Virus record (IMG/VR): IMGVR_UViG_3300037067_013660
Coordinates: 96,001 to 160,000 of that record
Source of the DNA: a virus
Taxonomy: Duplodnaviria; Caudoviricetes
DNA: 64,000 bases
Direction: 5' to 3' (one strand)
Below, piece by piece: positions 1 through 64,000 of this stretch (within the stretch, counting starts at the first letter, position 1; every line of letters starts with the position of its first letter). The notes under the pieces were generated by a model, which saw only the letters and a program-made list of their open reading frames with translations, was not told the origin of the DNA and made no database searches. The position numbers and the translations under genes are program-made.

Positions 1-1071
1 GTAGTACCACGAGTTCGACATTTGGTTTGCCCGCTCCATGAAGATGATGCCAGGCTCACCCGCTTCCCACGCGTGCTGGATGATGCGGTTCCACAAATCC
101 CTGGCTTTGATGGTCCGGTATACTACGATGGGTTTTTTCAATTCGTCGCGCCACTGCCAGATGTTGCCGTTCCACTGGTCGTCGTAACCGGGAGCGTCGG
201 TGTCGGGGAATACGAGATCCCAGTCAGCGTTTTGCTGCACCGCCCGCATGAAATCTTCGGTCAGCAGGATGCTGACGTTGGCGTTGCACAGCAAATTCTT
301 GTTCATGCTGAAGGTTTTGCCGTCGGGTAACGGGATTTCTTCCCGCAGCGACTTGACGTCTACCAATTCCAATACGTCTGGGTGCCAGCACCACTGACAG
401 AGCATCGCGGCGCCGCGCCGGCTTCCACCTTGTTCTACCGCGCCGGTGATTTGGCTAAACTGTTCCGCCCACGAGACGCTACCACTGGACCTGCCGTTGA
501 CCTTGCGGACGACCGTGCCTTTGGGCCGTAGTACTGATAGCGGCGTACCGACGCCCCCGCCCCGCGAGTACGTTTCGAACAACCGCCCCCAGTGTTCCGT
601 GATACCGCGACGACTGTCTTGCGTGATGTTGAAGACGTAGCAGTTGAACAGCGTGAGGTCGTAGCCGGGGCGTCCTAACCCCGAGAGGATCCGGCCAGCC
701 GGTACGAACCGTTCCGCCACCATCGCGGTCTCCACGGCTTCGGCGAATTTCTTGCGGTCCTTTTTCTTCTCCACGGTACTGATGGCCGTGGCGACGCGGC
801 GGCAAATGTCTGGGTAGGTTTTTTCCGTCACGTAGTCCAAACGGCTACGGGGGATCTTTGGTTCCGTGGTGCCGTCGGTATCGAGCTTGACGTCGTAGGT
901 GCCGTCAGGATTTACGCCCTGGATCCATCCGATCTCCCGTGACTCCACGGGGCGGCCGGTGCGATCGAACTTACGCTGTAACGACGCCACCACCATGTCG
1001 TTGATTTGGAGCTGGGCGTCGGGGTTCTTAACGGCATAACGGTCAAGACGGACACGATCTCGATACTCCAT
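1..1071 (-). CDS. nrdJ: Class II (B12-dependent) ribonucleotide reductase, N-terminal part; runs off the window edge
   Basis: Manual translation (absent from the ORF track): MEYRDRVRLDRYA...FVPAGRIL...LTLFNCYV...RGGGVG...VEQGGSRRGAAM...HPDV...NANVSILLTEDFMRAV...AWKRGEPGIIFMERAN, typical NrdJ motifs. Confidence 0.88.
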   Translation of the reverse strand, partial: MEYRDRVRLDRYAVKNPDAQLQINDMVVASLQRKFDRTGRPVESREIGWIQGVNPDGTYDVKLDTDGTTEPKIPRSRLDYVTEKTYPDICRRVATAISTVEKKKDRKKFAEAVETAMVAERFVPAGRILSGLGRPGYDLTLFNCYVFNITQDSRRGITEHWGRLFETYSRGGGVGTPLSVLRPKGTVVRKVNGRSSGSVSWAEQFSQITGAVEQGGSRRGAAMLCQWCWHPDVLELVDVKSLREEIPLPDGKTFSMNKNLLCNANVSILLTEDFMRAVQQNADWDLVFPDTDAPGYDDQWNGNIWQWRDELKKPIVVYRTIKARDLWNRIIQHAWEAGEPGIIFMERANQMSNSWYY

Positions 1072-1179
1072 GGGGAGGTCCTCGGGCGCGCCTACGGCAC
1101 GAGTTTTAGATTTTGCTACGGCGACGGAACTGTTCCGCCATTGGTTTGACAACCGAAAATTGGCTAGGAAAACAAATCG

Positions 1180-1371
1180 TTATGACGTGGATGTAGGCGG
1201 GGCGAGGGCCTGGCGAGCACCGCAGACCTTGCACTGGAGCATCGGCTGTGGCGCGACGTCCGGGGTGCTGACGCGGTAGGTAACGGGTTGTGTTTCACCA
1301 CCGCATTTTTCGCAGCGGGGCTTATTGGGATCCGTGGTGAATGATCTCCGGTCTTCCATCTTAGCCCTCAC
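1180..1371 (-). CDS. Small zinc-ribbon protein
   Basis: CEKC...CKVC; overlaps the upstream gene in an operon. Confidence 0.6.
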   Translation of the reverse strand: MRAKMEDRRSFTTDPNKPRCEKCGGETQPVTYRVSTPDVAPQPMLQCKVCGARQALAPPTSTS

Positions 1372-1822
1372 GTTTCATCTTGAGCATGAGTTTCAATTGA
1401 GCGATCGGTACGATGACTTCCATGGGACCAACGTGACCATCGACGCTACAGAGTGCCTGCAGTACCGCGACGTCGTCGCGCCGCAGCATGTCGTCGACCT
1501 CGACGATCTCGACCTGCTGCGGCACCTTGCCCGTCGCCTCGATGGTGGCGACGCGTTTGTGTGCTGCCGTGGCTTCGACGCGGGCGTCGTCCAGGAGCTT
1601 GCGCGTAGCCGCCAATTCTGCTGATTTGATCTTCAGTGCGGACTCTGCCTGTGCCGCCTTGCCGTTCGCAACGTCGACCTGTCGGTTGAGCTGCGCCACT
1701 TCTTCCGTGACGAACTCGGTTTCCTTCGTCGCGGGAACCAACAGGCCGTTCTTGATGACCTTCGGAGCCGCAACTACACGCGGTACATTTCGGTGATTGA
1801 TCAGGATGGGAGGTTTCGGCAT
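1361..1822 (-). CDS. Hypothetical coiled-coil protein
   Basis: 153-aa ORF tightly packed in the operon. Confidence 0.65.
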   Translation of the reverse strand: MPKPPILINHRNVPRVVAAPKVIKNGLLVPATKETEFVTEEVAQLNRQVDVANGKAAQAESALKIKSAELAATRKLLDDARVEATAAHKRVATIEATGKVPQQVEIVEVDDMLRRDDVAVLQALCSVDGHVGPMEVIVPIAQLKLMLKMKREG

Positions 1823-1831
1823 GGTGACGTC

Positions 1832-2302
1832 CTACAGGCGCGACATGACGTAGCGTATGACGTTGGCGGCGTCGGCTTCGTGTTCGGTCTTGAGGTGACG
1901 GAGGTCCGGACAGGTCTGCATGTTCAACTTGCCTTTGACCTGCTCGGCGCCATGGTGGTCGCCCGCCCATTTCTTGTGCGTCGCGGCCAAGACCAAGTGG
2001 ACGGGAATTTTCTTGCGACTACACAGTCCGCACACGACCCCGATCATAATGTTGACGAGTTCCATGTTGCCGACGAAGCCGGTGCCTCGGCGCAACTGGT
2101 AGCGTTCGATCCCCACGACGTCCGGGCTGAACCATTTTATGATGCGGGCGACTTGCGAGGTAAATTCGGGTAGGCGAACGACATCATCGATGCCTTCAAT
2201 GACGTCGGTTTCTTCTACGTGGTCGTGGTGCCACACCGCGTAGGCACAGTTGACTTTGCCTGGGTCAAAACCAAGACCACGAAGTTGTTGCGTGCGGCCC
2301 AT
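1832..2302 (-). CDS. ruvC: RuvC-like Holliday junction resolvase
   Basis: LGFDPGKVNCAYAV, VVGIERY and EHEADAA carry the RuvC catalytic acids; start moved to MGRTQQ at 2302. Confidence 0.8.
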   Translation of the reverse strand: MGRTQQLRGLGFDPGKVNCAYAVWHHDHVEETDVIEGIDDVVRLPEFTSQVARIIKWFSPDVVGIERYQLRRGTGFVGNMELVNIMIGVVCGLCSRKKIPVHLVLAATHKKWAGDHHGAEQVKGKLNMQTCPDLRHLKTEHEADAANVIRYVMSRL

Positions 2303-2318
2303 GCGGGTTGTTTGACAA

Positions 2319-2807
2319 CTACCGCTTCGGGCGCTTGGAAGTTTTCTTGTCGACCTTTTTGTCTTCCTTGGGCTTGTCCGCTTGGGGTTTGACGGCAGGC
2401 GGGGGCGCCAGATCAAACAGGTCCGCAGGCTTCTCTTCCTTCGCCTTTTTCAACTCAATGACGGCCGCTTCCTTGACCTGGGGCTTTGCCTCGGCCTTGG
2501 GCTTTTCCACCACCTTGGCTTTCGCGGCCTCGGCCTCCAGTACCACGAGCAGACGTTTCGTGTTGGCCAACTCGATCGACAACGCATCCTTCGCTTGCTT
2601 CAGTTGGATATTTTCCTCAACCAAGCGTGACAAGTGGGTCTGTGCCCTTCCCATGTTGCTTTCGAGCGACGTGATCTTTGCCGCAGCGTCATCCAGTTTA
2701 GCTTGAAGTGGATTTCGTGGCGGCGGCTGTAGAGGAACTACTGGTATGTTGCCAGGTGCCGTAGCCGTTACGACGCCGCGACGATTAAGTGTGATGTTCT
2801 TTCCCAT
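2319..2807 (-). CDS. Hypothetical coiled-coil, Lys/Pro-rich protein
   Basis: ORF with SD AAGGAG before ATG at 2807. Confidence 0.65.
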   Translation of the reverse strand: MGKNITLNRRGVVTATAPGNIPVVPLQPPPRNPLQAKLDDAAAKITSLESNMGRAQTHLSRLVEENIQLKQAKDALSIELANTKRLLVVLEAEAAKAKVVEKPKAEAKPQVKEAAVIELKKAKEEKPADLFDLAPPPAVKPQADKPKEDKKVDKKTSKRPKR

Positions 2808-2818
2808 GATGCTTCTCC

Positions 2819-3481
2819 TTAGTACGCCGCAATGGTGCTGGCCGCTACTTCGGCCGTTCCCACCACCCACAGTTTATGGCCAGCGTACGCTCTATGTAGT
2901 TCTTGTAGTGCCTCGACGGCGGTTGGTAGGTCAATCGCTACTACCGGCGCCAACACGTTTACGATGTCTACGTTGGGGTGTGCTGCACCGTCTGCGATGT
3001 GTGCAGGATACGTTATCTGAGCCGCTGCGAGCCATACCAACAACGTAGCTAAGTCGGTTGGTACTGCGGCTGCGATTACGGCGCCTGCGGCAGCATTATG
3101 CACAGCTAAACTAAATATATGGGCGTTGATAGCAGTATTGAGTGAGTCTGCGACTTGCATTGCGTGTTCTAGTGCGAGCCCTTGGGCTGCAGGCAGCAGA
3201 TAATCATACGGGTAGTCGCAAACATTTCCCTTGTCTTGGTACAGGTGCGACGCGTTCAGGTCGTACACCCGGATGATGCCGTGCATCATGTACTCGGCGA
3301 TGTTTTGCTTTACCGACTCGTGCCAATCAATTACGTACTGCTTTGGGACTTCGATGTGGGCACCGGGCACCAGCGTGAAGTACATGGGGTAACCGGACGA
3401 CCCACTGAACTTCGTATTGATCACCACCTTGCGTTCGTTGGTGGTGCCGCGCGTGACGTTGCGAAACTGTAGCATGGTCAA
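2819..3481 (-). CDS. Putative virion protein with His-containing helical repeats
   Basis: 220 aa; C-terminal repeats resemble the insertion in the tail sheath; in the late-motif transcription unit. Confidence 0.65.
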   Translation of the reverse strand: MTMLQFRNVTRGTTNERKVVINTKFSGSSGYPMYFTLVPGAHIEVPKQYVIDWHESVKQNIAEYMMHGIIRVYDLNASHLYQDKGNVCDYPYDYLLPAAQGLALEHAMQVADSLNTAINAHIFSLAVHNAAAGAVIAAAVPTDLATLLVWLAAAQITYPAHIADGAAHPNVDIVNVLAPVVAIDLPTAVEALQELHRAYAGHKLWVVGTAEVAASTIAAY

Positions 3482-3484
3482 CTC

Positions 3485-4420
3485 CTAGAGAGGAAATAGA
3501 ACTTGACTTTCGTACGGGTGGATCAGCCGAGTATCCAGGTCCCACGCAACCAGCAAGTCCTCTGGAGCAAATTCGTTGACGGTGTTGATTTTCCACCGCG
3601 TGTTTTCGTTGACGTGCGCGACCCAGTCTTCCGTCGTGATGGAACGCAACGTGTTGTCGAGCCAGAAGTGCTGTGCCTCCCAGTTGTCCGTGACGCCGAA
3701 TTCTTGCAGCATGTTGGACTTGGCGGTTCTGGGAATATTGGCACGGATGGTACGGTCGACCAACTGGTTGTAGCGAATGAACAGTAGGCCAAAGCGCGGT
3801 GACGTCGCGATGGGCGACGATCGGGAAAAGTCAACGCGGAAATCGATCCACGGGTTGAACAGCCGTTGCGTTATGGCGGCGCTGGAGAACGGCACCCACT
3901 CGGTGTCGCCCGGTGCTTTGACGTACGGTGTGATGGCACTGCCGGGTGGGATCTCCGTCATGGCGAAGACGTGGTCCAGCTCCCCGACGTTCGTGCGGAT
4001 CGGCATGCGCGCCACAACGTAGCCGTCGGTAGCACCAGGGATCAAGACGAAGTGTCGCGGGCGGGTTCTGCGCGTGTAGTCCGCGATGACGTTGTAGCTG
4101 CGGATCGACGGGTGCGTGACGTCGAAGACTTCGGTGTAGGTGCCGTATTTGTCGTAGCCGCCGACGAAGCCGGTGCCGTAGCACGAGCGGCACATCGACG
4201 CAGGCGACGCCTCGATGTCGAAACAGCTACACCTTCGACCACCCCGTATCTTCGCGTAGAAGAACATGGGGATCGAAATGGTTTCGAGCGCGATTTGATT
4301 CTCGACGGCCAACCGGGGTATCAGTTGCTGCACCGCGATGTTGTGGGCGTGGGGCCGCAACACCTCGTGACCAACGGAAACGCGGTCGTCCCGTTTCGGG
4401 CGATAGAATCTCGATCCCAA
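3485..4420 (-). CDS. Neck / head-closure protein
   Basis: RCSC...CRSCYGTGFVGGY motif typical of large-myovirus neck proteins; preceded by the late motif. Confidence 0.6.
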   Translation of the reverse strand: MGSRFYRPKRDDRVSVGHEVLRPHAHNIAVQQLIPRLAVENQIALETISIPMFFYAKIRGGRRCSCFDIEASPASMCRSCYGTGFVGGYDKYGTYTEVFDVTHPSIRSYNVIADYTRRTRPRHFVLIPGATDGYVVARMPIRTNVGELDHVFAMTEIPPGSAITPYVKAPGDTEWVPFSSAAITQRLFNPWIDFRVDFSRSSPIATSPRFGLLFIRYNQLVDRTIRANIPRTAKSNMLQEFGVTDNWEAQHFWLDNTLRSITTEDWVAHVNENTRWKINTVNEFAPEDLLVAWDLDTRLIHPYESQVLFPL

Positions 4421-4437
4421 GGCACACTACTCCTCCT

Positions 4438-4487
4438 TAAAGATTAACGCTTTTTCTGAAATTACAGATCCGAGGGGTTAATCTTTA
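4438..4487. promoter_or_regulatory. Divergent pair of putative late promoters (GTTAATCTTTA)
   Basis: Motif at 4438-4448 (-) and 4477-4487 (+), each pointing into a structural gene. Confidence 0.7.
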
Positions 4488-4529
4488 GTATGGGGTTGAC
4501 TTCGTGTCGCCCCTTCCCGAGAGGCAAAT

Positions 4530-5705
4530 ATGGCAAATCTAGTCCGTGGTACCCAAACCAACTTTTCCGCCGATTTCTTTGATTTCGACGGCGCCCCGAT
4601 GCTACCGGCCGACGCGGAGAACTGGCCCCAAGTGGTGATCCGCGACGGCGCCAACACCGTCATCACGACGGGCGTGGGCCGCATAGTGGCGGCGGGTCAG
4701 TATCAGTTTCCGTGGTTCGTGCCCGTGGCCGCGACGCTCAGCACCGAGGACGCGCCCTGGACCGTCAACTGGACGTTCGTGACGAGCGAGGGCCACACCA
4801 GATCCTACGCCGAATCGTTCGCCGTGGTGGACCGGATTGAATCGACGCCCGACGAACGACAGCAGACCTACATCACGAACGCGGGCGGTACGATCCGCGC
4901 GTTACTCCGTTGGCCCACGCAACTACAGGCCGTCAAGTTGGAGGTCAGGAACTATTCGTCGAGCGGCACGCTGTTGGTGGTGGACGGCGTCGCGACCAAC
5001 GACCTGGAGGCGAGCGCCTGCAACACACAGCGGAAAATCAATCAGGTGGCACAGGACGGCGAGTACGTCTACTACTACGACGTCGGTCCCCTGAGCGTCG
5101 GGGAATATCAGTTCCACTGGATCGTGCAGGAGACGACCGTCTCGCCCATCGACGTCCACGTACAGATTGGGCGTGCCGTATCGAATCTCTTCTGGCACTA
5201 CAACGTGGAACTCAGGACCCTGATCGACAAGCTACAGAAGCACGTCGGTACCGTCCAAGCCTACAGCGATTCCGACATCTACAGCTATATTCTGGGCGGC
5301 CTCGACATGCTGAACTTTACGCCGCCATCCACCAACTGGCTGCTGGCCGATATTCCATTGCAGGGTTCCCGTGGCGTCAGGACCGCGTTGATCTACTGTT
5401 CCGCGATCTATGGGCTGAACGCGCAACAGATCCTTGAGATTGAATTGTCGTTCGACCACGCGGGCCAGACCGTCACGTTGAACTACAACCACGACTACTC
5501 CGGGCCTCTGGGCAACCTGCTGTCCTACTTGGAAAAGTTTACCGAGGCCAAGAAATCGATCTTCCGACTGGCCCAGGGCGTCGCGTTCTCGGGCGGTCGA
5601 GTCAAGAATTATCGTTGGACCAATCGAGTGTTTCGGTTGGACCAGGCGCTGCGTAACGTCTCGCCCCCAGGCGGCGCCGCGCTATGGCAAAATCTGGGGC
5701 TATGA
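4530..5705 (+). CDS. Neck / head-tail adaptor protein with N-terminal beta-rich domains
   Basis: C-terminal YSDSDIYSYILGGLDMLNFTPP segment resembles large-phage adaptor proteins. Confidence 0.6.
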   Translation: MANLVRGTQTNFSADFFDFDGAPMLPADAENWPQVVIRDGANTVITTGVGRIVAAGQYQFPWFVPVAATLSTEDAPWTVNWTFVTSEGHTRSYAESFAVVDRIESTPDERQQTYITNAGGTIRALLRWPTQLQAVKLEVRNYSSSGTLLVVDGVATNDLEASACNTQRKINQVAQDGEYVYYYDVGPLSVGEYQFHWIVQETTVSPIDVHVQIGRAVSNLFWHYNVELRTLIDKLQKHVGTVQAYSDSDIYSYILGGLDMLNFTPPSTNWLLADIPLQGSRGVRTALIYCSAIYGLNAQQILEIELSFDHAGQTVTLNYNHDYSGPLGNLLSYLEKFTEAKKSIFRLAQGVAFSGGRVKNYRWTNRVFRLDQALRNVSPPGGAALWQNLGL

Positions 5706-5722
5706 CGAGAGGAAGACGGTAA

Positions 5723-6472
5723 ATGCTGAACCTTCGTGATCTAATTCGAGACAACAAGCCGATCTACGTGAAGAACTGTACGGGCAAGTTCCTGGAGAAG
5801 CAGGCGGACCACATCCTAGAGATCCGCCACGAGGGCAAGAAGTCCCAGCAGGTCATCATCCCGGCGACCAAGTTCCCGTTCCACCTGTCCGCCCGAGTGC
5901 CGGCCACTGCGTTGGCCTCGTGCTCGGAACTGTTCGACGCCATCAACCGAGGGATCCTAGAGCTAGTGGATCCCGATGATGCCAAGAACATCATGAAGGA
6001 CCCGCTGGCCCAAAAGGCCGAAGCCCACGCACTTCGTCGTTTCCAGCCAGTGAAGCGTGAGTCTGTGGTGCCACCGGAACTCAAGAAGTTCGGCCACACG
6101 CCCGAGGGTGTTGACAAGGGCATTTCGGAAGTGCCGCCCGACGACGTTAGTTTCCCGCTGCGCGTCGCCGATACCGAAGAGGACGATGTCAAGCCGGCGG
6201 TCGTGCAGATCCTCAAGGACATCAAGACGGATCCGGCGCTGCGCGACGAGAAGTACCTGGAGCTGGTGGCGTTGCCGGATCTGACGGAAGATGACTATGG
6301 GTACGTCCTGGTGAACTGTGACGTCGCGAAGATCAAGCAGTGGGCGCGTGACGAAATGGTCAAGCTGGTTGGAGAGGACCGTGTCGATGAGTTGGAGGCC
6401 GAGCAGGCGGAAGCCGAGGCCACCGGCACCCAGTTGGTGCGGCGGAAGAAGCACCGTCGTCAGCGTCGTTAG
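5723..6472 (+). CDS. Hypothetical protein in the virion module
   Basis: 249-aa ORF with SD. Confidence 0.7.
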   Translation: MLNLRDLIRDNKPIYVKNCTGKFLEKQADHILEIRHEGKKSQQVIIPATKFPFHLSARVPATALASCSELFDAINRGILELVDPDDAKNIMKDPLAQKAEAHALRRFQPVKRESVVPPELKKFGHTPEGVDKGISEVPPDDVSFPLRVADTEEDDVKPAVVQILKDIKTDPALRDEKYLELVALPDLTEDDYGYVLVNCDVAKIKQWARDEMVKLVGEDRVDELEAEQAEAEATGTQLVRRKKHRRQRR

Positions 6473-6525
6473 TTTTGCGCTGGGCCGTTACGTTTTGGCG
6501 TAACGGCCCCAGCGGGGAGATCCTG

Positions 6526-7506
6526 ATGCCGAAAGTCTCCAACATATTTAGCAGCTCGCTAGAGGCGATGGACAACCCATACGCCCCCGCACCACAGTCT
6601 CGTTTGATCGATCAAATACAGGCACGTGCCAAGGCCAGGATCGCGGAAGCCGGCGAGCGTCAAATACATCAACGCGACGCCATGCATCCACGCGACGCCA
6701 TGATCGTGACGACGACGCATTGGGAGCACCAAGGCAAGTTCATCACGTTGTGGGCCAACCCGTCCGATATGCAGTGGAGCTTGCCGCGACGCGGCACAGC
6801 CGTCAAGACGATGGGCGGGACGGTACGGAACGTGTGGCGGAACCGTTACAAGGGCACGTACTACGACGAGGGCACCGTCAACATCACGTTTCAGTCGGGC
6901 AACATTATGCCGGGCGCCGCCTACACGAACGCGGAGATCCGAGACGTCGACACCGCGATAAATGCTCGTAACAATCCACGTCCGCCGCACGGACTACAGA
7001 ACTTCTACGATTTTCTTGCCATGTTGAACGACCCCATGCTGTTGGGTGCGGGCGAGAATTTCCACCATATTTTCTGTCGTACTCGTGTGTTTCCCGACCT
7101 GCACCTCGAAGGTTATTTCCAAGAGGACACCCTTACGATGGGCGAGCGATCGAGCGAAGGCAACTCGATCACGTGGTCCGCGACATTCCAGATCTATAAG
7201 TCGACGCCAAAGCTCTGGAGTTCCGTCGGCCTGACGGCAGCGTACGAAGGCGTACACAAGCAAAACGCCGAAGAGACCATCGGTGCCCAGTGGATCAAGA
7301 ACATCGAGGACAAACAAATGTCCGACGCGTTCGCCGCTGGAATTCCCGCCATTAAGCCCAAGACCATCACGTCCTCCCCTACCAACAACAAGATCATCAG
7401 CGATGCGGCCAAGAACCTGAAGGTACAGACGGGACAAACTGACGCGAACGCGGGTCCGATCCTCAAAAATCCTATGCTGCGCGAAGTAATGGGACAGAAC
7501 GGCTAG
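6526..7506 (+). CDS. Putative baseplate hub / tail-tube initiator-like protein
   Basis: LWANPSDMQWS...AVKTMGG...GTVNITFQSG pattern; SD GGGGAG before ATG at 6526. Confidence 0.5.
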   Translation: MPKVSNIFSSSLEAMDNPYAPAPQSRLIDQIQARAKARIAEAGERQIHQRDAMHPRDAMIVTTTHWEHQGKFITLWANPSDMQWSLPRRGTAVKTMGGTVRNVWRNRYKGTYYDEGTVNITFQSGNIMPGAAYTNAEIRDVDTAINARNNPRPPHGLQNFYDFLAMLNDPMLLGAGENFHHIFCRTRVFPDLHLEGYFQEDTLTMGERSSEGNSITWSATFQIYKSTPKLWSSVGLTAAYEGVHKQNAEETIGAQWIKNIEDKQMSDAFAAGIPAIKPKTITSSPTNNKIISDAAKNLKVQTGQTDANAGPILKNPMLREVMGQNG

Positions 7507-8411
7507 AACGCGAACCGCATCGCCGTCTTGGCGCCCAGGAGGTCGGCGGACTGGTCGTTCTGTGATGGGCGGGGTGTGCGCGTCAGGGCAAAGCGGGCGA
7601 GTCGTATGGGCGTGTCGTTGATGCGCTGCTTTGTCTCCTCGATCTGATCGATGGCCGTGCGCTTGGCGTCGGCCAGTTTCTTGAGCTTCAGGGTCCTGAG
7701 CCGAATCGACGTCGTGAGCCTCTCGGCCGACAGTTTACGCAGCTCGTCTTCTACGTCCCGCTCTGGTCCCAGAACTTCCGCGATCTTCGTTTCGATCTTC
7801 GTCAGATCCTTTTCCGCCTTGTTGATGGACCGCGCCTTCTGCCTCGCTTCCTTCACGGCCTCGTCCACCAGAAATCCCACGCGCTCGGGCAGAATTTCGG
7901 TGAAGCCCTGCATTCTCTGCACGACCTCTCGGATGCTCTTGGGGTCAAGGTCGCGGTACGCCTTTTCCAGTGCCGCGAGTCCTTCACGGAGGTCGTCGAG
8001 CACAGTTTCGAGCGCCTGGATGTTGTCGCCCTTGATCTCGAAAACCAGCAGTGTGAAGCCGATGCGTGTGTGCTTGCTGTCGGCGTTGAACTCGTCGATC
8101 TGCCGTTTCCACTCGTCACGGAACAGCGCGACCTCTTCCTTGCGGTCCACCGACGCCACGATCCCGACGGGCGTGTGGCGCCCGAGCTTGCTGGCCGCGT
8201 ACTTGCACGAGGACTGAAGCTTGGTGGCGGCCTGGTACTCCGTTTCGTCGTCCAGCACCTTCTTGGTCGTCCACGTGGCCTTGAGGGTGCCGTTGGTGCG
8301 GTCCTCTTGAATGTCCTCTCGCGTGTAGGACTGGCCGCCTGTGCGCGACACGTCCAGCGCGACCAGCAGGCAGGGCCGGAGATCCTGTACTGTGATGGGT
8401 TGCGTCGTCAT
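7503..8411 (-). CDS. Helical partner of the AAA ATPase (possibly DUF3150-like)
   Basis: 302 aa, directly downstream of the Ycf46-like ATPase. Confidence 0.55.
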   Translation of the reverse strand: MTTQPITVQDLRPCLLVALDVSRTGGQSYTREDIQEDRTNGTLKATWTTKKVLDDETEYQAATKLQSSCKYAASKLGRHTPVGIVASVDRKEEVALFRDEWKRQIDEFNADSKHTRIGFTLLVFEIKGDNIQALETVLDDLREGLAALEKAYRDLDPKSIREVVQRMQGFTEILPERVGFLVDEAVKEARQKARSINKAEKDLTKIETKIAEVLGPERDVEDELRKLSAERLTTSIRLRTLKLKKLADAKRTAIDQIEETKQRINDTPIRLARFALTRTPRPSQNDQSADLLGAKTAMRFAF

Positions 8412-8423
8412 GGTGGTGCTCCT

Positions 8424-9989
8424 TTACTTTCGGCCGATTCGGCGAACCCGCTGACTCAGCGGTGTAGGGGTGGCGGTTGTGGTGTTGTCTGCGTTGGCCT
8501 TGATGGCGGCGTCGCGCCACTTCGTCAGACCCTCGGACATCGCGAACGTGTCGTTCACTTTCGTGACGTTTTTCAGTTCGTCGGTGACGTCCTTGGTCGT
8601 CATGTCGCGCTCTTCCAGCATGGCGGTGAGTGCCGCTTCCTCGAAGCACGCCTCGATCTCGGCACCCGTGCAGTTCTCAGACGCCGCCACGATGGCGTTG
8701 GTATCGACGTTCCCAGCTTTGGGGTAGCGGGTACGAAACACTTCCGCGATGCTCTGACGCTCCGCTGTCGTCGGGATGTCGAACCACATGGTAGCGTCGA
8801 AGCGACCGGCCCGCGTGAACTCGGGCGGCAGTAGGTCCATCCGGTTGCCCGCCAAATATACGAAGACCTGAGCGGTCTTTTCCTGCATCCAGGTCAGGAA
8901 GGAGCCGAACACGCGTTCGCCCGTGCCGCCGTCGGTCGCGCCACCTGCGCCAACTCCTGAAAATGCCTTTTCCACTTCGTCCACCCACAAAATGCACGGA
9001 GCGATGGCCTCAGCGACCAAAATTGCTGAAGTAAAACTCTGATCGCTCTGGCCCTGGTACATGCCTCTGGTGGCCCCGACGTCGAGGCGCAGCAGTACCA
9101 TGCCCCACTCGCTCGCCAGCGCCTTCGCGAACGCCGACTTCGCACAGCCGGGTTTTCCGCCCGCCACCAAGCCCTTGGGAGGACGAACGCCGTAGCGGGC
9201 ACGACGCTCCTCGTCGAATGCCACGACCCGCTTCCTCGCCCACGCTTTCACGGGCTCCAGTCCGCCCAGTGCGTCGAAGCCTCGGGGGTCGGGGTCGATC
9301 CACGTGATGCCCTGGGCACTCACCAGTTCTTTTTTGAATGACCTGATGACGTCGGCGTCCACGCGGTTGGTCCGCGACACCGACTCACTGATGGCGTTGG
9401 ACGCCTGGTAGGCCGGGAGACCCGCCAGAGCGTTGAGGAGCTTTTCTCGGTCGTGACTCGCCTGCGTCGTGGTGGCCGGCAACGTCTCCAGGATGGCGTC
9501 CAAGATGGCGCCCATCTCTTTGCGGTCCGGCAGTTCTAACGCCAACTTTTGCATCGACACCGGAAGCTCCGGGTCGGCTTGGTCACAGATGATCAACTGC
9601 ACGACCGCTCCGTCACCCTCGATCATCTGCTGGCCGAGCGTAATGTCCTTTAGCAACCGTGCGATCATCGGGAGGCTAGGCAAGCGGTTCGCCATCGTGA
9701 AGAAGTCGAACGCCAGGATCAAAGAAGGACCCGCGTCCCATTCTTTGATCTTGAGCAGGAGCTTTTGCGGGTCCATGATACCGGCCAGCTCCTTGACCTG
9801 CAGGTCGTTGTATTCGCAGCCCGCGATGGGCTGGATACCCTCGCTGTAGGTCCAGCGCAGGAAATTGTATCCCGCGTTGGACGCGACCTGCTGGCACTTC
9901 GTTTCCAACCGAACCTCGTCGTCCTCGCGGACGTGGATCACGCCCGAGGACGCCGACATCTTGGCCTGGAGTTCTTGGATAAACATCAT
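8424..9989 (-). CDS. Ycf46-like AAA+ ATPase
   Basis: Walker A GKPGCAKS, Walker B LWVDEVEK, SRH LPPEFTRAGRFD, FLTWMQEK, plus a degenerate N-terminal AAA domain. Confidence 0.9.
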   Translation of the reverse strand: MMFIQELQAKMSASSGVIHVREDDEVRLETKCQQVASNAGYNFLRWTYSEGIQPIAGCEYNDLQVKELAGIMDPQKLLLKIKEWDAGPSLILAFDFFTMANRLPSLPMIARLLKDITLGQQMIEGDGAVVQLIICDQADPELPVSMQKLALELPDRKEMGAILDAILETLPATTTQASHDREKLLNALAGLPAYQASNAISESVSRTNRVDADVIRSFKKELVSAQGITWIDPDPRGFDALGGLEPVKAWARKRVVAFDEERRARYGVRPPKGLVAGGKPGCAKSAFAKALASEWGMVLLRLDVGATRGMYQGQSDQSFTSAILVAEAIAPCILWVDEVEKAFSGVGAGGATDGGTGERVFGSFLTWMQEKTAQVFVYLAGNRMDLLPPEFTRAGRFDATMWFDIPTTAERQSIAEVFRTRYPKAGNVDTNAIVAASENCTGAEIEACFEEAALTAMLEERDMTTKDVTDELKNVTKVNDTFAMSEGLTKWRDAAIKANADNTTTATPTPLSQRVRRIGRK

Positions 9990-9995
9990 GTCCTC

Positions 9996-10313
9996 CTAAT
10001 GCTTGTGCCCGTGAGCGTGGGCATGCTGGTGGGCGACGGTAAAATTTCGCTCCTGCACGCCCGCGTGAGCGGCAGCGAGTTGAAACTCCAGGGAACCACG
10101 TTGCGCCAGGGCATCGAGGACACACAGGTCACCCATGCCCTTGGGCGTGACGGAACCGCCGACGATGCGGGCGACACCCGTGATGGGATCCACTTCGATG
10201 CTGGCGGTCCCCATGCCCAACTCCTGCTCCAGCCGCGTCAGATCATCGTTGCGCTGCTGGTTCAGGATATCCTCTGGGGAGGGCTGCCGGACATAGACAT
10301 AATCACAGGCCAT
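9996..10313 (-). CDS. Small protein with His-rich C-terminus; first gene of the AAA operon
   Basis: MACDYVY...HQHAHAHGHKH, downstream of a sigma70-type promoter. Confidence 0.6.
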   Translation of the reverse strand: MACDYVYVRQPSPEDILNQQRNDDLTRLEQELGMGTASIEVDPITGVARIVGGSVTPKGMGDLCVLDALAQRGSLEFQLAAAHAGVQERNFTVAHQHAHAHGHKH

Positions 10314-10345
10314 TGGTTTTGCTTTCGTGGCTGTTTGTAATTCCG

Positions 10346-10374
10346 TTGTACCAAACGGCGCTCCGAGTGTCAAT
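10346..10374 (-). promoter_or_regulatory. Sigma70-type promoter
   Basis: TTGACA-N17-TACAAC; the same GTATTGACA context recurs at about 12001, 12738, 28335 and 30041. Confidence 0.65.
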
Positions 10375-10515
10375 ACATTTTTCAGGTAACAGAAAAATAT
10401 ATTTCTGCATTACCCCGTAATTATGCGAAACAACTAGGTTTTTCGGAAATGAAAAAGAAGTGGACACAGGAGAAGCGGAAGGTTGTGCCCCTAGTCAACG
10501 CGGAGTTTGTCGTTT

Positions 10516-10851
10516 CTACTCGTCGTCATCTAGGAAAATGTCGGCGTCGAGGTCGGGCCAGTGGAGCCACGGTGACGTCGGATCCGGTGCCGTGACGTTG
10601 CGGAGTTCTGCGGCGGCGTCCTGCACCTCCACGTCTGTGACGTTCCTTCCCCTCGCCTTTTCTTCGACATCTGGTTCGATCCAGAAGGCCGCGATAAAGA
10701 CTTTGTGGTCGTTCCTTACCTTACCCTCATAGACGTGGACGTGCGGACGTTTGGGTAAGCCGCCGCCTCCCGTCGATATTTCGCTCTCGAAGCGGATGGT
10801 GTAGCGCCCGGTGTAGCGAACGAGCGGGAAGGCTACGCGGTGTTGCAGCAT
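10516..10851 (-). CDS. Hypothetical protein
   Basis: ORF packed behind 10854..11957. Confidence 0.55.
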   Translation of the reverse strand: MLQHRVAFPLVRYTGRYTIRFESEISTGGGGLPKRPHVHVYEGKVRNDHKVFIAAFWIEPDVEEKARGRNVTDVEVQDAAAELRNVTAPDPTSPWLHWPDLDADIFLDDDE

Positions 10852-10853
10852 CG

Positions 10854-11957
10854 CTAATCCGCCGAGACGTTCTCGGTCTTGCGCCACGCCCGCCACCGCA
10901 ACGACAAGTCACCGTCGCGGTCCAGCACGGCCCAGAAGGTGCGGCTCTTGGGCTTCTCCTTGAAGGACACACCCCACGCGGCATTGGGTGCCCACGAGGG
11001 CGTCGGCATCGTGGCGATGTATTTGCCCGCCAGGTAGTCGAGGATCTGGTTGTCCTTCAGGGTTTCGAGGATCGCGTGCTTCCAGAACGCGAACTCGCTG
11101 GCGCGCGTATGGAAGCGGAGCTGTGTGATCAACTGGTCGATCCTACTGAGCAGCAGGCCGATCTCCTCCAGCGCTTCCTTGGTCGTGGGGTACGGGGTGT
11201 AGTCGCCCGTGAGCTTGATGCCGTCGACCACGAAATTGCAGGCCCAGACCTCGATCTGCGTCTCGGCCCCAACCTTCTCCGACTTGGGCCACACCTTCTG
11301 CTGCTCGTCCTCGCGGTCGCTGTAGAGCCGCTTGCGCTCGGCCTTCAAGAAACGCTGCTGGTCGGCCAACCGCTCGATCGCGACCTTGGCGAGCAAGTAG
11401 GGACGCGAGTAGATGGAGGTCCAGCGGTTCGGGTGGACTAGGTACTCGAACGCCACCTTGTTGGTGTCGGCGAACAGGCGCTTCTCCTCGTCGGTGTGGG
11501 GCAGGATTTCGACTTCCTTCCACCCGTCGTGCCAGGTACCATCGAGGTCCTGCAGCATGAAGTTGTGCGGCGCCCCTACGCTGCTGGTCGTGATGACGTT
11601 GGCGTCCTCGACCAGTACGTTAAACGACCAGACTTCCTTGTTGGACGTGAGGCGCATGAGGCGGCCGTGGCGGTTTTCCTTGCTGACCACCACCTCGCCT
11701 TCCTTGCGGGTCGCGGCCCTGCGGGTCTTGTAGACGGGCAACGTCACGACGGCCCTGCGGTCAGCCAACGCCGACAGGAAAGCCGCCAGATCCAAACTGG
11801 TGGTCCACTTCCCGTCCTCGTCTTGGTATGCGGTTCCGCTCTTGCGGGTCGCCAAGTCATACTTCCAGGTGTCCGCGATCCTGCCGACGCAGGCGCGGAC
11901 GTCCTCGGTGCGGTCCAACAGTCGAGACAACTCGCTCAGAAACTCTTCCTTCTTCAT
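10854..11957 (-). CDS. Conserved-looking hypothetical phage protein
   Basis: 367 aa, SD AAGGAGG, promoter TTGACA-N17-TACAAA upstream. Confidence 0.75.
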   Translation of the reverse strand: MKKEEFLSELSRLLDRTEDVRACVGRIADTWKYDLATRKSGTAYQDEDGKWTTSLDLAAFLSALADRRAVVTLPVYKTRRAATRKEGEVVVSKENRHGRLMRLTSNKEVWSFNVLVEDANVITTSSVGAPHNFMLQDLDGTWHDGWKEVEILPHTDEEKRLFADTNKVAFEYLVHPNRWTSIYSRPYLLAKVAIERLADQQRFLKAERKRLYSDREDEQQKVWPKSEKVGAETQIEVWACNFVVDGIKLTGDYTPYPTTKEALEEIGLLLSRIDQLITQLRFHTRASEFAFWKHAILETLKDNQILDYLAGKYIATMPTPSWAPNAAWGVSFKEKPKSRTFWAVLDRDGDLSLRWRAWRKTENVSAD

Positions 11958-12010
11958 GGTATGCCTCCTTGTTCTCGTTTGTACGCAAAATCGTTCCGAT
12001 TGTCAATACA

Positions 12011-12700
12011 TTATTTTTCTGTCGCGGCCAACAGGCTGGCCCACACGACAAAACTGTTGAAACTACGGTAGAATCGTGGCGCCGTAGTAAAAACGTCCTC
12101 GATTAGATCTGGCGGCATCGGTAGTGCATGGCTTTGGATCTTAGCGGTCGGAAGGTTGCGGGTGGTGCTGCGCCATAAACCACGAGGCAACAGTAACGTA
12201 CGGGCCTCGACGTTGTCGTCGATTTGCCCGAGTAGCCGTTCTACCGCTTCGACACAGAACAATGGAATGTCTTGCGTCACGCCCTGAATGATCTTTTCGA
12301 TTTGCCTGGGCATCTGTACCCGCACGGCCCTGGGTACCGTTTGTTCCACGTCAATTTCGTCGGGCGGTGCCGTCAGCGACATACCCCACAATAATAGACG
12401 GGTGGTTGGCTGCCACAGGCGTGTCGCCACGTCCGTGACGATGTCGAGGGCTTTGGGCAAGGCCCGAATCGTCACCATGGCGCTGCCGTCGTCCGCTTCT
12501 AGCGCACAGCGGCCCGCTGGGATGCGCAATGATTTTATTTTGGCACCGTGACGAAATGCCGCGACTAAGCGGTGGGCACTCCGCAGTATATGGTCAGTTT
12601 GATTTTTCGCTGCATCGCGGTGTACCGCGTCCAGTGATGCTGTCCGCAGGACCGTAGGCATACGAAACGAAATTGAAGCCGTTGCTTTGGCCGTCACCAT
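12011..12700 (-). CDS. Hypothetical protein
   Basis: SD GGAGG before ATG at 12700. Confidence 0.55.
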   Translation of the reverse strand: MVTAKATASISFRMPTVLRTASLDAVHRDAAKNQTDHILRSAHRLVAAFRHGAKIKSLRIPAGRCALEADDGSAMVTIRALPKALDIVTDVATRLWQPTTRLLLWGMSLTAPPDEIDVEQTVPRAVRVQMPRQIEKIIQGVTQDIPLFCVEAVERLLGQIDDNVEARTLLLPRGLWRSTTRNLPTAKIQSHALPMPPDLIEDVFTTAPRFYRSFNSFVVWASLLAATEK

Positions 12701-12777
12701 GACCTCCATCAATAGGATGACGCAAATCACCCAGATTGTCAATACGGGTTTTACAACGGAACTGAGGTGGGGACCAG

Positions 12778-13329
12778 CTACTTCGTAAAATCGGCTGCGT
12801 AGGGCGAAGCGGGTTCTGGCGTGGTCACGACGGTGGTCTTGCCGTACAGTTCTGATTTACCGGCGCCTTGTTTCGTCGTCGCGACGACCACGTGGTTGGC
12901 CAGGACGGTCAAGACGTACCTATATAATCCCGTACCGATCGCCAGGGTTTTGAGGCGGTGGTGCAGCCACGTCGGTACTTCCAACGACATTTTGACGACG
13001 TCGTCGGTTTGATCGATTCCTGCCTCTGGGATCTCAGCGCTGCGCACGTGGGTAGTGCGGGCCTGCACGATGATGCCGGCGAGTTTTTTCATGCGCTCTT
13101 GTCGTGCCGGTTGGTTCGGTAGGTACTGTTCGATGATGTCGTGGGCTTCACCGGCACGGCGCGCGTAGAGTTTCTGTGCGATGCTGTGGACGGCCGAGTG
13201 ACACGACGCGCACAGGACACAACGATTCTCTGGTACGTCGGGACCACCATACGCGGTCGGGTGTTTGTGGTGGACCTCTAACGCTTGTTTGGGCAGGTGG
13301 ACGTCGTCGTGGATCAGGCACGTAGGCAT
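12778..13329 (-). CDS. HNH-domain protein
   Basis: LEVHHKHP...GG...ENRCVLCASCHSAVH. Confidence 0.75.
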   Translation of the reverse strand: MPTCLIHDDVHLPKQALEVHHKHPTAYGGPDVPENRCVLCASCHSAVHSIAQKLYARRAGEAHDIIEQYLPNQPARQERMKKLAGIIVQARTTHVRSAEIPEAGIDQTDDVVKMSLEVPTWLHHRLKTLAIGTGLYRYVLTVLANHVVVATTKQGAGKSELYGKTTVVTTPEPASPYAADFTK

Positions 13330-13556
13330 CAGAGGATCTCGATCAAGCTGGCGCGTGCCAGGTCTTCCAAGTTGGACCACTGCAGCATCATGGCGTCCGT
13401 GAGTTTCGGGGCCAGCTCCTCGGTCGCGTAACTGCGCAGCACGAGGGTTTGGCGTTTATTACTGCGATCTCGGTACCACACCATTACCTCGCCGGTCGTC
13501 TTGTTCCTGACCTTTACGTTCGTCGCCATCATGGCGCGCTTCAATTTCTTGGACAT
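13329..13556 (-). CDS. Small virion-module protein
   Basis: 75 aa, SD AGGAG, directly after the tape measure gene. Confidence 0.65.
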   Translation of the reverse strand: MSKKLKRAMMATNVKVRNKTTGEVMVWYRDRSNKRQTLVLRSYATEELAPKLTDAMMLQWSNLEDLARASLIEIL

Positions 13557-13565
13557 TGGTTTCTC

Positions 13566-16403
13566 CTATCGTCCGTGGTCGTCTTTGGACCGTTGTTTTG
13601 CCAATCCGTCGTTCATCTTGGAGAGGTTCATCTTCAGCTTTACGGGCAACGTGAGCGTCACTTCGCCTTTGGCGTTGGGTTCCGCCAATGATCCTGATAC
13701 GCTCTGACTTTCTAAGTCGCTGGTCGCGGCACCGATGAGCAGACGACGTGCTTCTTCTACGGGTGATCTTTCTTCTAAGAACTTACTGGTTCTTAATTTA
13801 TCTGAATCGTCGAACGACATACGACTTCTGTCGCCCTCGCCCAGCTTTTCACCGTGGAGTCTGTAGTATAGTTCGGCGATCCGCTCCTTCGACATGCCCT
13901 CTACTTTGGCCTTGCCCTTTGCGTCGTAGCCATATTCACTGCGCTTCACAGTGTAGCGCATGGCCTGCTCGCTCGCGGCCTTGAAGACGTCGTCCGTACC
14001 GGCACCTATTTTAGCGCGGTCTTCTGGTGACATCGACTCCATTAGGCGTGCGATGGCTTGGGGTACCTGATCACCAGAGCGAATCAAGTGCTCTCTTAGT
14101 TGTGGTGCGCCTTCGCCCAGGTTGCCCGTCATCAACTGTTTGGCGTATTCCTCTGGGTTCGCGGCCGTGATGCCCTGCTGCGCCATTATTTGCATGCGTT
14201 TCAGCAGGGTTTTGTGGATGTGCTGCTGCGATTCAAAGCCAGCCTCGCCTTCGGCTGCACGCTGACGATCCATTCGTCCGCCCAACGCTTGTTCCCGTTT
14301 GTCGCGTTCTCGCTTCATTATGCGTAGGCGTTGTTTTTGTTCCTCTGACAAAACGTCGCTCAGGTTTTCCAGGTGTTCGATTTCTTTTTCCAACGACTTG
14401 ATGACCTTCTTGCGCTTATCCTTTTCCTCCCACGTCATCTTGTCCATGATGGCGGCGGTTTCCTTGCCGTGTGCAATGCTCGACGTTAAGTAGTCCGTAT
14501 AACTCTCGAACGTACCTTTCAGCGCATCTCCAGAATCCTCTACCAACTTGACGGCCGCCGCATCCAGTGCTTTGGACCCGTAGTAAGACGCAGCAAACGT
14601 GGCACCCAGTATGCCTCCTTTACCAATCATCGGTAATGCGCGGCTACCCAAGGCCAGCGCCTTGGATCCTAGACCGCCGCCTGCCGCCAACGGACTACTT
14701 GGGCCGAGTGTTAGGCCCGACATTAGAGACTGACGTACTGCATGTGGTGCGACCTGTGCGCCCGCCACGTTGATCAAACCGCCACCGCCCGTCGTCAACG
14801 CTTTGGTCGCGGCCGACGTCGCGAGTCCGCCCGCTATTCTCTTTATTATGGTACCACCCAAAGAACCGAGCAATTGACCACCCATCAGCATGTAGGGAAA
14901 TTTGGTCGCCAGAAACTCCAGATACTTTACACCTTCGTCTACCAGCGCGACCATTTTGTAGTCTAGGTCTTTGGGTGTCGCCCCGGCTTTGACCATATCT
15001 TCAAAACCTTTTCTCCATAATTGAGTTTGTTCTTCTCGTTCACCCGAAGCCCCCGCCTCAGCTTCTTTTTCAAACGCCAACGCGGCTTCACCGTTTTTGA
15101 TTTGTTTCGTCAGGACACTAGATATGAAGCCGCCAGACTGTGTCACTGTCTTTACTAATTCTAAGTTCAATTCGCCAGTAGTGGAGTCTTTCATACCGTG
15201 CATTATACGAGCATTAAACGAAGCCGAGCCCTTCATCGCACTCATGACCGCTTCCATCTTTTGTGGCTCTGGTGCGTCTTTGAAGGTTTCTCGCACTATT
15301 TCCATGCGCTTGCGTTCGTGTTCATTTTTGAAATTGGACAAGTCGTCCCACTGCGAGATCATTTGTTCTGCCGCTTTTATTCCGAAAACAGCAAGCTTTC
15401 CGCCCATTGTAGACGACTCACTCAGCACCTTTTTCATGGCCTCGGCAGATTCCCGCTGCTCATTAACGGACAACCCACCTTCCTTGCCCTTCACCAACAG
15501 GTCTTTCAATGCAGCGGAATAAGCGGCGGCGTCGTAGGCGCCGGTGCGCAGTTCCTTGCCGACGTCCTGCACCATCTTGAGGAACTCGTTTTTCCCTACG
15601 TTGCCGGTCTTGAGGAACTGGTCCCCCATCTTCGCCAGTTCCTTGGCGTACTTGTCGGCCGTGTAGGTCACGGCGATCAGTTCTTTGCGTGACTGATCGA
15701 GCGTCATGGTGGTTTGTTGCATACGGTCGTTCCACACGTCCATGATTTCCGACATCTCGACGCCAAGGTAGCGGCCCAGCACCAGGGCGTCGCGTTGCAT
15801 CCCCTTCATCGCGCCCGACATATCACCCGACGCCGCGATCTGCGTGGCGAACCGGGCGTTCAGGTCGTCAACCGCTTTCTTCAGCGTGGCGGTCTCGACG
15901 CGAAACTCTCCCGCGACCTTCGACGCGTTGGCGTAGGAGTGGTGAACTGCGTTGACGTACTGCTGCGACTTTTCCATCGCGCGGGCCGTATCGCCCGTCG
16001 TCGCGACCAACGATTTGGTAAACGCCTCCTGCCCCTTCCGCATGTACATGAGCTTGTCGGCGTAGACCTTGGAGATGGAGCCGAGCCGCATCATCTCGCC
16101 GGCAAACCCTTTGACCGACTGTTTGGCGTCGTCGTACTGACCCCGCAGGCTAAACAGTTGCTTGCCCCAGTCCTTCGCGGCCTTGGCGTCCTCTAGCAAT
16201 ACGTCGCGGAACTTCTCGTGCTCCTTCCTCGCTTTAGCCGAGAGGCGCCCGTAGTGCTCCAGCGCACCGGAGGATTCCCGATACGCTGCCGCCATTTGGC
16301 GCACCGCTTCGGTCAGTGCTTTGGAATCGTCAGCAGTACGTTGATCCTCCCCCATGCCCGTGGAAGAACCAACCCCACCAAATCCACCGGTGCCTTCAGC
16401 CAT
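13566..16403 (-). CDS. Tail tape measure protein
   Basis: 945 aa, helical Ala/Gly-rich with a hydrophobic Gly-rich segment; follows tube and chaperone genes. Confidence 0.8.
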   Translation of the reverse strand: MAEGTGGFGGVGSSTGMGEDQRTADDSKALTEAVRQMAAAYRESSGALEHYGRLSAKARKEHEKFRDVLLEDAKAAKDWGKQLFSLRGQYDDAKQSVKGFAGEMMRLGSISKVYADKLMYMRKGQEAFTKSLVATTGDTARAMEKSQQYVNAVHHSYANASKVAGEFRVETATLKKAVDDLNARFATQIAASGDMSGAMKGMQRDALVLGRYLGVEMSEIMDVWNDRMQQTTMTLDQSRKELIAVTYTADKYAKELAKMGDQFLKTGNVGKNEFLKMVQDVGKELRTGAYDAAAYSAALKDLLVKGKEGGLSVNEQRESAEAMKKVLSESSTMGGKLAVFGIKAAEQMISQWDDLSNFKNEHERKRMEIVRETFKDAPEPQKMEAVMSAMKGSASFNARIMHGMKDSTTGELNLELVKTVTQSGGFISSVLTKQIKNGEAALAFEKEAEAGASGEREEQTQLWRKGFEDMVKAGATPKDLDYKMVALVDEGVKYLEFLATKFPYMLMGGQLLGSLGGTIIKRIAGGLATSAATKALTTGGGGLINVAGAQVAPHAVRQSLMSGLTLGPSSPLAAGGGLGSKALALGSRALPMIGKGGILGATFAASYYGSKALDAAAVKLVEDSGDALKGTFESYTDYLTSSIAHGKETAAIMDKMTWEEKDKRKKVIKSLEKEIEHLENLSDVLSEEQKQRLRIMKRERDKREQALGGRMDRQRAAEGEAGFESQQHIHKTLLKRMQIMAQQGITAANPEEYAKQLMTGNLGEGAPQLREHLIRSGDQVPQAIARLMESMSPEDRAKIGAGTDDVFKAASEQAMRYTVKRSEYGYDAKGKAKVEGMSKERIAELYYRLHGEKLGEGDRSRMSFDDSDKLRTSKFLEERSPVEEARRLLIGAATSDLESQSVSGSLAEPNAKGEVTLTLPVKLKMNLSKMNDGLAKQRSKDDHGR

Positions 16404-16412
16404 TGGTGTTTC

Positions 16413-16940
16413 CTAGCGTTTCCTACCGAGTGACACGTTGTCTCGTACTGCGTAAAAGTTACGTGGGATCAAACCAGTGAACATGCTGGCCAAGTTGATG
16501 AAGTCCTGGCGCTTCATCTCGTAACCTTCTACGACTTCGTCCTTGTCTTCCTCTTGGTACCAACCGGGTGCCGAGATGCCGCCTGCACTACCGAAGGTAT
16601 CGCGAATGAAATCCTGCAGCTTGGGCTGCATGATCAAGGCCAGCGGCACCAGCAGGTCTTTGCGCGGTCCCTTGGGTCGTTTGGTCCCGACCTTCGGGTT
16701 CATCATGGCGTCGACGGTATCGCGGGTCCAGTAGACGCCCAGGATTTCGCCCAGCTTCTGGAACGACAATTCCTCTATGTTCTGCTGTGCACTGGCGGCA
16801 AACAGTAACGCCGAGGAATTCTCGTACAATTTTTTCGCCTCGTCGCTGATGGGCGACAGGCGTAAGTACGCTACGGTGCGGCCCCAGAGGGCGAGGTAGC
16901 TGTCTCCGTCGAAGACGTCGGAGACAACTTTAGGAAAGGG
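16413..16940 (-). CDS. Tail assembly chaperone, frameshifted C-terminal extension (GT-like)
   Basis: Frame is open from the slippery heptamer C CCT TTC (16940-16934) to the stop at 16413; it has no ATG start of its own. Confidence 0.75.
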   Translation of the reverse strand, partial: PFPKVVSDVFDGDSYLALWGRTVAYLRLSPISDEAKKLYENSSALLFAASAQQNIEELSFQKLGEILGVYWTRDTVDAMMNPKVGTKRPKGPRKDLLVPLALIMQPKLQDFIRDTFGSAGGISAPGWYQEEDKDEVVEGYEMKRQDFINLASMFTGLIPRNFYAVRDNVSLGRKR

Positions 16941-17887
16941 TCGTAGAGGGTCTCCCTATCACCCACACGATCCGGCATGACGTCGCGCATCAAGCCAAAC
17001 AGGATCGACAGTTTCTCGTAGGGACCAAAGTCCTCGACGAAGAACTGGTGGACGCGCCGCGTACACTCCATCCTCAAGTCCAGCGGCATGTCGAACGGAT
17101 CCAGAATACTGTCGCAGTGCGGGCACACCACGGCACCGACGTCAACCTGACCACCGCAGGCATCACATTCTTTTACGTAGAGCGGTTGACTCATGGTCTC
17201 GCCGCTGATTTCAAACGTACCGACCAACTCGATGCCCAGCACATCGTACAGCGGCGCGTCGTCGATCCCTACCAAGTTGGCCGAGACCTTCAGGGCTGTA
17301 TAGGCACCGACCTGCTGCTCCACCACGACCGCGACCCAATTGTCCACGAGAGGAGGTGCGGGGGCGAAGTGCCACTTGGAGCCCGCCCACTCGATGGTCG
17401 CGGGTTTGATTTTCTTGAGCCCGAGGTTGCGCTTCAGTTTATTGAGTGCAGGGTGCTCCGTGCGCTTGGTACGTATGCGCTTGGGTTTTGCTTCCCCGAG
17501 GATCTGACTCAGTACGCCTTTCAGTTGTTCTGCCAGGTCGTCGTCACCTCGCTTACGCGCCTCGACTGCACGTTCACTCAAAAGTGCAGCTAACGTAGCT
17601 TTGTCCAAGTCGGCTTCGGGTGTCGCTGCTTGTTTTTCTTCTTGGTTCTTCAGAAACTCTGGCAGTACTGATGACAACTCTTGTGCCATTTCTGAATTTG
17701 TCGTAGGGATTTCGATCGGTTGATCCCCTACGCTGCCTGTCATGTGGGCGAACGCACCTTCGGCCAGTTGACTGGTGTCGATACTGTTGAGCGTTCTGCC
17801 TGCTACCGTAACGGTATGGGGACTACGGTCGATTTCGTCACGCTGTGGATTTCGTGGTGGTGTGGTGCCAGTTTTTTGCGTTCCCAT
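16871..17887 (-). CDS. Tail assembly chaperone (G-like) with a zinc-ribbon insertion
   Basis: Upstream of the tape measure gene; slippery site near the 3' end; CDAC...CPHC. Confidence 0.75.
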   Translation of the reverse strand: MGTQKTGTTPPRNPQRDEIDRSPHTVTVAGRTLNSIDTSQLAEGAFAHMTGSVGDQPIEIPTTNSEMAQELSSVLPEFLKNQEEKQAATPEADLDKATLAALLSERAVEARKRGDDDLAEQLKGVLSQILGEAKPKRIRTKRTEHPALNKLKRNLGLKKIKPATIEWAGSKWHFAPAPPLVDNWVAVVVEQQVGAYTALKVSANLVGIDDAPLYDVLGIELVGTFEISGETMSQPLYVKECDACGGQVDVGAVVCPHCDSILDPFDMPLDLRMECTRRVHQFFVEDFGPYEKLSILFGLMRDVMPDRVGDRETLYDPFLKLSPTSSTETATSPSGAAP

Positions 17888-17895
17888 GTTGGTCC

Positions 17896-18810
17896 TTATG
17901 GTTGGGTCAGGATGTCCCACTGTTTGAAGTATTTTCGTTGTGTCGCCGGAATATTGACGACCGGAACATAGTAGTGGTGTTGGATGCGACGCGGCATAGG
18001 AATAACAGAATGATTGATCGCGACGCCATCGGTCGCGAACATGTCGGCAAACGTCTCGAAGCGATCGATCTTGATTTCGTCTTTCTTCGTTTTGACGAGT
18101 TGTGGCACCACTCCGATGAACTGGCAGGGCGTCACCACCACGTAGGAACCGTACACGACGTAGACGTCACAACTTTTTGCCCAGTCAACCAGCACGGTTT
18201 CGGGCACGACGGTTTCGGGCAGCAAAAGGATCGGTGCCGTCACGATGCCAAAGTCATCCTGTTGATGCAAGAGTTGTGTTTTGTTCGCCGCGATGGTCTT
18301 GATGCATCGCCACGATTGATCAAACCCGTCGATTTGTTCGGTCTCGACCTTCGGTTCTACCGTAGTGCCGACACGCCACCCCCTCGTGGCCACGGCTTCC
18401 AAGAACCGACTGATCTGTACGACCGTCTCGGTGGCGGGCGGCTCCTCGACGGCGTGGGGTGTAAGGTCATGTAGGAGTTTGTGGGCACCCGTGGTCCACC
18501 GGGCCAGCGCCTTGGTGGCGTCGCCGTTGGGTCGCCGGTTGGCGAACAGGTCGTCCTCCACGGCGCCGTAGATCGCGTCCAGGGCGTCGCGCAGCAGGAC
18601 CAGGCGTCGTAGCGGCAGGGTCGTGTGGGCGGCGTCCAGGGCGTCCCGTAGGGCCGTGAGGGTAGCGAGGAGAGAACCGACGGGCGGTAGCTTAGGTCGG
18701 GCGAGGAGCCGCTCTACGCGGCGGCAGCAGTGCCGTACCGACTGCACCACGGTCGTCTGCTGGTCACGGACGTTGGGCGCCCCGATCTGGCGGAAACACT
18801 GGTACGACAT
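17896..18810 (-). CDS. Hypothetical protein between tube and chaperone
   Basis: SD GGAGGGAG before ATG at 18810. Confidence 0.6.
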   Translation of the reverse strand: MSYQCFRQIGAPNVRDQQTTVVQSVRHCCRRVERLLARPKLPPVGSLLATLTALRDALDAAHTTLPLRRLVLLRDALDAIYGAVEDDLFANRRPNGDATKALARWTTGAHKLLHDLTPHAVEEPPATETVVQISRFLEAVATRGWRVGTTVEPKVETEQIDGFDQSWRCIKTIAANKTQLLHQQDDFGIVTAPILLLPETVVPETVLVDWAKSCDVYVVYGSYVVVTPCQFIGVVPQLVKTKKDEIKIDRFETFADMFATDGVAINHSVIPMPRRIQHHYYVPVVNIPATQRKYFKQWDILTQP

Positions 18811-18872
18811 GGCAGCTCCCTCCTGTTGCCGCATGTTTGACAAACAAATAGGAGTAGCGACATGTCGAATCG

Positions 18873-19406
18873 TTAGACTGTACCGGCGGTGTGCTGGCGG
18901 GCGACGTAGGCGAAATTGAAGTTGGCGATGACGCGGGTATCGCCATCTGCGCGGTAGTCGGATTCGTTTCGATCTTGGAGCCAGCATCCGAGGTACGTCC
19001 AGACCTCGTACGGGGCCGAACCCTTGAACCAGAATTCTTGTGCCTCGAAAGGACGTGTCTGGCTGATGAGGTCGGTGTAGCGGTTGGCGGCACCCGTCTG
19101 GATCTCAATTTCAGATCCCCAGAGTTCCGCGACCGTCGCGTTGATGGTGTAGCCCGACGCGATACCCGGCACGTAGTCGATGGGGCGACCAAACGTACGG
19201 TTACTCAATTCCATTACGTGGACACCGGCACGTGTATACGCACCGCTATTGTTCCACCCCTGTACGCGTCCCAAAACGTTACCGTTCACCACCAACGTGA
19301 TGCCGTGGTACGTCTTGGACGAGATAGGTCTCGCGACGCTATAGTCGAGTGGCTCAACCTGCTGGCCGAACTTGTTACCAGCGAATTTAGTGTAGTCAAG
19401 AGCCAT
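18873..19406 (-). CDS. Tail tube protein
   Basis: 177 aa; ITLVVNG..LGRVQ, YLGCW, 'VIANFNFAYV' tube-like pattern; downstream of the sheath. Confidence 0.8.
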   Translation of the reverse strand: MALDYTKFAGNKFGQQVEPLDYSVARPISSKTYHGITLVVNGNVLGRVQGWNNSGAYTRAGVHVMELSNRTFGRPIDYVPGIASGYTINATVAELWGSEIEIQTGAANRYTDLISQTRPFEAQEFWFKGSAPYEVWTYLGCWLQDRNESDYRADGDTRVIANFNFAYVARQHTAGTV

Positions 19407-19426
19407 TTTGATTTCTCCTCGCTAGA

Positions 19427-19852
19427 TCAAAACGATGTCCCAGCACTAAACTGGGTTTGTACTTCGGTGCTGCCCGTCAGGATGGAGTGGAAGATCTGAC
19501 TCGCGACCCCGACGTTCGTGATTGTGACTTCGTGCGTAGTGGTGATGGCGGTATTCTTGTCCAACTGAATGCCGTCAAAATCGTACGTGTACATGGCGCC
19601 CGTTGGGATCGTGACGTCCACGACGGTGTTGTTGTACACGCCGCTGTTGAGTGGGTCGTCGGTATCGACCCCGAGGTTGAGCGTGTAGACGATCTGTAGC
19701 TCTACGTCTTCGGTACCGACGTTATGAAAACGAAAGACAGGGTTGTACACCGCGTTGGTGTTGCGCAGTGCCGTCGTTTCCATGACGAACGACGCGGATT
19801 CTCCAGTCGTCAGTTGGTGCGACCACTTAGTCTTAAACGGTACCAGAGCCAT
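19427..19852 (-). CDS. Putative beta-rich virion protein
   Basis: Thr/Val-rich, in the sheath-tube operon. Confidence 0.6.
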   Translation of the reverse strand: MALVPFKTKWSHQLTTGESASFVMETTALRNTNAVYNPVFRFHNVGTEDVELQIVYTLNLGVDTDDPLNSGVYNNTVVDVTIPTGAMYTYDFDGIQLDKNTAITTTHEVTITNVGVASQIFHSILTGSTEVQTQFSAGTSF

Positions 19853-20282
19853 CTTGCGGCCTCACGGGAAAATGTTCGTCACGGTCGTACTGAATGACTG
19901 GACGACCAGACAACACGGGGTTTTGCCACACGTCCGACGCTATGTCGGCCGACGTGGAATCAATATCGATGGTCTGGCTGGCGGTACGACCGTCCGCCAG
20001 CGTGACGTTGACGCGGGCCTTCATGTTGACGCGGACTTGCGGGTGATGGAAAAAGAAATAGAACTGTCCGCGATCCTCTGGTTCTTCCGTTCCGTTGATC
20101 CAATAGACCCGGTGGTTCGCCGTAAAGGTCTCGGAAACCATCGCGGCGTCGCCGTGTAGGATCGCGACCGTACCGGTCACGACTTTTGGTGCGGCGGTGG
20201 TGCCGTCATCTTCCTGCACTATGACGGCAACCTGAATGCTGTCCGGCAGGGCAAAATAACTGGCGATGGCTTCTAGGATCAT
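19833..20282 (-). CDS. Putative virion protein
   Basis: In the sheath-tube operon. Confidence 0.6.
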   Translation of the reverse strand: MILEAIASYFALPDSIQVAVIVQEDDGTTAAPKVVTGTVAILHGDAAMVSETFTANHRVYWINGTEEPEDRGQFYFFFHHPQVRVNMKARVNVTLADGRTASQTIDIDSTSADIASDVWQNPVLSGRPVIQYDRDEHFPVRPQDGSGTV

Positions 20283-20287
20283 GATGA

Positions 20288-23200
20288 CTACGCGGCATTC
20301 AGGTCACGCGCATCCCAGAACCGTGTATTCACGCTGTAGAGCCCCAGGATGTTCTTGATGGGCAACCGCGTGTTGAAGTAGTAGCCGAAGTGGTAGGTGC
20401 GCTGGTCCAGTGGATCGGCGAACACGTATACGTCGCGGTTCGGGTTGATGGGCCGGATGGTCGGGGGATTCTGCTCCGAGCCGTAGGGCGCCACGATGCC
20501 GCTCGACGCCATGCCGCCGAGGATCAACACGAGGTTGCTCTGGATCAGCAGTACACCGGCCGCTGGGCTGGGCGGTACGAAACCGATGAGGTTGTTCAGC
20601 TCGGTGCGGATCTGTTTCAGGACGTAGTGCTCTTGCGTCCTGGCGCTGATCTCATTGAGCGCCACCTCGGTGGTATCGACCGTGCGGGACTCACCGTATT
20701 CATAAATGCTGGAGCCCAGCGTATTCATGTAGACGGTCGAGGCGGCGCCCAGGATCTTGGTTTCGCTCTCGGTAAAGAGCGTGATGGAATCGAACGACGC
20801 GACCTGTTGCTTCAGGATCGTGCTGGCGGGATCATTGAAGCTGGCGGTCAGGGCAGCGGCATGAGCCGCGAGGAACGAACCGTCCAGCGACAACGTAGTG
20901 GTTGAACCGTCCTCCATCTGTTGCGTACGGGTCAACGTATTGTTGGCCATCAGGATGACGTTGCCCTTGCCTTGGGAGTTCGGACCAAACTGCAGTGTTT
21001 TGCGCGCTAGGTACACGATGGTGCCGGGCGTAGTGTCGTCGCCGATGGCGGTGCCGGACGGTACTCCGACCCACAGGAGTCTCTGCTTACCCTCGAACGG
21101 GTCGCACATTTGTTCAACCGAGAGCTTCGCGTAACCCAAGGCGTTGAAGTACGACAGCACGATGATGTCGGAAATGTCGGACTTGGTTTCGGACGCGTCG
21201 ATGGCGTTCCGATAATCCGCGATGGTGTAGACCTCGTTGTCACCCGCAGACTTCACCTGAATGAAGTAGCCGCCGAAGAACGAAGTGTCGAACATGATCT
21301 CGGCCGCGAGCCACAGGTGGTTCGATGTGGCGGACGGGTAGAGCCCGAGGCGTGCGGAATCACGATCGAGGTAGCGGAGCGGTTGGTTGAACTCTGTGTC
21401 GGCACGTTTTCGGTTTGCCGTAACGAAATAGGACTCGCCGGCGTTGGGCTCGTAGCCTGCCCACTCGTAGTCCACCTGGATGTCGACGGCGGGATCCGTC
21501 GCGAAGTAAATGTAGGGCGTGTCCGTCACCCACGTGTAGCTAAGGGGCGTACCGGCGAGCGCCTGCTTAACTCGCAGGATAGACGTAGGGGTTTCGTTTA
21601 GGATGATGTAGTAGGTGAGGGGTACGCCAGTGATGGTACCGGGGCCATCGAACTGCACGTCGCCATCGTCGATGGTTTCGCTCGCGCGTCGTACCAGCGT
21701 CCAGTCCACGGTGTCGTCGCACGTCACCGAGAAACTGTGCTTGTCGTTTGCGGCATAACGGCTGTCGACGTTGCGCAGCATGAGGCGCAGGTTGTCCGGC
21801 AGGTCCACGTAGGGATCCAGATACGATCCACCCGTTGCCGTCGCGGTCAAGACGCCCCAGCTACCTTCGTAGTTGTTGGCGTTGTAGGTAAGCTGGACCG
21901 ATACGCCAGCATTTACGGTGTTGATGGTGACGAGGTAGTTGCGGTCGTCCTTCGCGGTGTACTCACGGCGGTCGGCCCGCGCGTTGATGGTCCAGTAGTC
22001 GCCGTCAATAAACCCGGAGGCCACGCGGTGCTTGTTGTACTGCACGATGGCGTCGTTGAGCCACGCCAGGATGTCGCCCAGCGATGACGTTGTCGTCACC
22101 GTATAGGTAAAGTCGTGGGTGGTGTCGGCGACGAGGTGCTGTGTGGTGTCGGCCCAGTGAGCCAACAGCTTGGTTTGGGCATCAAGCGCCCAGGTACGAA
22201 GCGTTTCGAGATCGATGGGGGCCGCGACGGCAAATGGATGCGATCCAGCACCACCAGTGTGCCAACCGCCACCTCCGTTGTTGTCGTGCAGGTTGTACTT
22301 CGTCATGAACGTCGAGGCCAACGACAGCGCACTGGCCAGGGACGTGGCGGTACCGGTCAACGTGTTGGTGGTGTCGGCAACCGCATGGTCGGCCCCGAAC
22401 GCGAAGTTCAGGTAGATTTTCTTTTCCAGCAGGACGTTCGTCAGGGACGTGGCCGTCGCTTCCGTCAGCGTGAAGGAACCCTCGCTGAACGGCAACTCGT
22501 TGTGGGCGGCCCATTGAATATCGACCGTGCGGGTGGGACCAACGCCCGCCGCGTTGGTCGCGACCAACGTGTACTGCCGATCAAACTCGTCGTTGTAATC
22601 GGTTTCACTACTGATCGTGATGGCGCTGCCGGACGAAAACACGTTGGCGGGCGTGACGCTGTTGTAGGCGCCGGCAACCGGATCCTCGACGTCGGAGAAC
22701 TGGTTGGTGTTCTGGTGCGCCGACGAAAATTCCATCAGGCCAGGACCAGACGCCGTCCAAGTAAACACGTCACCGTTGTCAAAATTGGCAACGCCGTTCC
22801 AAGCAATGTCTAGTACGATGCCGTCGTCTGGCCACCAAGTAGGAAGTTTGTACCCTACCTTGTAGAAGGTGTTGTCGTCCAGCGCGATGTTGGTGTCGTT
22901 GACTCCCTGTTGAATTGCCAAAACAGGTGCGTCGGCAGTACTGAAGAACGGCAGGTTAGTGGTTTGACTATTCCCGCCCGACGTAGCCGTAACCTCGACC
23001 TTGAATTCAATCGTGCGGTTGGGATCAGCACTACCGGCATTTTGCGCCGTCAGTGTGTAGGTACGATTGTAAGGGAACACGTAATCTGTGGTGACGTTGA
23101 ATGTCAACGCGGCAGGACTTGCACCAGCGGGTGTTTCTGTGATGGCACTGACGGCACCGTCTGTGTAGGTGTTGGTCGTGGCCGCGACCAGCGCGTCGGT

Positions 23201-23752
23201 ATCGGTCGAGTCGCCCGTCAACGTGGTGTTGATGCGGTAGTCCTCGAACTCGGTGTAGCGCGACACCCCAGAGGAGTCGCCGACGTACAGGACGCTACGG
23301 AGGTCGTCGAACTGAAGCTCGTCCAGCACGTCGTCATCAACCGACTGGTATTCGATCAGGTAGGAGGCGTTTTTGTCGAACGCCGTGTCGATGATGACGA
23401 CGCGGTCGTATTCACCCGAGCCCGTAGTAGTCTCGTAGAACGCCCACTTGTCGATCGTGACTTCGTCCCCGGTGCTTTTGTACAGACGGGCCAAACCTTG
23501 ATCGTTGGACGCGTTGTGGTCCAGGGACGCGAAGTACGGCGGCGCCGGCGAGAAACTCAGGGTTTCGGCGTAGACGTAAGCACGGATGTGCCGACTGTCC
23601 TGTTCTCGCGCCAGACGACTGCCACGGCCAATGGCACACGGAAATCGAGGCGTTCCCGTCAAAGACGAAGGTCTGGGTTGATGTACACGCCCAATATACG
23701 TGCCGGGGCGGATATAACGATTTGTAGTCAAACGGATGTCGCCGACTGCCAT
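20288..23752 (-). CDS. Contractile tail sheath protein with large inserted domains
   Basis: N-terminal YIRPGTYI; C-terminal LDGSFLAAHAAAL...T...EIS...YYFNTRLPIKNI sheath core; 1154 aa. Confidence 0.88.
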   Translation of the reverse strand: MAVGDIRLTTNRYIRPGTYIGRVHQPRPSSLTGTPRFPCAIGRGSRLAREQDSRHIRAYVYAETLSFSPAPPYFASLDHNASNDQGLARLYKSTGDEVTIDKWAFYETTTGSGEYDRVVIIDTAFDKNASYLIEYQSVDDDVLDELQFDDLRSVLYVGDSSGVSRYTEFEDYRINTTLTGDSTDTDALVAATTNTYTDGAVSAITETPAGASPAALTFNVTTDYVFPYNRTYTLTAQNAGSADPNRTIEFKVEVTATSGGNSQTTNLPFFSTADAPVLAIQQGVNDTNIALDDNTFYKVGYKLPTWWPDDGIVLDIAWNGVANFDNGDVFTWTASGPGLMEFSSAHQNTNQFSDVEDPVAGAYNSVTPANVFSSGSAITISSETDYNDEFDRQYTLVATNAAGVGPTRTVDIQWAAHNELPFSEGSFTLTEATATSLTNVLLEKKIYLNFAFGADHAVADTTNTLTGTATSLASALSLASTFMTKYNLHDNNGGGGWHTGGAGSHPFAVAAPIDLETLRTWALDAQTKLLAHWADTTQHLVADTTHDFTYTVTTTSSLGDILAWLNDAIVQYNKHRVASGFIDGDYWTINARADRREYTAKDDRNYLVTINTVNAGVSVQLTYNANNYEGSWGVLTATATGGSYLDPYVDLPDNLRLMLRNVDSRYAANDKHSFSVTCDDTVDWTLVRRASETIDDGDVQFDGPGTITGVPLTYYIILNETPTSILRVKQALAGTPLSYTWVTDTPYIYFATDPAVDIQVDYEWAGYEPNAGESYFVTANRKRADTEFNQPLRYLDRDSARLGLYPSATSNHLWLAAEIMFDTSFFGGYFIQVKSAGDNEVYTIADYRNAIDASETKSDISDIIVLSYFNALGYAKLSVEQMCDPFEGKQRLLWVGVPSGTAIGDDTTPGTIVYLARKTLQFGPNSQGKGNVILMANNTLTRTQQMEDGSTTTLSLDGSFLAAHAAALTASFNDPASTILKQQVASFDSITLFTESETKILGAASTVYMNTLGSSIYEYGESRTVDTTEVALNEISARTQEHYVLKQIRTELNNLIGFVPPSPAAGVLLIQSNLVLILGGMASSGIVAPYGSEQNPPTIRPINPNRDVYVFADPLDQRTYHFGYYFNTRLPIKNILGLYSVNTRFWDARDLNAA

Positions 23753-23826
23753 TGGTTTCTCCTATTGCGGCAAAACCATCGTCGTGAAACACCACGATGG
23801 TTCAGAAAAATGAAACAACTTCTTAC

Positions 23827-23837
23827 TAAAGATTAAC
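23827..23837 (-). promoter_or_regulatory. Putative late promoter
   Basis: GTTAATCTTTA upstream of the sheath gene. Confidence 0.7.
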
Positions 23838-23838
23838 G

Positions 23839-24834
23839 CTATCGGGCCACGACCGTGACGTCATGGGAGGCCAGAACTTCGGGACCGTCTTGTTGTGATC
23901 CGAACAGGCGCGTTACCATCAACTTGAAGGTGCCGACACGACGCGGTTCAATGATCCACTGGTATCCACGTTGGCTCACGACCGCGATGCGGGGATCGTT
24001 GCTGTAGACCTGCACGGGTTTCGGTTGATTCAACAGCGTGATGCGGTGCGGTTGCCCGACGCGCAACGTATCGGGTACCGATAACCTGATGGTGCCGCGT
24101 AACGGTACGGCCCTGGGATCTGATCGGTACTGCAACAAGATGGAGTTCTCGAACTCCACCTCCATGGTGCAGGACACGGACCAGAACTGATTACGTGGAT
24201 CGCCGTGGACGGCCGAGTGCGACTTGGCCCCCATGGTGTGGCTCAGGGGAATTCGTACCTCCCACAAAGAGCCCTCGACGTCTGGGGCCTGGCGCAAAAT
24301 GTAGTTGATGGTGAAGCAGCATAGTTGGCCAAACGCCGTCGACAAAACAGCCTGTAGGTCCTCGACCTCAACGACCGACATCGCGACGCACGTGATGTCG
24401 ATCGGGATCTTTACGACGTCCATGACGCGGACAACCTGGTGACCTGCCGAGGTATTGAGGTTCCACCCGGCGTTCAGGCTCCCGAGGGAGTTCGTGACGT
24501 ATTGGTAACCGTTGTCCTGAATGAATATCTGGGGCGGCCGTTCCTGCATGTTGTCGTAGAACGTAGCGATCTGCAGGTGGCGGTCGTCCGCGTCCTGACC
24601 TAGTTTCTGATTAATGTGGTAGCCGACCGTGTAGGTCGCGACCTTGTCGAAAAATTCACGGAACTGACCGTTTGGCTTCAGACATTCTTCTAAGTACTGC
24701 TTGATCGCCAGTTTCGTGATGCGCAGGTATTGCGTGACGTCGGAGCGAAACAATCCCGTCAGGGCGCTGCGGTCAAGCGGCGCCATCGCGATGAACTGCG
24801 GTCCTGGTCGTTCCGTCGGTACGTTATCGCTCAT
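23839..24834 (-). CDS. Tail completion/terminator-like protein with C-terminal Ig-like domain
   Basis: Upstream of the sheath; C-terminal 'YSNDPRIAVV...RRVGT' Ig-like motif. Confidence 0.6.
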   Translation of the reverse strand: MSDNVPTERPGPQFIAMAPLDRSALTGLFRSDVTQYLRITKLAIKQYLEECLKPNGQFREFFDKVATYTVGYHINQKLGQDADDRHLQIATFYDNMQERPPQIFIQDNGYQYVTNSLGSLNAGWNLNTSAGHQVVRVMDVVKIPIDITCVAMSVVEVEDLQAVLSTAFGQLCCFTINYILRQAPDVEGSLWEVRIPLSHTMGAKSHSAVHGDPRNQFWSVSCTMEVEFENSILLQYRSDPRAVPLRGTIRLSVPDTLRVGQPHRITLLNQPKPVQVYSNDPRIAVVSQRGYQWIIEPRRVGTFKLMVTRLFGSQQDGPEVLASHDVTVVAR

Positions 24835-25577
24835 ACGGTTGGCTTCGAATAATCGACAGCAGTTAGGCCGTGGCTACAAAGGATTTCGTAGACCCCGAGG
24901 TACAGTTTGCCGTGACGTGGGTGTTGGAACAAAGTGCCGTGTACTGCGTCGTCCAGCAAGACTCGTAGGCGAGCCGCGACCGATGATTTAGACGGGTGCA
25001 TAAAGAAATAGGCCGATGACGTGAATTCATTTTCGATCCACGCGAGGTAGTCGTCGGATACCCGTCCTTTGAGCCAGTACTCCAACGCGATGGTGATGCC
25101 GTAGGCGTCGTACTCTTGCTCGGCGCGGAAACGACCAAACGGTACGGGCGAACTCAGGACAGCCCCGACGCCCACACCGATCAAGCTGATCCACCAAGGC
25201 GCGACGAATAACCAGAGCGGCAACGCCATCAACATCAACAGCAGTGCCGCGACAAAATAAACGGGCGTGCCCAGCAGGTACAGAGGACCAAACAATAAAC
25301 GCCACCGTTTTGCTTGGCGGGCGTGTTGCGCTTCGTGCAGGATGATGCCGTATTCGGTCGCGGGATCCACGGTACTGGTGGGATACGCGGTCGTCTGCCC
25401 GATGGTGGTCCAGTAGGCTTCGAGGTAGCGTTTGTTGATCGCCCACCCGAACGCCCACGGAACCCGCAGGGCCCAACCGATGAATCGGTGGAGTCGTGAA
25501 TCGGACTTACAGATGATGCGGAATTTGGGTACGTGCGTTTGGATTAAACGCAGAACCTCGACGTAGACGCTGTCCAC
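24831..25577 (-). CDS. Membrane-anchored HExxH metallopeptidase-like protein
   Basis: WTTIG...ILHEAQHARQ, two hydrophobic helices, EQEYDAY. Confidence 0.65.
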   Translation of the reverse strand: MDSVYVEVLRLIQTHVPKFRIICKSDSRLHRFIGWALRVPWAFGWAINKRYLEAYWTTIGQTTAYPTSTVDPATEYGIILHEAQHARQAKRWRLLFGPLYLLGTPVYFVAALLLMLMALPLWLFVAPWWISLIGVGVGAVLSSPVPFGRFRAEQEYDAYGITIALEYWLKGRVSDDYLAWIENEFTSSAYFFMHPSKSSVAARLRVLLDDAVHGTLFQHPRHGKLYLGVYEILCSHGLTAVDYSKPTV

Positions 25578-25600
25578 CGTAACTCCAGTAGTTGTTCTAC

Positions 25601-25611
25601 TAGAGATTAAC
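25601..25611 (-). promoter_or_regulatory. Putative late promoter (variant)
   Basis: GTTAATCTCTA upstream of 25577. Confidence 0.6.
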
Positions 25612-25623
25612 GATGTATCGAGG

Positions 25624-25818
25624 TTACGGAAGGAAGAGGGCGCGCAGGATGGCGAAAAGCAACATGCCCAGCCCGATGCCGAACATCACGCCACTGACGA
25701 ATGCTTGGCGTTCTGTTGCATCTCGGTAGCGGTACAACAAATCAGACGCGTCGCGCCCCAACACAGAGCAACGACGTTCTAGGGCGTCGAATAGGTGTCG
25801 TGCGGTTACGCGGCCCAT
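25624..25818 (-). CDS. Small membrane protein
   Basis: C-terminal hydrophobic helix. Confidence 0.45.
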   Translation of the reverse strand: MGRVTARHLFDALERRCSVLGRDASDLLYRYRDATERQAFVSGVMFGIGLGMLLFAILRALFLP

Positions 25819-26435
25819 AGTTTTGTTAGGGCCGGAGCCTTGACGCCAATGGTTTTGATGACGAGGTCGTGAAACGTTTGGGTCTGGTCTGCGGTCCACA
25901 CGTTCGTCACGTACTGAAGGCGCGCGTAGCCCAGCGCGATGAACGCGACGTCGATCAGCAGACGTTTTCCTATGCGCTTGCGTCGGTCTCGATCCTCCCA
26001 AGTTTTAATAACGTCTAATTCGGGACGTGGTGGCAGACCGCACAGATGGCACATCATGTCGAACCCCATGGTGCCGGTCGGGTTTGTCATCTCGCGTAAC
26101 TCTTGTGCGACGTCCACGTGCCCGATGACGTCGTCGATCTTGATCAGGTTGGGGACCGGTACGTTCGCGATCAACGCGTTGCTCATGACGACCGGCATGC
26201 CGAAGTGCTTGCCCGCGAACGACGTGACGACGTGGGCGTTCGCGACCGACGCGTCCAACCGAGCCAACACGTCGGCGGGATTTTCTCGTAGGCAGACCCA
26301 CGCTTTCATCTTGGGTGGATCCCGTTTCATTACCTCCAGACCCGCCGCCCCGATGAGTTGGTGATGGGGCGGCGGGGGAAAGGATCCTTGTTGGTTGTAC
26401 GTTGCGACGTGCCAGAATAGGTGGTGTTGCATCAT
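25806..26435 (-). CDS. PolB-related 3'-5' exonuclease-fold protein, apparently inactive
   Basis: FPPPPHHQLI, VVTSFAGKHFGMPVV, HVDV, LCGLP and IDV align with the stand-alone PolB-exo family, but key Asp/Glu residues are missing. Confidence 0.55.
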   Translation of the reverse strand: MMQHHLFWHVATYNQQGSFPPPPHHQLIGAAGLEVMKRDPPKMKAWVCLRENPADVLARLDASVANAHVVTSFAGKHFGMPVVMSNALIANVPVPNLIKIDDVIGHVDVAQELREMTNPTGTMGFDMMCHLCGLPPRPELDVIKTWEDRDRRKRIGKRLLIDVAFIALGYARLQYVTNVWTADQTQTFHDLVIKTIGVKAPALTKLWAA

Positions 26436-26440
26436 GGTGA

Positions 26441-27655
26441 TTACTGCAGTACGGTCGCTAGATTTTCCCGTAGTTCGTTGCGACCAATTCCGACAAACGT
26501 ACGGGCCGCGCACACCAAGGTTTTGACCGGCAGTTCGTCGCTGTGGTGGCCTGTTGTTTCGACGCAGTGGGCGTCGAACAGCGGCTCCCAGTCACCGTTT
26601 AGTGTTTCGATGAACTGCTTGATCTTGGGGTCGATGACGTTGTGGTGGCGGTCGAATTGAATCTCCGGCAAGACCGAGGGCGACGGAATGACGTCGTGGA
26701 GCGTCAGGCCCGTCTCGGGATTCGGCACGTCGAACGAACGGGTGCGCGGGATCCAATCGCCCACGGTCTCGGGCGTCAGGTCCATGATGATGGTGCGGGT
26801 CTTCAGGACGCCCCTGCGACAATCCCGCAACGCCTGTTCGGCCTCTTGCTGCGTCGGGTAGAAGCGGTAGACGTTGGAGTAGCGGACGCGGTCGACAAAA
26901 TACGTCAGGACTTTGGTACCGCGCCGGTGGTGGCGGTCTTCCGGCAGCACGAAGGCTTTCTCGACTTTTTCCTGCCGGACGTTCAGGTACCACACGGTCT
27001 TGTGCTTTTCCCTGGTCTCCAGGCTGAGCAGCGGATTGCGGGATTCGTGGCCGTGGTGTTTCGCCAGGTTGGCGGCGTAGTTTTTCAAACCCCGCGCCAC
27101 CAACGCCGCCATCGTGTTGGCGTTGTAGTCGAATATTTCGTAGTGTCGGATGATGCGAACAGCTTGACACGCCAACTCGGCCTCGACGTCGTCAGCGTCA
27201 ACGCCGTGGTCGTTGGCCCAGAAAAAGTACAGACGTTTGCGCGTGAGGAAACGGTTGTAGCGCGTAACCGCGTCGATGACCTCGATGATGGCGCGGTCGC
27301 ACAGGCGCCTGGGTTTAGGGCGGCGCTGCAACTCGTCGCGGTCGTGGGCGTCAAGGCAATGGAAACACGCCTTGAGCCCATCGGGATCAAGGCCCAGGCG
27401 TGCCGCGATCTTCTGGTACCGGGGATTCGGCTGGTGTGCGATCCACCAGAGTCCTCGGTACAGTTGATTCTTGTGGACGCTACAGTCTATCCACTCGCGC
27501 ACGGTGCGAAAAGCATCGCGCTGGCCAAAGGGTAACGACATACTCAAATGATTAATTTCGTGATATTGCGTGAACCGGCAGACGTAGCGAACGAAGTGGG
27601 GCAAAAGCGTGGCGGACGCAGCAGGTAAATGCTGCGCAATTTTTGCACACAACAC
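26441..27655 (-). CDS. Sigma-factor-like protein (alternative start 27541)
   Basis: DADDVEAEL...ARGLKNYAANL resembles region 2; SFDVPNPETGLTLHDVIP resembles region 3. Confidence 0.5.
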   Translation of the reverse strand: MLCAKIAQHLPAASATLLPHFVRYVCRFTQYHEINHLSMSLPFGQRDAFRTVREWIDCSVHKNQLYRGLWWIAHQPNPRYQKIAARLGLDPDGLKACFHCLDAHDRDELQRRPKPRRLCDRAIIEVIDAVTRYNRFLTRKRLYFFWANDHGVDADDVEAELACQAVRIIRHYEIFDYNANTMAALVARGLKNYAANLAKHHGHESRNPLLSLETREKHKTVWYLNVRQEKVEKAFVLPEDRHHRRGTKVLTYFVDRVRYSNVYRFYPTQQEAEQALRDCRRGVLKTRTIIMDLTPETVGDWIPRTRSFDVPNPETGLTLHDVIPSPSVLPEIQFDRHHNVIDPKIKQFIETLNGDWEPLFDAHCVETTGHHSDELPVKTLVCAARTFVGIGRNELRENLATVLQ

Positions 27656-27902
27656 GTGGCAGCCTCCAGGTTTTGGTTTTCCCGTCTAAGTTGAACCGTT
27701 CGGCTACGTTACGCCAGGTCGCGTTTCGTGTCAACTACTTTGTTCGGGGCATTGCCTAATGATTCCGCTACGTTGTTGCTTGGGGCCAAACTTTTTGCAT
27801 AGGACGGATCCCGCTGGATCGCTTGGGGTGGGGCTGGGGACGCCATGGGACTAGATCCAATCCGATCCTATTCGATTTATTGGCTTGGCGTTGGTTCCCG
27901 TG

Positions 27903-28167
27903 GGCTTTGCCCCAAATTGCCTTCTTGCCCCATAATTCCCTCGCTTGCCCAAGAATTGAACCAACCCGATTCTAACAGCGATGTACTCCACGACGACGCT
28001 ACAACTTTCAATTATTTATTTCGAACCCATTGCCCTCCTCAGAACAGAGCCTATGCTTGCGGCCATATCGTGCTCCAAGATCCACGATAGAGACCATGGC
28101 TGGCCCCCACATTGGCTTTGCCCCAAAATGCCTTTCTGCCCCATAATTTCATCGTCTGCCTCAAAAT
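27903..28167. repeat. Imperfect direct repeat, each copy with three TGCCCC-N-AAT(T) units
   Basis: Units at 27908/27926/27946 and 28119/28137/28157 with identical spacing. Confidence 0.75.
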
Positions 28168-28508
28168 AACCGCAAGCCGCCGAAATCACACTGACCGTTA
28201 CCAAGGTACTTGTGGCGCCATCATTCGCGCAAGCTCCAGGACATAGTGACTGAGGGTCTTGGCGTACGATACCCGTGTGCAATCTGGAAGAGCCCTAAAG
28301 CAACGCTGGGTTGGGAGAGGAGATCTCATCCTATTGTCAATACAACTGCATTCTCGATAGGTTCCGACACACCATTACGCAGTATCGTGATGTAATGTCT
28401 TGGTTAAATACCGACACATACGTTTTGTGCCAACGCAACGCAGAGTAACGATTTATCATTGACTAACCCGTAGCATGCCAGTACATTCGTGTCTGGAGGT
28501 CACGAGTA

Positions 28509-28864
28509 TGCCGAACGAGACGATCCAGGCCATCGACGCGAAGATCAAAAAATACGAAAAGGAACTCGCGACACTCAGACAAGCCCGCGAGATATTCCTG
28601 CGGGACGTAGAAGGTAATGGTGGATCAGCATTACCCGACGCAGTACAGACCCTACACTGGCCCGACGTCGCGATGGACATCATCCAAGGCTATGGCGGAG
28701 CCCAGTTCAAAAAGAGTCAACTGGTAGAAGATCTGATCGCACGAGGAACGTCCACAGATCCCCGCAACGTCGCGACGTGGCTTTCGCGCAACGCAAAAGG
28801 CGATAAGCCCAAATTCAAGCTACAGGGTCGCCACTGGATCCTGATACAAAAAATGAGTGCGTGA
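28509..28864 (+). CDS. Small coiled-coil plus winged-helix-like protein
   Basis: SD GGAGG; promoter TTGACT-N17-TACATT at about 28459-28487. Confidence 0.65.
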
Positions 28865-28874
28865 TGATGAATTA

Positions 28875-28945
28875 AACAAAAAACCCAGCAAGGTGACGCT
28901 TGCTGGGTTTGCCGAAGTCGGCACCGGCTAGAACCTCGAAATACA
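28875..28945 (-). ncRNA. Candidate antisense sRNA (type I antitoxin-like)
   Basis: Minus-strand promoter TTGACT(28979-28974)-N17-TAGAAT(28956-28951) and a 12-bp terminator stem at 28881-28910 with a U-tract on the minus strand. Confidence 0.65.
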
Positions 28946-29043
28946 TCAAGATTCTAGCCGCTCCGCTACAAGAAGTCAAGGGTTATTTTGTGGTTGGCGT
29001 GCCGACCTAACTACAAGAAATCCTTGGGAAAGGGGAGAGAACC

Positions 29044-29136
29044 ATGTTTTCGTTGACGATTACATGGCCTAGACGATGGTGTCTACGCTGCGAGATTTCG
29101 CGTGACGGCTTAAGTCTAGACATTACGAAACGTTAG
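29044..29136 (+). CDS. 30-aa peptide MFSLTITWPRRWCLRCEISRDGLSLDITKR, candidate type I toxin
   Basis: Strong SD AAGGGGAG, structured leader, downstream hairpin at 29141-29169. Confidence 0.55.
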   Translation: MFSLTITWPRRWCLRCEISRDGLSLDITKR

Positions 29137-29451
29137 CCTCTGCTCGGGGAGTCCTGTACTCCCCGAGCATCGAGTGCGCTTCAGCTACCTAAGCTGCCGA
29201 TCTCTTGCCTAGCGATCCGCCTGGGTGATGGTCGTCCAGCAGCTCGCCCAAGGAACCCAGGCACAAGATCCAGTAGTTTACTCAACCAGCCGCAACGTAG
29301 GACACGGCACGTCTTTCACCACCACGGGTGCAGCATCGGCGGCAGTGGGATCGTCCTCCAGATCGGGCAAGTAGCCGCAGTGCGGACAAGCGCCAGCACG
29401 GAAATAGACGATGAGCCTGACGGCGATGGTACTTAGCTTGCCGTTTGGGCA

Positions 29452-29994
29452 TCAACGGTACTTCGGCCAGTTTTCCGTTTCGCGTGGGTGGCGCGCTCGC
29501 ATTGGGTAGCGTTCAGGGTGCTGTAAATGACGTGCACAAAGGTCTGCATCTAAGGCAGGCCAGTAGAAGCCACCATCACCGATGAGTTGGACGTCTCGGA
29601 TCTCGTCGTCGGTGCCGTAGCGAAAAATTGGGTACGTGGTAAAATCGATCCAGTAGAGTTCTGTGTCGTAGTACAGCCAAAGACCCTTTGCCATAACCGC
29701 GTAAACAAACAAACGCGATCTATTGGCTGTTCTGTGGGCAGCAAAAAATGTACGCCAGGCGTCCATGATGACGTCATAGTGTTGCTCTACATAACGTTTT
29801 GACTTCCTGATGTCTGCGGCTTTTACGGCGGATTCTTTATGTTTTAGAGATACAGCACCAGCCTTAACTTTACCAAGCCACCACATAACAGTGCCACTAG
29901 GAGTGTCGACGTGTACGTGGGCTACGCTTCCTTCTGTACTATTAAAATAAAAACGAAAGCCGCCGACATTGATGGTAGTGATGGTGGGTGACAT
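29452..29994 (-). CDS. DUF4160-DUF2442 fusion (toxin-antitoxin-pair domains in one ORF)
   Basis: N-half MSPTI..VGGFRFYFNSTE..AHVHV...IMDAWRTFF; C-half YPIFRYGTDDEIRDV...GFYWPALDADL. Confidence 0.75.
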   Translation of the reverse strand: MSPTITTINVGGFRFYFNSTEGSVAHVHVDTPSGTVMWWLGKVKAGAVSLKHKESAVKAADIRKSKRYVEQHYDVIMDAWRTFFAAHRTANRSRLFVYAVMAKGLWLYYDTELYWIDFTTYPIFRYGTDDEIRDVQLIGDGGFYWPALDADLCARHLQHPERYPMRARHPRETENWPKYR

Positions 29995-30088
29995 TAATAG
30001 TACCTCTTCATTTCGTTAGCCTACTACGAAGCGCAGGGTCTGTCAATACCTATTATTCCTTACCCACTAGGTAGGATATGATTGGGCT

Positions 30089-30117
30089 TGACACCCCAGT
30101 CAGCGCCCGCTAGGATG
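30089..30117 (+). promoter_or_regulatory. Sigma70-type promoter of the tRNA array
   Basis: TTGACA-N17-TAGGAT. Confidence 0.75.
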
Positions 30118-30138
30118 CAGGCGACAAGGAAACGACCG

Positions 30139-30282
30139 ATGCGAACCCGAACCACCACCCAGGCCAAAGAGAAGCGCGTGACAGTGCGCCGTCTGGACTG
30201 GTTTGCCTCCTCACCGTGCAGTATTCCATCGTATCCCGATAATATGCATGGTCTTACCAAGGAGAACAGCCGGGCGGCATAG
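30139..30282 (+). CDS. Putative attenuator leader peptide (47 aa, all 20 amino acids)
   Basis: SD AAGGA; MRTRTTTQAKEKRVTVRRLDWFASSPCSIPSYPDNMHGLTKENSRAA followed by TAG TAA. Confidence 0.7.
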   Translation: MRTRTTTQAKEKRVTVRRLDWFASSPCSIPSYPDNMHGLTKENSRAA

Positions 30283-30304
30283 TAAGACCGAAAGAAACTG
30301 AACC

Positions 30305-30341
30305 AGGCCGCCCAGCGAAAGCTCGGTGGCCTTTTTGTTTT
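30305..30341 (+). terminator. Intrinsic terminator / attenuator before the tRNA array
   Basis: AGGCCGCC-CAGCGAAAGCTC-GGTGGCCT followed by TTTTGTTTT. Confidence 0.8.
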
Positions 30342-30619
30342 CCGGGTGCTGTTTTGCAGTGCGGAACAGTAGCGTAGCACGGTGCGAATCCGTGGCCCGG
30401 CATCGCCCGTGGAAAGCACGTGCGGGTTATGTTGGTTGGTGGCGACGAGCGTTGGTCCCGTGACGTGGTGGAAGCGGTAGCGGCGGCGCGGTCTCGACTG
30501 CGGTGCGGTGGTGTCGTAAGGCACTGCACGGTAGAGTTGAAAAACAAATAGTAAGGAGGTGATGTTTGCAGGAATTCCGTGGACACGTTCCGCTCCGTTG
30601 ATATGGGCGTGTCCACACT

Positions 30620-30690
30620 GGAGCTATGGTGTAGTGGCAACACGTTGGACCGTCTATCCGAAACCCCGAGTTCGATTCTCGGTAGCTCCG
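30620..30690 (+). tRNA. tRNA-Asp(GTC), atypical loop CC-GTC-TA
   Basis: Full cloverleaf, acceptor GGAGCTA/TAGCTCC, discriminator G. Confidence 0.85.
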
Positions 30691-30695
30691 TTGAC

Positions 30696-30770
30696 GGGGA
30701 TATAGTGTAATCTGGAAACACGGGTGGCCTGATCCGAACCACCAATTGCGGTTCAAATCCGATATCCCTG
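30696..30770 (+). tRNA. Atypical or pseudo tRNA with an 11-nt anticodon loop
   Basis: GGGGATA/TATCCCT acceptor, GGTGG/CCACC stem, loop CCTGATCCGAA, T-stem one base short. Confidence 0.6.
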
Positions 30771-30774
30771 ATTT

Positions 30775-30846
30775 GGACTCTTGGTGTAATCGGCAGCACA
30801 GGAGACTGAAGATCTCTTAGTCCAGATTCGATTTCTGGGGGGTCCA
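30775..30846 (+). tRNA. tRNA-Phe(GAA)
   Basis: Cloverleaf, loop CT-GAA-GA. Confidence 0.85.
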
Positions 30847-30848
30847 TT

Positions 30849-30920
30849 GCCTCGGTAGCCTAGTGGTCAGGCACCAGTCCGTTAAACTGTTTTACGCGAG
30901 TTCGACTCTCGCCCGAGGCG
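30849..30920 (+). tRNA. tRNA-Asn(GTT), C33
   Basis: GCCTCGG/CCGAGGC acceptor, loop CC-GTT-AA. Confidence 0.85.
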
Positions 30921-30931
30921 TTAGGTATTTT

Positions 30932-31002
30932 GGAGAGATCGTCCAATGGTAGGACCCCAGACCGTAACTCTGCTAATCTAGGTTCGAGTCCTGCCCTCGT
31001 CA
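30932..31002 (+). tRNA. tRNA-Tyr(GTA)-like, short variable arm, weak acceptor stem
   Basis: GTCC/GGAC D-stem, loop CC-GTA-AC, GGTTCGAGTCC. Confidence 0.6.
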
Positions 31003-31007
31003 TCTAC

Positions 31008-31080
31008 GTGCCTGTAGTTCAATTGGCAGAACGATCGCTTGATGGGCGATAGGTTGGGGGTTCGACGCCCTCCAGGCACA
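31008..31080 (+). tRNA. tRNA-Ile(GAT), G37/G38
   Basis: GTGCCTG/CAGGCAC acceptor, loop TT-GAT-GG. Confidence 0.85.
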
Positions 31081-31084
31081 TTTT

Positions 31085-31165
31085 GGCTGGTACCGTGCAG
31101 GGCACAAACTAGGTCCGAACCCTAGGGCGGTCTAACGGCCGGGAGTTCGATTCTTCTACCAGCCT
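31085..31165 (+). tRNA. tRNA-Ser(CGA) with an 8/4-type fold
   Basis: 8-bp acceptor GGCTGGTA/TACCAGCC, 4-bp T-stem, tiny D-loop, long variable arm, loop TC-CGA-AC. Confidence 0.7.
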
Positions 31166-31172
31166 TTGTTTT

Positions 31173-31257
31173 GGAAGGATGGCTGAGTGGTAAGGGACCG
31201 GATTGCTAATCCGAGGTCATCGTAATGGATGCGCGTGTTCAATCCACGCCACCTCCT
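31173..31257 (+). tRNA. tRNA-Ser(GCT), mismatched acceptor stem
   Basis: Loop TT-GCT-AA, long variable arm, GCGTG/CACGC T-stem. Confidence 0.65.
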
Positions 31258-31258
31258 T

Positions 31259-31342
31259 GGAGGACGAGATGCAAGGCGCGCAAGCTGGTTGGAAGCCAGT
31301 TAGATCTGAAAAGATCGCCGAGTTCGATTCTCGGGCCTTCCG
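31259..31342 (+). tRNA. tRNA-Ser(GGA), atypical D-arm
   Basis: Loop TT-GGA-AG, variable stem GATCT/AGATC, CCGAG/CTCGG T-stem. Confidence 0.75.
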
Positions 31343-31343
31343 T

Positions 31344-31415
31344 GCGACCGTAGTGTAATTGGTAGCACGTAAGTCTTCCAAACTTGCGGTACGAGTTCAA
31401 GTCTCGTCGGTTGCT
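31344..31415 (+). tRNA. tRNA-Gly(TCC)
   Basis: Canonical cloverleaf, loop CT-TCC-AA, U73. Confidence 0.9.
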
Positions 31416-31497
31416 TTATGGGGTGTGGTCCGGCGACCAAATTGATACTGTACATGTGTGCGGGCGCGTGTTATAATATAATGCAGGAGTGTACCTA

Positions 31498-32253
31498 ATG
31501 CCGAAACCTAATTGTGTGTGCACTATTTGTGGAGAGTCGTTCTATAGAGGTAAAAGTAGACTCAAAAACATCAAGCATGGTGTCTATTGCTCGCGGGAGT
31601 GTTTTCAGTTAGCACCCAAAACACAGAAACCAGAAAAGCGGCAGAAGGCACGGAAGTTGCGTATTGACGGGTGGTCCGTAAACAAAATTGCGGACAAGTT
31701 GAGTGTGTCTAAAGGAACTGTAAGCTTATGGGTACGTGACATGCCCAGACCTGAAAACTTAATCCCCAAACCTAAACCAGAGCCCAAACTACACGTACGT
31801 AAACAATATGTGATGGATAGCCAAGGCTATGTAATGGTACCGCACCCACGAAACTACAAAAATACTACGTATTGTGGTGGTCGCTACGTATACTTACACC
31901 GACTTGTCATGGAACGTTTTCTGCGTAGATATTTAACTTCTACTGAGGTAGTACACCACATCAACGGAGACAAACAAGACAATCGGCTAGATAATCTTGA
32001 GATTACTACTGCATCTGCCCATGCTACGCATCACGGAAGAAAATCACGTCTTGGGAAATTTCGTTGTCCTGTATGTTCTGGTGAGTTCACGAGAGCTTTG
32101 CACCAAACACACTTAAAGCGGGCGACACGATTTACGTGCTGTTCAAGTAGTTGTGCTAATAGTATGATTGCTTATATCCGACGTGAAGGTTTCTCTAAAA
32201 ACATACAACACAAAATAAGACGTTCATTGCTTGAAGTTTTTATGTCGGATTAG
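31498..32253 (+). CDS. HNH homing endonuclease with HTH and Zn-finger modules
   Basis: YVYLHRLVME...VVHHINGDKQDNRLDNLE; lower GC than its surroundings. Confidence 0.9.
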   Translation: MPKPNCVCTICGESFYRGKSRLKNIKHGVYCSRECFQLAPKTQKPEKRQKARKLRIDGWSVNKIADKLSVSKGTVSLWVRDMPRPENLIPKPKPEPKLHVRKQYVMDSQGYVMVPHPRNYKNTTYCGGRYVYLHRLVMERFLRRYLTSTEVVHHINGDKQDNRLDNLEITTASAHATHHGRKSRLGKFRCPVCSGEFTRALHQTHLKRATRFTCCSSSCANSMIAYIRREGFSKNIQHKIRRSLLEVFMSD

Positions 32254-32381
32254 CATTCAATCAGTTGTCGAGGAGTTTGCCCCTCCCAGCCGGGTTCAAT
32301 TCCTGGGTGGCCCGTTTGTCTTGACATCTTCTCCTCACTTGTGTTAGGTTCCTAACCTACTTATTCTTTAGGGGTGCTGCG

Positions 32382-32891
32382 ATGCTAACCCTAGTGCTCG
32401 ACGTTGGCTACCAACCCATCAACATGGTGCCGCTTTCCCGTGCCCTCACGTACTTGGTGAAAGGCAAGGTGGAGCTACTGGAATCCTACGAGCAGCCCAT
32501 CCACCCGGATTGGCAAGCCCCGGCGGTCGTGCGGTTGACCCACTGGTTTCGGCCCTACGCCAAATACGTGCGATTTAATCGCCAGAACATTTTGGCGAGG
32601 GATCGGTGGCGTTGTCAGTACTGTGGTGATCAATTCGCTACCAAAGAATTGACGTTCGACCACCTGTACCCGAAGTCACGTGGTGGTAAAACTACCTGGG
32701 AAAACATCGTGGCGTGCTGCCGTCCGTGCAACACACAGAAGGGCAACCGCACGCCCAAAGAGGCCAGCATGACGTTGATGCGACAGCCCGTACGCCCCAA
32801 GTGGCTACCGGTCTTTAGTTTCGGACTGCAACGCTGTACCAATATTCCGTCCGAATGGCGGGACTACTGGAACGTTGAGATCGAAGCGTGA
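32382..32891 (+). CDS. HNH endonuclease (McrA-like)
   Basis: RQNILARDRWRCQYCG...TFDHLYPKSRGG..TWENIVACCRPCN..K. Confidence 0.9.
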   Translation: MLTLVLDVGYQPINMVPLSRALTYLVKGKVELLESYEQPIHPDWQAPAVVRLTHWFRPYAKYVRFNRQNILARDRWRCQYCGDQFATKELTFDHLYPKSRGGKTTWENIVACCRPCNTQKGNRTPKEASMTLMRQPVRPKWLPVFSFGLQRCTNIPSEWRDYWNVEIEA

Positions 32892-33370
32892 ACTACACAC
32901 ACTATCGCGTCCTTCACGTCGAAGACGACGACCTCATGGTACGGCTGGTCCAACGGCTGTTGCGCCACGTCACTCGATACCTCACGGTCGACATTACGGC
33001 AGCCACGACGCTGACGGATGGGCTTGAACGTCTTCGGGATGGCGTGTGGGACATGGTACTGCTGGATCTAGAGTTACCGGAGTGCAACGGGATCGATACG
33101 TTCCACCAGGTGCACGGCGCCTGCATGATCCCGATCGTCGTGTTGACGGGTGTGGAGGATTTTGACCTACGGGTTGAGTGCATCGAGGCGGGGGCACAGG
33201 ACTGCATCGACAAAATGGAACTGACGGCCGACGTGCTGCTGCGGTCCATCCGGTTCGCGGTAGAACGCCATCGACACGTTCAGGAAATGCAATACGCGTT
33301 GAAGGAATTACGGGAGGCGAAGATCACGTTAGAGGAAATTATCGAGCATCTGCGAGAGCGGAATAACTGA
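32888..33370 (+). CDS. Response-regulator receiver protein with C-terminal coiled coil
   Basis: VLHVEDD, DMVLLDLELP, IVVLTG, GAQDCIDK. Confidence 0.88.
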   Translation: MNYTHYRVLHVEDDDLMVRLVQRLLRHVTRYLTVDITAATTLTDGLERLRDGVWDMVLLDLELPECNGIDTFHQVHGACMIPIVVLTGVEDFDLRVECIEAGAQDCIDKMELTADVLLRSIRFAVERHRHVQEMQYALKELREAKITLEEIIEHLRERNN

Positions 33371-33668
33371 CGTTAGTTTTCTCTGTTGAACGGCCACGGC
33401 GCCACATCATCCTCTATCTTGTATTCCTCGGCGAATACGTCACCCAAATACTCCCCGTCCGACACCGCAAAGTGGGACACCCGGTCTACGCCGTGGCGCC
33501 ATACGTACGCCTGCACGACGTCGCCGTCCATATTGGTGACGGGCTCGACCTTGATCAAGACGCCGGGGTACGGGAGCCGCATCAATACCGACGGGACGTC
33601 ACGGATCACTGGGGGATCTAGATAATGCAAGCAACACCTCGCCAGGAATCTTAGGATCCTGATGACCA

Positions 33669-34118
33669 TTACGCACGCGCCGCTAGGATTTGCCGCTGCA
33701 CTTCTTCGTCCTGCGTCCAGCGGTCCCACAGGACTCGATGGACCCAGCGGTTGTACAGCGATGCACGTGCTTCGTTGAACTGCAGACCATATCGTTCCGC
33801 GATGAACTTCGCGACGGCCGCCGACCTCGATATACCGGCGGCACAATGCACCACCACGCCCTCCAACGTGTTGACGTATCGCTCCAGCCAAGCGAAAATC
33901 TGGTCCGCCATTTGGTTGTTGAACAGCACGGGATTGTGGATCGGCACGTCGGCTCGATCGATGTCACTGAACTGTAGGCGCAGCACCGAACCCCACATGC
34001 CCGCGTCAATGGGTGCCAAGCGTCCCGGTTCCGTGATGGAGATGACGCCGACGCTCAGGTGCCCTGGGCGCCGACACGCTTCCTCTTCACACAGATGTTC
34101 GACCGTCTTGATCATCAC
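33669..34118 (-). CDS. Protein-tyrosine / dual-specificity phosphatase
   Basis: VVHCAAGISRS (HCX5R) and LQFSDI. Confidence 0.88.
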   Translation of the reverse strand: MMIKTVEHLCEEEACRRPGHLSVGVISITEPGRLAPIDAGMWGSVLRLQFSDIDRADVPIHNPVLFNNQMADQIFAWLERYVNTLEGVVVHCAAGISRSAAVAKFIAERYGLQFNEARASLYNRWVHRVLWDRWTQDEEVQRQILAARA

Positions 34119-34159
34119 GATGTTCCTTCGTGCAGCATTATCGCGTTACGGCAATTTAG

Positions 34160-34414
34160 TCAAGCGGATTTTGCCTTGTTTTTCTCGCGGTAGTGCTGCA
34201 GGCAAAGACCCGAAATATTGTGTAGGTTAATTTTGGCGCCACAGACGTCGCACGTCCTGATGCCGAATTTCCGGTTGACGGCCTGGGGTTTAATCTCGCC
34301 TCGCTGAACCGCACGTTTCAGTTCGTCGCGCCCCACTCGGATGCTACACCAACGGCACGTAGCCTCTGGTCCCTCGTGGAATTCCCCATCGGGCGTGTTG
34401 TGGAACGTGACCAT
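34160..34414 (-). CDS. Small Cys-rich protein
   Basis: CRWC, CDVC, CLQH. Confidence 0.55.
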   Translation of the reverse strand: MVTFHNTPDGEFHEGPEATCRWCSIRVGRDELKRAVQRGEIKPQAVNRKFGIRTCDVCGAKINLHNISGLCLQHYREKNKAKSA

Positions 34415-34662
34415 TAGGCTTCTGTTGTGGGGGTTGTGGTGGGCTTAACGACCGCCCCGATCTTGACGTGGAATCCGTTGCGCTGTAGCCGGATTTTCTT
34501 GTGCTCGTTTTTAAGGGCGTTGCGGATCCCGTCGGCTTCCGCGTACGTCGCGACGACCGCGTGGTCCGTCCAGGCAAAGCGTTGGGGTGTTTGGCGTTAC
34601 GGGTGTTCTCTCTTTTCGCATAACGTTTCTCCTGGTTTTCGTTTCCACCGTTTGTTTGACCA

Positions 34663-35571
34663 CTAAATGCCGACCAGCGCGTCAGTACTGTTCCACGGGA
34701 ACGCCAGGGCGTCGCACACGACGAACCTGTGGTTGAACAGGTGGGTACCCTGGGCCGTCGTGGCGGCCACACGATAAATACCCGGTAGTTTGCCGCGTAC
34801 GTGGTGGCTTCCGGCCGTCGCGCACCCGATCCAGACTTCGTGCTGCTGCACGTCGCCCGCCAGGTTTACGGGCAAATTGATCATGGGGTCGACCGGCAGC
34901 ACCAGCGCCATGGCGCCGTAGCGTTGTACTCCTGTGGTGGGGTGTTGGCCACTTTGGTAGGTCCAGTCTTCGATCAAATACGTGACGCTGTACTCACCTG
35001 TAGCGGCAGCGTGCCCTTGACGCATGAGCCAGTAGGGTGCGGGGTCACCGGTTTGCGTTTCTTCTAACTTGACGAATGCGGCGGCACCCGCACCAGCCAC
35101 AGCACTGACGCGACCGAATACTATGAACGACCTGCCCAGATCCACCAGCATGGAACACGTGTGGGCCGATGCGTCGGACCATTTGATGTGGGTGGTGTCG
35201 GCCGATTGAATTTCGTCGATGGGCGGCACCGTATTGCCCGGTGGCGTCGCAGCGGCCTCGCCACTGCCTGCAGTGTAGCCGACGGTACAGGACGCCCGCA
35301 TCACCATGGTTTCGTCCGTGTTGATCCACATGACGATTTCGACGCCCTCCAAGTTTTTCAACCAAACCCACGAACCCACGGCACACGTGTTCCACGCGGT
35401 ACAGTAGTCCACGCCCGCCATGCTGTAGGATGCAATGCCGTTACCACTACCTTCGAGTGTCCAGCCGTTCACTACCAACACGTTTTTGACGGCGATGAGC
35501 TTGCGGCGTCCACGTTCCCCGTGGGTCGCGCCACTCGCCACGATGTAGTTTCTGAGTGTGTTCCACGCCAT
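34663..35571 (-). CDS. Putative tail fibre/baseplate-associated protein
   Basis: Paralogous to the N-terminal domain of the upstream LamG protein. Confidence 0.65.
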   Translation of the reverse strand: MAWNTLRNYIVASGATHGERGRRKLIAVKNVLVVNGWTLEGSGNGIASYSMAGVDYCTAWNTCAVGSWVWLKNLEGVEIVMWINTDETMVMRASCTVGYTAGSGEAAATPPGNTVPPIDEIQSADTTHIKWSDASAHTCSMLVDLGRSFIVFGRVSAVAGAGAAAFVKLEETQTGDPAPYWLMRQGHAAATGEYSVTYLIEDWTYQSGQHPTTGVQRYGAMALVLPVDPMINLPVNLAGDVQQHEVWIGCATAGSHHVRGKLPGIYRVAATTAQGTHLFNHRFVVCDALAFPWNSTDALVGI

Positions 35572-35580
35572 GCCGTCCTC

Positions 35581-38010
35581 CTAGCTAAAGTCTAGTTCTG
35601 TAGTATCAGGTACGAAGTCAGCCGTATGTTTAATGTTGTCGTAGATACGGAAATCGTCAATTTTGAATTCGTTGTAAGTACTGGTCCCACTCGCTGTATT
35701 ACCAATGCAGAGTGTTCTGTTGTTCGGGATCGCGACTCTGTTGCCTGCCGTACCTGCACTGTCGTGTAGTTTTATGCCATCGGCAAATATGAGGTAGCGA
35801 TTACCTACGGTATCGAATGCGACTTCGATGTGGTGCCATCCAGCCGCAGGTCCCCACGCTTTCGTTTGATCGAAAATAGAGGTACCGGTAGCATTTCGCA
35901 TGGCGAATCGCAATTCTTTTGCCGTCGTGTACGCTACGTAGATTTCGCCGTAGTTGATGACACTGAACGTACCGTTAGATACTAGGAAAAAATACTCCGT
36001 GGCCGTCGGGGCTCCGGCCGGAACCCAGACCCAAAACGATACAGTCCCGGTATTTTCTAGTTCGTCAATAAGACCAAATCCTATGTACGCCGTATGCGTA
36101 GATTCCGTTGTTAGTGACAAGTCAAAACAACCTGCCCCTACTTTGGGGTCTACGCCGTCAATGCCGATTCTGGTCGGAGGATACGTTCCTCTAGGACGAC
36201 CCAGAAGTGATCCGCCGCCCCGTGCATACGTTAGGTTGAATGGGTTTTCCAGTACGTAGGTTTCGGGTGTCGTCGGCACTGGGAAATCAGCAGTATGACG
36301 GACACCGTCGAAGAAAACCAAGTCCTGAACGTAGTGGTCGGATACGTGAGGACCGCCAAGTCCAGCAGGCATATTATCAACTCGACCGAAGCCTGCGTAC
36401 TTGCACGCGTTGCGTGCACACGTAAGTGCTCCTGTACCTACCAGTATGCCGTCTATGAATAAATATTGATTACCTGTAGCTAAGTTCCAACAAGTCTCTA
36501 TATGGTACCATGTGCCTGCCGTTGGATTCCACGCGACAGTAGATTGTACGGGTCCTACGATGACGGCGTGAACCGGTGTACCGAAACCGATACTTAGTTT
36601 GCCCGAAGCCGCGTCGTGGTACACTATGGCTGCGTTATAGCTACCGCCGCTCCAATCGTAGTATGCCCAAGCAAACAGTCCAACTGACGTCGCGGGACTC
36701 CCGTTGTAATTAGGACATACCCACGCCGACATTGACGCGACGCGGTTGTCGGTAAGACGTCCGTCGAAAATCTCACCCCCAACACCAGAGTACACGTGCC
36801 TATTTCCTGATCCACGTAAATCCCACGTACGGCTGCCCCACTTTCCCGCGTTGGTAAGAACCGCGCCATTATATCCTTGCATGCCGGTTGTGCCGCCGTA
36901 GACAGCGTAATCCCAATAGGACCAGTTATTCCACGCGTCAACTGTCGTATCTTCAACCGAATGGACGCACAGCACTGTATTGGATCCATACCACGTACTG
37001 TCGGTATTCCACTTGGCGTACAGCACCAAGTCGACGGGAGGTGGAGGCAATTGCATTAAGTCGTCGACCAAGCTCATCCACGGCAACAGGTAGTGCCCGA
37101 GCTGTACGTAGTCACCAGTGGTCGTCTTGGTCGTGTCGGCCATATGGCATTCGTAGACGTCGGGCAGCCGTCCTTTTACTTGCCCTTCGGCCGCGCCCCA
37201 CGACATTACCCAAACGCCGCCCATCTGCGGTTCACCGTCCACTGGACTGACGTCCGCCGCCACGACGTTCGCGACGTTGCTGGAGCCGTAACGCGAACCC
37301 CCGTAGCCGTTGGCCGGATAGATTTTGCCTAACGTCGGGTGATAGGCACTGAGGGACGCGACCCCCGCGTTGAATCCCAGAATTGATGAGTCGAGCATCG
37401 CGGCCGTGCCGCTGGACCTGAAATACATGACGTAGGGATACTGGTCGCCGTCCTCCACGTCTTCACACCGCAGGAAAAAATGCCACGCGGCTCCTCGGTT
37501 GGTCGAGTAGTTGAAGGCCATGTAGCTGCCGTCCGGTGCCGTCGCGAACGTCCAGAACGACGATTTCATGACGGCGGCGGTAGGCCAGTCTTGATCTACT
37601 GAGTCGTCGCGGGAATCCTCGCCGCCCAATCCAGCGGTTGGACGCGTCGCTTCCCCGATAGCAGCATCGGTATAGCCGCCCGCTGCCCTCCAATGTACGT
37701 GGCACTCGTCCGTGCCGTTGGGCTGCTGTAGCACTACCTCGGGTCGTGGGTTGCCGTCGCCTAAATCTGGAGCCTGTAGGCACGTCCATAGGCCCGCAGC
37801 GGTACCGACGACACTGGGGAACGCGGGCAGGGGGTCGGTGCCCACGAGGTCAAAGACGCCGGTCCCCGTCCCCATACCAACGCCCCGTAGCGTCCATCCG
37901 GCCGCTACGAGCGTTTCCTTGAGCTTGATGATGAACTTTCGCCACATCACGCCGCCGCTGGTCGTCCAGACAAACGATACGTTGCGATCAACCGTCCAGA
38001 CCTTATCCAT
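35581..38010 (-). CDS. Putative receptor-binding protein with two LamG/ConA-like domains
   Basis: GTWYHI...LFIDG, GWHHIEV...IFADG, IDDFRIY..KHTADF; late motif upstream. Confidence 0.8.
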   Translation of the reverse strand: MDKVWTVDRNVSFVWTTSGGVMWRKFIIKLKETLVAAGWTLRGVGMGTGTGVFDLVGTDPLPAFPSVVGTAAGLWTCLQAPDLGDGNPRPEVVLQQPNGTDECHVHWRAAGGYTDAAIGEATRPTAGLGGEDSRDDSVDQDWPTAAVMKSSFWTFATAPDGSYMAFNYSTNRGAAWHFFLRCEDVEDGDQYPYVMYFRSSGTAAMLDSSILGFNAGVASLSAYHPTLGKIYPANGYGGSRYGSSNVANVVAADVSPVDGEPQMGGVWVMSWGAAEGQVKGRLPDVYECHMADTTKTTTGDYVQLGHYLLPWMSLVDDLMQLPPPPVDLVLYAKWNTDSTWYGSNTVLCVHSVEDTTVDAWNNWSYWDYAVYGGTTGMQGYNGAVLTNAGKWGSRTWDLRGSGNRHVYSGVGGEIFDGRLTDNRVASMSAWVCPNYNGSPATSVGLFAWAYYDWSGGSYNAAIVYHDAASGKLSIGFGTPVHAVIVGPVQSTVAWNPTAGTWYHIETCWNLATGNQYLFIDGILVGTGALTCARNACKYAGFGRVDNMPAGLGGPHVSDHYVQDLVFFDGVRHTADFPVPTTPETYVLENPFNLTYARGGGSLLGRPRGTYPPTRIGIDGVDPKVGAGCFDLSLTTESTHTAYIGFGLIDELENTGTVSFWVWVPAGAPTATEYFFLVSNGTFSVINYGEIYVAYTTAKELRFAMRNATGTSIFDQTKAWGPAAGWHHIEVAFDTVGNRYLIFADGIKLHDSAGTAGNRVAIPNNRTLCIGNTASGTSTYNEFKIDDFRIYDNIKHTADFVPDTTELDFS

Positions 38011-38041
38011 CGTATACCTCGCGCAAGACTATGGCGTCCCC

Positions 38042-38052
38042 TAAAGATTAAG
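38042..38052 (-). promoter_or_regulatory. Putative late promoter
   Basis: CTTAATCTTTA upstream of 38010. Confidence 0.65.
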
Positions 38053-38110
38053 GTTTTGCCCCAGGATTTAGTTTTCGGTGCTGTTGGCCAGGGAACGCGA
38101 GAAATAAATG

Positions 38111-38413
38111 TCAAGCCTTTTCGTGCGCCAAGACTCTGTACTGAAGCGTGATGTGTACGCGGAGGTTTAGTGCATCGGCGACACGCACGAGGGACGTGAG
38201 TGGCAAGGTGCCGCCGACATCTTCATGGAGTATACGACGTACGTGTGCTACGGGAACTTGCGCCCGACTCGCTAGTTCTTCCACCGCTATGTTGGGCACC
38301 AAACGTTGGATCTGTCGTGCAACGTCACGCCGTAGATCGTTCTCTATGGCGGCGGTACGGGCGTATTGGTCTGACATAACTTCGGCAACCAAAGTGTCAA
38401 AATTTGTGGTCAT
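38111..38413 (-). CDS. XRE-type HTH protein (antitoxin-like)
   Basis: EELASRAQV...VRRIL...LTSLVRVADALNLRVHI; SD AAGGAG. Confidence 0.7.
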   Translation of the reverse strand: MTTNFDTLVAEVMSDQYARTAAIENDLRRDVARQIQRLVPNIAVEELASRAQVPVAHVRRILHEDVGGTLPLTSLVRVADALNLRVHITLQYRVLAHEKA

Positions 38414-39254
38414 TGCTAACTCCTTTATGGGAGCGCCCCGGTTTGAACTGGGAACTTCTGCTATCGTTTTCATGTTTTGCCCAATACCCTACTGGTGGCG
38501 TTTCCAACGTATACTCCGTACACCAGCGACGCACAACATTATACCCAACACCGTAATGTTTAGCTATGCGAGGTACTGAATATTTCCAAACAAGCATGGC
38601 TAATTTATTTCTGCTTGGTTTAATTCGATCTTGTTTAGCTGCTTGTTGCTTCATCCAATACCCACGCGGCGGTGTTTCAATCCCGGCCTGTGTACACCAT
38701 TTCTTTAATGCCACGTCGCTGACACCAAAACGATGTGCAAGCTGTAGCATCGGTACAGACCATACCAGTTTCTCTAGGTTCTTGGCATTAGGACGTTCGA
38801 CTTTACGGTTGCCTTTATGAGCACATTTTTCTGAGCAGTATTTCTTGTGGTTGACGGTAGGAAGTTCTGCTGTTCCACATTGTTTGCAATATACTGGATT
38901 ATGTTTACGTGTTTGTCGCAGCTTGTCTCGTTTCGACGCCTTGCGCTTTATTTTACGTGGTACTGAGTTGAGTATAGCTTCTTCAGTAAGAAGTGGAATG
39001 TTTTTCTTATATGCTATATCTGCCACCGTATCCCCTATTTTCTCAACAAAGTAGTACTCTCTTTCTTTTATTGGTATTTTGCGGCGTTTCTGATACTTTG
39101 CGGCTTGCACTTGTCCTGACTTCACAGCATGAGCGCACGTAGAACTGCAAGAGTGTGAACAAAAAGGGCCAAGATCAAATTTGGTTTTTTGTATAGCTAC
39201 GTTGCGTGCGCTCGGCGCCGTGGCCCTAGTTTTCGGACCCTTCCGTGCTCCCAC
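38397..39254 (-). CDS. Homing-endonuclease-derived Zn-finger plus tandem HTH protein with no visible nuclease domain
   Basis: CKQC..YCSEKC and two 'LVW...A..GV...KW C...ETPP.GYW' repeats; start uncertain. Confidence 0.6.
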   Translation of the reverse strand: MGARKGPKTRATAPSARNVAIQKTKFDLGPFCSHSCSSTCAHAVKSGQVQAAKYQKRRKIPIKEREYYFVEKIGDTVADIAYKKNIPLLTEEAILNSVPRKIKRKASKRDKLRQTRKHNPVYCKQCGTAELPTVNHKKYCSEKCAHKGNRKVERPNAKNLEKLVWSVPMLQLAHRFGVSDVALKKWCTQAGIETPPRGYWMKQQAAKQDRIKPSRNKLAMLVWKYSVPRIAKHYGVGYNVVRRWCTEYTLETPPVGYWAKHENDSRSSQFKPGRSHKGVSNDHKF

Positions 39255-39277
39255 GGAGAGCCCTTCGCTGCCCGGAT

Positions 39278-39356
39278 TGCCAGGTGAGGGACTCGAACCC
39301 TCATGGTTTCCCGCTGGGTCCTAGGCCCAGTGCGTATGCCGTTCCGCCAACCTGGC
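39278..39356 (-). tRNA. tRNA-Leu(TAG), C33
   Basis: GCCAGGT/ACCTGGC acceptor, loop CC-TAG-GA, variable arm. Confidence 0.88.
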
Positions 39357-39367
39357 ACATCAGTATA

Positions 39368-39937
39368 TTAAGTTTCTTTGTTTTCGTTGTCAAACATTTT
39401 CAGCATGCGGGTTAAATCCGCGCTGGAGGGCCCATCTACTAACTTTCCTTCTCGTGCTTGCTGAAGGCCCGCCATGACGGATGCCAAGGCTTTCGGATTT
39501 TCGTACAACCATCGATTTTCTGGCGGAACCGGCGTAGTCGTGACCTCTACTAAACCAGGGGTGTACATGTTTTCTTTCGCCAGGACGCGTGACATTAATG
39601 TTGTGCGGTCGGTTTCCGACGCCGACGCCGATCCGCTTTCCCACGCGCACACCGTTTCGACGTCCGTGGACAGCATTCTAGCAAAGTCGTCCACCCTGAG
39701 CATCAGGGCTTTGCGGATGTATCGACAGACTTTTCCCGTGAGCCCGTGGCAAGACGTAAGCACTAGCGCGATCTTAATGTCGAACATCTCCATCGCGGGA
39801 CCATCGAAGTAGGCGACGCCGCATTTTGGACAAACGCTTCCCTTGACCTTAGCTTCGAAAAACCGCCCGTCAACGTACTGATGATCGGGTAGGCGAGTCT
39901 CTTCGGTTTCGACGGCGTGGCAGTTAACACATTTCAT
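39368..39937 (-). CDS. MqsA-like antitoxin (Zn finger plus HTH) with C-terminal extension
   Basis: MKCVNC...CPKCG..YF, IRKAL...FARML...V.AWESG. Confidence 0.78.
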   Translation of the reverse strand: MKCVNCHAVETEETRLPDHQYVDGRFFEAKVKGSVCPKCGVAYFDGPAMEMFDIKIALVLTSCHGLTGKVCRYIRKALMLRVDDFARMLSTDVETVCAWESGSASASETDRTTLMSRVLAKENMYTPGLVEVTTTPVPPENRWLYENPKALASVMAGLQQAREGKLVDGPSSADLTRMLKMFDNENKET

Positions 39938-39981
39938 GGTTCCTCACCCATCTGAGTAAACTGTCTACGTGTCGTCACGGC

Positions 39982-40299
39982 TTACTCCTTTGTTCTCCGC
40001 AGTGCATTCCTGATAAATCGCTCATCAGGAGGACGCACACCGTGTTCTGTTAGGTAGTGGTCGAAATCTTCTGGAAAGATCCACCGACCATCCGTTGTCT
40101 GCATATCACAATCACCAAGGCGTTCACCACAAATCCTACACGTGGCCCATCCTTTGTAGCGGTTCTTTTCTTTTGCTTGCGCTATGTAGTCTAGGCAAGC
40201 GTTTAGCTCTTCTTTGGTCATTCTGCTTTGGTAGTCTTGCGGTGTAAGATCGTCAGACCAGAAGCCTACCGTTCGTGGTTCGCTTTTGTCATGTCGCAT
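39982..40299 (-). CDS. Conserved-looking hypothetical protein
   Basis: YKGWATCRICG...WIFPEDFDHYL..HGVRPP. Confidence 0.65.
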   Translation of the reverse strand: MRHDKSEPRTVGFWSDDLTPQDYQSRMTKEELNACLDYIAQAKEKNRYKGWATCRICGERLGDCDMQTTDGRWIFPEDFDHYLTEHGVRPPDERFIRNALRRTKE

Positions 40300-40310
40300 G
40301 TGATGTCCCT

Positions 40311-41444
40311 TTAGCTGGGTGTATCCTCTACCTCGTAGAGAAACTTGGTACCACCCAAGAGCTTCCTGTTATTAGATGTACTCTGAATAAAGACGGTGTA
40401 GCCTGGGATAGCACCGGCCGCGAGCTTTACTGTTTTGTCGTTCGGCAGGCCAAGAATGGATCGCGCGGCTGCACCAGTCCACATCGCACCAGAGCTTTTA
40501 TTTATCAACACCACTTCTTTGTACGCCTGGACTTCGACCGTCTTGGTGAACTCGTAGAACCCACGACCGACCTTGAATGTGAGGCCGTTGTCTGTGACGA
40601 AATTCTTGATCGCGGTGGGCGCGTCCACGTTTAAGACCTGGAACCTGGAAGGGTGTACGGGCGTGAGGTCTGCTTCGTTGACGGTCGCGCTTTTGATCGC
40701 GACCTTACCACCACGAGAAGTTGGCGCGCGGTAGGGCGTGGACTTGTGAACTTCTCTAACTATGCGACCGATCAGTACATCGAACATGGCGCCGACACTG
40801 TCGGTCATGCGACCAGCATCCTGGACCTCCTTCTCGAACGAGACAACGGCCTCAGGGCTAACCTGCTTGTAGCAGACCGCCATGACCAAATCTACGATGG
40901 CGTTGAATTGGTGTAACTCCAGATGAACGCCGTCACTGAGTTTGGCCAAGTCTCGGTAGAAATGGGTGGCGTGAGATCTAGCCAGCGCCTGCACACCATA
41001 GACGTGCACGCCCGCTTCTTTGAGCAGCCCCAGCTCATTTTGCCAATCCAGCTTCAGCGTATTCTCTCTGTAGGAAGGCCCGTGGGGAACGTCGTCTCCG
41101 ATGAGGACCAGCACTTTGTCTTTACCCGAACGCCAACTGAGCTGTCGTGCTTTATGGAGCACCAGCTCGTAACACTCGGGCGCGTCGCCGCCGCCCGTCG
41201 AAGGCGCCGTCTTGATGAAGTCGACGAGCAACTTCTCGTTGTCGGTTAGGTCCTGCGTCGTCATGACGTTGTCGCCGTCACAGTAATCACCGTGTGTAAT
41301 GATGCCGATGTGAAGATTTGGGATTTGCTGGAATAGTCGCTGCGTTACGTCACTGACTACTCTGCGCACTTGGGTTAAACATGGATACATGCTCCCAGTT
41401 GTATCGAACGAGAAAACCACATCGATTGGATTTGGCGTGCTCAT
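40311..41444 (-). CDS. von Willebrand factor A domain protein
   Basis: MIDAS DVVFSFDTTGSM, GGGDAPECYE, LIGDDVPH. Confidence 0.9.
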   Translation of the reverse strand: MSTPNPIDVVFSFDTTGSMYPCLTQVRRVVSDVTQRLFQQIPNLHIGIITHGDYCDGDNVMTTQDLTDNEKLLVDFIKTAPSTGGGDAPECYELVLHKARQLSWRSGKDKVLVLIGDDVPHGPSYRENTLKLDWQNELGLLKEAGVHVYGVQALARSHATHFYRDLAKLSDGVHLELHQFNAIVDLVMAVCYKQVSPEAVVSFEKEVQDAGRMTDSVGAMFDVLIGRIVREVHKSTPYRAPTSRGGKVAIKSATVNEADLTPVHPSRFQVLNVDAPTAIKNFVTDNGLTFKVGRGFYEFTKTVEVQAYKEVVLINKSSGAMWTGAAARSILGLPNDKTVKLAAGAIPGYTVFIQSTSNNRKLLGGTKFLYEVEDTPS

Positions 41445-41556
41445 GTATATTCCTTTTGTCTCTGTGTTGGCCGTGACAGTACCGCAGGTTATTTGTTTCC
41501 GCGTAATGTTTTACTGCCGATCATCGCACCAAGTCATGCAGATTTTCTGTGCCGCG

Positions 41557-41922
41557 TCATTCCTCGATCAAACGAAACCGAATCGACGCCACCCCGACCG
41601 TGAGGATAAAGGGTGCCTGGGATTTTAGTCGATGTTGTGTGTATGCTCTGGAAATCCTGTTGGCAGCACGTTCTGGATCTGCCAAAGCACCCTGTGCAAT
41701 AAAAATGACGCCGAACTCGTAGGCCAAAGCGTCGGCCGTAAAGTCCGCCAGGTTGTTGGTCACGAGGATCCGGCCAGGGAGCAGCCGCTCCATAATTGTT
41801 TCGTCGTCTAGCCCAGGACTGGGTTCAATGACGTGGAAGTTCTTGTCACGCAGCCGTGACGCCAACTCCGACACGTTCTCATCCACGACAAGAAAACCAC
41901 GAGCCATAGCGGTTCTGATCAT
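41557..41922 (-). CDS. PIN-domain protein (DUF5615/Mut7-C-like)
   Basis: FLVVDENV, GLDDETI, RILVTNNLADF. Confidence 0.75.
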   Translation of the reverse strand: MIRTAMARGFLVVDENVSELASRLRDKNFHVIEPSPGLDDETIMERLLPGRILVTNNLADFTADALAYEFGVIFIAQGALADPERAANRISRAYTQHRLKSQAPFILTVGVASIRFRLIEE

Positions 41923-41961
41923 GCGTTACCTTAACGTTGTTTTAGGTGGATGTCAAGAGTT

Positions 41962-42033
41962 TGGAGGCGCTGAGAATCGAACTCGGGCTTTTTGGTTGCA
42001 AGCCAAAAGTGCTACCATTATCACTACGCCCCC
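41962..42033 (-). tRNA. tRNA-Ala(TGC)
   Basis: GGGGGCG/CGCCTCC acceptor with G3.U70, loop CT-TGC-AA. Confidence 0.88.
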
Positions 42034-42040
42034 AACGTGA

Positions 42041-42148
42041 TGGAGCATGCAGGGTTCGAACCCGCATCTTCCGGTTTCGCCGGACGCTCTTCCAAGTCGC
42101 GAGCCTCGGGTGATCAATCCTCCGACCCGCAACCTGAGCTACTGCCCC
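42041..42148 (-). ncRNA. Anticodon-less tRNA-like RNA with an expanded D-loop
   Basis: GGGGCAG/ATGCTCC-A acceptor, GCTC/GAGC D-stem, TCCGG-CGAAA-CCGGA, GCGGG-TTCGAAC-CCTGC. Confidence 0.78.
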
Positions 42149-42291
42149 GTGCTGTTTAGCCAAGCGGTTGACCTTTTGCAAAATCGACATCTTGTTCTCC
42201 ACGTAGAAATTAAGGGCCGTTTAGTAGCGGCAAACATGCGACGCATATCTGGTGTTACCCACGGGGGACGCTCGCGTCCCCAAACGGCCGT

Positions 42292-42375
42292 TGCCCGGAG
42301 CCAGAATCGAACTGGCCTGGAGTTTCCTCCGAGAGATTTTAAGTCTCTTGCGTCTACCAACTTCGCCATCCGGGC
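42292..42375 (-). tRNA. tRNA-Leu(TAA)
   Basis: GCCCGGA/TCCGGGC acceptor, loop CT-TAA-AA, variable stem. Confidence 0.92.
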
Positions 42376-42408
42376 GCAGCGACGTCGCTACGATTCAATT
42401 TTCAAACG

Positions 42409-43056
42409 CTACCAGCCGCGTCGTCCCGTCAATCGTTCCATCCGTTGATTCGACGCGTCGGTCTCGAACTTCCAGTTCGCCGGCATCCCGGCTTTCTCCA
42501 GCATTTCCTTGGCGGTGTACTGGGCCTCGAACGACGCCACCCTCTCGTCTTCGTCCGACAGGTCACCCGTGGGGCTCCAGGGACGCGCCAGCACCTTCTG
42601 TTCGTCCTGTAGCACGATGAGCCGGACGTACTCGTCAAAAGGATGCTGCCCGTAGTTATGGATCGTGGCTGCGTGCTGGTCGTACACCGGCGACAACAAC
42701 AGTTCACCCGACTCCGGGTGCCACGACAATTTGCCCACCTTGACGTCTTGGTTGTAGGTACCGACGGACGCCAAGATGTTGGTCGGATCGATGGTCCAGG
42801 TTTGTTGCTGCCGCTCGGGCACTTGGTAGCTAGTGACAAAGTGCCAGCGTCGGCGTCGTTGTGGATACGCCGTCGTTACGATCGATGGCCGCCACGCACC
42901 ACTATGCAGCAGTTGATCCGTCGTCTTGGCCAGGACGCGGATTTTGTTCTTGGGCAAAAACTCAAAACGAACCGCGTCGCCTTGTCGTACGTACTGATGC
43001 ACGTCCGCCACGCTGACGACAGGCACGTAAGTGGCGTTTTTATGTTTGATCGGCAT
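42409..43056 (-). CDS. Hypothetical protein
   Basis: 215-aa ORF. Confidence 0.6.
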   Translation of the reverse strand: MPIKHKNATYVPVVSVADVHQYVRQGDAVRFEFLPKNKIRVLAKTTDQLLHSGAWRPSIVTTAYPQRRRRWHFVTSYQVPERQQQTWTIDPTNILASVGTYNQDVKVGKLSWHPESGELLLSPVYDQHAATIHNYGQHPFDEYVRLIVLQDEQKVLARPWSPTGDLSDEDERVASFEAQYTAKEMLEKAGMPANWKFETDASNQRMERLTGRRGW

Positions 43057-43124
43057 CTCTTGTTCCTACGTCGCGATCTCTACGGAGGTACTCTATTAAA
43101 GAATACGATCAAACCGTGTGAAAG

Positions 43125-43442
43125 TCAAGCGTCAGGACACGACGAACCAAACGATGGCCTTGCGACCAGCCAAACGATGGCCTTGCGACCAGATCGGGTT
43201 TTGCGCCGCATGCCACGATCCACAATCACGTCCTTGTGGTGTAGGTCATGGAACCGCGCGCTACAGGTCTGGTGCGAGAGGTTCAGCGCGACCTCGGCTT
43301 CGTCGCAGGTACAGCCCATCACGCCGCACTGACGCACGTACCGCAAGACCATGGCTTGCAGGCGCCCGAGGTCGTGCTGGATGGAAGCCGCTGCTTCGCG
43401 GGAGGTGTCGGTTTGCTTGTTCCAAAGACCCGTTTGTCTCAT
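43125..43442 (-). CDS. Winged-helix protein
   Basis: DTSREAA...GCTCDE.E..L.LSHQTCSAR...R.TRSGRKAIVW, a common phage wHTH pattern. Confidence 0.7.
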   Translation of the reverse strand: MRQTGLWNKQTDTSREAAASIQHDLGRLQAMVLRYVRQCGVMGCTCDEAEVALNLSHQTCSARFHDLHHKDVIVDRGMRRKTRSGRKAIVWLVARPSFGSSCPDA

Positions 43443-44112
43443 GTGGTTCTCCTGACGGCGCGACGATAACCTGCGCGCCAACACATCCGTAGGATCCGGT
43501 TTTCCGTCGGGCTAAAATCCAGTCCATGCTGTTTGACCAGCGTTTCGTAGTCCCACGGGAAAATTTCTGGAGGCGGCGGAAACAGAGAACCATCAGCTCC
43601 GTCGCCCGCCATCTTGCCCAGCAGCATCGCCAAGTTTTTTGTTTCCGTCTGCATCTCGTTGTTCCTTTAGCATCTGTTCCATTTGATCTAGTTCTCGTTC
43701 ACGCGCCGCGTAGCACTCTGGACACAATCCATGAGACTCACGGATTTCATTCTTACCATCCAGGTAGTACCGTAGGTGCAGTTTGCACACGCCGCACACC
43801 ACCACGATCATGCTACGTCCTCTTGCTCGGCACAAAACGCATACACGATGGCGAACAGGGCTTTGACGAGATCGACCAGCACCGAAAAAGCGACGTACAG
43901 TTCGTACAGGGCGGTCCCGAGGTCACGCATGCGGCACCTCGTCAAACGTGATGATGTCGTAGGCAGAAAGCCTTTGTGTTTGGCCCGGAACGTTCTCCAA
44001 CAGGCTACAGAATGCTTCGTACTCCATATCGCTGCTCCTTTGTTTCGTTACCCGCGTTAAATGTCCATACAGACGTAGCGTACGTAAGTTCTGAGTTGGT
44101 GTCAACTATTTT

Positions 44113-44619
44113 TTAGGCGCCCGTGGACCCCACACCGCCTCGATTCACAACAGGGAAGTCCAGACCCGTCGCGTCCACCATGTTGGTTTTGAGTAACTGT
44201 CGGGGGATCAACTGCATCAAACGGGTGCCTACCGGAACCTCTACCTCGCGCGTCGCGTACCACAGCCCCACGACCTCGTCTTCAGGGCCGCAGAACGTAG
44301 GGTCGATGATCCCGATGCTGTTGGTGAGCACTAGCCCAAACTTCTTGAACGTGCTGCTGCGCGGCACCAACTCGAAATAATAGCCAGCAGGTGGTTGGAT
44401 CACGAGCCCGGTCCTGACTGGCAAATATTGTGTCGTGGCAAAACTTACGGGCTCCACCGTATAGATGTCCCAGCCTACGTCAGTGTCGTGGGCACGAGTC
44501 GGTAGTTGGGCATTGGGGTGGATCCGCCAGCAGCTAAAACTGGGTACTGATTTTCGTGCGTCGTAGTGATCCCAATCTGGTCCATTTACGATGTTGTTTG
44601 GGTCGTCTATTTTTGTCAT
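44113..44619 (-). CDS. dut: dUTPase (trimeric)
   Basis: GWDI, PRSS, NSIGIIDPTFCG, RLMQL, RGGVGSTG. Confidence 0.92.
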   Translation of the reverse strand: MTKIDDPNNIVNGPDWDHYDARKSVPSFSCWRIHPNAQLPTRAHDTDVGWDIYTVEPVSFATTQYLPVRTGLVIQPPAGYYFELVPRSSTFKKFGLVLTNSIGIIDPTFCGPEDEVVGLWYATREVEVPVGTRLMQLIPRQLLKTNMVDATGLDFPVVNRGGVGSTGA

Positions 44620-44623
44620 GACG

Positions 44624-45160
44624 CTATCTCCTCCAAACTTGTCGAACAGGGTCTTTAAGCGCGTAACATCCTTCTTCGTGCTCGTCTCCTACACCACTCT
44701 GACCATGTTGATATGTACAAGTACAAGGTATTCCATGACCATGACAGTCTGGGCAGAGACCTCCATACTCCCTGTTGTTTTGTCCGTTTTGAGGTAGCAA
44801 ACAATGCCCGTCGTCTAGGTAGTTTAGCTCTCCGTGCCCATCACAGGTAGTACAAGGCTCTACGTCACCCCAGCGTAATCGTTTTGATACTTGATGATTA
44901 TAATACAAAACCTGTACGTCACGGAACCAGCGTAAATGTTGAATCCGTTCTGGTGGCACAGTTTCGCTACATATCCACTCCCAATAGCTTTTACGTGGGT
45001 CTAAAGGTAACGCCACACCAAACACATAGGCACCGCCCATACACAAAGCGTCGGCCAAAGAGGCCGAGAAATAAGTACCAACATGAAAGCCATCACGTTG
45101 GATAGATTCTACGTTTTCTTTTGTGGTGCCGTGGTACCACAGCCAGCAAGTATCGCTCAT
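44624..45160 (-). CDS. ADP-ribosyltransferase-like domain plus DnaJ-type Zn finger
   Basis: WYHGTT...I..DGF..GTYFS..LADAL; CTTCDGHG and CPDCHGHG. Confidence 0.55.
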   Translation of the reverse strand: MSDTCWLWYHGTTKENVESIQRDGFHVGTYFSASLADALCMGGAYVFGVALPLDPRKSYWEWICSETVPPERIQHLRWFRDVQVLYYNHQVSKRLRWGDVEPCTTCDGHGELNYLDDGHCLLPQNGQNNREYGGLCPDCHGHGIPCTCTYQHGQSGVGDEHEEGCYALKDPVRQVWRR

Positions 45161-45729
45161 TATTGCACGTCTTTTTCTTCAGGAAAGCACGTTCCCAACA
45201 ATTTGACAAGCTCTTGCTGTCGTGTGTTCCATTGTTCCTGCTTAGACGCTGGAGTTTCGGTTTCCCGTACGTAACGGTTTTGTGGGTTGTCCCGCGTGAA
45301 TCCACGGAACAGAATCTTGAGCGGACCCCGTAGGCTCCAGTCCCATTCCCAATCAAAGCGGTCCTTCGTGCCGCCTGTATCAAAGCGTACGTTCAACAAC
45401 CCCAACGCTCGCGTTAGACTGTGGAGCAGGTCTCGCTGCCCCTTGGAAAGTTTCGACACGTCCCACTCGACGTGGACCTCTACGTCACGACATTCCTGAC
45501 ACCGCACCTCGCCGATGTACTGCCAAGGCTCTGCGGGGATTTTGCCACACCGACAACACACCACGGGATCCAGTGCCAACAGGGCGTTTAGTTCCGCCAA
45601 ACGTTCCCGTAGGGAGTAGCGACACCCCTCGACGTCGGCCGCAAAATCTTTGGACACCAGGAGGGCATCGAGGTGCTGGACCGCGTCCTCGATGGACGCG
45701 ATGGCTTGCTGGATTTTAGATTGGGTCAT
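45160..45729 (-). CDS. Hypothetical protein with a Zn finger
   Basis: 189-aa ORF in the operon. Confidence 0.55.
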   Translation of the reverse strand: MTQSKIQQAIASIEDAVQHLDALLVSKDFAADVEGCRYSLRERLAELNALLALDPVVCCRCGKIPAEPWQYIGEVRCQECRDVEVHVEWDVSKLSKGQRDLLHSLTRALGLLNVRFDTGGTKDRFDWEWDWSLRGPLKILFRGFTRDNPQNRYVRETETPASKQEQWNTRQQELVKLLGTCFPEEKDVQ

Positions 45730-45745
45730 GACGTAGTTTCCATTG

Positions 45746-46411
45746 TTAGAGCACCGGCTCCGGATCTAGGTCCTCGCCATCACGCTCTTTTAAGTCCTTC
45801 ACGAAAACGAGTTTGGCGTCCCCGAAATCGTAGCGGCACCCCGCCACCTGCAGGAGCACAGGACAAGTACGAAGTAGCCGCAAGAGCGTTAGTTCTCCAG
45901 GCGTAATCTCCCCACCTCGCCATTTTTCTATCGTGCCTTTCGACAAACCGAGTACTTGTTTTATGTATCCCTCCGAAACTTGTACGCCACCTGGGAACGT
46001 CAGGGTCAGGAGATAGTCCAGCATGGGCCCGACGGTCGCGACGTCTGCCTTCCTGGTGGCGGCACGTACGACAAATTCGTGGCCCTTGGTACGCCAGCCT
46101 TCCTTGCACACGTTACAATGCACAACCCCAACATCATAATGAATGGTCTCGCCAAACGGCGGCGTGTACTCGTACGGTTTCTCGTGCTGGGTCGTGTCCT
46201 CAGAGCCACAGCACGGACAAACGATAGGCGGTAGCGCTACAACGCCATCTCGTACGCGGACTAGACCATCTTCTTCGCAGTCTCCAAGACAGTCTCTTAC
46301 ATATTCCATACTAAACTCGTGTTCATCGACTGCAAATTGCAAGATAGCTTCCCGCGTAAGGGGTCCGTGGTCACGCAAAAGATTCAGAATATACTGCTGT
46401 CCGTCCATCAT
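45746..46411 (-). CDS. wHTH plus MqsA-like (Zn finger-HTH) protein
   Basis: CPCCG...CNVC, LGLSKGTIEKWRGG...LTLLRLL...P. Confidence 0.65.
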   Translation of the reverse strand: MMDGQQYILNLLRDHGPLTREAILQFAVDEHEFSMEYVRDCLGDCEEDGLVRVRDGVVALPPIVCPCCGSEDTTQHEKPYEYTPPFGETIHYDVGVVHCNVCKEGWRTKGHEFVVRAATRKADVATVGPMLDYLLTLTFPGGVQVSEGYIKQVLGLSKGTIEKWRGGEITPGELTLLRLLRTCPVLLQVAGCRYDFGDAKLVFVKDLKERDGEDLDPEPVL

Positions 46412-46634
46412 GATACTTGCTCCTACTTTCGTTCCTCGACGTATTCTTTTACCCGTTGCCGTGCCCACTGTTTGTCGTGTTTTGACGTTTCGGGTGCCAA
46501 GCCAATCAATTGCTGTAGCAGTGCCCAAAGCTGTTCCTCTTGGGCGCCAAGGCACCGGGCTTTTTCCATCGCGTTCTCTACGTCAATGAGGAATTGTCCG
46601 CGCCAGTTTTCTTTGTCCTGCATAGCTTGGTCCC

Positions 46635-47210
46635 TCACAGCCACCCGGATGGCTGGTACTCGAACACGATGGGTCCATGCGGGTTATGTTGTAGGTCGCC
46701 ATAATGCGGTTCTTGTCCCTCTGCTGCCTCGCTGCCGTAGAACTGGTAGCTGTTCATGTTCTCGCATGCGACCAACAGTAAATCTTGCTCTCCGACGTCG
46801 GCTGGAACCCGCGTGATGGTGTGGCCGCAATTTGGGCACCGGATTTTCTTGGTTGCCCAACCGGCGGGACCGTTGGGGAAAAGAAGCGCAAGCTTAAAGC
46901 ATAGGTCCCGCATCGGAATTTCGGGTAACAGCGGGGCAAGGGCTCGTGCCAAGATTGCGGTATAGTCAATGTAATATGCCTTGACGGTGAACAAGATGTG
47001 GTGGTCCGGTGCGTAGTCAACCTGGTGTTTGGGTGCATCGAAAATGTGCAGTCCCGTCCGACTCATGTGTAGAAACCCACGCTCGGCTTCGGTTTCGGCT
47101 TCCCGGACGCACCGCATGGGAGCGGGCAGCATTGCCCGGATCTTGGCGATGAAAGCTTTTCGCTCTTCCGGTCGGTCTAGCGTCGCTTCCAAATTGAATT
47201 CGTTACTCAT
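46635..47210 (-). CDS. Hypothetical protein
   Basis: 191-aa ORF with SD GGAG. Confidence 0.55.
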   Translation of the reverse strand: MSNEFNLEATLDRPEERKAFIAKIRAMLPAPMRCVREAETEAERGFLHMSRTGLHIFDAPKHQVDYAPDHHILFTVKAYYIDYTAILARALAPLLPEIPMRDLCFKLALLFPNGPAGWATKKIRCPNCGHTITRVPADVGEQDLLLVACENMNSYQFYGSEAAEGQEPHYGDLQHNPHGPIVFEYQPSGWL

Positions 47211-47374
47211 GGTTATCTCTCCGTGATTGGCCGATCACTTGACCAGGCGTAGACCTTGACCCTTAGGTCCTGTGGCTGGTCGTCCAGCGACATTTCAGTA
47301 TCGTCGATGCCGAGATATCGACAACACTCTTCTGCCGTCCAATCGACCATTTTCTTCTCTTGCATCTTCGGCCT

Positions 47375-47803
47375 CTATTGTTTCGACACCACGCAGCCGC
47401 GCAGTATCACGTTTACCATCTTGCCCGCACACCGGCCCTTCAGCACCACGGCCTGACCCTTTCGCAACCTCACTAACTGCTGACTGCTGCTCTTGGAAAA
47501 CATGCACTGGACAGATCCGAACGTGCGGCCAACCCGCAACGTAACGTAGGGCTCGTCCATTATGTCCTTGCCGATAGAATCAATCTTGCCCGAAATTTCC
47601 AACACCTTCCCCTTGTACTGAATATCCGCCTCGATCTCATTTTCATCGTAAGCCCTGAAGAGCGCCTCGGCTGAACCCTCAAACGTAGCCTCTGTGCTCT
47701 CTACTTTTTTCTGCTCCTTTTTGTTTTCCTTGTCGTCGCCACTCGTAGCCATGGCAAGAAAAACAGACAAAGCCAGACACGAAACTACCAGTACATCTCT
47801 CAT
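47375..47803 (-). CDS. Membrane-anchored OB-fold protein (tRNA_anti-like)
   Basis: N-terminal TM; 'L..AYDENEIEAD.QYKGKVLEISGKI..I'. Confidence 0.8.
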   Translation of the reverse strand: MRDVLVVSCLALSVFLAMATSGDDKENKKEQKKVESTEATFEGSAEALFRAYDENEIEADIQYKGKVLEISGKIDSIGKDIMDEPYVTLRVGRTFGSVQCMFSKSSSQQLVRLRKGQAVVLKGRCAGKMVNVILRGCVVSKQ

Positions 47804-47825
47804 CTCAGTCCTCGTCCTTTCAAAT

Positions 47826-47891
47826 TTACGACCCTGACCCCGACCGCGACCCCGACCGCTCACAGGCTACTCGCAAAAGCGCAGCGTTCAT
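47826..47891 (-). CDS. 21-aa Ser/Gly-repeat peptide
   Basis: MNAALLRVACERSGSRSGSGS; start overlaps the upstream stop (TGATG). Confidence 0.45.
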   Translation of the reverse strand: MNAALLRVACERSGSRSGSGS

Positions 47892-48247
47892 CACTTCACC
47901 TCTTTGGGCAGCGGGTGCGGCCATGGTGAATAATCCATGATGGCACCCTGCTTCACCGTCACTGCTCCATTCGGGAACGGCTCAACCTCGTTCAAAACAC
48001 CAGTTCTCAGGGCCTCATTGAAACGTCCCGTGTCTGCAACCCAGGAGGCATCGGAGAGAACGATCTCCGTTTCCGAAACGCTTTCCACGTGACCGACGTA
48101 GTAGAGCGTAACACCCCGGATCAGGATGTTCTCGCCTACCTTGGCGTGGGTGTCCCCCTGCTTTTGCGACGTACACCCTACACCAAGTCCTTGCGCCATC
48201 GCTACCAACTGCTTCAACTCACCAATCGTCAACTTGTCAATGTCCAT
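47891..48247 (-). CDS. DUF6948-like small beta-barrel protein
   Basis: ILIRGVTLYYVG.V......IVLSDASWVADTGRF. Confidence 0.65.
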   Translation of the reverse strand: MDIDKLTIGELKQLVAMAQGLGVGCTSQKQGDTHAKVGENILIRGVTLYYVGHVESVSETEIVLSDASWVADTGRFNEALRTGVLNEVEPFPNGAVTVKQGAIMDYSPWPHPLPKEVK

Positions 48248-48361
48248 CTTCGTTCTCCTTGTCTGCACATGTTGCAATCAAACCACGACGCTGCCTGCCT
48301 GTAGATTAAGCATTATCCATCTCCTGCAACATCCTCCATACCATAGCCTTCATCCTTCTTC

Positions 48362-49581
48362 AGCGTGGAGACCCCTCCCTTTAGGGGAGGGAGGAAACGC
48401 CGCTCCTTCGTTCAAGTTTGGAAAACACGTTATACTTTAGTAGATGAAGATCATAGCAAAAATTAAGTTGATGCCCGACACCACCCAAGCCAAGGCGTTG
48501 ATCCGCACGTTGGAGGCGGCGAACCTTGCGTGCAACAAGATCAGCGTAGTGGCGTGGAAGAAGAAACTGTTTCAGCAGATTTCTCTCCACAAGATCGTCT
48601 ACAGACCCGTCAGGGATCATTTTGACCTCAGTGCTCAGATGACGGTCAGGTGTATCGCCAAGGTAGTGGACGCCTACAAACTGGACAAAGAAACCAAGAG
48701 GGAATTTAAGAAGCATGGGTCCATTGCTTACGACTCTAGGATCCTGACGTACTTTACAGATAAAAAGCAAGTGTCGATCTGGTTGTTGGGTTTGGGTCGT
48801 GTCAAGATGTCGTTCCAAGCGGGTAAACGTCAGATGCGGCTTTTGCAGGTTCAGCAGGGAGAGTCTGACCTTATTTATCGTAAAGGAGAATGGTACCTCC
48901 ACGCTGTTTGCAACATTGAGGAACCTGACGCACTTGATCCAACCGACGCCATCGGTGTGGATCTTGGGGTCCAGAACATAGCGGTCACGAGCGATGGAGA
49001 GTTCTATACTTCCGATCAAATAGAGTCTACTAGACAGTGGTACAGTAGTCGTAGGGCTGTTTTGCAATCGGTAGGAACCAAGAGTGCTAAAAGGAGGCTC
49101 AGACAAATATCTAAAGGACAGAGTAATTTTCAACGAAACGAAAACCACCGGATCTCCAAGAGTTTGGTCAAGGAAGCTAAACGCACGAAACGTGGGATTG
49201 CCCTTGAGGATTTGACGGGCATTAACACGCGGACCAGGGTTAGGAAGGCGTCTAGATCCAAACGCATGAACTGGAGTTTCTTTCAACTGAGAAGTTTTAT
49301 TGGCTACAAGGCTAAGTGGGCTGGAGTTCCCGTCTACTTGGTAGACCCAGCCTACACGAGTCAGCGATGTAATCGGTGTGGCCACATCAGTCGAAAGAAT
49401 CGACAGAGCCAGGATAAGTTTTGTTGTCAGGATTGTGGCTATAGGATTCATGCGGATCTCGGTGGAGCTAAGAACATTAGAGGTCTTGGTAGAAAGATCA
49501 TAAAGGGTTGTCGTCAACCAACCTATGGTAGCGGTCGAAAGACCAGTTACAAGCCCCTTCCTTTAGGGAGGGGTAGTTGAC
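48362..49581 (+). mobile_element. IS200/IS605-family element carrying only tnpB (IS1341-like)
   Basis: Left-end hairpin CCCTCCCTTTAGGGGAGGG; right end AAGCCCCTTCCTTTAGGGAGGGGTAGTTGAC; left boundary approximate. Confidence 0.85.
48444..49580 (+). CDS. tnpB: RNA-guided endonuclease TnpB
   Basis: IGVDLG, IALEDL, YTSQRCNRCG, CQDCG..HADLGGAKNI; D-E-D triad intact. Confidence 0.95.
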   Translation: MKIIAKIKLMPDTTQAKALIRTLEAANLACNKISVVAWKKKLFQQISLHKIVYRPVRDHFDLSAQMTVRCIAKVVDAYKLDKETKREFKKHGSIAYDSRILTYFTDKKQVSIWLLGLGRVKMSFQAGKRQMRLLQVQQGESDLIYRKGEWYLHAVCNIEEPDALDPTDAIGVDLGVQNIAVTSDGEFYTSDQIESTRQWYSSRRAVLQSVGTKSAKRRLRQISKGQSNFQRNENHRISKSLVKEAKRTKRGIALEDLTGINTRTRVRKASRSKRMNWSFFQLRSFIGYKAKWAGVPVYLVDPAYTSQRCNRCGHISRKNRQSQDKFCCQDCGYRIHADLGGAKNIRGLGRKIIKGCRQPTYGSGRKTSYKPLPLGRGS

Positions 49582-50081
49582 TTCGTCACCTTCTTGAATC
49601 TGCCCTTGGCGTCTCGTGGCTGTTCTGCCGCAAACTCTCGATAAAGTTCTCGGTCACGGTCAGACCATCTGGCTTGGCGAGCCGGAGGCACAGGAACACT
49701 GAATGGATCGTCACCCATGACCCTAGTGTAACCGTCCAGCGGCACCTTCACGGGCGTCATGGTTGGCCAGTAGGCGACTAGCAGACAAGGCGTTCTAGGG
49801 CCTGTCTCTTTGAACTCCGGAGGATCTCCGTAGTCGTAGCTATCGATACCCCAATGCGGCTTGGTGCCAGGAATGTGCCTGCCTCGAAGCAACCACCTGA
49901 ATCCAACGACCCAACCGACTGGCTTCGGCCCCTCTAACTGTCCACGCGATTTAGCGGGTTGTGGCTCCCACCGTGCAGCCGCACCGTCGTGTACCCGGAC
50001 TAGCTCGGTGTGGACCGCCACCAACTTACCCATCAGCTCTCGGGCGAACCAGTCTGGAATCTGTGGTTTCTTGCGTGACAT
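49563..50081 (-). CDS. Hypothetical protein; 3' end runs into the IS right end
   Basis: 172-aa ORF. Confidence 0.6.
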   Translation of the reverse strand: MSRKKPQIPDWFARELMGKLVAVHTELVRVHDGAAARWEPQPAKSRGQLEGPKPVGWVVGFRWLLRGRHIPGTKPHWGIDSYDYGDPPEFKETGPRTPCLLVAYWPTMTPVKVPLDGYTRVMGDDPFSVPVPPARQARWSDRDRELYREFAAEQPRDAKGRFKKVTKSTTPP

Positions 50082-50144
50082 CTAAACGTGTTTCCTCGTA
50101 CTCACGTGCTTTTGGTTCAAACCAAGTACATGAGAACAAAATGT

Positions 50145-50321
50145 CTACCATGATTCCTGTATCTCGTCCCGGACCTGCATGAGCAACTGGCCCAACAGGT
50201 TCCTACCCTTATCTTTACACTTACCGCAGTCACACGAGCCCCATAGATTGTCGTGCCAGGAGTTGCCCTCTACGAGTTTCTGCGTACCGGTCGCGAGCAG
50301 ACGTTCCTGTAAGTCCGGCGC
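50145..50321 (-). pseudogene. C-terminal fragment of a NADAR (YbiA-like) protein
   Basis: PDLQERLLATGTQKLVEGNSWHDNLWG...GRNLLGQLLMQVRDEI begins exactly at the IS right end with no start codon. Confidence 0.85.
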
Positions 50322-50322
50322 G

Positions 50323-51594
50323 TCAACTACCCCTAGCTAAAGCAAGGGGCTTGTAGGATCCAGTCCTACAACTTTTCTGGTTTCTACGAAGCCACTTACG
50401 TCTCAACCATCGTTGAAACGCAGAGGTGTCTTCTCCACCAGCGTAACTTCCCGGTGCTGCACCGGTAGATTTATTAAACAGATACAGTAGTGTTAGGTTT
50501 CTAGCGGCGTTGATGTCTCGATCATGGACAGTACCACAGACAGAACAAGTCCATTGCCTTACGCTAAGGTCTTTAGTTTCCCTGTGGCGTTCTCCACAAA
50601 CGTGGCAGATCTGACTACTGGGAAACCACTTGCTTACCGTGATGACCAATTTACCTCTTTGTTCTGCCTGCTGTTTGAGGATTGACCGAAACATACCAAA
50701 CGCCAGACGAGTGACAGACCGTCCAAACCGTTTCTTATGCTTTAGTTTGCTACGTTTTGCTAAACCCGAGAGATCAATATCCTCCAACACGATGACGTCG
50801 TGGCGGTCTAGCAATTTATTAGCATAGCGATGAAGCTGATCTGTCCGTCTGTTCCTTATGTACTCGTGGATTTTGGCTACCTTGATCTTCTGTTTAGCGT
50901 AACCATTGGATCCTTTCGTTTTCTTATTCAGTTTCCTTTGTTGCCGTTTGAGTCGCCACTCTTCTTGTTTTAGCCAATCCAGAGGTTTGGGTCTCGCCCC
51001 CGACGGCGTGACAAAAAGAGAAGCAAAAGAAAAGTCTAAGCCTATTACTTTAGTATCGTCTATTTCGTCATTAAGTACATCGGGTTGTTCTGTCAAAATA
51101 GAAGCGTAATATTTACCAGAGGGATCTTGCGAAACCGTAACGCTTTTGATCTTGCCAAACAACCGACGGTGGAAAACTGTTTCGACTAACCCCAACTTTG
51201 GAAGTTGTAACTTTCCATCTTGAATTCTTATATTTCCACGAGAACAGTTGGTTGTGTAGCTTCGTCTAGCCTTGTGTTTCTTTTTCCACGTAGGGAACCC
51301 AGATTTCTTTTTCTTCTTAGGGTTCTTTCTGTCTTTTAGAAACCGTCCTAACGCTTGCTTTATATTCATCCAAGCGTTACACAGAGCATATGAATCTACT
51401 TCTGCTAGATAAGGAAACTCTTCTTTGTAGTGAGCTGGTGTAGGATAAGTAAACTTCTTGGTCTTGACGTAAGATGATTTAAGGTCCTCCAGCATAAGGT
51501 TCCATACCAGACGAACACAGCCAAACGTTCTCTGGATCAACTGAGCTTGTTGATCGTCTGGGTAGATCCTATATTTGTACGCCTTATGGATCAC
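50323..51594 (-). CDS. tnpB: TnpB
   Basis: KAYKYRIYP..FGCVR, IGLDF, IVLEDI, FPSSQICHVCG, HDRDINAARNL. Confidence 0.95.
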   Translation of the reverse strand: MIHKAYKYRIYPDDQQAQLIQRTFGCVRLVWNLMLEDLKSSYVKTKKFTYPTPAHYKEEFPYLAEVDSYALCNAWMNIKQALGRFLKDRKNPKKKKKSGFPTWKKKHKARRSYTTNCSRGNIRIQDGKLQLPKLGLVETVFHRRLFGKIKSVTVSQDPSGKYYASILTEQPDVLNDEIDDTKVIGLDFSFASLFVTPSGARPKPLDWLKQEEWRLKRQQRKLNKKTKGSNGYAKQKIKVAKIHEYIRNRRTDQLHRYANKLLDRHDVIVLEDIDLSGLAKRSKLKHKKRFGRSVTRLAFGMFRSILKQQAEQRGKLVITVSKWFPSSQICHVCGERHRETKDLSVRQWTCSVCGTVHDRDINAARNLTLLYLFNKSTGAAPGSYAGGEDTSAFQRWLRRKWLRRNQKSCRTGSYKPLALARGS

Positions 51595-52004
51595 GTTTGC
51601 TCTGTTCTTTGTTGTTCCACATATTGCTTCAAAATATCGATCGTGACGTTGCCGGTCGTCGCGATAAAATACGATGGACTCCAGAAAGAATCACCCCACA
51701 ATTTATCCTGAAGGAAACTCCTGTGTCGCTTCCTGATGGCTCGGGAACTATGTCCCTTCAGGATGTTGATGAACTTCGTGATGTCGAGCGTTGGTTTGGC
51801 TCGGAACAAAACGTGGACATGATCAACACCACATTCTTGTTCGACGACTTCTACGTCGAAGTCTTTCGCGATGGATTCAAACGTCGTCTTGACGTCCGAT
51901 ACCAACGCTTTCGACGTAAATACTTTCTTGCGGTACTTCACCACGATGATCAAGTGGTAGACCAAGGAAAATACTGCGTTGCTAGTTTTATCTAACCTAT
52001 ACAC
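51591..52004 (-). CDS. tnpA: Y1 (HUH) transposase TnpA
   Basis: YHLIIVVKYRK, DHVH, KGHSS, FWSPSYF, QYVEQQ. Confidence 0.95.
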   Translation of the reverse strand: MYRLDKTSNAVFSLVYHLIIVVKYRKKVFTSKALVSDVKTTFESIAKDFDVEVVEQECGVDHVHVLFRAKPTLDITKFINILKGHSSRAIRKRHRSFLQDKLWGDSFWSPSYFIATTGNVTIDILKQYVEQQRTEQT

Positions 52005-52134
52005 TACCGTAGCCTCCTTCTACTAAAGCATAACCTATTTTCTTGACTTTTGTGAAGGATGGTTGTAAAACGCATCTTGAAGAGTCGGCTTCCTCCCCCA
52101 CCTGAAGGAAGTGGATCCCAGCCGACAGGAACAG

Positions 52135-52626
52135 GTTGGATTCGGGCAGCCAGGAGTTGCCGCCCGCCGCAACCTTCTGTTTCACGGTTTCGATTTGTTC
52201 TTTTGTCCTGGGCACACGGGTAAAATCCCACAGGCGGTCTTCCGCGATCAGGGCATCGACGTCCGCTTGGATCAAATGGTGATTCCAATGGCCGAGGAAA
52301 CAATTCCAGTAGAGCCTGTCTACTTCAAGACGAACCAGCATCGTCGTGGTATCTGGATCTAGACCGTCGCATCTTACGTTTCGTTCCGCCATGGCCAAGA
52401 TTTTGGGATGGTCTCGGGCGATGGGCTCAGCACCGTACGCCACAGGGTCGAAGAACTCGTTTCCGTACCACTGCTCGTAAAACCGCTTGGCCTCCGGTGC
52501 TAGGCCAACACCGTCGCAATAACAGCACGTACTCTTCTTGCTGCTGTACGGGTTCACGTAGCCTATCCACGTTTTGTTCAACGGCCAATCAAAATCCAGC
52601 GAAACTCGCTTCAGTGTTCTACCCAT
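52135..52626 (-). pseudogene. Hypothetical gene truncated by the IS left end
   Basis: MGRTLKRVSLDFDWPL...NSWLPESN reads into the IS sequence. Confidence 0.7.
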
Positions 52627-55600
52627 GATGTTGCTCCTGTACGTCGTCACTTTTCAGATATAGTTCTTTGTATTTAGCCTGGCTATGCGCTATCCACTCT
52701 TCCGTGATGACCAGGGATTCTCGTACCTGATCCAAATTTTTCTCTAACTCATTAATTCGCCGCTGCACCTCAACTAGTATCCGGTTGGCAGTAGCTAGGT
52801 CCTCAAGCCAGTATCCCATGAGATCCCTGGTCGTTACCTCACGTACATCAGTTAACCGATACAACCACTGCTCTTCTTCATACGTGTTGACCAGGGTGTC
52901 TGGATTCCACTCATCTATGTAACGAACGCGCCGCCAGTTACCGGACTCGGGATTCCGGGTCAGCCACACCTCAGAGGTCAGGTCAGTATCGCGTGCTACC
53001 GCAGTGCCGGTGTGGGTAGGTGCGTCGGGCTGTATTTTATCGTGGTTCATTTTTCCTCCGGTGAAGTAGTGATCTACCTACTGTTTGGCGTCGAACGCCC
53101 GCAAGGCCGCGACCGCTGCTTCATGACGCTTCTGCGCTTCTGCTACCCGCTTGGCGTACCGTTCTGCTTCCTGTTGCGCGTTTTGCAATATCTTGGCCGT
53201 GGACTCGATTTCTTTTTCCAGCGGCTTCCGCATTTCCGCGCTGGTGAGGGGCCGTAGGGTCGAGATGTCGATGCGCTCGGACGCAACGGACCAAACTTTA
53301 CGTGCCCCTACATAATCCCCAGTTTCTCGATTGAAGCGGCTACCGTTATCCGTGATGACGAATTTGGGTGTCAGCCGCGCCCGCATCATGTGGCTGCTAA
53401 TGATTCGGTCGCCTTGGTAGTAGTGTATCCACCGAACCACGTGGGTCTGTTTCATGGATCTACCTGAATCCCGACTTCCGTAAAATCGTGTACGAACCCG
53501 ATGGGCAGATCACCGCCACGGCACTGCTCGCTGAATAAGTATCCGCAGCATCGAGCCATCGTGTACACGGCCGGGTAGTTGACCCCGTAGCAACCAACCA
53601 GCTCATCAATAGTCCCGTCCGGTGGACCAGTTCTGGTTGCCGAGGCCCTTTGCATCGCGATCACGGCGGCATATAGGTCGGAGAATGTCATTCGTCCGCC
53701 TCGAATCCGTTGATGATTTTCAGCGCCGTCCACGCACCGTCTCTGTATCCATCATACCTACCCTCGCGATATTCGTCTTTCCATGGACGACTACCGGAAG
53801 CGCCCACGTCTGGCTCCACTGCCTCGGATGCCCACGCGCACAGCTTCCTTACTATCGACTCGTAGTCCGGCGCGTCGGTCATTCGTCCACCTCGATTCCA
53901 GCGTCTATGAGCGCGGCTCTAGTGGGAGTTCCGGCATGATGAAAAGACAAAAGCTGATCCACCGCCTGTAGCATCGCGGGGAGGGCAGCGTGGGCGAGTT
54001 TGTATGCATCCCACAACCGATGCGAGTAGGCCACCACAAGGCCCTTGTCGGCAGCGTCGAACGTCTTTGCTGCCTCCCGTATTTCACTCAGTTTCATGAT
54101 CGGTCTCCTCTCTCGTGGTGAAGCAAGAGCAGTTATCAGCCAGGCGATTCTGGTAAACCTCGGCCGTGGCCATTGATGGCAGCGGTGGCTTGCACCAGCC
54201 ATGGAACTGAATGCCGTCACGCCGCCACCACCGGCACTCCCCACACGTCCTCATGGTCGCACCTCCAGGAGCGCGGCGAGGTCGGCCGTGGAGAGGGTGC
54301 CGCGCATACTGCCGAGACAGGAGTCACTGGCTCGTATCCGCGCCCCTATCCCCTCCCGCAGCCGCGCAAGCTCGGCCTCGGCCTTCTCGGCGCGTTCCTC
54401 GGCACTCGCGGCCCTGGCACCAAGTTCACGGTAGCCGTCTAGCTTCTGGTCAGCGGCCCGCTCCACCATGAAGCGGTAATCCGCCTCGGCCTTCTCGGCG
54501 CGGGCGCGAAGCGCGTACAGCCTCTCGTCTGGCTCGTAGTGATCACACCTCACACCGCACGCGGCGGCTAGGCCCATCACGCACCCCTCGTACTGGCTCC
54601 ACTTGTCGCAGGTCTTGCAGTCACTCATCTCTCATCCCTCCTTCCACGCGAGCTTCCGACGAAGGGCCGCTAGGGTTGGGGCTACAAAAGACGCAAGGTA
54701 ACCACTAGCCACCCACCCGACTGGGCATCGCTCAATTTTTAAGTCGCGCCATGAGTAGAACGCACCGATAGACACCAGCCGCTCTCGCCGCAGCCGCGCA
54801 CACCTTTGGCCCTGCTTGTCATAGTAGATATCGGTCACGATGTTTCCCTCATGCGCACGGCCGCCACCTTGATCCGATGGACGGTACGGGGAAACAACAC
54901 CTCGCCGAGCACTATCCACTTGCCGTCTACCTGCCCCTTGACTTCGATGGCGTACTCGCCCTCTTTGACCTTGGCGGCAACGCCAACGAGATTTCTGCGG
55001 TACTTCGTGTTGATCATTTCGTTTCCCTTGATGTGATCCACTTTGACCTCTTCCACCAACGCCCTACCGGCGTTTTCCATTGCGACCAGAATTGCAGATG
55101 CCCTGTTCTTGCCTGGCCAGTACGGACTGTCGAGCAGATCCAAGGCCGCGTCGATAAGTTGCCTGCGCAAAACCTCTTCCTTTTCGCACGCCTTCTCAGC
55201 TTCTTTGCGGGCACGATCTGCCTCATCGATCAGTCCTTTTACCGATTCAGCCACGTCCAACCAATTCTTTAATATTAGTTCAAGATGCGCCCTTACTTCG
55301 GACATTGCGTCCTCCTTTGCGCCTGCGCGCTCAGTGCGTAGTAAGCGCTGGCGGCATCTTCGAGGGCGTCACACACATCGTCCAGATCCAGGAGTACGGC
55401 GCTATGCTTCTCGCTGGCCGTGTCCCGATGCTCCTGTGCGGCGAGGCACGTCAGATCAGCGATGAGCCCCCTTGCACGCACGATTGCTCGTTGCGCTGCA
55501 TTGAAGCGGTGCCCGGTAAATGCACAGATCACTTCTGAGCCCTCCCGCACCAGGCCAACAACGCATGAATTGGCATACGTTCCGTAGGAGAACTCTCGCC

Positions 55601-57943
55601 ACAGAATCCACACACGGCTCGCCACGCGTCGCATCCACACTTTGGGCATAGACTCAACACCCGAATGTCATGGCACTGGACGGTCGCAAGCTCTGTCCGA
55701 AGCCTTTCGATCTCACGGCGTAACCCGTCGACCTCTTCGCGGTGGTACACGATGGCGTCGTCGTGATCCTTCCAGATGATGCGCTCGATGCGGATCCGCT
55801 CCCGCAGGCGTTTCCAGACACGGCGCAAAGTATTCTTGTAGAAGAGGACTCGGGCACCAAGTGCCGCAACGGTGTCGGTACCGATGACTTCGCTACGGTC
55901 CCGCACGTCGACCCGGAGGGTTTGGGTACCTACGGGACCATCCGCTCGCGTTAGTGGTGCGGGTGATGTTTCCCATTGTGCCGTACCCTCGGGCTCCATG
56001 TCGCCGTCGACGAGCTTGCGTTTTCGCATAACCTTCGTTTCCTTCTAGTCGCTGGAGTCCACGCGACTTTCGCAGTAGTAGTAATGGGGTCCCGCCGACC
56101 ACGACGCGTCGCCCTGTTCCTCACGGCGTCGCACGTAAAACTCTTGGCCGTGACCCAGCACTCCCATTTCGTTCAGCGCGCGGAGATCCTGGTCCGACAG
56201 TTTCGTTTTGGACGTGACGCGCCAACCGTGCCCGTAGTAACAGTTGCCCAGTTGACCACCGCCCGTCGGCGCAATGACGAACACGGGGTCGGCGCCCGCG
56301 TAACGTTCGTCACGCTCGTGTTGCAGCTCGCGCTCCAGCGTGGCGACGCGTTCCTCCAGAAACTTCTGGGTGTAGCGGTGTTGTCGGATCTGTTCCTCCA
56401 GGCGTTCGACCGGTACGCCACCAGCTTGATCGCGCCGCCCGCGCCGATAGCCGTCGGCGTAGGCGTACTGGATCTGCTGCCTGGTGTTGTCGGCATCGAA
56501 CTCGTAGTATTCCTCTTCGCCGTTGTCTCCGTAGACGTACCCCTCGGTCATGCCGGTCGGCGTCGTGACGTAGTGCGCTGGATCGTCCTGCCAGCGTTGA
56601 TCCCAGGGTTTGGATTGCTGTTCCATTACGCTCTACACTCCTTCACGATTTTGATTTCGACCACACCAACACCTCCACCACCACAATAAAATCAGGCGGG
56701 AAAAATGTCAAGACAAATGCGCGGCCAGCCTTTCCTACGGCGACAGCACGTCTACTTCCGACCGCAAGGGATCAGACGGCCAGGGCGTCTGTGCTAAATC
56801 CTGAACACGTAGCCGCAGGGATCCCGCGACGTCGTAGTACGCGTCCACCACGATGCCGATGTCGTTACCCTCGCCTAGAAGGCGTACGAGCAGCCCGATG
56901 GCATCGCGTCGCTTCTGTTCTTTAATTGAGATTTTCTTATTCTTGGGTACTCGCGCTTGTTTCGCGCGTCCTTTGTCCTGGTGGATTTTGTCCTGTAGGG
57001 CCCCGACCAAGGTTTCGGGTGGTGGTGGCTTTCGCGCCGCTTGCTCCTCGGCGGATAACGGTTTCTGTGCCACACGCACACGCAGCATTTCGACTTCCCG
57101 CTGCAACGAGGCCAAGCGACGTAAATCCACGCCCGTACAGTCGGTTCTGCCGGTGCCCCAGCACCCATCGCACACGCCCTCCGTGATGGCCTGGCCCCCG
57201 ATGCCGCCCCGCCACGTCGCGGTGCTGCCGTAGCTTTTGCGGCCGACGCCACCACAGCGCGGACACCCTACTCCCAGGACCAACCGGACGGCCCCGAGCA
57301 AGCGCTCTAACTCGGGCATCATGATCTCGGCCATGATGGAGTCCGGTAGTTTGCCGTTGGGTGGATCTCGGTAGAAGGCAAAGGTCTCGGCGATTTTTTC
57401 GGCCAGCTCGGCCAGTTGCTCGTGATCAACCCTGACCAGCACGCTACACCTCTTTCTCTACGTTCCCGACTTTGTCTTCCACCCTGTAGGTACCCTCGAT
57501 CCACCGAAACGCATCAAGGAACGTGACGGAAAATGACGTCCGTACCGTGCCGTCTAGATCCTGTGTAATAGACTCAAAAGAAACTATCCATGAGTTATTT
57601 GTCGTGGTGGCACAGTCGGGAATGTGGTCGGGGATCTGAAAGCGCCTGTCCCGTAGTTCACCCGCCGTAATGGTGTCGATGCTGTAGCACATGTCTAGGT
57701 TCTCTTGACAACGGCAGTCTTGTCCACCGTATCGAACTCTAGCGTCACGGTTTCCCCGTACTCGATCCACTGGCCAAGAAACTCCCTAATTTCGTCGGTC
57801 TTTGTAAGGAACCAACCCTCTGGGTCTTCTGTGTACCCGTCGTAGTCAGGATCGGTTGGTCTAGGTGGCTCCAGACTCTCGATATAGTCGGTAATGGCCC
57901 AATCCACCGCGTCTGGCGTTTTGAACGTCACGATCATCTGCAT
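52619..57943 (-). other. Run of about 14 small, tightly packed hypothetical phage genes
   Basis: e.g. 52619..53050, 53078..53455, 53688..53882, 54251..54628, 54835..55305, 56045..56626, 56735..57442 (DnaJ-type Zn finger), 57695..57943; overlapping starts/stops and SD motifs. Confidence 0.65.
54483..54653. repeat. 171-bp near-identical direct repeat, copy 1 (copy 2 at 62550-62720)
   Basis: Encodes ...AWKEG* and MSDCKTCDKW...RAEKAEA. Confidence 0.9.
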
Positions 57944-58022
57944 GGCGCTACTCCTTTATCATGGCCAATTTTCCAGCATGGTTTCGATACGCATCCTTAC
58001 GACGACGTTTTGTTGTTCTCCC

Positions 58023-58823
58023 CTACAGCTCAAGTCGCAGTTTCTCGCCCTTCTTGATGCTGGCGATCGCGGCGTTGGCCACGACGCGCCAGCACTCCCG
58101 CTGTACCCTAGCATCGTGCAGGGCGTTGTGCTGGGGTAAAGTATCGTGCCAACCGTTCACCGAGGCGAAGGCGTCGCGATTGACGTCTGGATCGATTCCT
58201 ACGACCCGCAAGACAGTGGCGAGATCGTACGGGATGTAGAAAATGTTCTTTGGGAGTTTCTGGGCACCACCAAAGAGCTGACAGAAAAGCGTCCAATCGT
58301 ACGCCCCTACGTCGACCCAAATTTCCGCCTGGTCAAATCGACGGAGCCACTCAACCAAGCTCTCGGCTACAAAAGCGGTAGGTCCCTTGACGTGGTGGTG
58401 TCCCTCTGGATTCGATACGTCACTACCGACAGGATGGTACGCTAGTATTAAGTTGGTCAACACATTGTCTTGGATCCATGGGTCTACTTGGTGAGCATCA
58501 TAGTCCGTGAACTCCGCGTAAAACTCTTCACCTGTGTCCGCCACCAACGCGAGCGAAATCAGGGTGGTGTTCTGGTGCAGACCCGTGAACTCGGTATCGA
58601 GAAATAGTTTAGTACGTGTTGGCCGCATGGCTTCCTGTTCCTTACGAAACCGCGCTGCTTCCTCTGGCGTAGGTAGCGGCATATATGTGTCCTTTTCGTA
58701 GTCCATGATAGCGGTGACCAACGCGGCCCGTTCCTCGAAGTCTGGGTCACCAGGACGAGCAGACCACAGGGTTTCGAGCCGGGTACACGCAGCCTCGAAC
58801 TCTTGTCGATTGTTAATGTGCAT
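58023..58823 (-). CDS. HigA N-terminal-like domain fused to an Rv2179c-like DEDD 3'-5' exoribonuclease
   Basis: INNRQEFEAAC.RLE.LW.A.PG.P...E...LV..I..YE; LFLDTEFTG, AYDW, HNALHDA. Confidence 0.8.
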   Translation of the reverse strand: MHINNRQEFEAACTRLETLWSARPGDPDFEERAALVTAIMDYEKDTYMPLPTPEEAARFRKEQEAMRPTRTKLFLDTEFTGLHQNTTLISLALVADTGEEFYAEFTDYDAHQVDPWIQDNVLTNLILAYHPVGSDVSNPEGHHHVKGPTAFVAESLVEWLRRFDQAEIWVDVGAYDWTLFCQLFGGAQKLPKNIFYIPYDLATVLRVVGIDPDVNRDAFASVNGWHDTLPQHNALHDARVQRECWRVVANAAIASIKKGEKLRLEL

Positions 58824-59149
58824 TATGCTTTTCCCTTGGTTCTCCACGCTTGCCACGCGTCAAAAATTTCTTGAGCCGCCGCCTCGTAATGATCCGGTGT
58901 CCCAACCGACGCAGAATCGAATAGATGGCAAAACGTACCGTACAACTCATTTTTGACGACAATAAACTCGACCACACCACGACAATCCATCAGCCACTCG
59001 GCCATAAAGGCGGCCTCGGGCCTGTATTCATGATTGGGTGCCCCCATCCTGATGAGTCCCATGGGGTCGTGCCGTGCGAGGATTTCCCTGATCGTAACTT
59101 CAAGGTCGTGCCAACGTCTACTTACGTCGATCGGAAACTCGTTGCTCAT
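58823..59149 (-). CDS. Hypothetical protein
   Basis: HDPMGLI..GAP.HEY.PEA. Confidence 0.6.
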   Translation of the reverse strand: MSNEFPIDVSRRWHDLEVTIREILARHDPMGLIRMGAPNHEYRPEAAFMAEWLMDCRGVVEFIVVKNELYGTFCHLFDSASVGTPDHYEAAAQEIFDAWQAWRTKGKA

Positions 59150-59481
59150 GTTTCATCCTTCCGGCGCCAACATTCCTTGCACCTGTACCAACCATCACCA
59201 CAACAATCTCGTGTAAAGCCCAGGGGGCGAACACGTTGCCTTCGGGGCAAAACAGTCGAGGTGCTCTCGTTCGTCCTGGGGCAGCATGGCCCAAGCATGG
59301 TGTCGGTTTGCTTGTTCGATCGCGGCCTTAATCTCAGGGTCTTGAGTAAGTATCAGGACTTCTTCTGGTCGCAAATACAGACCCTTATGTTCTGCTGCCG
59401 CTTGAACTAGTTTGTGGAACACCGTTGGGTTTGCCATCGTAGATTCCTCCAAGACTTTTCATCACGTCTGGGTGGGAGTCG

Positions 59482-60537
59482 TCACCTTACTTTGAATATA
59501 GTGATACCGACAACGTTACAATCAACAATTTCTTCTAGCTTGCTTGCAGCCGAGCCCATTGTAGTGCCGCTCGTAAGGATGTCGTCTACTACAACAATGG
59601 TGTGTTGCGGGTCTAAATTAATTACTTTATTCCTGCCCGCTATTTTTACCGACACAACAAAGAACTTTCTGAATCTACCTGGTATTTGTTTCATGGACTC
59701 AAAATGCTTGGTCTGAAACTTATCCATTACAAAATCTGGAGCCGACTCAGATAATTGAATTGTTTTATCTATAATAAAGAAATTAGGTATGAACTTTGTT
59801 TGATAGTGTCTAGCGACAGCATCACCAAAATCAGAAGTTAGTCTACTCGCACTACTGATGCCACATACCATCTTTACTTGTTGTGGCAAGTGCCTTATCA
59901 TTTTCTCAGATGTGTGTTCTATAAATTCATCATAAGATTCGTGATTTATTTTGTATTTAGCTTCCGGCATACCTTTGACTGCCTTAAGCATGTCAACGGC
60001 TAAACTACTATGTTGTTTAATCTGATACGCCGAGTAAACGGTAAATCCACTGACCGTAGTTTCGAACGGTTTCCCGTCCAGTCTGCCGAACGACAAATCC
60101 ATAAATCCAAAATTGTCAAGGGTAATGAACAACTCACCTGATTTGTCGTCTACGATAAAACCTGCATCGCGTATCGTTTTTGTCGCGATGTCAAAGATAA
60201 TTGCGGGTTTACGTTGTAGTTTGGCCAATCCAATAGTATTCTCCGTACCTTTAGATACACCGTCCCAGAACACCAAAATCATGTCACTGTTCTGAACAAT
60301 TGTTTTGTTGCGGACAACTCCCGCTCCTCTACCATAAGTTTTCCAGTCTGGTGCAAATATTTTGATCGGTAGGTTGTATGCAGCGGCGAATCGTTCTGCG
60401 AACGTATCCGTTCCTGCAGCACCCCCCGATACAATACGGACATCTTCTCCGACGTGATCTACGATAGACATCACGATGTTGGTAAACTCTTGGTAGTTTG
60501 TATAGGTTCTAGACCCTACGATGCCTAGATTAAACAT
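59482..60537 (-). CDS. SLOG (DUF2493/YspA-like) plus phosphoribosyltransferase fusion
   Basis: IVGSR, VSGGAAGTD, GAGVVRN, FWDG.SKGT; VVVDDILTSGTT; low GC. Confidence 0.85.
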   Translation of the reverse strand: MFNLGIVGSRTYTNYQEFTNIVMSIVDHVGEDVRIVSGGAAGTDTFAERFAAAYNLPIKIFAPDWKTYGRGAGVVRNKTIVQNSDMILVFWDGVSKGTENTIGLAKLQRKPAIIFDIATKTIRDAGFIVDDKSGELFITLDNFGFMDLSFGRLDGKPFETTVSGFTVYSAYQIKQHSSLAVDMLKAVKGMPEAKYKINHESYDEFIEHTSEKMIRHLPQQVKMVCGISSASRLTSDFGDAVARHYQTKFIPNFFIIDKTIQLSESAPDFVMDKFQTKHFESMKQIPGRFRKFFVVSVKIAGRNKVINLDPQHTIVVVDDILTSGTTMGSAASKLEEIVDCNVVGITIFKVR

Positions 60538-60638
60538 TTTGTTTCCTTTTAGCTATTTTCTTTCGTAGCTTCGCCGTTTCCTTCTTGTGACACAGTATAC
60601 ACAGGGTCCGGTAATTGTCCAGTCCGCATTCCCCGCCG
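60483..60638. repeat. 156-bp direct repeat, copy 1 (copy 2 at 63265-63420)
   Basis: 3' end of the HNH gene plus 5' end of the SLOG-PRTase gene, few mismatches. Confidence 0.9.
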
Positions 60639-60750
60639 TCCCATCCCTGCACCACATCCCACGTCCGCCACCTGTATCCAGGCTCAGCAATGCACATGTT
60701 CCTCCGCGGCCGCGCGCACTCCCTTCCCTGCTTGTCCAGGTAGGTGTCGG

Positions 60751-61410
60751 TCATGCTCCTACTCCTCTCGGCCACTCGCGGCCGATCTCGGGCACCGAGG
60801 TCTTGCCGTACACGGGCACTCCGCGGGCACGCAGCGCGTCTGCCAGCAGGTGCGCCCACTCGCGCGAGTAGAGCACCGGACGCGGCGAAAGAAGCCCCAC
60901 GACCACCCAGTCGGGCACCCAGTCCCCGATCACGATGGGGGCCAGCAGGGGCTCCACGGAGATCCAGCGGCCGAAGCCCGGCGGGATCTGGCGGAGGTGA
61001 GCACATGCCACATCCCAGCTCGCCTGATCCGTGGCGGTAGCGCCCATCCATGCGGGCACTGCGGGCCATGTGAACCACTCCATCTGCGCCGGGCGCTTCG
61101 TGAGCAGGAGGTACGTGTGTCATGGTGCGCCGTACATGGCGTCATGGACTGCGAGAGTCCAGTCTGCGTCCACTCCCACGCCGTACAGGTCCGAGGTCGA
61201 ACACACGAAGATCCGCGCGGGCTTCTTTCGCCTCGCAGGCTCGCCCAGTCGCTCCGGGTGGAACGTGGGCAGGAAGGCCCGCTCCTCATCCGTGCGACCA
61301 AAGCGCCGCGCCATAGCCCGCGCGTAGCAGTACGAGCAGCCCCCGAGGCAGCCTGTTATCGGATTCCAGCTCAGGTCACTCCAGCCGATGGTCTTGGCGA
61401 CGTTGTTCAT
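60751..61410 (-). pseudogene. Gp37/Gp68-like (DUF5131) protein with an internal TGA
   Basis: WNPITGC..GCSYCYA, IFVCSTSDLY, AP*HTYLLLTKRP, WISVEPLL, DWVVVG; both halves in one frame. Confidence 0.8.
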
Positions 61411-61979
61411 GGCTTCCTCCACTTGCCCGCTGCCCCATCGAAGCTGTCAGCCTGCTCTACCAGCCCGCAGCTCGCACAGCACATCTCGTGGCGCACGTAG
61501 TAGAGTCGGCACTCGACCGCCTCGCCTCCGCACCTCGGGCACGTCTTGAGGTCACTCATGGGGCACCTCCAGGAGCGCGGCGAGGTCGGACAGAGACAAC
61601 CTTAAACAGCCCGGAATGGATTGCGTCGCCATCAGCCTCTCAATCCCCTCCCGCAGCCTCGCCAGCTCGGCCTCGGCCTTCTCGGCGCGCAACACCAGAT
61701 CGTCGCCTCGAAGCCGTTGGGTATCCCGCTCCCTCTCGGTGATGGTGAGCGCATGCTCTAGCGCCTGAGCATCGGTGCCATCCAGCGGCATGCGGCGGCG
61801 GCAGGCATCGCGCACAGTGATTTTCTCGTTGCTCATCGCCCTTCCCTCCGCGCCCAGGGGATCCAGGCGTGCCGGTAGACCACGCCGATACCTACGTGTG
61901 CGTTTCGTTCGATGTACTCGCGGACCCTGCGCCTGACCGGGCACCACCAGGGAATCCAGACGTGGACCTCTGCGGCGAA

Positions 61980-62195
61980 TCACGGTCTGCGCCTCCTGCG
62001 GGCCCAGATAGTGCCGTAGCCGTCGCCGTGGCCGTAGCCGTCGCCGTGGCCGTAGCCGTGGCCGTGGCCGTAGCCGTGGCCGTAGCCGTAGCCGTAGCCG
62101 TAGCCGTCGCCGTAGCCGTAGCCGTCGCCGTCGCCGTAGCCGTAGCCGTCGCCGTAGCCGTCGCCTACCGGCATCTGCACCGTAGCACCCATCAC
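61980..62195 (-). CDS. Gly-Tyr/Asp/His repeat peptide
   Basis: (GDGYGYG/GHG)n from hexamer repeats at about 62013-62165; overlaps the upstream stop. Confidence 0.65.
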   Translation of the reverse strand: MMGATVQMPVGDGYGDGYGYGDGDGYGYGDGYGYGYGYGHGYGHGHGYGHGDGYGHGDGYGTIWARRRRRP

Positions 62196-62695
62196 AGCCC
62201 CCAGTCGTCGCGGACGGGCACGCGGAAGATCTCGGCGTCGGCGGGCAGGTCCACATCTGCGACCGTGCGGATGTCGCTATCTAGCTCCGGATGCTCGATC
62301 ACTGCTGCGAAGCCCTGGCCGCCAGTCCAACGGTAGACCCACACCGCGCGAGACAAACGGATCCGTCCATTCTCCTCGGTGATGTCACCGGCGAAGATCC
62401 AGCCGCGATCCACCACCACGACGGCGCGCTTACCTGTGGGGCGCGAGTCCGCGCGGATGTAGTCGATCCCGTTCACCGTGATCCTGTCTTCCATGATTTC
62501 CTCCTGTTTGTTGTTCATACTCATTCCCTCCCGCAGCCTCGCCAGCTCGGCCTCGGCCTTCTCGGCGCGGGCGCGAAGCGCGTACAGCCTCTCGTCTGGC
62601 TCGTAGTGATCACACCTCACACCGCACGCGGCGGCTAGGCCCATCACGCACCCCTCGTACTGGTTCCACTTGTCGCAGGTCTTGCAGTCACTCAT
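62192..62695 (-). CDS. DUF6948-like protein fused in frame to the duplicated MSDCK module (own start likely 62494)
   Basis: VVVVDRGWIFAG.......IRLSRAVWVYRW. Confidence 0.65.
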   Translation of the reverse strand: MSDCKTCDKWNQYEGCVMGLAAACGVRCDHYEPDERLYALRARAEKAEAELARLREGMSMNNKQEEIMEDRITVNGIDYIRADSRPTGKRAVVVVDRGWIFAGDITEENGRIRLSRAVWVYRWTGGQGFAAVIEHPELDSDIRTVADVDLPADAEIFRVPVRDDWGL

Positions 62696-62930
62696 CTCTC
62701 ATCCCTCCTTCCACGCGAGCACCACGGTGATGTCGCGGTCTACCTGGCGTACCGACGCTTCCCACCTGGTGGGCACAAGTACATCATTGCCTAGCCCCTG
62801 GCAGTACTGGAGCATCTGGCGTTTCGACCGAAACGTTTGTTCTTCAGGACGCCAAGGCGTTTGACCTCATAGACACGACCAACCCGCGAGACCAACACGA
62901 AGGCGTTTTCCCAAGCACAGTCACGCCATT

Positions 62931-63140
62931 TTAGGTTTTTGTTTCCCATTGTTTATTCCACTCGTTGGCCGCCTGTTCAAACCCCACGACGTAGTGGTCG
63001 GTACTGAACTCACACCGGTCACACCAGACCAAGAAAAAATGATGTCTGGTATCGCGGTGTCGAATACGAGTATGTTGTAGCGTTTGACAACCACAATTAG
63101 GGCAAGGATTTAGACGACGACGTTCAACGTACGGGTTCAT
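62931..63140 (-). CDS. Lar-like zinc-ribbon protein
   Basis: LNPCPNCG...VWCDRC...AANEWN. Confidence 0.65.
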   Translation of the reverse strand: MNPYVERRRLNPCPNCGCQTLQHTRIRHRDTRHHFFLVWCDRCEFSTDHYVVGFEQAANEWNKQWETKT

Positions 63141-63311
63141 GATGGTGTTTTACCGTGGGTTGCGGAGTACTTGATTACGTTATGTTGTTTCCTCTGCATG
63201 AGACTACAACAGGCGCCTGAACCTCCCCAAGGCTAAAGCCTGGGACTTTCGGGTTACAGAGGGATAAACTCTTGGTAGTTTGTATAGGTTCTAGACCCTA
63301 CGATGCCTAGA

Positions 63312-63827
63312 TTAAACATTTTGTTTCCTTTTAGCTATTTTCTTGCGTAGCTTCGCCGTTTCCTTCTTATGACACAGTATACACAAAGTCCGGTAATTGT
63401 CCAGTCCACATTCCCCACCGCCCAACACCACGGGTTTGATGTGGTCGGCGTCCCAGTAGCCGCCGTATCGTCTGGTGCCTAACGGTCTACCCAAACGCCG
63501 CCGAAACTCCTGAACAGCGACTTTGAACGCATCGGTAGTACCGCGTCGTGCCTCGTTGATCTTCAGTGCCAAATGCTGTTCCAACACGACGGTGTCGGTG
63601 CCGCACAAGCAACACACCCCTCGATCTCGCTCGAACAAACACTTGCGCACGTACGCGGGCTGGGTCCGGAGTTTGTGCTGGTGGACGCACTCGTCAGAAC
63701 AAAAGGATCTGCGTCCCCTCGGTACCTCGACGCCGCACACCCGACACTTGGCCCGCCCGTCCGGCCCCCTCGGGAGCTTCGCGGGGTTGACCCAACCGGC
63801 CGATTTGCTGATGCGGCGTCTGCTCAT
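63312..63827 (-). CDS. HNH-domain protein
   Basis: ERDRGVCCLCG, WDADHIKPVVLGGG..GLDNYRTLCILCH..ET. Confidence 0.85.
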   Translation of the reverse strand: MSRRRISKSAGWVNPAKLPRGPDGRAKCRVCGVEVPRGRRSFCSDECVHQHKLRTQPAYVRKCLFERDRGVCCLCGTDTVVLEQHLALKINEARRGTTDAFKVAVQEFRRRLGRPLGTRRYGGYWDADHIKPVVLGGGECGLDNYRTLCILCHKKETAKLRKKIAKRKQNV

Positions 63828-64000
63828 GTCAAAATGGCTTCTTGCGACACGTTTCGTTCAGCAACGAATCCACCAGATCGAATTCATCGGCGTCCTGGCA
63901 CTTGTGCGCCTCGGTCCAGCAGAGAAATTGTCGGGCCGTCCGGTCGTACTCGACGCGTTCGATGCAGCACCGCTGCACAGGGCACGCGTTTCCCAACGAC

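Follow-up and report, generated by a model that had tools for sequence, protein, structure and literature searches.

A large phage, represented by a 197-kb IMG/VR contig, carries a cluster of ten tRNA or tRNA-like genes that lies downstream of a short open reading frame (ORF) and a terminator. How are these genes transcribed, and could the leader in front of them adjust tRNA supply to the state of translation? To our knowledge, the regulation of phage tRNAs is almost unstudied. An earlier note on the 64,000-nt stretch of DNA analyzed here (the window) had proposed an attenuator whose ORF samples many codons, such that depletion of any tRNA would open the array. Every sequence feature that it listed was found in place by direct reading and with tools; the promoter, ORF, terminator, and array stood as described, whereas one 8-bp helix did not stand as a formed structure. 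As for its interpretation, the anatomy and the predicted masking of an antiterminator by a ribosome at the stop codon were supported by sequence and in-silico folding, while the logic of a codon sampler answering to any depleted tRNA was not. We tentatively favor a generic, translation-sensitive attenuator that may gate the tRNA array in a trp-leader-like manner. This reading is plausible though somewhat short of probable. It builds on the features seen in the sequence, on the fact that one related phage (L006) has kept them, and on a switch obtained in silico.

Layout of the leader and the tRNA array

On the plus strand, a promoter-like site is followed by a 47-codon ORF with a Shine-Dalgarno (SD) sequence, an intrinsic terminator, and the ten tRNA/tRNA-like genes (Table 1). 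The promoter-like site, confirmed by direct reading, is the only sigma-70-type plus-strand site upstream of the array, and it would place the transcript start near 30123. Since the upstream gene (DUF4160/DUF2442, 29452-29994, minus strand) is divergent, no other plus-strand transcription enters the region. The motif TTGACA-N16-18-TAGGNT occurs at three sites in the 197-kb contig, against ~0.2 expected, and all three lie within 2.3 kb; the divergent site retains both hexamers in L006, with an altered spacer. A tRNA-Leu gene of the same phage (39357, minus strand) has TTGACA-N17-TAATAT directly upstream, which indicates that sigma-70-type promoters do serve tRNA genes in this phage.

Table 1. 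Features of the leader, the spacer, and the tRNA array (positions in the window).
Feature	Position	Strand	Remarks
Divergent promoter-like TTGACA-N17-TAGGCT	30018..30046	-	Fronts the DUF4160/DUF2442 gene
Promoter-like TTGACA-N17-TAGGAT	30088..30116	+	Consensus scan; L006 reads TTGACG-N17-TAGGAT
SD-like AAGGA	30126..30130	+	8 nt before ATG (9 nt in L006)
47-codon leader ORF (MRTRTTTQAKEKRV...ENSRAA)	30139..30282	+	ATG 30139, TAG 30282; 47 sense codons
Segment 1 (GCCGTCTGGACTG)	30188..30200	+	Pairs with segment 2; starts within tandem Arg codons 17-18 (CGC CGT)
Long imperfect hairpin inside ORF (12 + 4 bp)	30213..30252	+	In all folds
Segment 2 (CAGCCGGGCGGC)	30267..30278	+	Last ORF codons; pairs with segment 1 or terminator 5' arm
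Intrinsic terminator	30305..30341	+	11-bp stem with one mismatch, GAAA loop, T5-G-T4
G+C-rich spacer, 277 nt	30342..30618	+	Between terminator and first tRNA
SD-like TAAGGAGGTGAT, 12-nt perfect	30551-62	+	In spacer
Array of 10 tRNA/tRNA-like genes	30619..31415	+	ARAGORN and Rfam

In the spacer between terminator and array, no promoter-like site exceeded 8/12 against the sigma-70 consensus, although a promoter of a type that such a scan does not recognize may lie there. The sole candidate there is a weak TTGAAA-N18-GATGTT at 30537, in agreement with the earlier remark that the array has no obvious promoter of its own. A repeated phage-specific motif was also considered as a promoter and rejected, as a motif search of the 277-nt spacer returned none. 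Given that the ten tRNA genes have no recognizable promoter of their own, they would be reached mainly by read-through, and the terminator would thus act as an attenuator. Where the transcript starts and stops, that the ORF is translated, and that polymerase reads through into the tRNA genes are inferred from the sequence.

The ATG, the TAG, and the AAGGA of the leader ORF are all present, and GAGG/AGGAG precedes other genes of this phage at comparable distances. The ORF is annotated as a gene in the source record and may be translated; its codon-usage score falls between coding and off-frame values and is not clearly that of a coding frame. In searches of 5.8 and 1.8 billion proteins, the leader peptide matched only itself. 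The alternative of a minus-strand gene spanning the leader (a 154-aa ORF, 30060-30524) was rejected, as a 4-nt indel shifts its frame in L006.

Seven of the array genes were recognized by ARAGORN and three more by Rfam, namely 30696-30770, 30932-31002 (GTA), and 31085-31164 (CGA, below threshold). In order, the array comprises Asp GTC, an odd tRNA with an 11-nt anticodon loop, Phe GAA, Asn GTT, Tyr-like GTA, Ile GAT, Ser-like CGA, Ser GCT, Ser GGA, and Gly TCC, with no tRNA-Arg among them. A 9-12-bp hairpin in the spacer abuts tRNA-Asp, and a weak tRNA-like fold at 30321-30402 was rejected as a tRNA because it appeared with relaxed ARAGORN thresholds only. The spacer matched no Rfam family at E up to 5. 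Of the RNA families described in Rfam 15, which include the T-box, riboswitches, known leaders, and sRNAs, only tRNA models matched, the best other model being BjrC68 (17.5 bits versus a gathering threshold of 39).

Three landfill runs (X2-X4) yielded contigs that match the window exactly and so offer no variation to compare, while run X5 contained just tRNA-like pieces from other organisms. The listed sequencing runs that carry the locus include no RNA data.

Alternative helices and the predicted switch

The terminator hairpin (30305-32, -20.4 kcal/mol) is followed by TTTTTGTTTT at 30332-41, which confirms the intrinsic terminator described earlier. The terminator is set off by 22 nt from the stop codon and by 277 nt from the first tRNA. 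Owing to a single internal C.C mismatch in the stem, it escaped a scan for consensus terminators. Direct reading also confirmed that GGGCGGC (30272-78), in the last ORF codons, is complementary to the GCCGCCC of the terminator 5' arm (30307-13).

Segment 2 can take part in two helices, each with p ~0.01, although both were picked after looking. The 1:2 duplex (-22.4 kcal/mol, p = 0.011 versus dinucleotide shuffles) is the helix formed in the MFE structure when the transcript stops at 30282, and the 2:3 antiterminator duplex (-17.9 kcal/mol, p ~0.01) reaches a probability of 0.99 once 30314 has been transcribed. In the ribosome-free transcript, the terminator has a probability of 0.25, compared with a mean of 0.96 when the ORF is dinucleotide-shuffled, and 1.3% of the shuffles were as low. 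Masked folding with a ribosome at the stop codon raised this probability to 0.99, which agrees, in silico, with the earlier proposal that a terminating ribosome covers the antiterminator and lets the terminator form. The ribosome model used equilibrium folding without kinetics, a 30-nt mask, and a terminator probability below 0.5 as read-through.

The leader is more structured than its shuffles (MFE z = -2.3). Its long internal hairpin changes in L006 by a G.U to G-C replacement (30249) and by one broken inner pair (30231). A further 8-bp helix proposed to span the stop codon (30250-57/30282-89) exists as complementary sequence; its probability was ~0 in every ensemble folded, and it was rejected as a regulatory structure.

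Taken as a mechanism, these elements would work as follows. The host-type promoter at 30088 would give a leader RNA of ~220 nt that ends at the strong terminator. Three helices would be mutually exclusive: paired with segment 1, segment 2 would form an anti-antiterminator, and paired with the 5' arm of the terminator, an antiterminator. A ribosome that translates to the stop codon would cover segment 2, and transcription would end. Where the ribosome is absent, lags behind the polymerase, or stalls over segment 1 (codons ~13-21), segment 2 would capture the terminator arm and the polymerase would continue into the tRNA array. The leader would then be a generic sensor of whether translation keeps pace, with feedback from translation capacity to tRNA supply. 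The stronger claim, that the leader is a homeostatic, phage-encoded ribosome-mediated attenuator whose tRNA output rises when leader translation lags transcription, is one that we consider doubtful. Such a lag could be triggered by tRNA cleavage or depletion by host defenses, by starvation, or by ribosome shortage.

Relatives of the leader and rival explanations

One homologue of the leader was found, in L006, with 95% identity over the ORF, ~95% over leader and spacer (30088-30470), and 95% over the first 129 nt of the spacer; its exact peptide is not on record. The ORF is open in L006, with four amino-acid changes and two synonymous changes; by codon position (1/2/3), the substitutions divide 3:1:3. 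Two indels lie just outside the ORF. The longer in-frame forms of 55 and 66 codons are lost in L006 through a 1-nt indel, and the 47-codon frame is retained. The terminator region has no substitution in 59 nt, with four extra nt past the T-tract in L006. All four segments are identical, the seven ORF substitutions lying outside them; the chance of no substitution in the four segments is ~0.17, and their identity leaves no covariation to be read. Identity to L006 jumps at ~29920, inside the neighboring DUF gene, which indicates that L006 acquired the shared tract by recent recombination. Segment identity is therefore little evidence of constraint, and the low divergence of the leader was likewise rejected as a sign of constraint.

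A second phage contig, L007 (IMG/VR IMGVR_UViG_3300030332_001481, locus 2430-2777), resembles the present leader in layout. It has a TTGACA box and then an ORF, here of 54 codons, with all 20 amino acids, whose stop lies 26 nt before a G+C-rich hairpin with GCCGCCC and a T-tract. An array of 13 tRNAs comes next, on the same strand, and a homologue of the HNH-169 gene is found downstream. It differs in its poor -10 element, the lack of an SD sequence, antiterminator complementarity at chance level (p = 0.31), and a terminator (-25.7 kcal/mol) that forms in the MFE structure regardless and for which no switching is predicted. No alignment was obtained between the two peptides, and the tRNAs are not orthologous; as the nucleotide similarity is also not significant (p 0.05-0.08), L007 was rejected as a homologue of the leader.

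No further homologue was found by blastn of 29400-31500 against 50,697 phage records, by IMG/VR scans (neighboring proteins, tRNA junction, terminator, tRNA-Asp pattern, and L007 terminator), or by terminator and tRNA-Asp patterns in GTDB genome contigs. The pattern CCGATAAT-N6-GGT-N0-3-ACCAAGG gave three matches, rejected as chance since they lie inside coding sequence. Logan contigs (SRR22315507, SRR22315505, and SRR22388041) carry DUF homologues (P0005, P0007, and P0008) at 70-73% protein identity; for P0005 and P0008, a stretch of 1.5-1.7 kb next to the DUF homologue is free of genes. The leader is absent from L003, L005, L037, and L038, and L002, which has no tRNAs, diverges from the window at 27843.

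The layout of L007, with an ORF and a very strong, apparently non-switchable terminator 88 nt before its array, suggests that arrays can be expressed despite such terminators. It thereby lends weight to the main rival explanation, in which the leader is an independent small-protein or small-RNA gene of ~220 nt with its own terminator, and the array is transcribed from an unrecognized (e.g., phage-specific) promoter in the spacer. The gene call in the source record, the structured leader RNA (z = -2.3) with its long internal hairpin, and the length and good preservation of the spacer in L006 point the same way. This explanation is possible, though somewhat unlikely: the spacer holds neither a promoter-like site above 8/12 nor a repeated motif, the peptide has no relatives and its substitutions are spread 3:1:3 over the codon positions, no Rfam family was matched, and the two complementarities of segment 2 would be left unexplained.

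A constitutive, translation-independent attenuator or insulator, with the array transcribed from the promoter at 30088, a fixed leak or control by some other factor, and an ORF that is untranslated or irrelevant, would share the promoter and terminator evidence of the translation-sensitive attenuator. An ATG ORF of 47 codons is, judged from stop-codon frequency, not rare in 220 nt at 56% G+C, and the indeterminate codon usage fits this alternative as well. We nevertheless consider it quite unlikely, given that a ribosome terminating at 30280-82 would sit exactly on the antiterminator segment, that the SD sequence is properly spaced before the ATG, and that L006 loses the longer in-frame forms and keeps the 47-codon frame.

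Codon content of the leader ORF and comparison with known attenuators

The codon-sampler idea of the earlier note holds that the ORF was selected to contain most codon types, such that almost any tRNA loss would stall a ribosome and open the array as a response to anticodon nucleases. Direct counting confirmed 36 distinct codons, all 20 amino acids, and no repeat in codons 15-47. The diversity taken as exceptional proved ordinary, with p 0.07-0.13 for 36 of 47 distinct codons in random ORFs (uniform or local composition); under the ORF's own position-specific composition, at least 36 has p 0.03. The presence of all 20 amino acids (p 0.01-0.03) speaks for a sampler. The first 14 codons are repetitive (ACC four times, CGA twice). 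The run of 33 codons is nominally rare per ORF (p ~1e-4) and the longest in any frame of the window (the next being 31), in support of a sampler, although it was chosen post hoc and mononucleotide shuffles of the window gave longest no-repeat runs of 29-39 (median 33).

Comparison with the homologue weighs against selection for diversity, which is not kept there, an outcome that the note itself had named as refuting: in L006, the longest run shrinks to 22 codons, and 34 codons are distinct. Four of the six codons changed in L006 became codons already present in the ORF, as at random (~59%), and three of the changes inside the run create repeats. The 54-codon ORF of L007 contains all 20 amino acids as well (p 0.02-0.07), a point in favor of a sampler, yet 34 of its codons are distinct and its longest run reaches 14. 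The claimed match between leader codons and array tRNAs did not emerge, as 11 of 47 codons are array-cognate compared with 29.8% in the long ORFs of the phage (P(>=11) = 0.85). Nor is a stall at any codon predicted to open the terminator; the folding model favors read-through only for A-site codons 13-21 and 34-35, and three of these 11 are array-cognate. In favor of a sampler, array tRNA-Asp carries C33, as read from the sequence; changes in the anticodon loop of phage tRNAs have been suggested to protect them from tRNA nucleases (PMC10264068). On balance, a codon sampler is highly improbable; the codon diversity would be incidental, and the leader would not owe its codons to selection for sampling. 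A T-ending bias of NNY codons (7/11, p = 0.03) was rejected as post hoc, the count in L006 being 6/11.

The generic attenuator, by comparison, has close parallels in the leader-peptide transcription attenuators of amino-acid operons, such as trpL, hisL, pheL, and thrL (PMC3082878). Shared with these are a short leader ORF with an SD sequence, an intrinsic terminator before the regulated genes, and the exclusive helices 1:2, 2:3, and 3:4, here predicted by folding. Likewise predicted are a stop codon placed to let the terminating ribosome cover segment 2 and segment 1 stalls that free it. In contrast to the trp and his leaders, there is no run of codons for a single amino acid; the residues encoded by codons 13-21 are R V T V R R L D W, and the tandem CGC-CGT where segment 1 starts comes closest to such a run. 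Furthermore, the ORF is long (47 codons), the regulated genes are phage tRNAs instead of biosynthetic enzymes, and the ribosome-free equilibrium fold favors read-through, not termination.

A single upstream ORF that reports many translation stresses, as proposed here, has been demonstrated experimentally for toiL, the multipurpose sensory uORF of E. coli topAI-yjhQ (PMC12121999), where stalls at different positions remodel the downstream RNA. However, toiL acts through occlusion of a ribosome-binding site and Rho-dependent termination inside the downstream ORF, whereas the present leader, a predicted sensor, has an intrinsic terminator and non-coding downstream genes. Antibiotic-responsive ribosome-mediated attenuators of resistance genes, for example the vmlR leader (PMC9226507), resemble the predicted switch in that slowed translation of the leader ORF converts terminator to antiterminator. 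They gate ABCF or efflux genes in Firmicutes and belong to conserved leader families, while the present leader has one near-identical relative and no family.

Phage tRNAs have been discussed as replacements for host tRNAs destroyed or depleted in infection (PMC10264068, PMC11555353). If the attenuator reading is true, phages would have a simple way to match tRNA supply to demand. Leader-peptide attenuation would then reach beyond amino-acid and resistance operons to tRNA genes, with this leader as the first known case. Should the leader be merely a small gene with its own terminator, it would be ordinary, and the lesson would be that the codon diversity of a single short ORF is weak evidence. 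The construct is small (~550 nt) and suited to reporter work.

Leader anatomy and transcription of the array

The leader, terminator and tRNA array proposed in the earlier note are real. The promoter-like TTGACA-N17-TAGGAT, a Shine-Dalgarno-like AAGGA 8 nt upstream of the ATG (30139) and a 47-codon ORF ending in TAG (30280-30282) were all found, together with the intrinsic terminator, a GAAA-loop hairpin (-20.4 kcal/mol) whose stem contains a single C.C mismatch, with T5GT4 after it. All ten tRNA or tRNA-like genes were recovered, seven by ARAGORN and three by Rfam (one of these three below threshold).

Three TTGACA-N16-18-TAGGNT sites lie in the 197-kb contig against ~0.2 expected, all inside 2.3 kb, which points to a module that has a promoter type to itself. 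The promoter hexamers are retained in L006, a Logan contig with the only leader homologue, though the surrounding zone is more diverged. These hits, and the divergent orientation of the DUF4160/DUF2442 gene upstream of the leader (DUF gene), would make the leader promoter the simplest source of array transcription and the terminator an attenuator by position. Our leading reading, a tentative one, is that the leader's intrinsic terminator responds to translation and gates the array, a known mechanism in a new context. Among known systems, the nearest include trp/his-type leaders, which have the same kind of three-helix layout, but their run of regulatory codons is absent from the window leader, so that on this feature it falls outside the type. 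The multi-signal uORF toiL (PMC12121999) and the antibiotic-responsive attenuator vmlR (PMC9226507) are also among the closest.

A somewhat unlikely alternative places an unrecognised array promoter in the 277-nt spacer and leaves the leader as an independent small transcription unit. As had been claimed, no promoter was obvious there, the best site between the terminator and tRNA-Asp being a weak TTGAAA-N18-GATGTT; a spacer promoter of an unfamiliar type may still be present. Unlike the ten-gene array, tRNA-Leu(TAG) seems to have a dedicated promoter without a leader, ending 8 nt upstream.

In tRNAs, U33 is nearly universal; in tRNA-Asp (30619-30691), C32-C33 precedes the GTC anticodon, and the second tRNA-like gene of the array (30696-30770) has an anticodon loop of 11 nt. 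A perfect 12-nt Shine-Dalgarno-like TAAGGAGGTGAT in the 30551-30705 stretch runs into ATG 30562, which starts a second 47-codon frame reading straight through tRNA-Asp; leader CCTCCT (30205-30210) could pair with it. Elsewhere, a 108-nt Rfam tRNA match (35.5 bits) between tRNA-Ala and tRNA-Leu, with no ARAGORN call, may be a tRNA with an intron or some other expansion.

Coordinates of the leader region, related promoters and tRNA features, and local identity to L006
Feature	Position	Strand	Detail
DUF4160/DUF2442 gene	29452-29994	-	
TTGACA-N16-18-TAGGNT site	30018-30046	-	before DUF4160/DUF2442 gene
TTGACA-N16-18-TAGGNT site	30088-30116	+	before leader
TTGACA-N16-18-TAGGNT site	32321-32350	+	before HNH-169/response-regulator pair
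Leader ORF	30139-30282		
Segment 1	30188-30200		
Segment 2	30267-30278		
Terminator hairpin	30305-30332		
tRNA array	30619-31415		
TTGACA-N17-TAATAT	39365-39393	-	before tRNA-Leu(TAG) at 39357 (-)
Rfam tRNA match	42041-42148	-	
L006: DUF gene first 25 codons and whole leader tract			mostly 92-100% identity
L006: dip	30040-30099		83% identity
L006: DUF gene, next 120 nt	29800-29919		62-70% identity
L006: rest of DUF gene			variable, 62-97% identity

Predicted folding of the leader

The reported complementarity between GGGCGGC (30272-30278) and GCCGCCC (30307-30313) was confirmed. In equilibrium models, with helices picked out post hoc, segment 2, which lies in the final codons of the ORF, pairs with the terminator 5' arm as a candidate antiterminator (-17.9 kcal/mol; p ~0.01, dinucleotide shuffles) and with segment 1 as a candidate anti-antiterminator (-22.4 kcal/mol; p=0.011). 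The segment 1:segment 2 helix is in the MFE structure of the transcript ending at 30282, and the antiterminator reaches a probability of 0.99 once 30314 is transcribed. For an additional 8-bp helix (30250-30257/30282-30289), the complementary letters exist, and the pairing was never populated in the folding ensembles.

In the ribosome-free transcript to 30333, the modelled terminator probability is 0.25 (ORF-shuffled mean 0.96; 1.3% of shuffles this low), while a ribosome at the stop codon is predicted to give 0.99, as the earlier note had supposed; that the attenuator works independently of translation is unlikely. Read-through from a stall anywhere had also been proposed, but with a 30-nt mask per A-site codon the predicted probability dropped under 0.5 in just two stretches, codons 13-21 (R V T V R R L D W) and codons 34-35, and was at least 0.72 at all others. 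The predicted layout is that of a classical three-helix attenuator rather than a stall-anywhere device.

Codon content of the leader ORF and its homologue

The ORF does use 36 distinct codons, encodes all 20 amino acids and is repeat-free over codons 15-47. Its supposed excess diversity did not hold up against random 47-codon ORFs (at least 36 distinct codons, p 0.07-0.13). The presence of all 20 amino acids is less common among these (p 0.01-0.03). A run of at least 33 repeat-free codons is rare in random ORFs (p ~1e-4), a statistic picked after looking. Including stops, this run is the longest of any frame in the window (35 triplets; runners-up 31 and 28), and mononucleotide shuffles of the window give maximal runs of 29-39 (median 33), so the leader stretch behaves like an extreme of unbiased sequence; shorter runs are typical of codon-biased genes. 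Upstream of the run, codons 1-14 do contain repeats (ACC four times, CGA twice). Nor is the array matched: its anticodons read 17 codons, which account for 29.8% of codon use across long ORFs of the phage and for 11 of the 47 leader codons, with no enrichment (P(>=11) = 0.85).

L006, reached via relatives of the DUF gene, aligns over 482 nt to 29995-30472, with 95% identity in the ORF (open, 7 substitutions), 0 substitutions in 59 nt of the terminator region and 95% identity in the aligned part of the spacer. A 1-nt insertion in its 5' UTR abolishes the extended forms of the frame and leaves ATG 30139 as the one start common to both sequences. The ORF changes (A9T, K10E, V16A by two bases, A23T; synonymous S31, H37) fall 3:1:3 by codon position, which on this comparison is not a protein-like pattern. 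Three repeats arise inside the run (GCA16=GCA47, ACC23=ACC40, TCA31=TCA25). Codon diversity no higher than chance in homologues had been named beforehand as refuting, and in L006 the distinct codons number 34 and the longest repeat-free run is 22; four of its six changed codons became codons already present (random expectation ~36/61). That the ORF was picked for many codons, so that a stall at any depleted tRNA opens the array, is very unlikely given this outcome, the lack of array-codon enrichment and the few codons at which stalls are predicted to be effective.

Inside the DUF gene (L006 483-1031 against 29452-29994), identity rises abruptly to 98% at ~29920, which indicates a putative recombination breakpoint nearby with the leader in the recombination tract; the high identity of L006 is therefore not evidence of constraint.

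Related loci and the phage

In JGI contig L003 (404-682 against window 29995-32381), the DUF gene and the gene for a 169-aa HNH endonuclease (HNH-169, 32382-32891) are divergent neighbours separated by 278 nt, and the array is missing; therefore, the leader, tRNA array and a 254-aa HNH gene form an insertion/deletion polymorphism at a variable spot. Short flank matches to L003 (30014-30034 and 31467-31483) hint at the junctions. Logan contigs with DUF homologues have gene-free gaps of 1.5-1.7 kb.

HNH-169 homologues (33-49% identity) lie in or beside tRNA arrays in 13 of 26 IMG/VR loci (L007-L014, L025, L028-L031), always on the tRNA strand, apparently an HNH family associated with tRNA arrays; several of these loci are on contigs of jumbo phages (190-450 kb). 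When the 800 nt preceding each of ~40 array or sub-array starts in the HNH-169 loci were scanned, five terminator-like hairpins turned up in four loci, with a single layout resembling that of the window, in the IMG/VR phage contig L007. There, a TTGACA box precedes a 54-codon ORF that encodes all 20 amino acids, followed by a terminator (-25.7 kcal/mol, including GCCGCCC), an 88-nt spacer and 13 tRNAs. The L007 ORF shows ordinary codon diversity, with 34 different codons among its 54 and a longest repeat-free run of 14, and the antiterminator complementarity in L007 does not exceed chance (p=0.31). L007 shows no significant similarity to the window leader (p 0.05-0.08), and none of its tRNAs is orthologous to those of the window array. 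L007 shows only the recurrence of an ORF and terminator before an array.

The IMG/VR record, of which the window is bases 96001-160000, has 196,895 bp (CheckV completeness estimate 56%). Its content fits a large phage: PHROG gave matches to a head-tail connector and to further phage families, and there are several HNH endonucleases and 15 tRNA-like genes. Contig L002, assigned by binning to a Candidatus Portnoybacteria MAG (GCA_028687775.1), has 91% identity to the phage over 5.3 kb (window 22546-27843) and is collinear up to 27843; beyond lie unrelated genes (a restriction-modification pair, ThyX, a TnpB-like gene and a DEAD helicase). This binning could be a clue to the host lineage, or an artefact. 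The phage recurs without a single base difference in one groundwater metagenome and three landfill metagenomes, and JGI contig L004 is the same phage with 1 mismatch in 1315.

What the first reader, a model, noticed from the sequence alone, without database searches (positions are those of the whole stretch)
30620..31165. Systematic anticodon-loop rewiring: C33 replaces the near-invariant U33, including in all three GUN (queuosine-family) tRNAs
Seen loops: Asp CC-GTC-TA, Asn CC-GTT-AA, Tyr CC-GTA-AC, Ser TC-CGA-AC and Leu (39278-39356) CC-TAG-GA all have C33. Asp also has a pyrimidine at 37, and Ile has G37-G38. Established: U33 is almost universal; bacterial TGT recognises U33-G34-U35; t6A requires A37; anticodon nucleases read these loops and their modifications. 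Inference: the same change recurring in otherwise well-paired tRNAs (Asp, Asn, Leu, Ile) suggests selection to escape modification-dependent or sequence-specific tRNases rather than random decay.
Basis: partly seen in the sequence, partly recalled or inferred. Interest (0 to 1): 0.75.

Follow-up and report, generated by a model that had tools for sequence, protein, structure and literature searches.

The report
Phage tRNA genes with C33 loops
Five of about thirteen tRNA genes in this uncultured giant phage, including all three that would normally receive queuosine, carry C where almost every tRNA has U just before the anticodon; this is real and more than chance, similar C33 genes occur at low rates in other phages, and its purpose is untested.

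Summary
Asp, Asn and Leu(UAG) are well-formed tRNAs (52-58 bits). The Tyr-like and Ser(CGA) genes are structurally deviant.

C33 is far above background. It occurs in 14 of 930 tRNAs (1.5%) in 117 IMG/VR phage loci and in 0 of 184 cellular tRNAs found with the same probe. Among GUN tRNAs it is 1 of 115 in the background against 3 of 3 here. The five genes are not paralogues, and T-loop invariants are intact in all 13, so random decay alone fits poorly.

Published biochemistry predicts that C33 blocks queuosine insertion (TGT needs U33-G34-U35) and bacterial t6A37. Colicin E5 and gamma-toxin, however, cut U33C substrates normally, so nuclease escape is unsupported for the two nucleases that have been tested.

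The kind is not new. C33 sits in tRNA-Val of cluster C1 mycobacteriophages (supplement of PMC10264068) and in 4 of 56 tRNAs of Sinorhizobium phage Phosso. This scan has also reported C33-rich phage tRNA sets on other DNA at least seven times.

I found no relative that carries this array. Conservation, expression and charging therefore remain untested.

The parts
30088..30116 (+). Sigma-70-like promoter match (TTGACA-17-TAGGAT) about 500 nt upstream of the array
   Evidence: This is a consensus match only, not evidence of function.
30620..30691 (+). tRNA-Asp(GUC), loop CCGUCUA: C33, U37, A38. All stems paired, G10 and G73 present.
   Evidence: ARAGORN at default threshold; Rfam tRNA 55.9 bits; structure read.
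30696..30771 (+). tRNA-like gene with an 11-nt anticodon loop (CCUGAUCCGAA) and a weak T-stem
   Evidence: Rfam tRNA 35.2 bits; ARAGORN only at -ps90; poor fold.
30775..30847 (+). tRNA-Phe(GAA), loop CUGAAGA with normal U33; has A53-U61 in place of G53-C61
   Evidence: (53.1 bits).
30849..30921 (+). tRNA-Asn(GUU), loop CCGUUAA: C33, A37. G73 present, one C-U mismatch at 27-43.
   Evidence: (58.5 bits). The minimum-energy fold is the cloverleaf, z -2.8.
30932..31004 (+). Tyr-like tRNA gene (GUA), loop CCGUAAC: C33. Short variable loop, acceptor stem with two mismatches.
   Evidence: Rfam 32.8 bits; ARAGORN only at -ps90; no cloverleaf fold. Sixteen of the 17 phage tRNA-Tyr in the background are 79-93 nt, the long-arm type.
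31008..31080 (+). tRNA-Ile(GAU), loop UUGAUGG: U33, but G37 G38, so there is no A37 for t6A
   Evidence: (61.1 bits).
31085..31165 (+). Ser(CGA)-like gene, loop UCCGAAC: C33. Acceptor and anticodon stems are perfect and the variable arm is long, but it has A8, U73 and a 4-bp D-stem with a 3-nt loop.
   Evidence: ARAGORN only at -ps90; only a 25.9-bit match to tRNA-Sec in Rfam.
31173..31257 (+). tRNA-Ser(GCU), loop UUGCUAA with U33; weak acceptor stem
   Evidence: (27 bits, below the cut-off).
31259..31343 (+). tRNA-Ser(GGA), loop UUGGAAG with U33
31344..31415 (+). tRNA-Gly(UCC), loop CUUCCAA with U33; last gene of the array
   Evidence: (65 bits).
39277..39356 (-). tRNA-Leu(UAG), loop CCUAGGA: C33. 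All stems perfect, A73 present.
   Evidence: (51.8 bits); cloverleaf fold, z -2.1. The nearest known homologue (Sinorhizobium phage Phosso, 81.5% identity) has U33.
39365..39393 (-). Sigma-70-like promoter match (TTGACA-17-TAATAT) ending 9 nt before the 5' end of tRNA-Leu(UAG)
   Evidence: This is a consensus match only.
41961..42033 (-). tRNA-Ala(UGC), loop CUUGCAA with U33 (comparator)
   Evidence: (55.3 bits).
42292..42375 (-). tRNA-Leu(UAA), loop CUUAAAA with U33 (comparator)
   Evidence: (54.2 bits).

Best explanation
At least three of the five C33 genes (Asp, Asn, Leu-UAG) are working phage tRNAs in which U33-to-C is a tolerated, probably maintained variant. It alters how host enzymes that read the anticodon loop see them.

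Shown here: the substitution is real, position-specific, independent in each gene and far above the phage background.

From published biochemistry: C33 removes the U33-G34-U35 signal of tRNA-guanine transglycosylase, so Asp, Asn and Tyr-type tRNAs should keep G34 and not acquire queuosine. It is also an anti-determinant for bacterial t6A37 synthesis, which affects Asn. G37 in Ile removes the A37 that t6A modifies, and U37 in Asp puts a pyrimidine where nearly all tRNAs have a purine.

Inferred: the phage gains hypomodified decoders. These would either be invisible to a host enzyme that needs U33 or one of these modifications, or be tuned to the phage's C-ending codons. No such host enzyme is known.
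For: - Loops were read by two programs.
- Asp, Asn and Leu(UAG) score 52-58 bits with complete stems and the expected discriminator bases. Asn and Leu fold as cloverleaves.
- C33 is enriched: 14/930 in background, never more than 2 per locus, against 3/11 or 5/13 here. For GUN tRNAs it is 1/115 against 3/3.
- The C33 genes are not paralogues.
- G53, U54, U55, C56, A58 and C61 are intact in 13 of 13 genes, except one A53-U61 pair in Phe. In phage tRNAs generally, U33 is as conserved as those positions (97.8% against 96.1-98.4%).
- C33 tRNAs in other phages are high-scoring: 44-68 bits for 13 of the 14, the fourteenth not listed at the cut-off. They also occur in cultured phages: Phosso has 4/56, and C1 mycobacteriophage tRNA-Val(GAC) and Val(CAC) carry C33 in 88-89% of 161 genomes.
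- Cellular control: 0/184.
- Biochemistry.
- The phage prefers GAC, AAC and UAC (65-76% of each pair), which suits unmodified G34 (PMC8682783).
- Leu(UAG) has a promoter-like site directly upstream.
Against: - There are no data on expression, aminoacylation or modification.
- No relative with the array was found, so conservation of C33 in this lineage is unknown. The nearest relatives lack tRNAs at the syntenic places.
- Two C33 genes are defective-looking, and the array holds other odd members, which suggests relaxed constraint.
- C33 frequency rises with GC content: 0.9% below 45% GC and 3-4% above.
- In one related pair of background phages (L007 and L048, tRNAs 82-83% identical), C33 and U33 alternate, so the state can be labile.
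- Colicin E5 and gamma-toxin cut U33C substrates normally.
- The held part of the genome has no tRNA repair or modification genes that would point to a tRNA conflict.
Confidence: 0.45

Rival explanations
1. Near-neutral drift. Phage tRNAs only supplement the host pool, so constraint is relaxed. U33-to-C is the least harmful change at this position, and GC-biased mutation in a 56% GC phage lets it accumulate. On this reading the array is partly decaying and C33 has no purpose.
For: C33 frequency rises with locus GC. The array contains several degraded or odd members: the 11-nt-loop gene, the Tyr-like gene, Ser-CGA, Ser-GCU at 27 bits, and the tRNA-like RNA at 42041-42148. Relatives lack the array. 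C33 and U33 alternate between the related background phages L007 and L048. C is the commonest non-U base at position 33 in phage tRNAs.
Against: Decay should hit other invariant positions too, yet the T-loop invariants are intact in all 13 genes while position 33 is changed in 5. Even at the high-GC rate of 3.8%, P(>=5/13) is 8e-5. The three best-formed genes differ from canon only in the anticodon loop. All three GUN tRNAs are hit, against 1/115 in the background.
Confidence: 0.35
2. Non-decoding roles. Some or all of the C33 genes make tRNA-shaped decoys that soak up host tRNA-targeting or tRNA-modifying enzymes, or act as regulators, and do not deliver amino acids.
For: The same genome carries tRNA-like genes that cannot decode: the 11-nt-loop gene at 30696-30771, and the RNA at 42041-42148, which has a 44-nt insertion in its D-loop and a 4-nt anticodon loop. 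The Tyr-like and Ser-CGA genes lack features their synthetases normally need. The PARIS study raises inhibition of AriB by over-expressed viral tRNAs as a possibility (PMC12409363).
Against: Asp, Asn and Leu(UAG) keep their discriminator bases, anticodons and full cloverleaves. They match frequent phage codons. No binding partner is known.
Confidence: 0.12
3. Restoration by editing. C33 is converted to U or pseudouridine after transcription by a phage or host deaminase, so the mature tRNAs are canonical.
For: From my own knowledge, not checked in a paper here: C-to-pseudouridine editing at position 32 of Vibrio cholerae tRNA-Tyr is a bacterial precedent. The shared CC or UC context is at least compatible with a site-specific enzyme.
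Against: The held 197 kb has no match to the cytidine/dCMP deaminase family or to pseudouridine synthase family 2. No editing at position 33 is known. C33 is spread over many unrelated phages and tRNA types.
Confidence: 0.03

Closest known systems
Phage tRNAs with anticodon-loop substitutions proposed to be insensitive to host tRNases (van den Berg et al. 2023, PMC10264068); experimentally, T5 tRNA-Lys, Thr and Asn against the PARIS nuclease AriB (PMC11464382, PMC12409363)
   Same: These are phage-encoded tRNAs that differ from canonical tRNAs in the anticodon loop. That paper already suggests that loop changes in coliphage GUN tRNAs may prevent wobble modification or colicin E5 recognition. 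Its supplement lists C1 mycobacteriophage tRNA-Val(GAC) and Val(CAC) with C33 loops.
   Different: The changes that have been studied lie at the cleavage sites: positions 39-41 for AriB, and the VapC sites. Position 33 is not mentioned in that paper's main text. Here neither the host nor any nuclease is known, and nothing has been assayed.
C33 tRNAs of other phages: Sinorhizobium jumbo phage Phosso (PV764938.1), IMG/VR loci L007, L059 and L100, and C33-rich sets reported earlier in this scan
   Same: The same U33-to-C change occurs in otherwise high-scoring tRNAs. C33 precedes G34 more often than expected: 9/14 against 289/910, p = 0.017.
   Different: Elsewhere in my sample, at most 2 of about 20 tRNAs per locus (4 of 56 in Phosso) carry C33, and GUN tRNAs are almost never the ones hit (1/115). 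Here the share is 3/11 to 5/13 and includes every GUN tRNA present.
Initiator tRNA-Met of multicellular eukaryotes, the classic natural C33 tRNA (PMC8887486)
   Same: It is a functional tRNA with C33. C33 acts as an anti-determinant for the yeast and E. coli t6A enzymes.
   Different: It is an initiator that binds the P site, in eukaryotes whose t6A enzymes have adapted to C33. The genes here are elongator-type tRNAs in a bacteriophage.

Membership tests
Canonical bacterial-type elongator tRNA (Rfam RF00005) | Cloverleaf scoring above the curated cut-off of 29 bits | tested here: met
   Asp 55.9, Asn 58.5, Leu(UAG) 51.8 and Tyr-like 32.8 bits. Ser(CGA) is not met: it gives only 25.9 bits, and to tRNA-Sec.
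Canonical bacterial-type elongator tRNA (Rfam RF00005) | U33 and a purine at position 37 in a 7-nt anticodon loop | tested here: not met
   C33 in Asp, Asn, Tyr-like, Ser(CGA) and Leu(UAG). Asp also has U37.
Canonical bacterial-type elongator tRNA (Rfam RF00005) | Conserved T-loop (G53 U54 U55 C56 A58 C61) | tested here: met
   Intact in all 13 genes, except A53-U61 in Phe.
Substrates of bacterial tRNA-guanine transglycosylase (queuosine tRNAs) | U33-G34-U35 in a 7-nt anticodon loop | tested here: not met
   The loops read C33-G34-U35 in Asp, Asn and Tyr-like. The requirement comes from the literature. No enzyme assay was done.
Substrates of bacterial t6A37 synthesis (TsaBCDE) | U36-A37 together with U33 (U33C is not modified by the E. 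coli enzymes) | tested here: not met
   Asn has U36-A37 but C33. Ile has U33 but G37. The requirement is from PMC8887486.
Nuclease-insensitive phage tRNAs (van den Berg 2023; T5 against PARIS) | Phage-encoded tRNA with an anticodon-loop difference from the host's tRNA | tested here: inconclusive
   Phage origin and the departure from the universal consensus are shown. The host is unknown, so no comparison with host tRNAs is possible.
Nuclease-insensitive phage tRNAs (van den Berg 2023; T5 against PARIS) | The changed nucleotide lies in the recognition or cleavage site of a known host tRNase and confers resistance | not testable with these tools
   No nuclease is known to require U33. Colicin E5 and gamma-toxin accept C33.
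Bacterial tRNA-Tyr | Long variable arm (class II) and a paired acceptor stem with A73 | tested here: not met
   The gene at 30932-31004 has a 4-nt variable loop and two acceptor mismatches; A73 is present. Sixteen of the 17 background phage tRNA-Tyr are 79-93 nt.

The most novel reading that the evidence does not exclude
C33 is a deliberate anti-determinant used by many phages. By removing the U that TGT, the t6A enzymes and perhaps an undiscovered U33-reading or modification-dependent defence nuclease all require, the phage would run a private set of hypomodified tRNAs that host immunity cannot see or cut. In this phage the device would be aimed at the whole queuosine family.
Probability: 0.25. 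Interest if true: 0.8.

Novelty: new variant of a known kind. Interest (0 to 1): 0.45.

Why it matters
U33 makes the U-turn of the anticodon loop and is one of the most conserved nucleotides in biology. If phages keep working elongator tRNAs with C33, two things would follow.

- The position would be less essential for decoding than is usually assumed.
- Phages would have a one-base way to opt out of host tRNA modification (queuosine, t6A), and possibly out of host tRNA-directed immunity.

This phage offers a clean test set. Asp, Asn and Leu(UAG) differ from canon essentially only in the loop, so C33 and U33 versions can be compared directly in TGT, TsaBCDE, aminoacylation, translation and nuclease assays.

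Tried and rejected
**Relatives of the array.** None was found.
- Exact and purine/pyrimidine-degenerate tRNA patterns in viral contigs and metagenome contigs gave nothing.
- Single-protein and profile searches with neighbouring genes found only loci without tRNAs (21, 33, 58).
- The 82-95% identical relative L003 (a contig of NCBI MAG GCA_028687775.1) is syntenic only up to window position ~27838. Beyond that it has helicase, TnpB and ThyX genes where this phage has the array.
- That MAG is not held in genome contigs.
- Contigs carrying the 62% and 71% identical VWA-protein homologues have no tRNAs.
- The 365-kb relative L002 cannot be searched whole.
- GenBank phages have no DNA match to the array.

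**Explanations rejected.**
- Assembly error: a second assembly is identical.
- Reading the opposite strand or another stem register: by my own reading of the sequence, none gives a U at position 33.
- Recent duplication of one C33 ancestor: pairwise identity is no higher than to the U33 genes.
- Phage-encoded editing or tRNA enzymes: the held 197 kb has no TGT, RNA ligase, CCA-adding enzyme, cytidine deaminase or pseudouridine synthase.
- Enrichment of C33 in tRNAs that read ANN codons (t6A substrates): not significant in the background, 7/14 against 341/910.

Full report
**Where the window lies.** The window is bases 96001-160000 of a 196,895-bp IMG/VR phage contig that CheckV rates 56% complete, so the phage is a jumbo phage of perhaps 350 kb. 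GC content is 55.8%. All tRNA genes of the held sequence lie in this window.

**The observation.** ARAGORN at its default threshold finds 11 tRNA genes. At a relaxed threshold it adds three more inside the same tight array. Rfam covariance models agree on the placement.

The array at 30620-31415 holds ten tRNA-shaped genes separated by 0-10 nt. None encodes CCA. Four more tRNA-shaped genes lie on the minus strand between 39277 and 42375: Leu(UAG), Ala(UGC), Leu(UAA), and a tRNA-like RNA at 42041-42148 that I do not count among the 13 genes tabulated here.

The anticodon loops (positions 32-38) are:

| Gene | Loop | Position 33 |
|---|---|---|
| Asp | CCGUCUA | C |
| Gene at 30696-30771 | 11-nt loop | – |
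| Phe | CUGAAGA | U |
| Asn | CCGUUAA | C |
| Tyr-like | CCGUAAC | C |
| Ile | UUGAUGG | U |
| Ser(CGA) | UCCGAAC | C |
| Ser(GCU) | UUGCUAA | U |
| Ser(GGA) | UUGGAAG | U |
| Gly | CUUCCAA | U |
| Leu(UAG) | CCUAGGA | C |
| Ala | CUUGCAA | U |
| Leu(UAA) | CUUAAAA | U |

**Quality of the five C33 genes.** Asp, Asn and Leu(UAG) score 55.9, 58.5 and 51.8 bits. They have complete stems, normal D- and T-loops, and the discriminator bases expected for their amino acids (G73, G73, A73). Asn and Leu fold into the cloverleaf as the minimum-energy structure.

The Tyr-like gene is weak. It scores 32.8 bits, has two acceptor mismatches and no cloverleaf fold, and has a short variable loop. Sixteen of the 17 phage tRNA-Tyr in my background set are of the long-arm type.

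Ser(CGA) has perfect acceptor and anticodon stems and a long variable arm. It also has A8, U73 and a D-arm reduced to a 4-bp stem with a 3-nt loop, and it misses the Rfam tRNA cut-off.

So three C33 genes look like working tRNAs and two are doubtful.

**Is it more than chance?** I fetched 117 IMG/VR loci that share a 17-nt T-arm word with this array, a probe that is blind to position 33. I ran ARAGORN on them.

- Of 930 tRNAs with 7-nt loops, 910 have U33, 14 have C33 (1.5%), 5 have A and 1 has G. No locus has more than two C33 genes.
- The same word fetched 120 stretches of bacterial and archaeal genomes. All 184 tRNAs found there have U33.
- Against the 1.5% rate, three of eleven (default calls) has P = 5e-4 and five of thirteen has P = 9e-7.
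- C33 is commoner in GC-rich phage loci: 0.9% below 45% GC and 3-4% above. With the 3.8% rate of loci at 50% GC or more, the probabilities are 7e-3 and 8e-5.
- Among GUN tRNAs, the background has one C33 in 115 against three of three here (Fisher 1.5e-5).

The five genes are no more alike than any other pair in the array (identity 0.52-0.63), so they are not copies of one C33 ancestor.

In phage tRNAs generally, U33 is as conserved as the T-loop invariants (97.8% against 96.1-98.4%). In this phage those invariants are intact in all 13 genes while position 33 is changed in five. Random decay alone therefore fits poorly.

An independent Logan assembly is identical over the whole region.

**The other loop oddities.** U37 in tRNA-Asp is not peculiar to this phage. 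Thirteen of 38 phage tRNA-Asp in the background have GUC followed by U37, as do both tRNA-Asp genes of phage Phosso. The three cellular tRNA-Asp in the control all read CUGUCAC. G37 in tRNA-Ile(GAU) is rare: 1 of 28.

**What C33 should do.** Published experiments bear on this directly.

- Bacterial and eukaryotic TGT need U33-G34-U35 in a 7-nt loop (Nakanishi 1994 as cited in PMC1635277; PMC8136771).
- The reconstituted E. coli TsaBCDE system does not put t6A on a U33C tRNA, and the authors call C33 an anti-determinant (PMC8887486).
- E. coli TrmJ is indifferent to U33C (PMC4105751).
- On the nuclease side, a U-to-C change at the position corresponding to U33 leaves a tRNA-Tyr minihelix fully sensitive to colicin E5. 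That enzyme attacks exactly the Tyr, His, Asn and Asp tRNAs and needs only a pyrimidine there.
- K. lactis gamma-toxin also cuts a C33 stem-loop with wild-type kinetics.
- The phage tRNAs known to resist PARIS AriB differ at positions 39-41, not at 33.

The firm prediction is therefore loss of queuosine in Asp, Asn and the Tyr-like RNA, and loss of t6A in Asn. Ile lacks A37 for t6A in any case. Escape from a nuclease is conjecture.

One possible benefit does not need a nuclease. The phage strongly prefers GAC, AAC and UAC (65-76% of each pair). [quoted passage not shown] That idea does not cover Leu(UAG) or Ser(CGA).

**Is the kind known?** The general idea is published: phage tRNAs carry anticodon-loop changes that make them insensitive to host tRNases (van den Berg et al. 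2023, PMC10264068). That paper even suggests that loop changes in coliphage GUN tRNAs may prevent wobble modification. Its main text never mentions position 33.

Its supplement, however, lists tRNA-Val(GAC) with loop UCGACAC and tRNA-Val(CAC) with loop UCCACAC, both C33, in 88-89% of 161 cluster C1 mycobacteriophages.

The cultured Sinorhizobium jumbo phage Phosso has C33 in 4 of 56 tRNAs: Pro-GGG, Val-GAC, Ile-GAU and Leu-GAG. Of the 14 C33 tRNAs in my IMG/VR sample, 13 score 44-68 bits; the fourteenth (Pro-UGG in L059) is not listed at the cut-off.

A full-text search for C33, U33, tRNA and phage together found no paper that describes the phenomenon.

Notes from this scan report C33-rich phage tRNA sets in at least seven other genomes. 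I treated these as leads. My own phage and cellular rates agree with theirs, and I verified the C1 tRNA-Val lead in the supplement. So the kind exists in public data, although nobody has named it in the papers I could search. This phage is an unusually C33-rich example whose special feature is that the whole queuosine family is hit.

**Two patterns from the pooled data.** C33 precedes G34 more often than expected: 9 of 14 against 289 of 910, odds ratio 3.9, p = 0.017; here it is 3 of 5. The identical tRNA-Val(GAC) loop UCGACAC recurs in four unrelated sources: C1 mycobacteriophages, Phosso, L013 and L100.

**Limits.** I could not find any relative that carries this array (see the field on what was tried). 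The closest relative, 82-95% identical in protein, diverges from this genome exactly where the tRNA region begins. More distant relatives have no tRNAs beside the conserved neighbouring genes. The array therefore lies in a variable region, and conservation of C33 in this lineage is unknown.

The nearest known homologue of any C33 gene, tRNA-Leu(UAG) of Phosso at 81.5% identity, has U33. This fits U33 as the ancestral state. In one related pair of background phages, C33 and U33 alternate.

Evidence for expression is limited to promoter-like matches. One has a perfect TTGACA and ends 9 nt before Leu(UAG). Another lies 500 nt upstream of the array. The held genome has no TGT, RNA ligase, CCA-adding enzyme, cytidine deaminase or pseudouridine synthase.

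**Verdict.** The most likely reading (0.45) is that Asp, Asn and Leu(UAG) are working tRNAs in which C33 is a maintained variant. It would keep them free of queuosine and t6A, and possibly out of reach of an unknown host enzyme.

The main rival (0.35) is near-neutral drift at the least harmful non-U base, under GC pressure, in a partly decaying array. Decoy roles (0.12) and editing back to U (0.03) are minor.

Its nuclease argument is not supported for the nucleases tested so far.

Noticed in passing
window 30696-30771 (+): A tRNA-shaped gene inside the array has a 5-bp anticodon stem closing an 11-nt loop (CCUGAUCCGAA) and only a 3-bp T-stem. It scores 35.2 bits on Rfam tRNA. It cannot decode normally.
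   Followed up: partly
background loci L006-L122; L250-L280 (Phosso): U37 after the GUC anticodon is a common trait of phage tRNA-Asp: 13 of 38 in the IMG/VR sample and both Phosso copies. All three cellular tRNA-Asp in the control read CUGUCAC. I know of no description of this.
   Followed up: partly
background loci; supplement of PMC10264068; Phosso: C33 precedes G34 more often than expected (9/14 against 289/910, p = 0.017). The identical tRNA-Val(GAC) loop UCGACAC recurs in C1 mycobacteriophages, Phosso, L013 and L100.
   Followed up: partly
window 31085-31165 (+): The Ser(CGA)-like gene has a D-arm like that of tRNA-Sec (long stem, tiny loop), A8 and U73, with perfect acceptor and anticodon stems and a long variable arm. 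Its only Rfam match is 25.9 bits, to tRNA-Sec.
   Followed up: partly
window ~27838 compared with L003:9605: Synteny with the 82-95% identical relative (a contig of MAG GCA_028687775.1, binned as Candidatus Portnoybacteria) stops about 2.8 kb before the tRNA array. The relative has a 1083-aa helicase, a TnpB-like gene and ThyX there. The Logan assembly also breaks at window position 28185.
   Followed up: partly
window 39368-39937 (-), 29452-29994 (-), 31489-32891 (+): Genes beside the tRNAs look like conflict or mobility genes. They are an MqsA-antitoxin-like protein next to Leu(UAG), a DUF4160-DUF2442 fusion next to the array, and two HNH endonucleases just downstream of it.
   Followed up: no
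window 30775-30847 (+): tRNA-Phe has A53-U61 where nearly all tRNAs have G53-C61 (non-consensus in 1.7% of the phage background).
   Followed up: no
L077:4343-4640: An IMG/VR phage contig carries a permuted tmRNA (107.5 bits) inside its tRNA array.
   Followed up: no
L250-L280 (Sinorhizobium phage Phosso, PV764938.1): Phosso carries two tRNAs with the amber anticodon CUA. Its tRNA-Leu(UAG) is the nearest known relative of this window's Leu(UAG), a weak hint of an alphaproteobacterial host.
   Followed up: no
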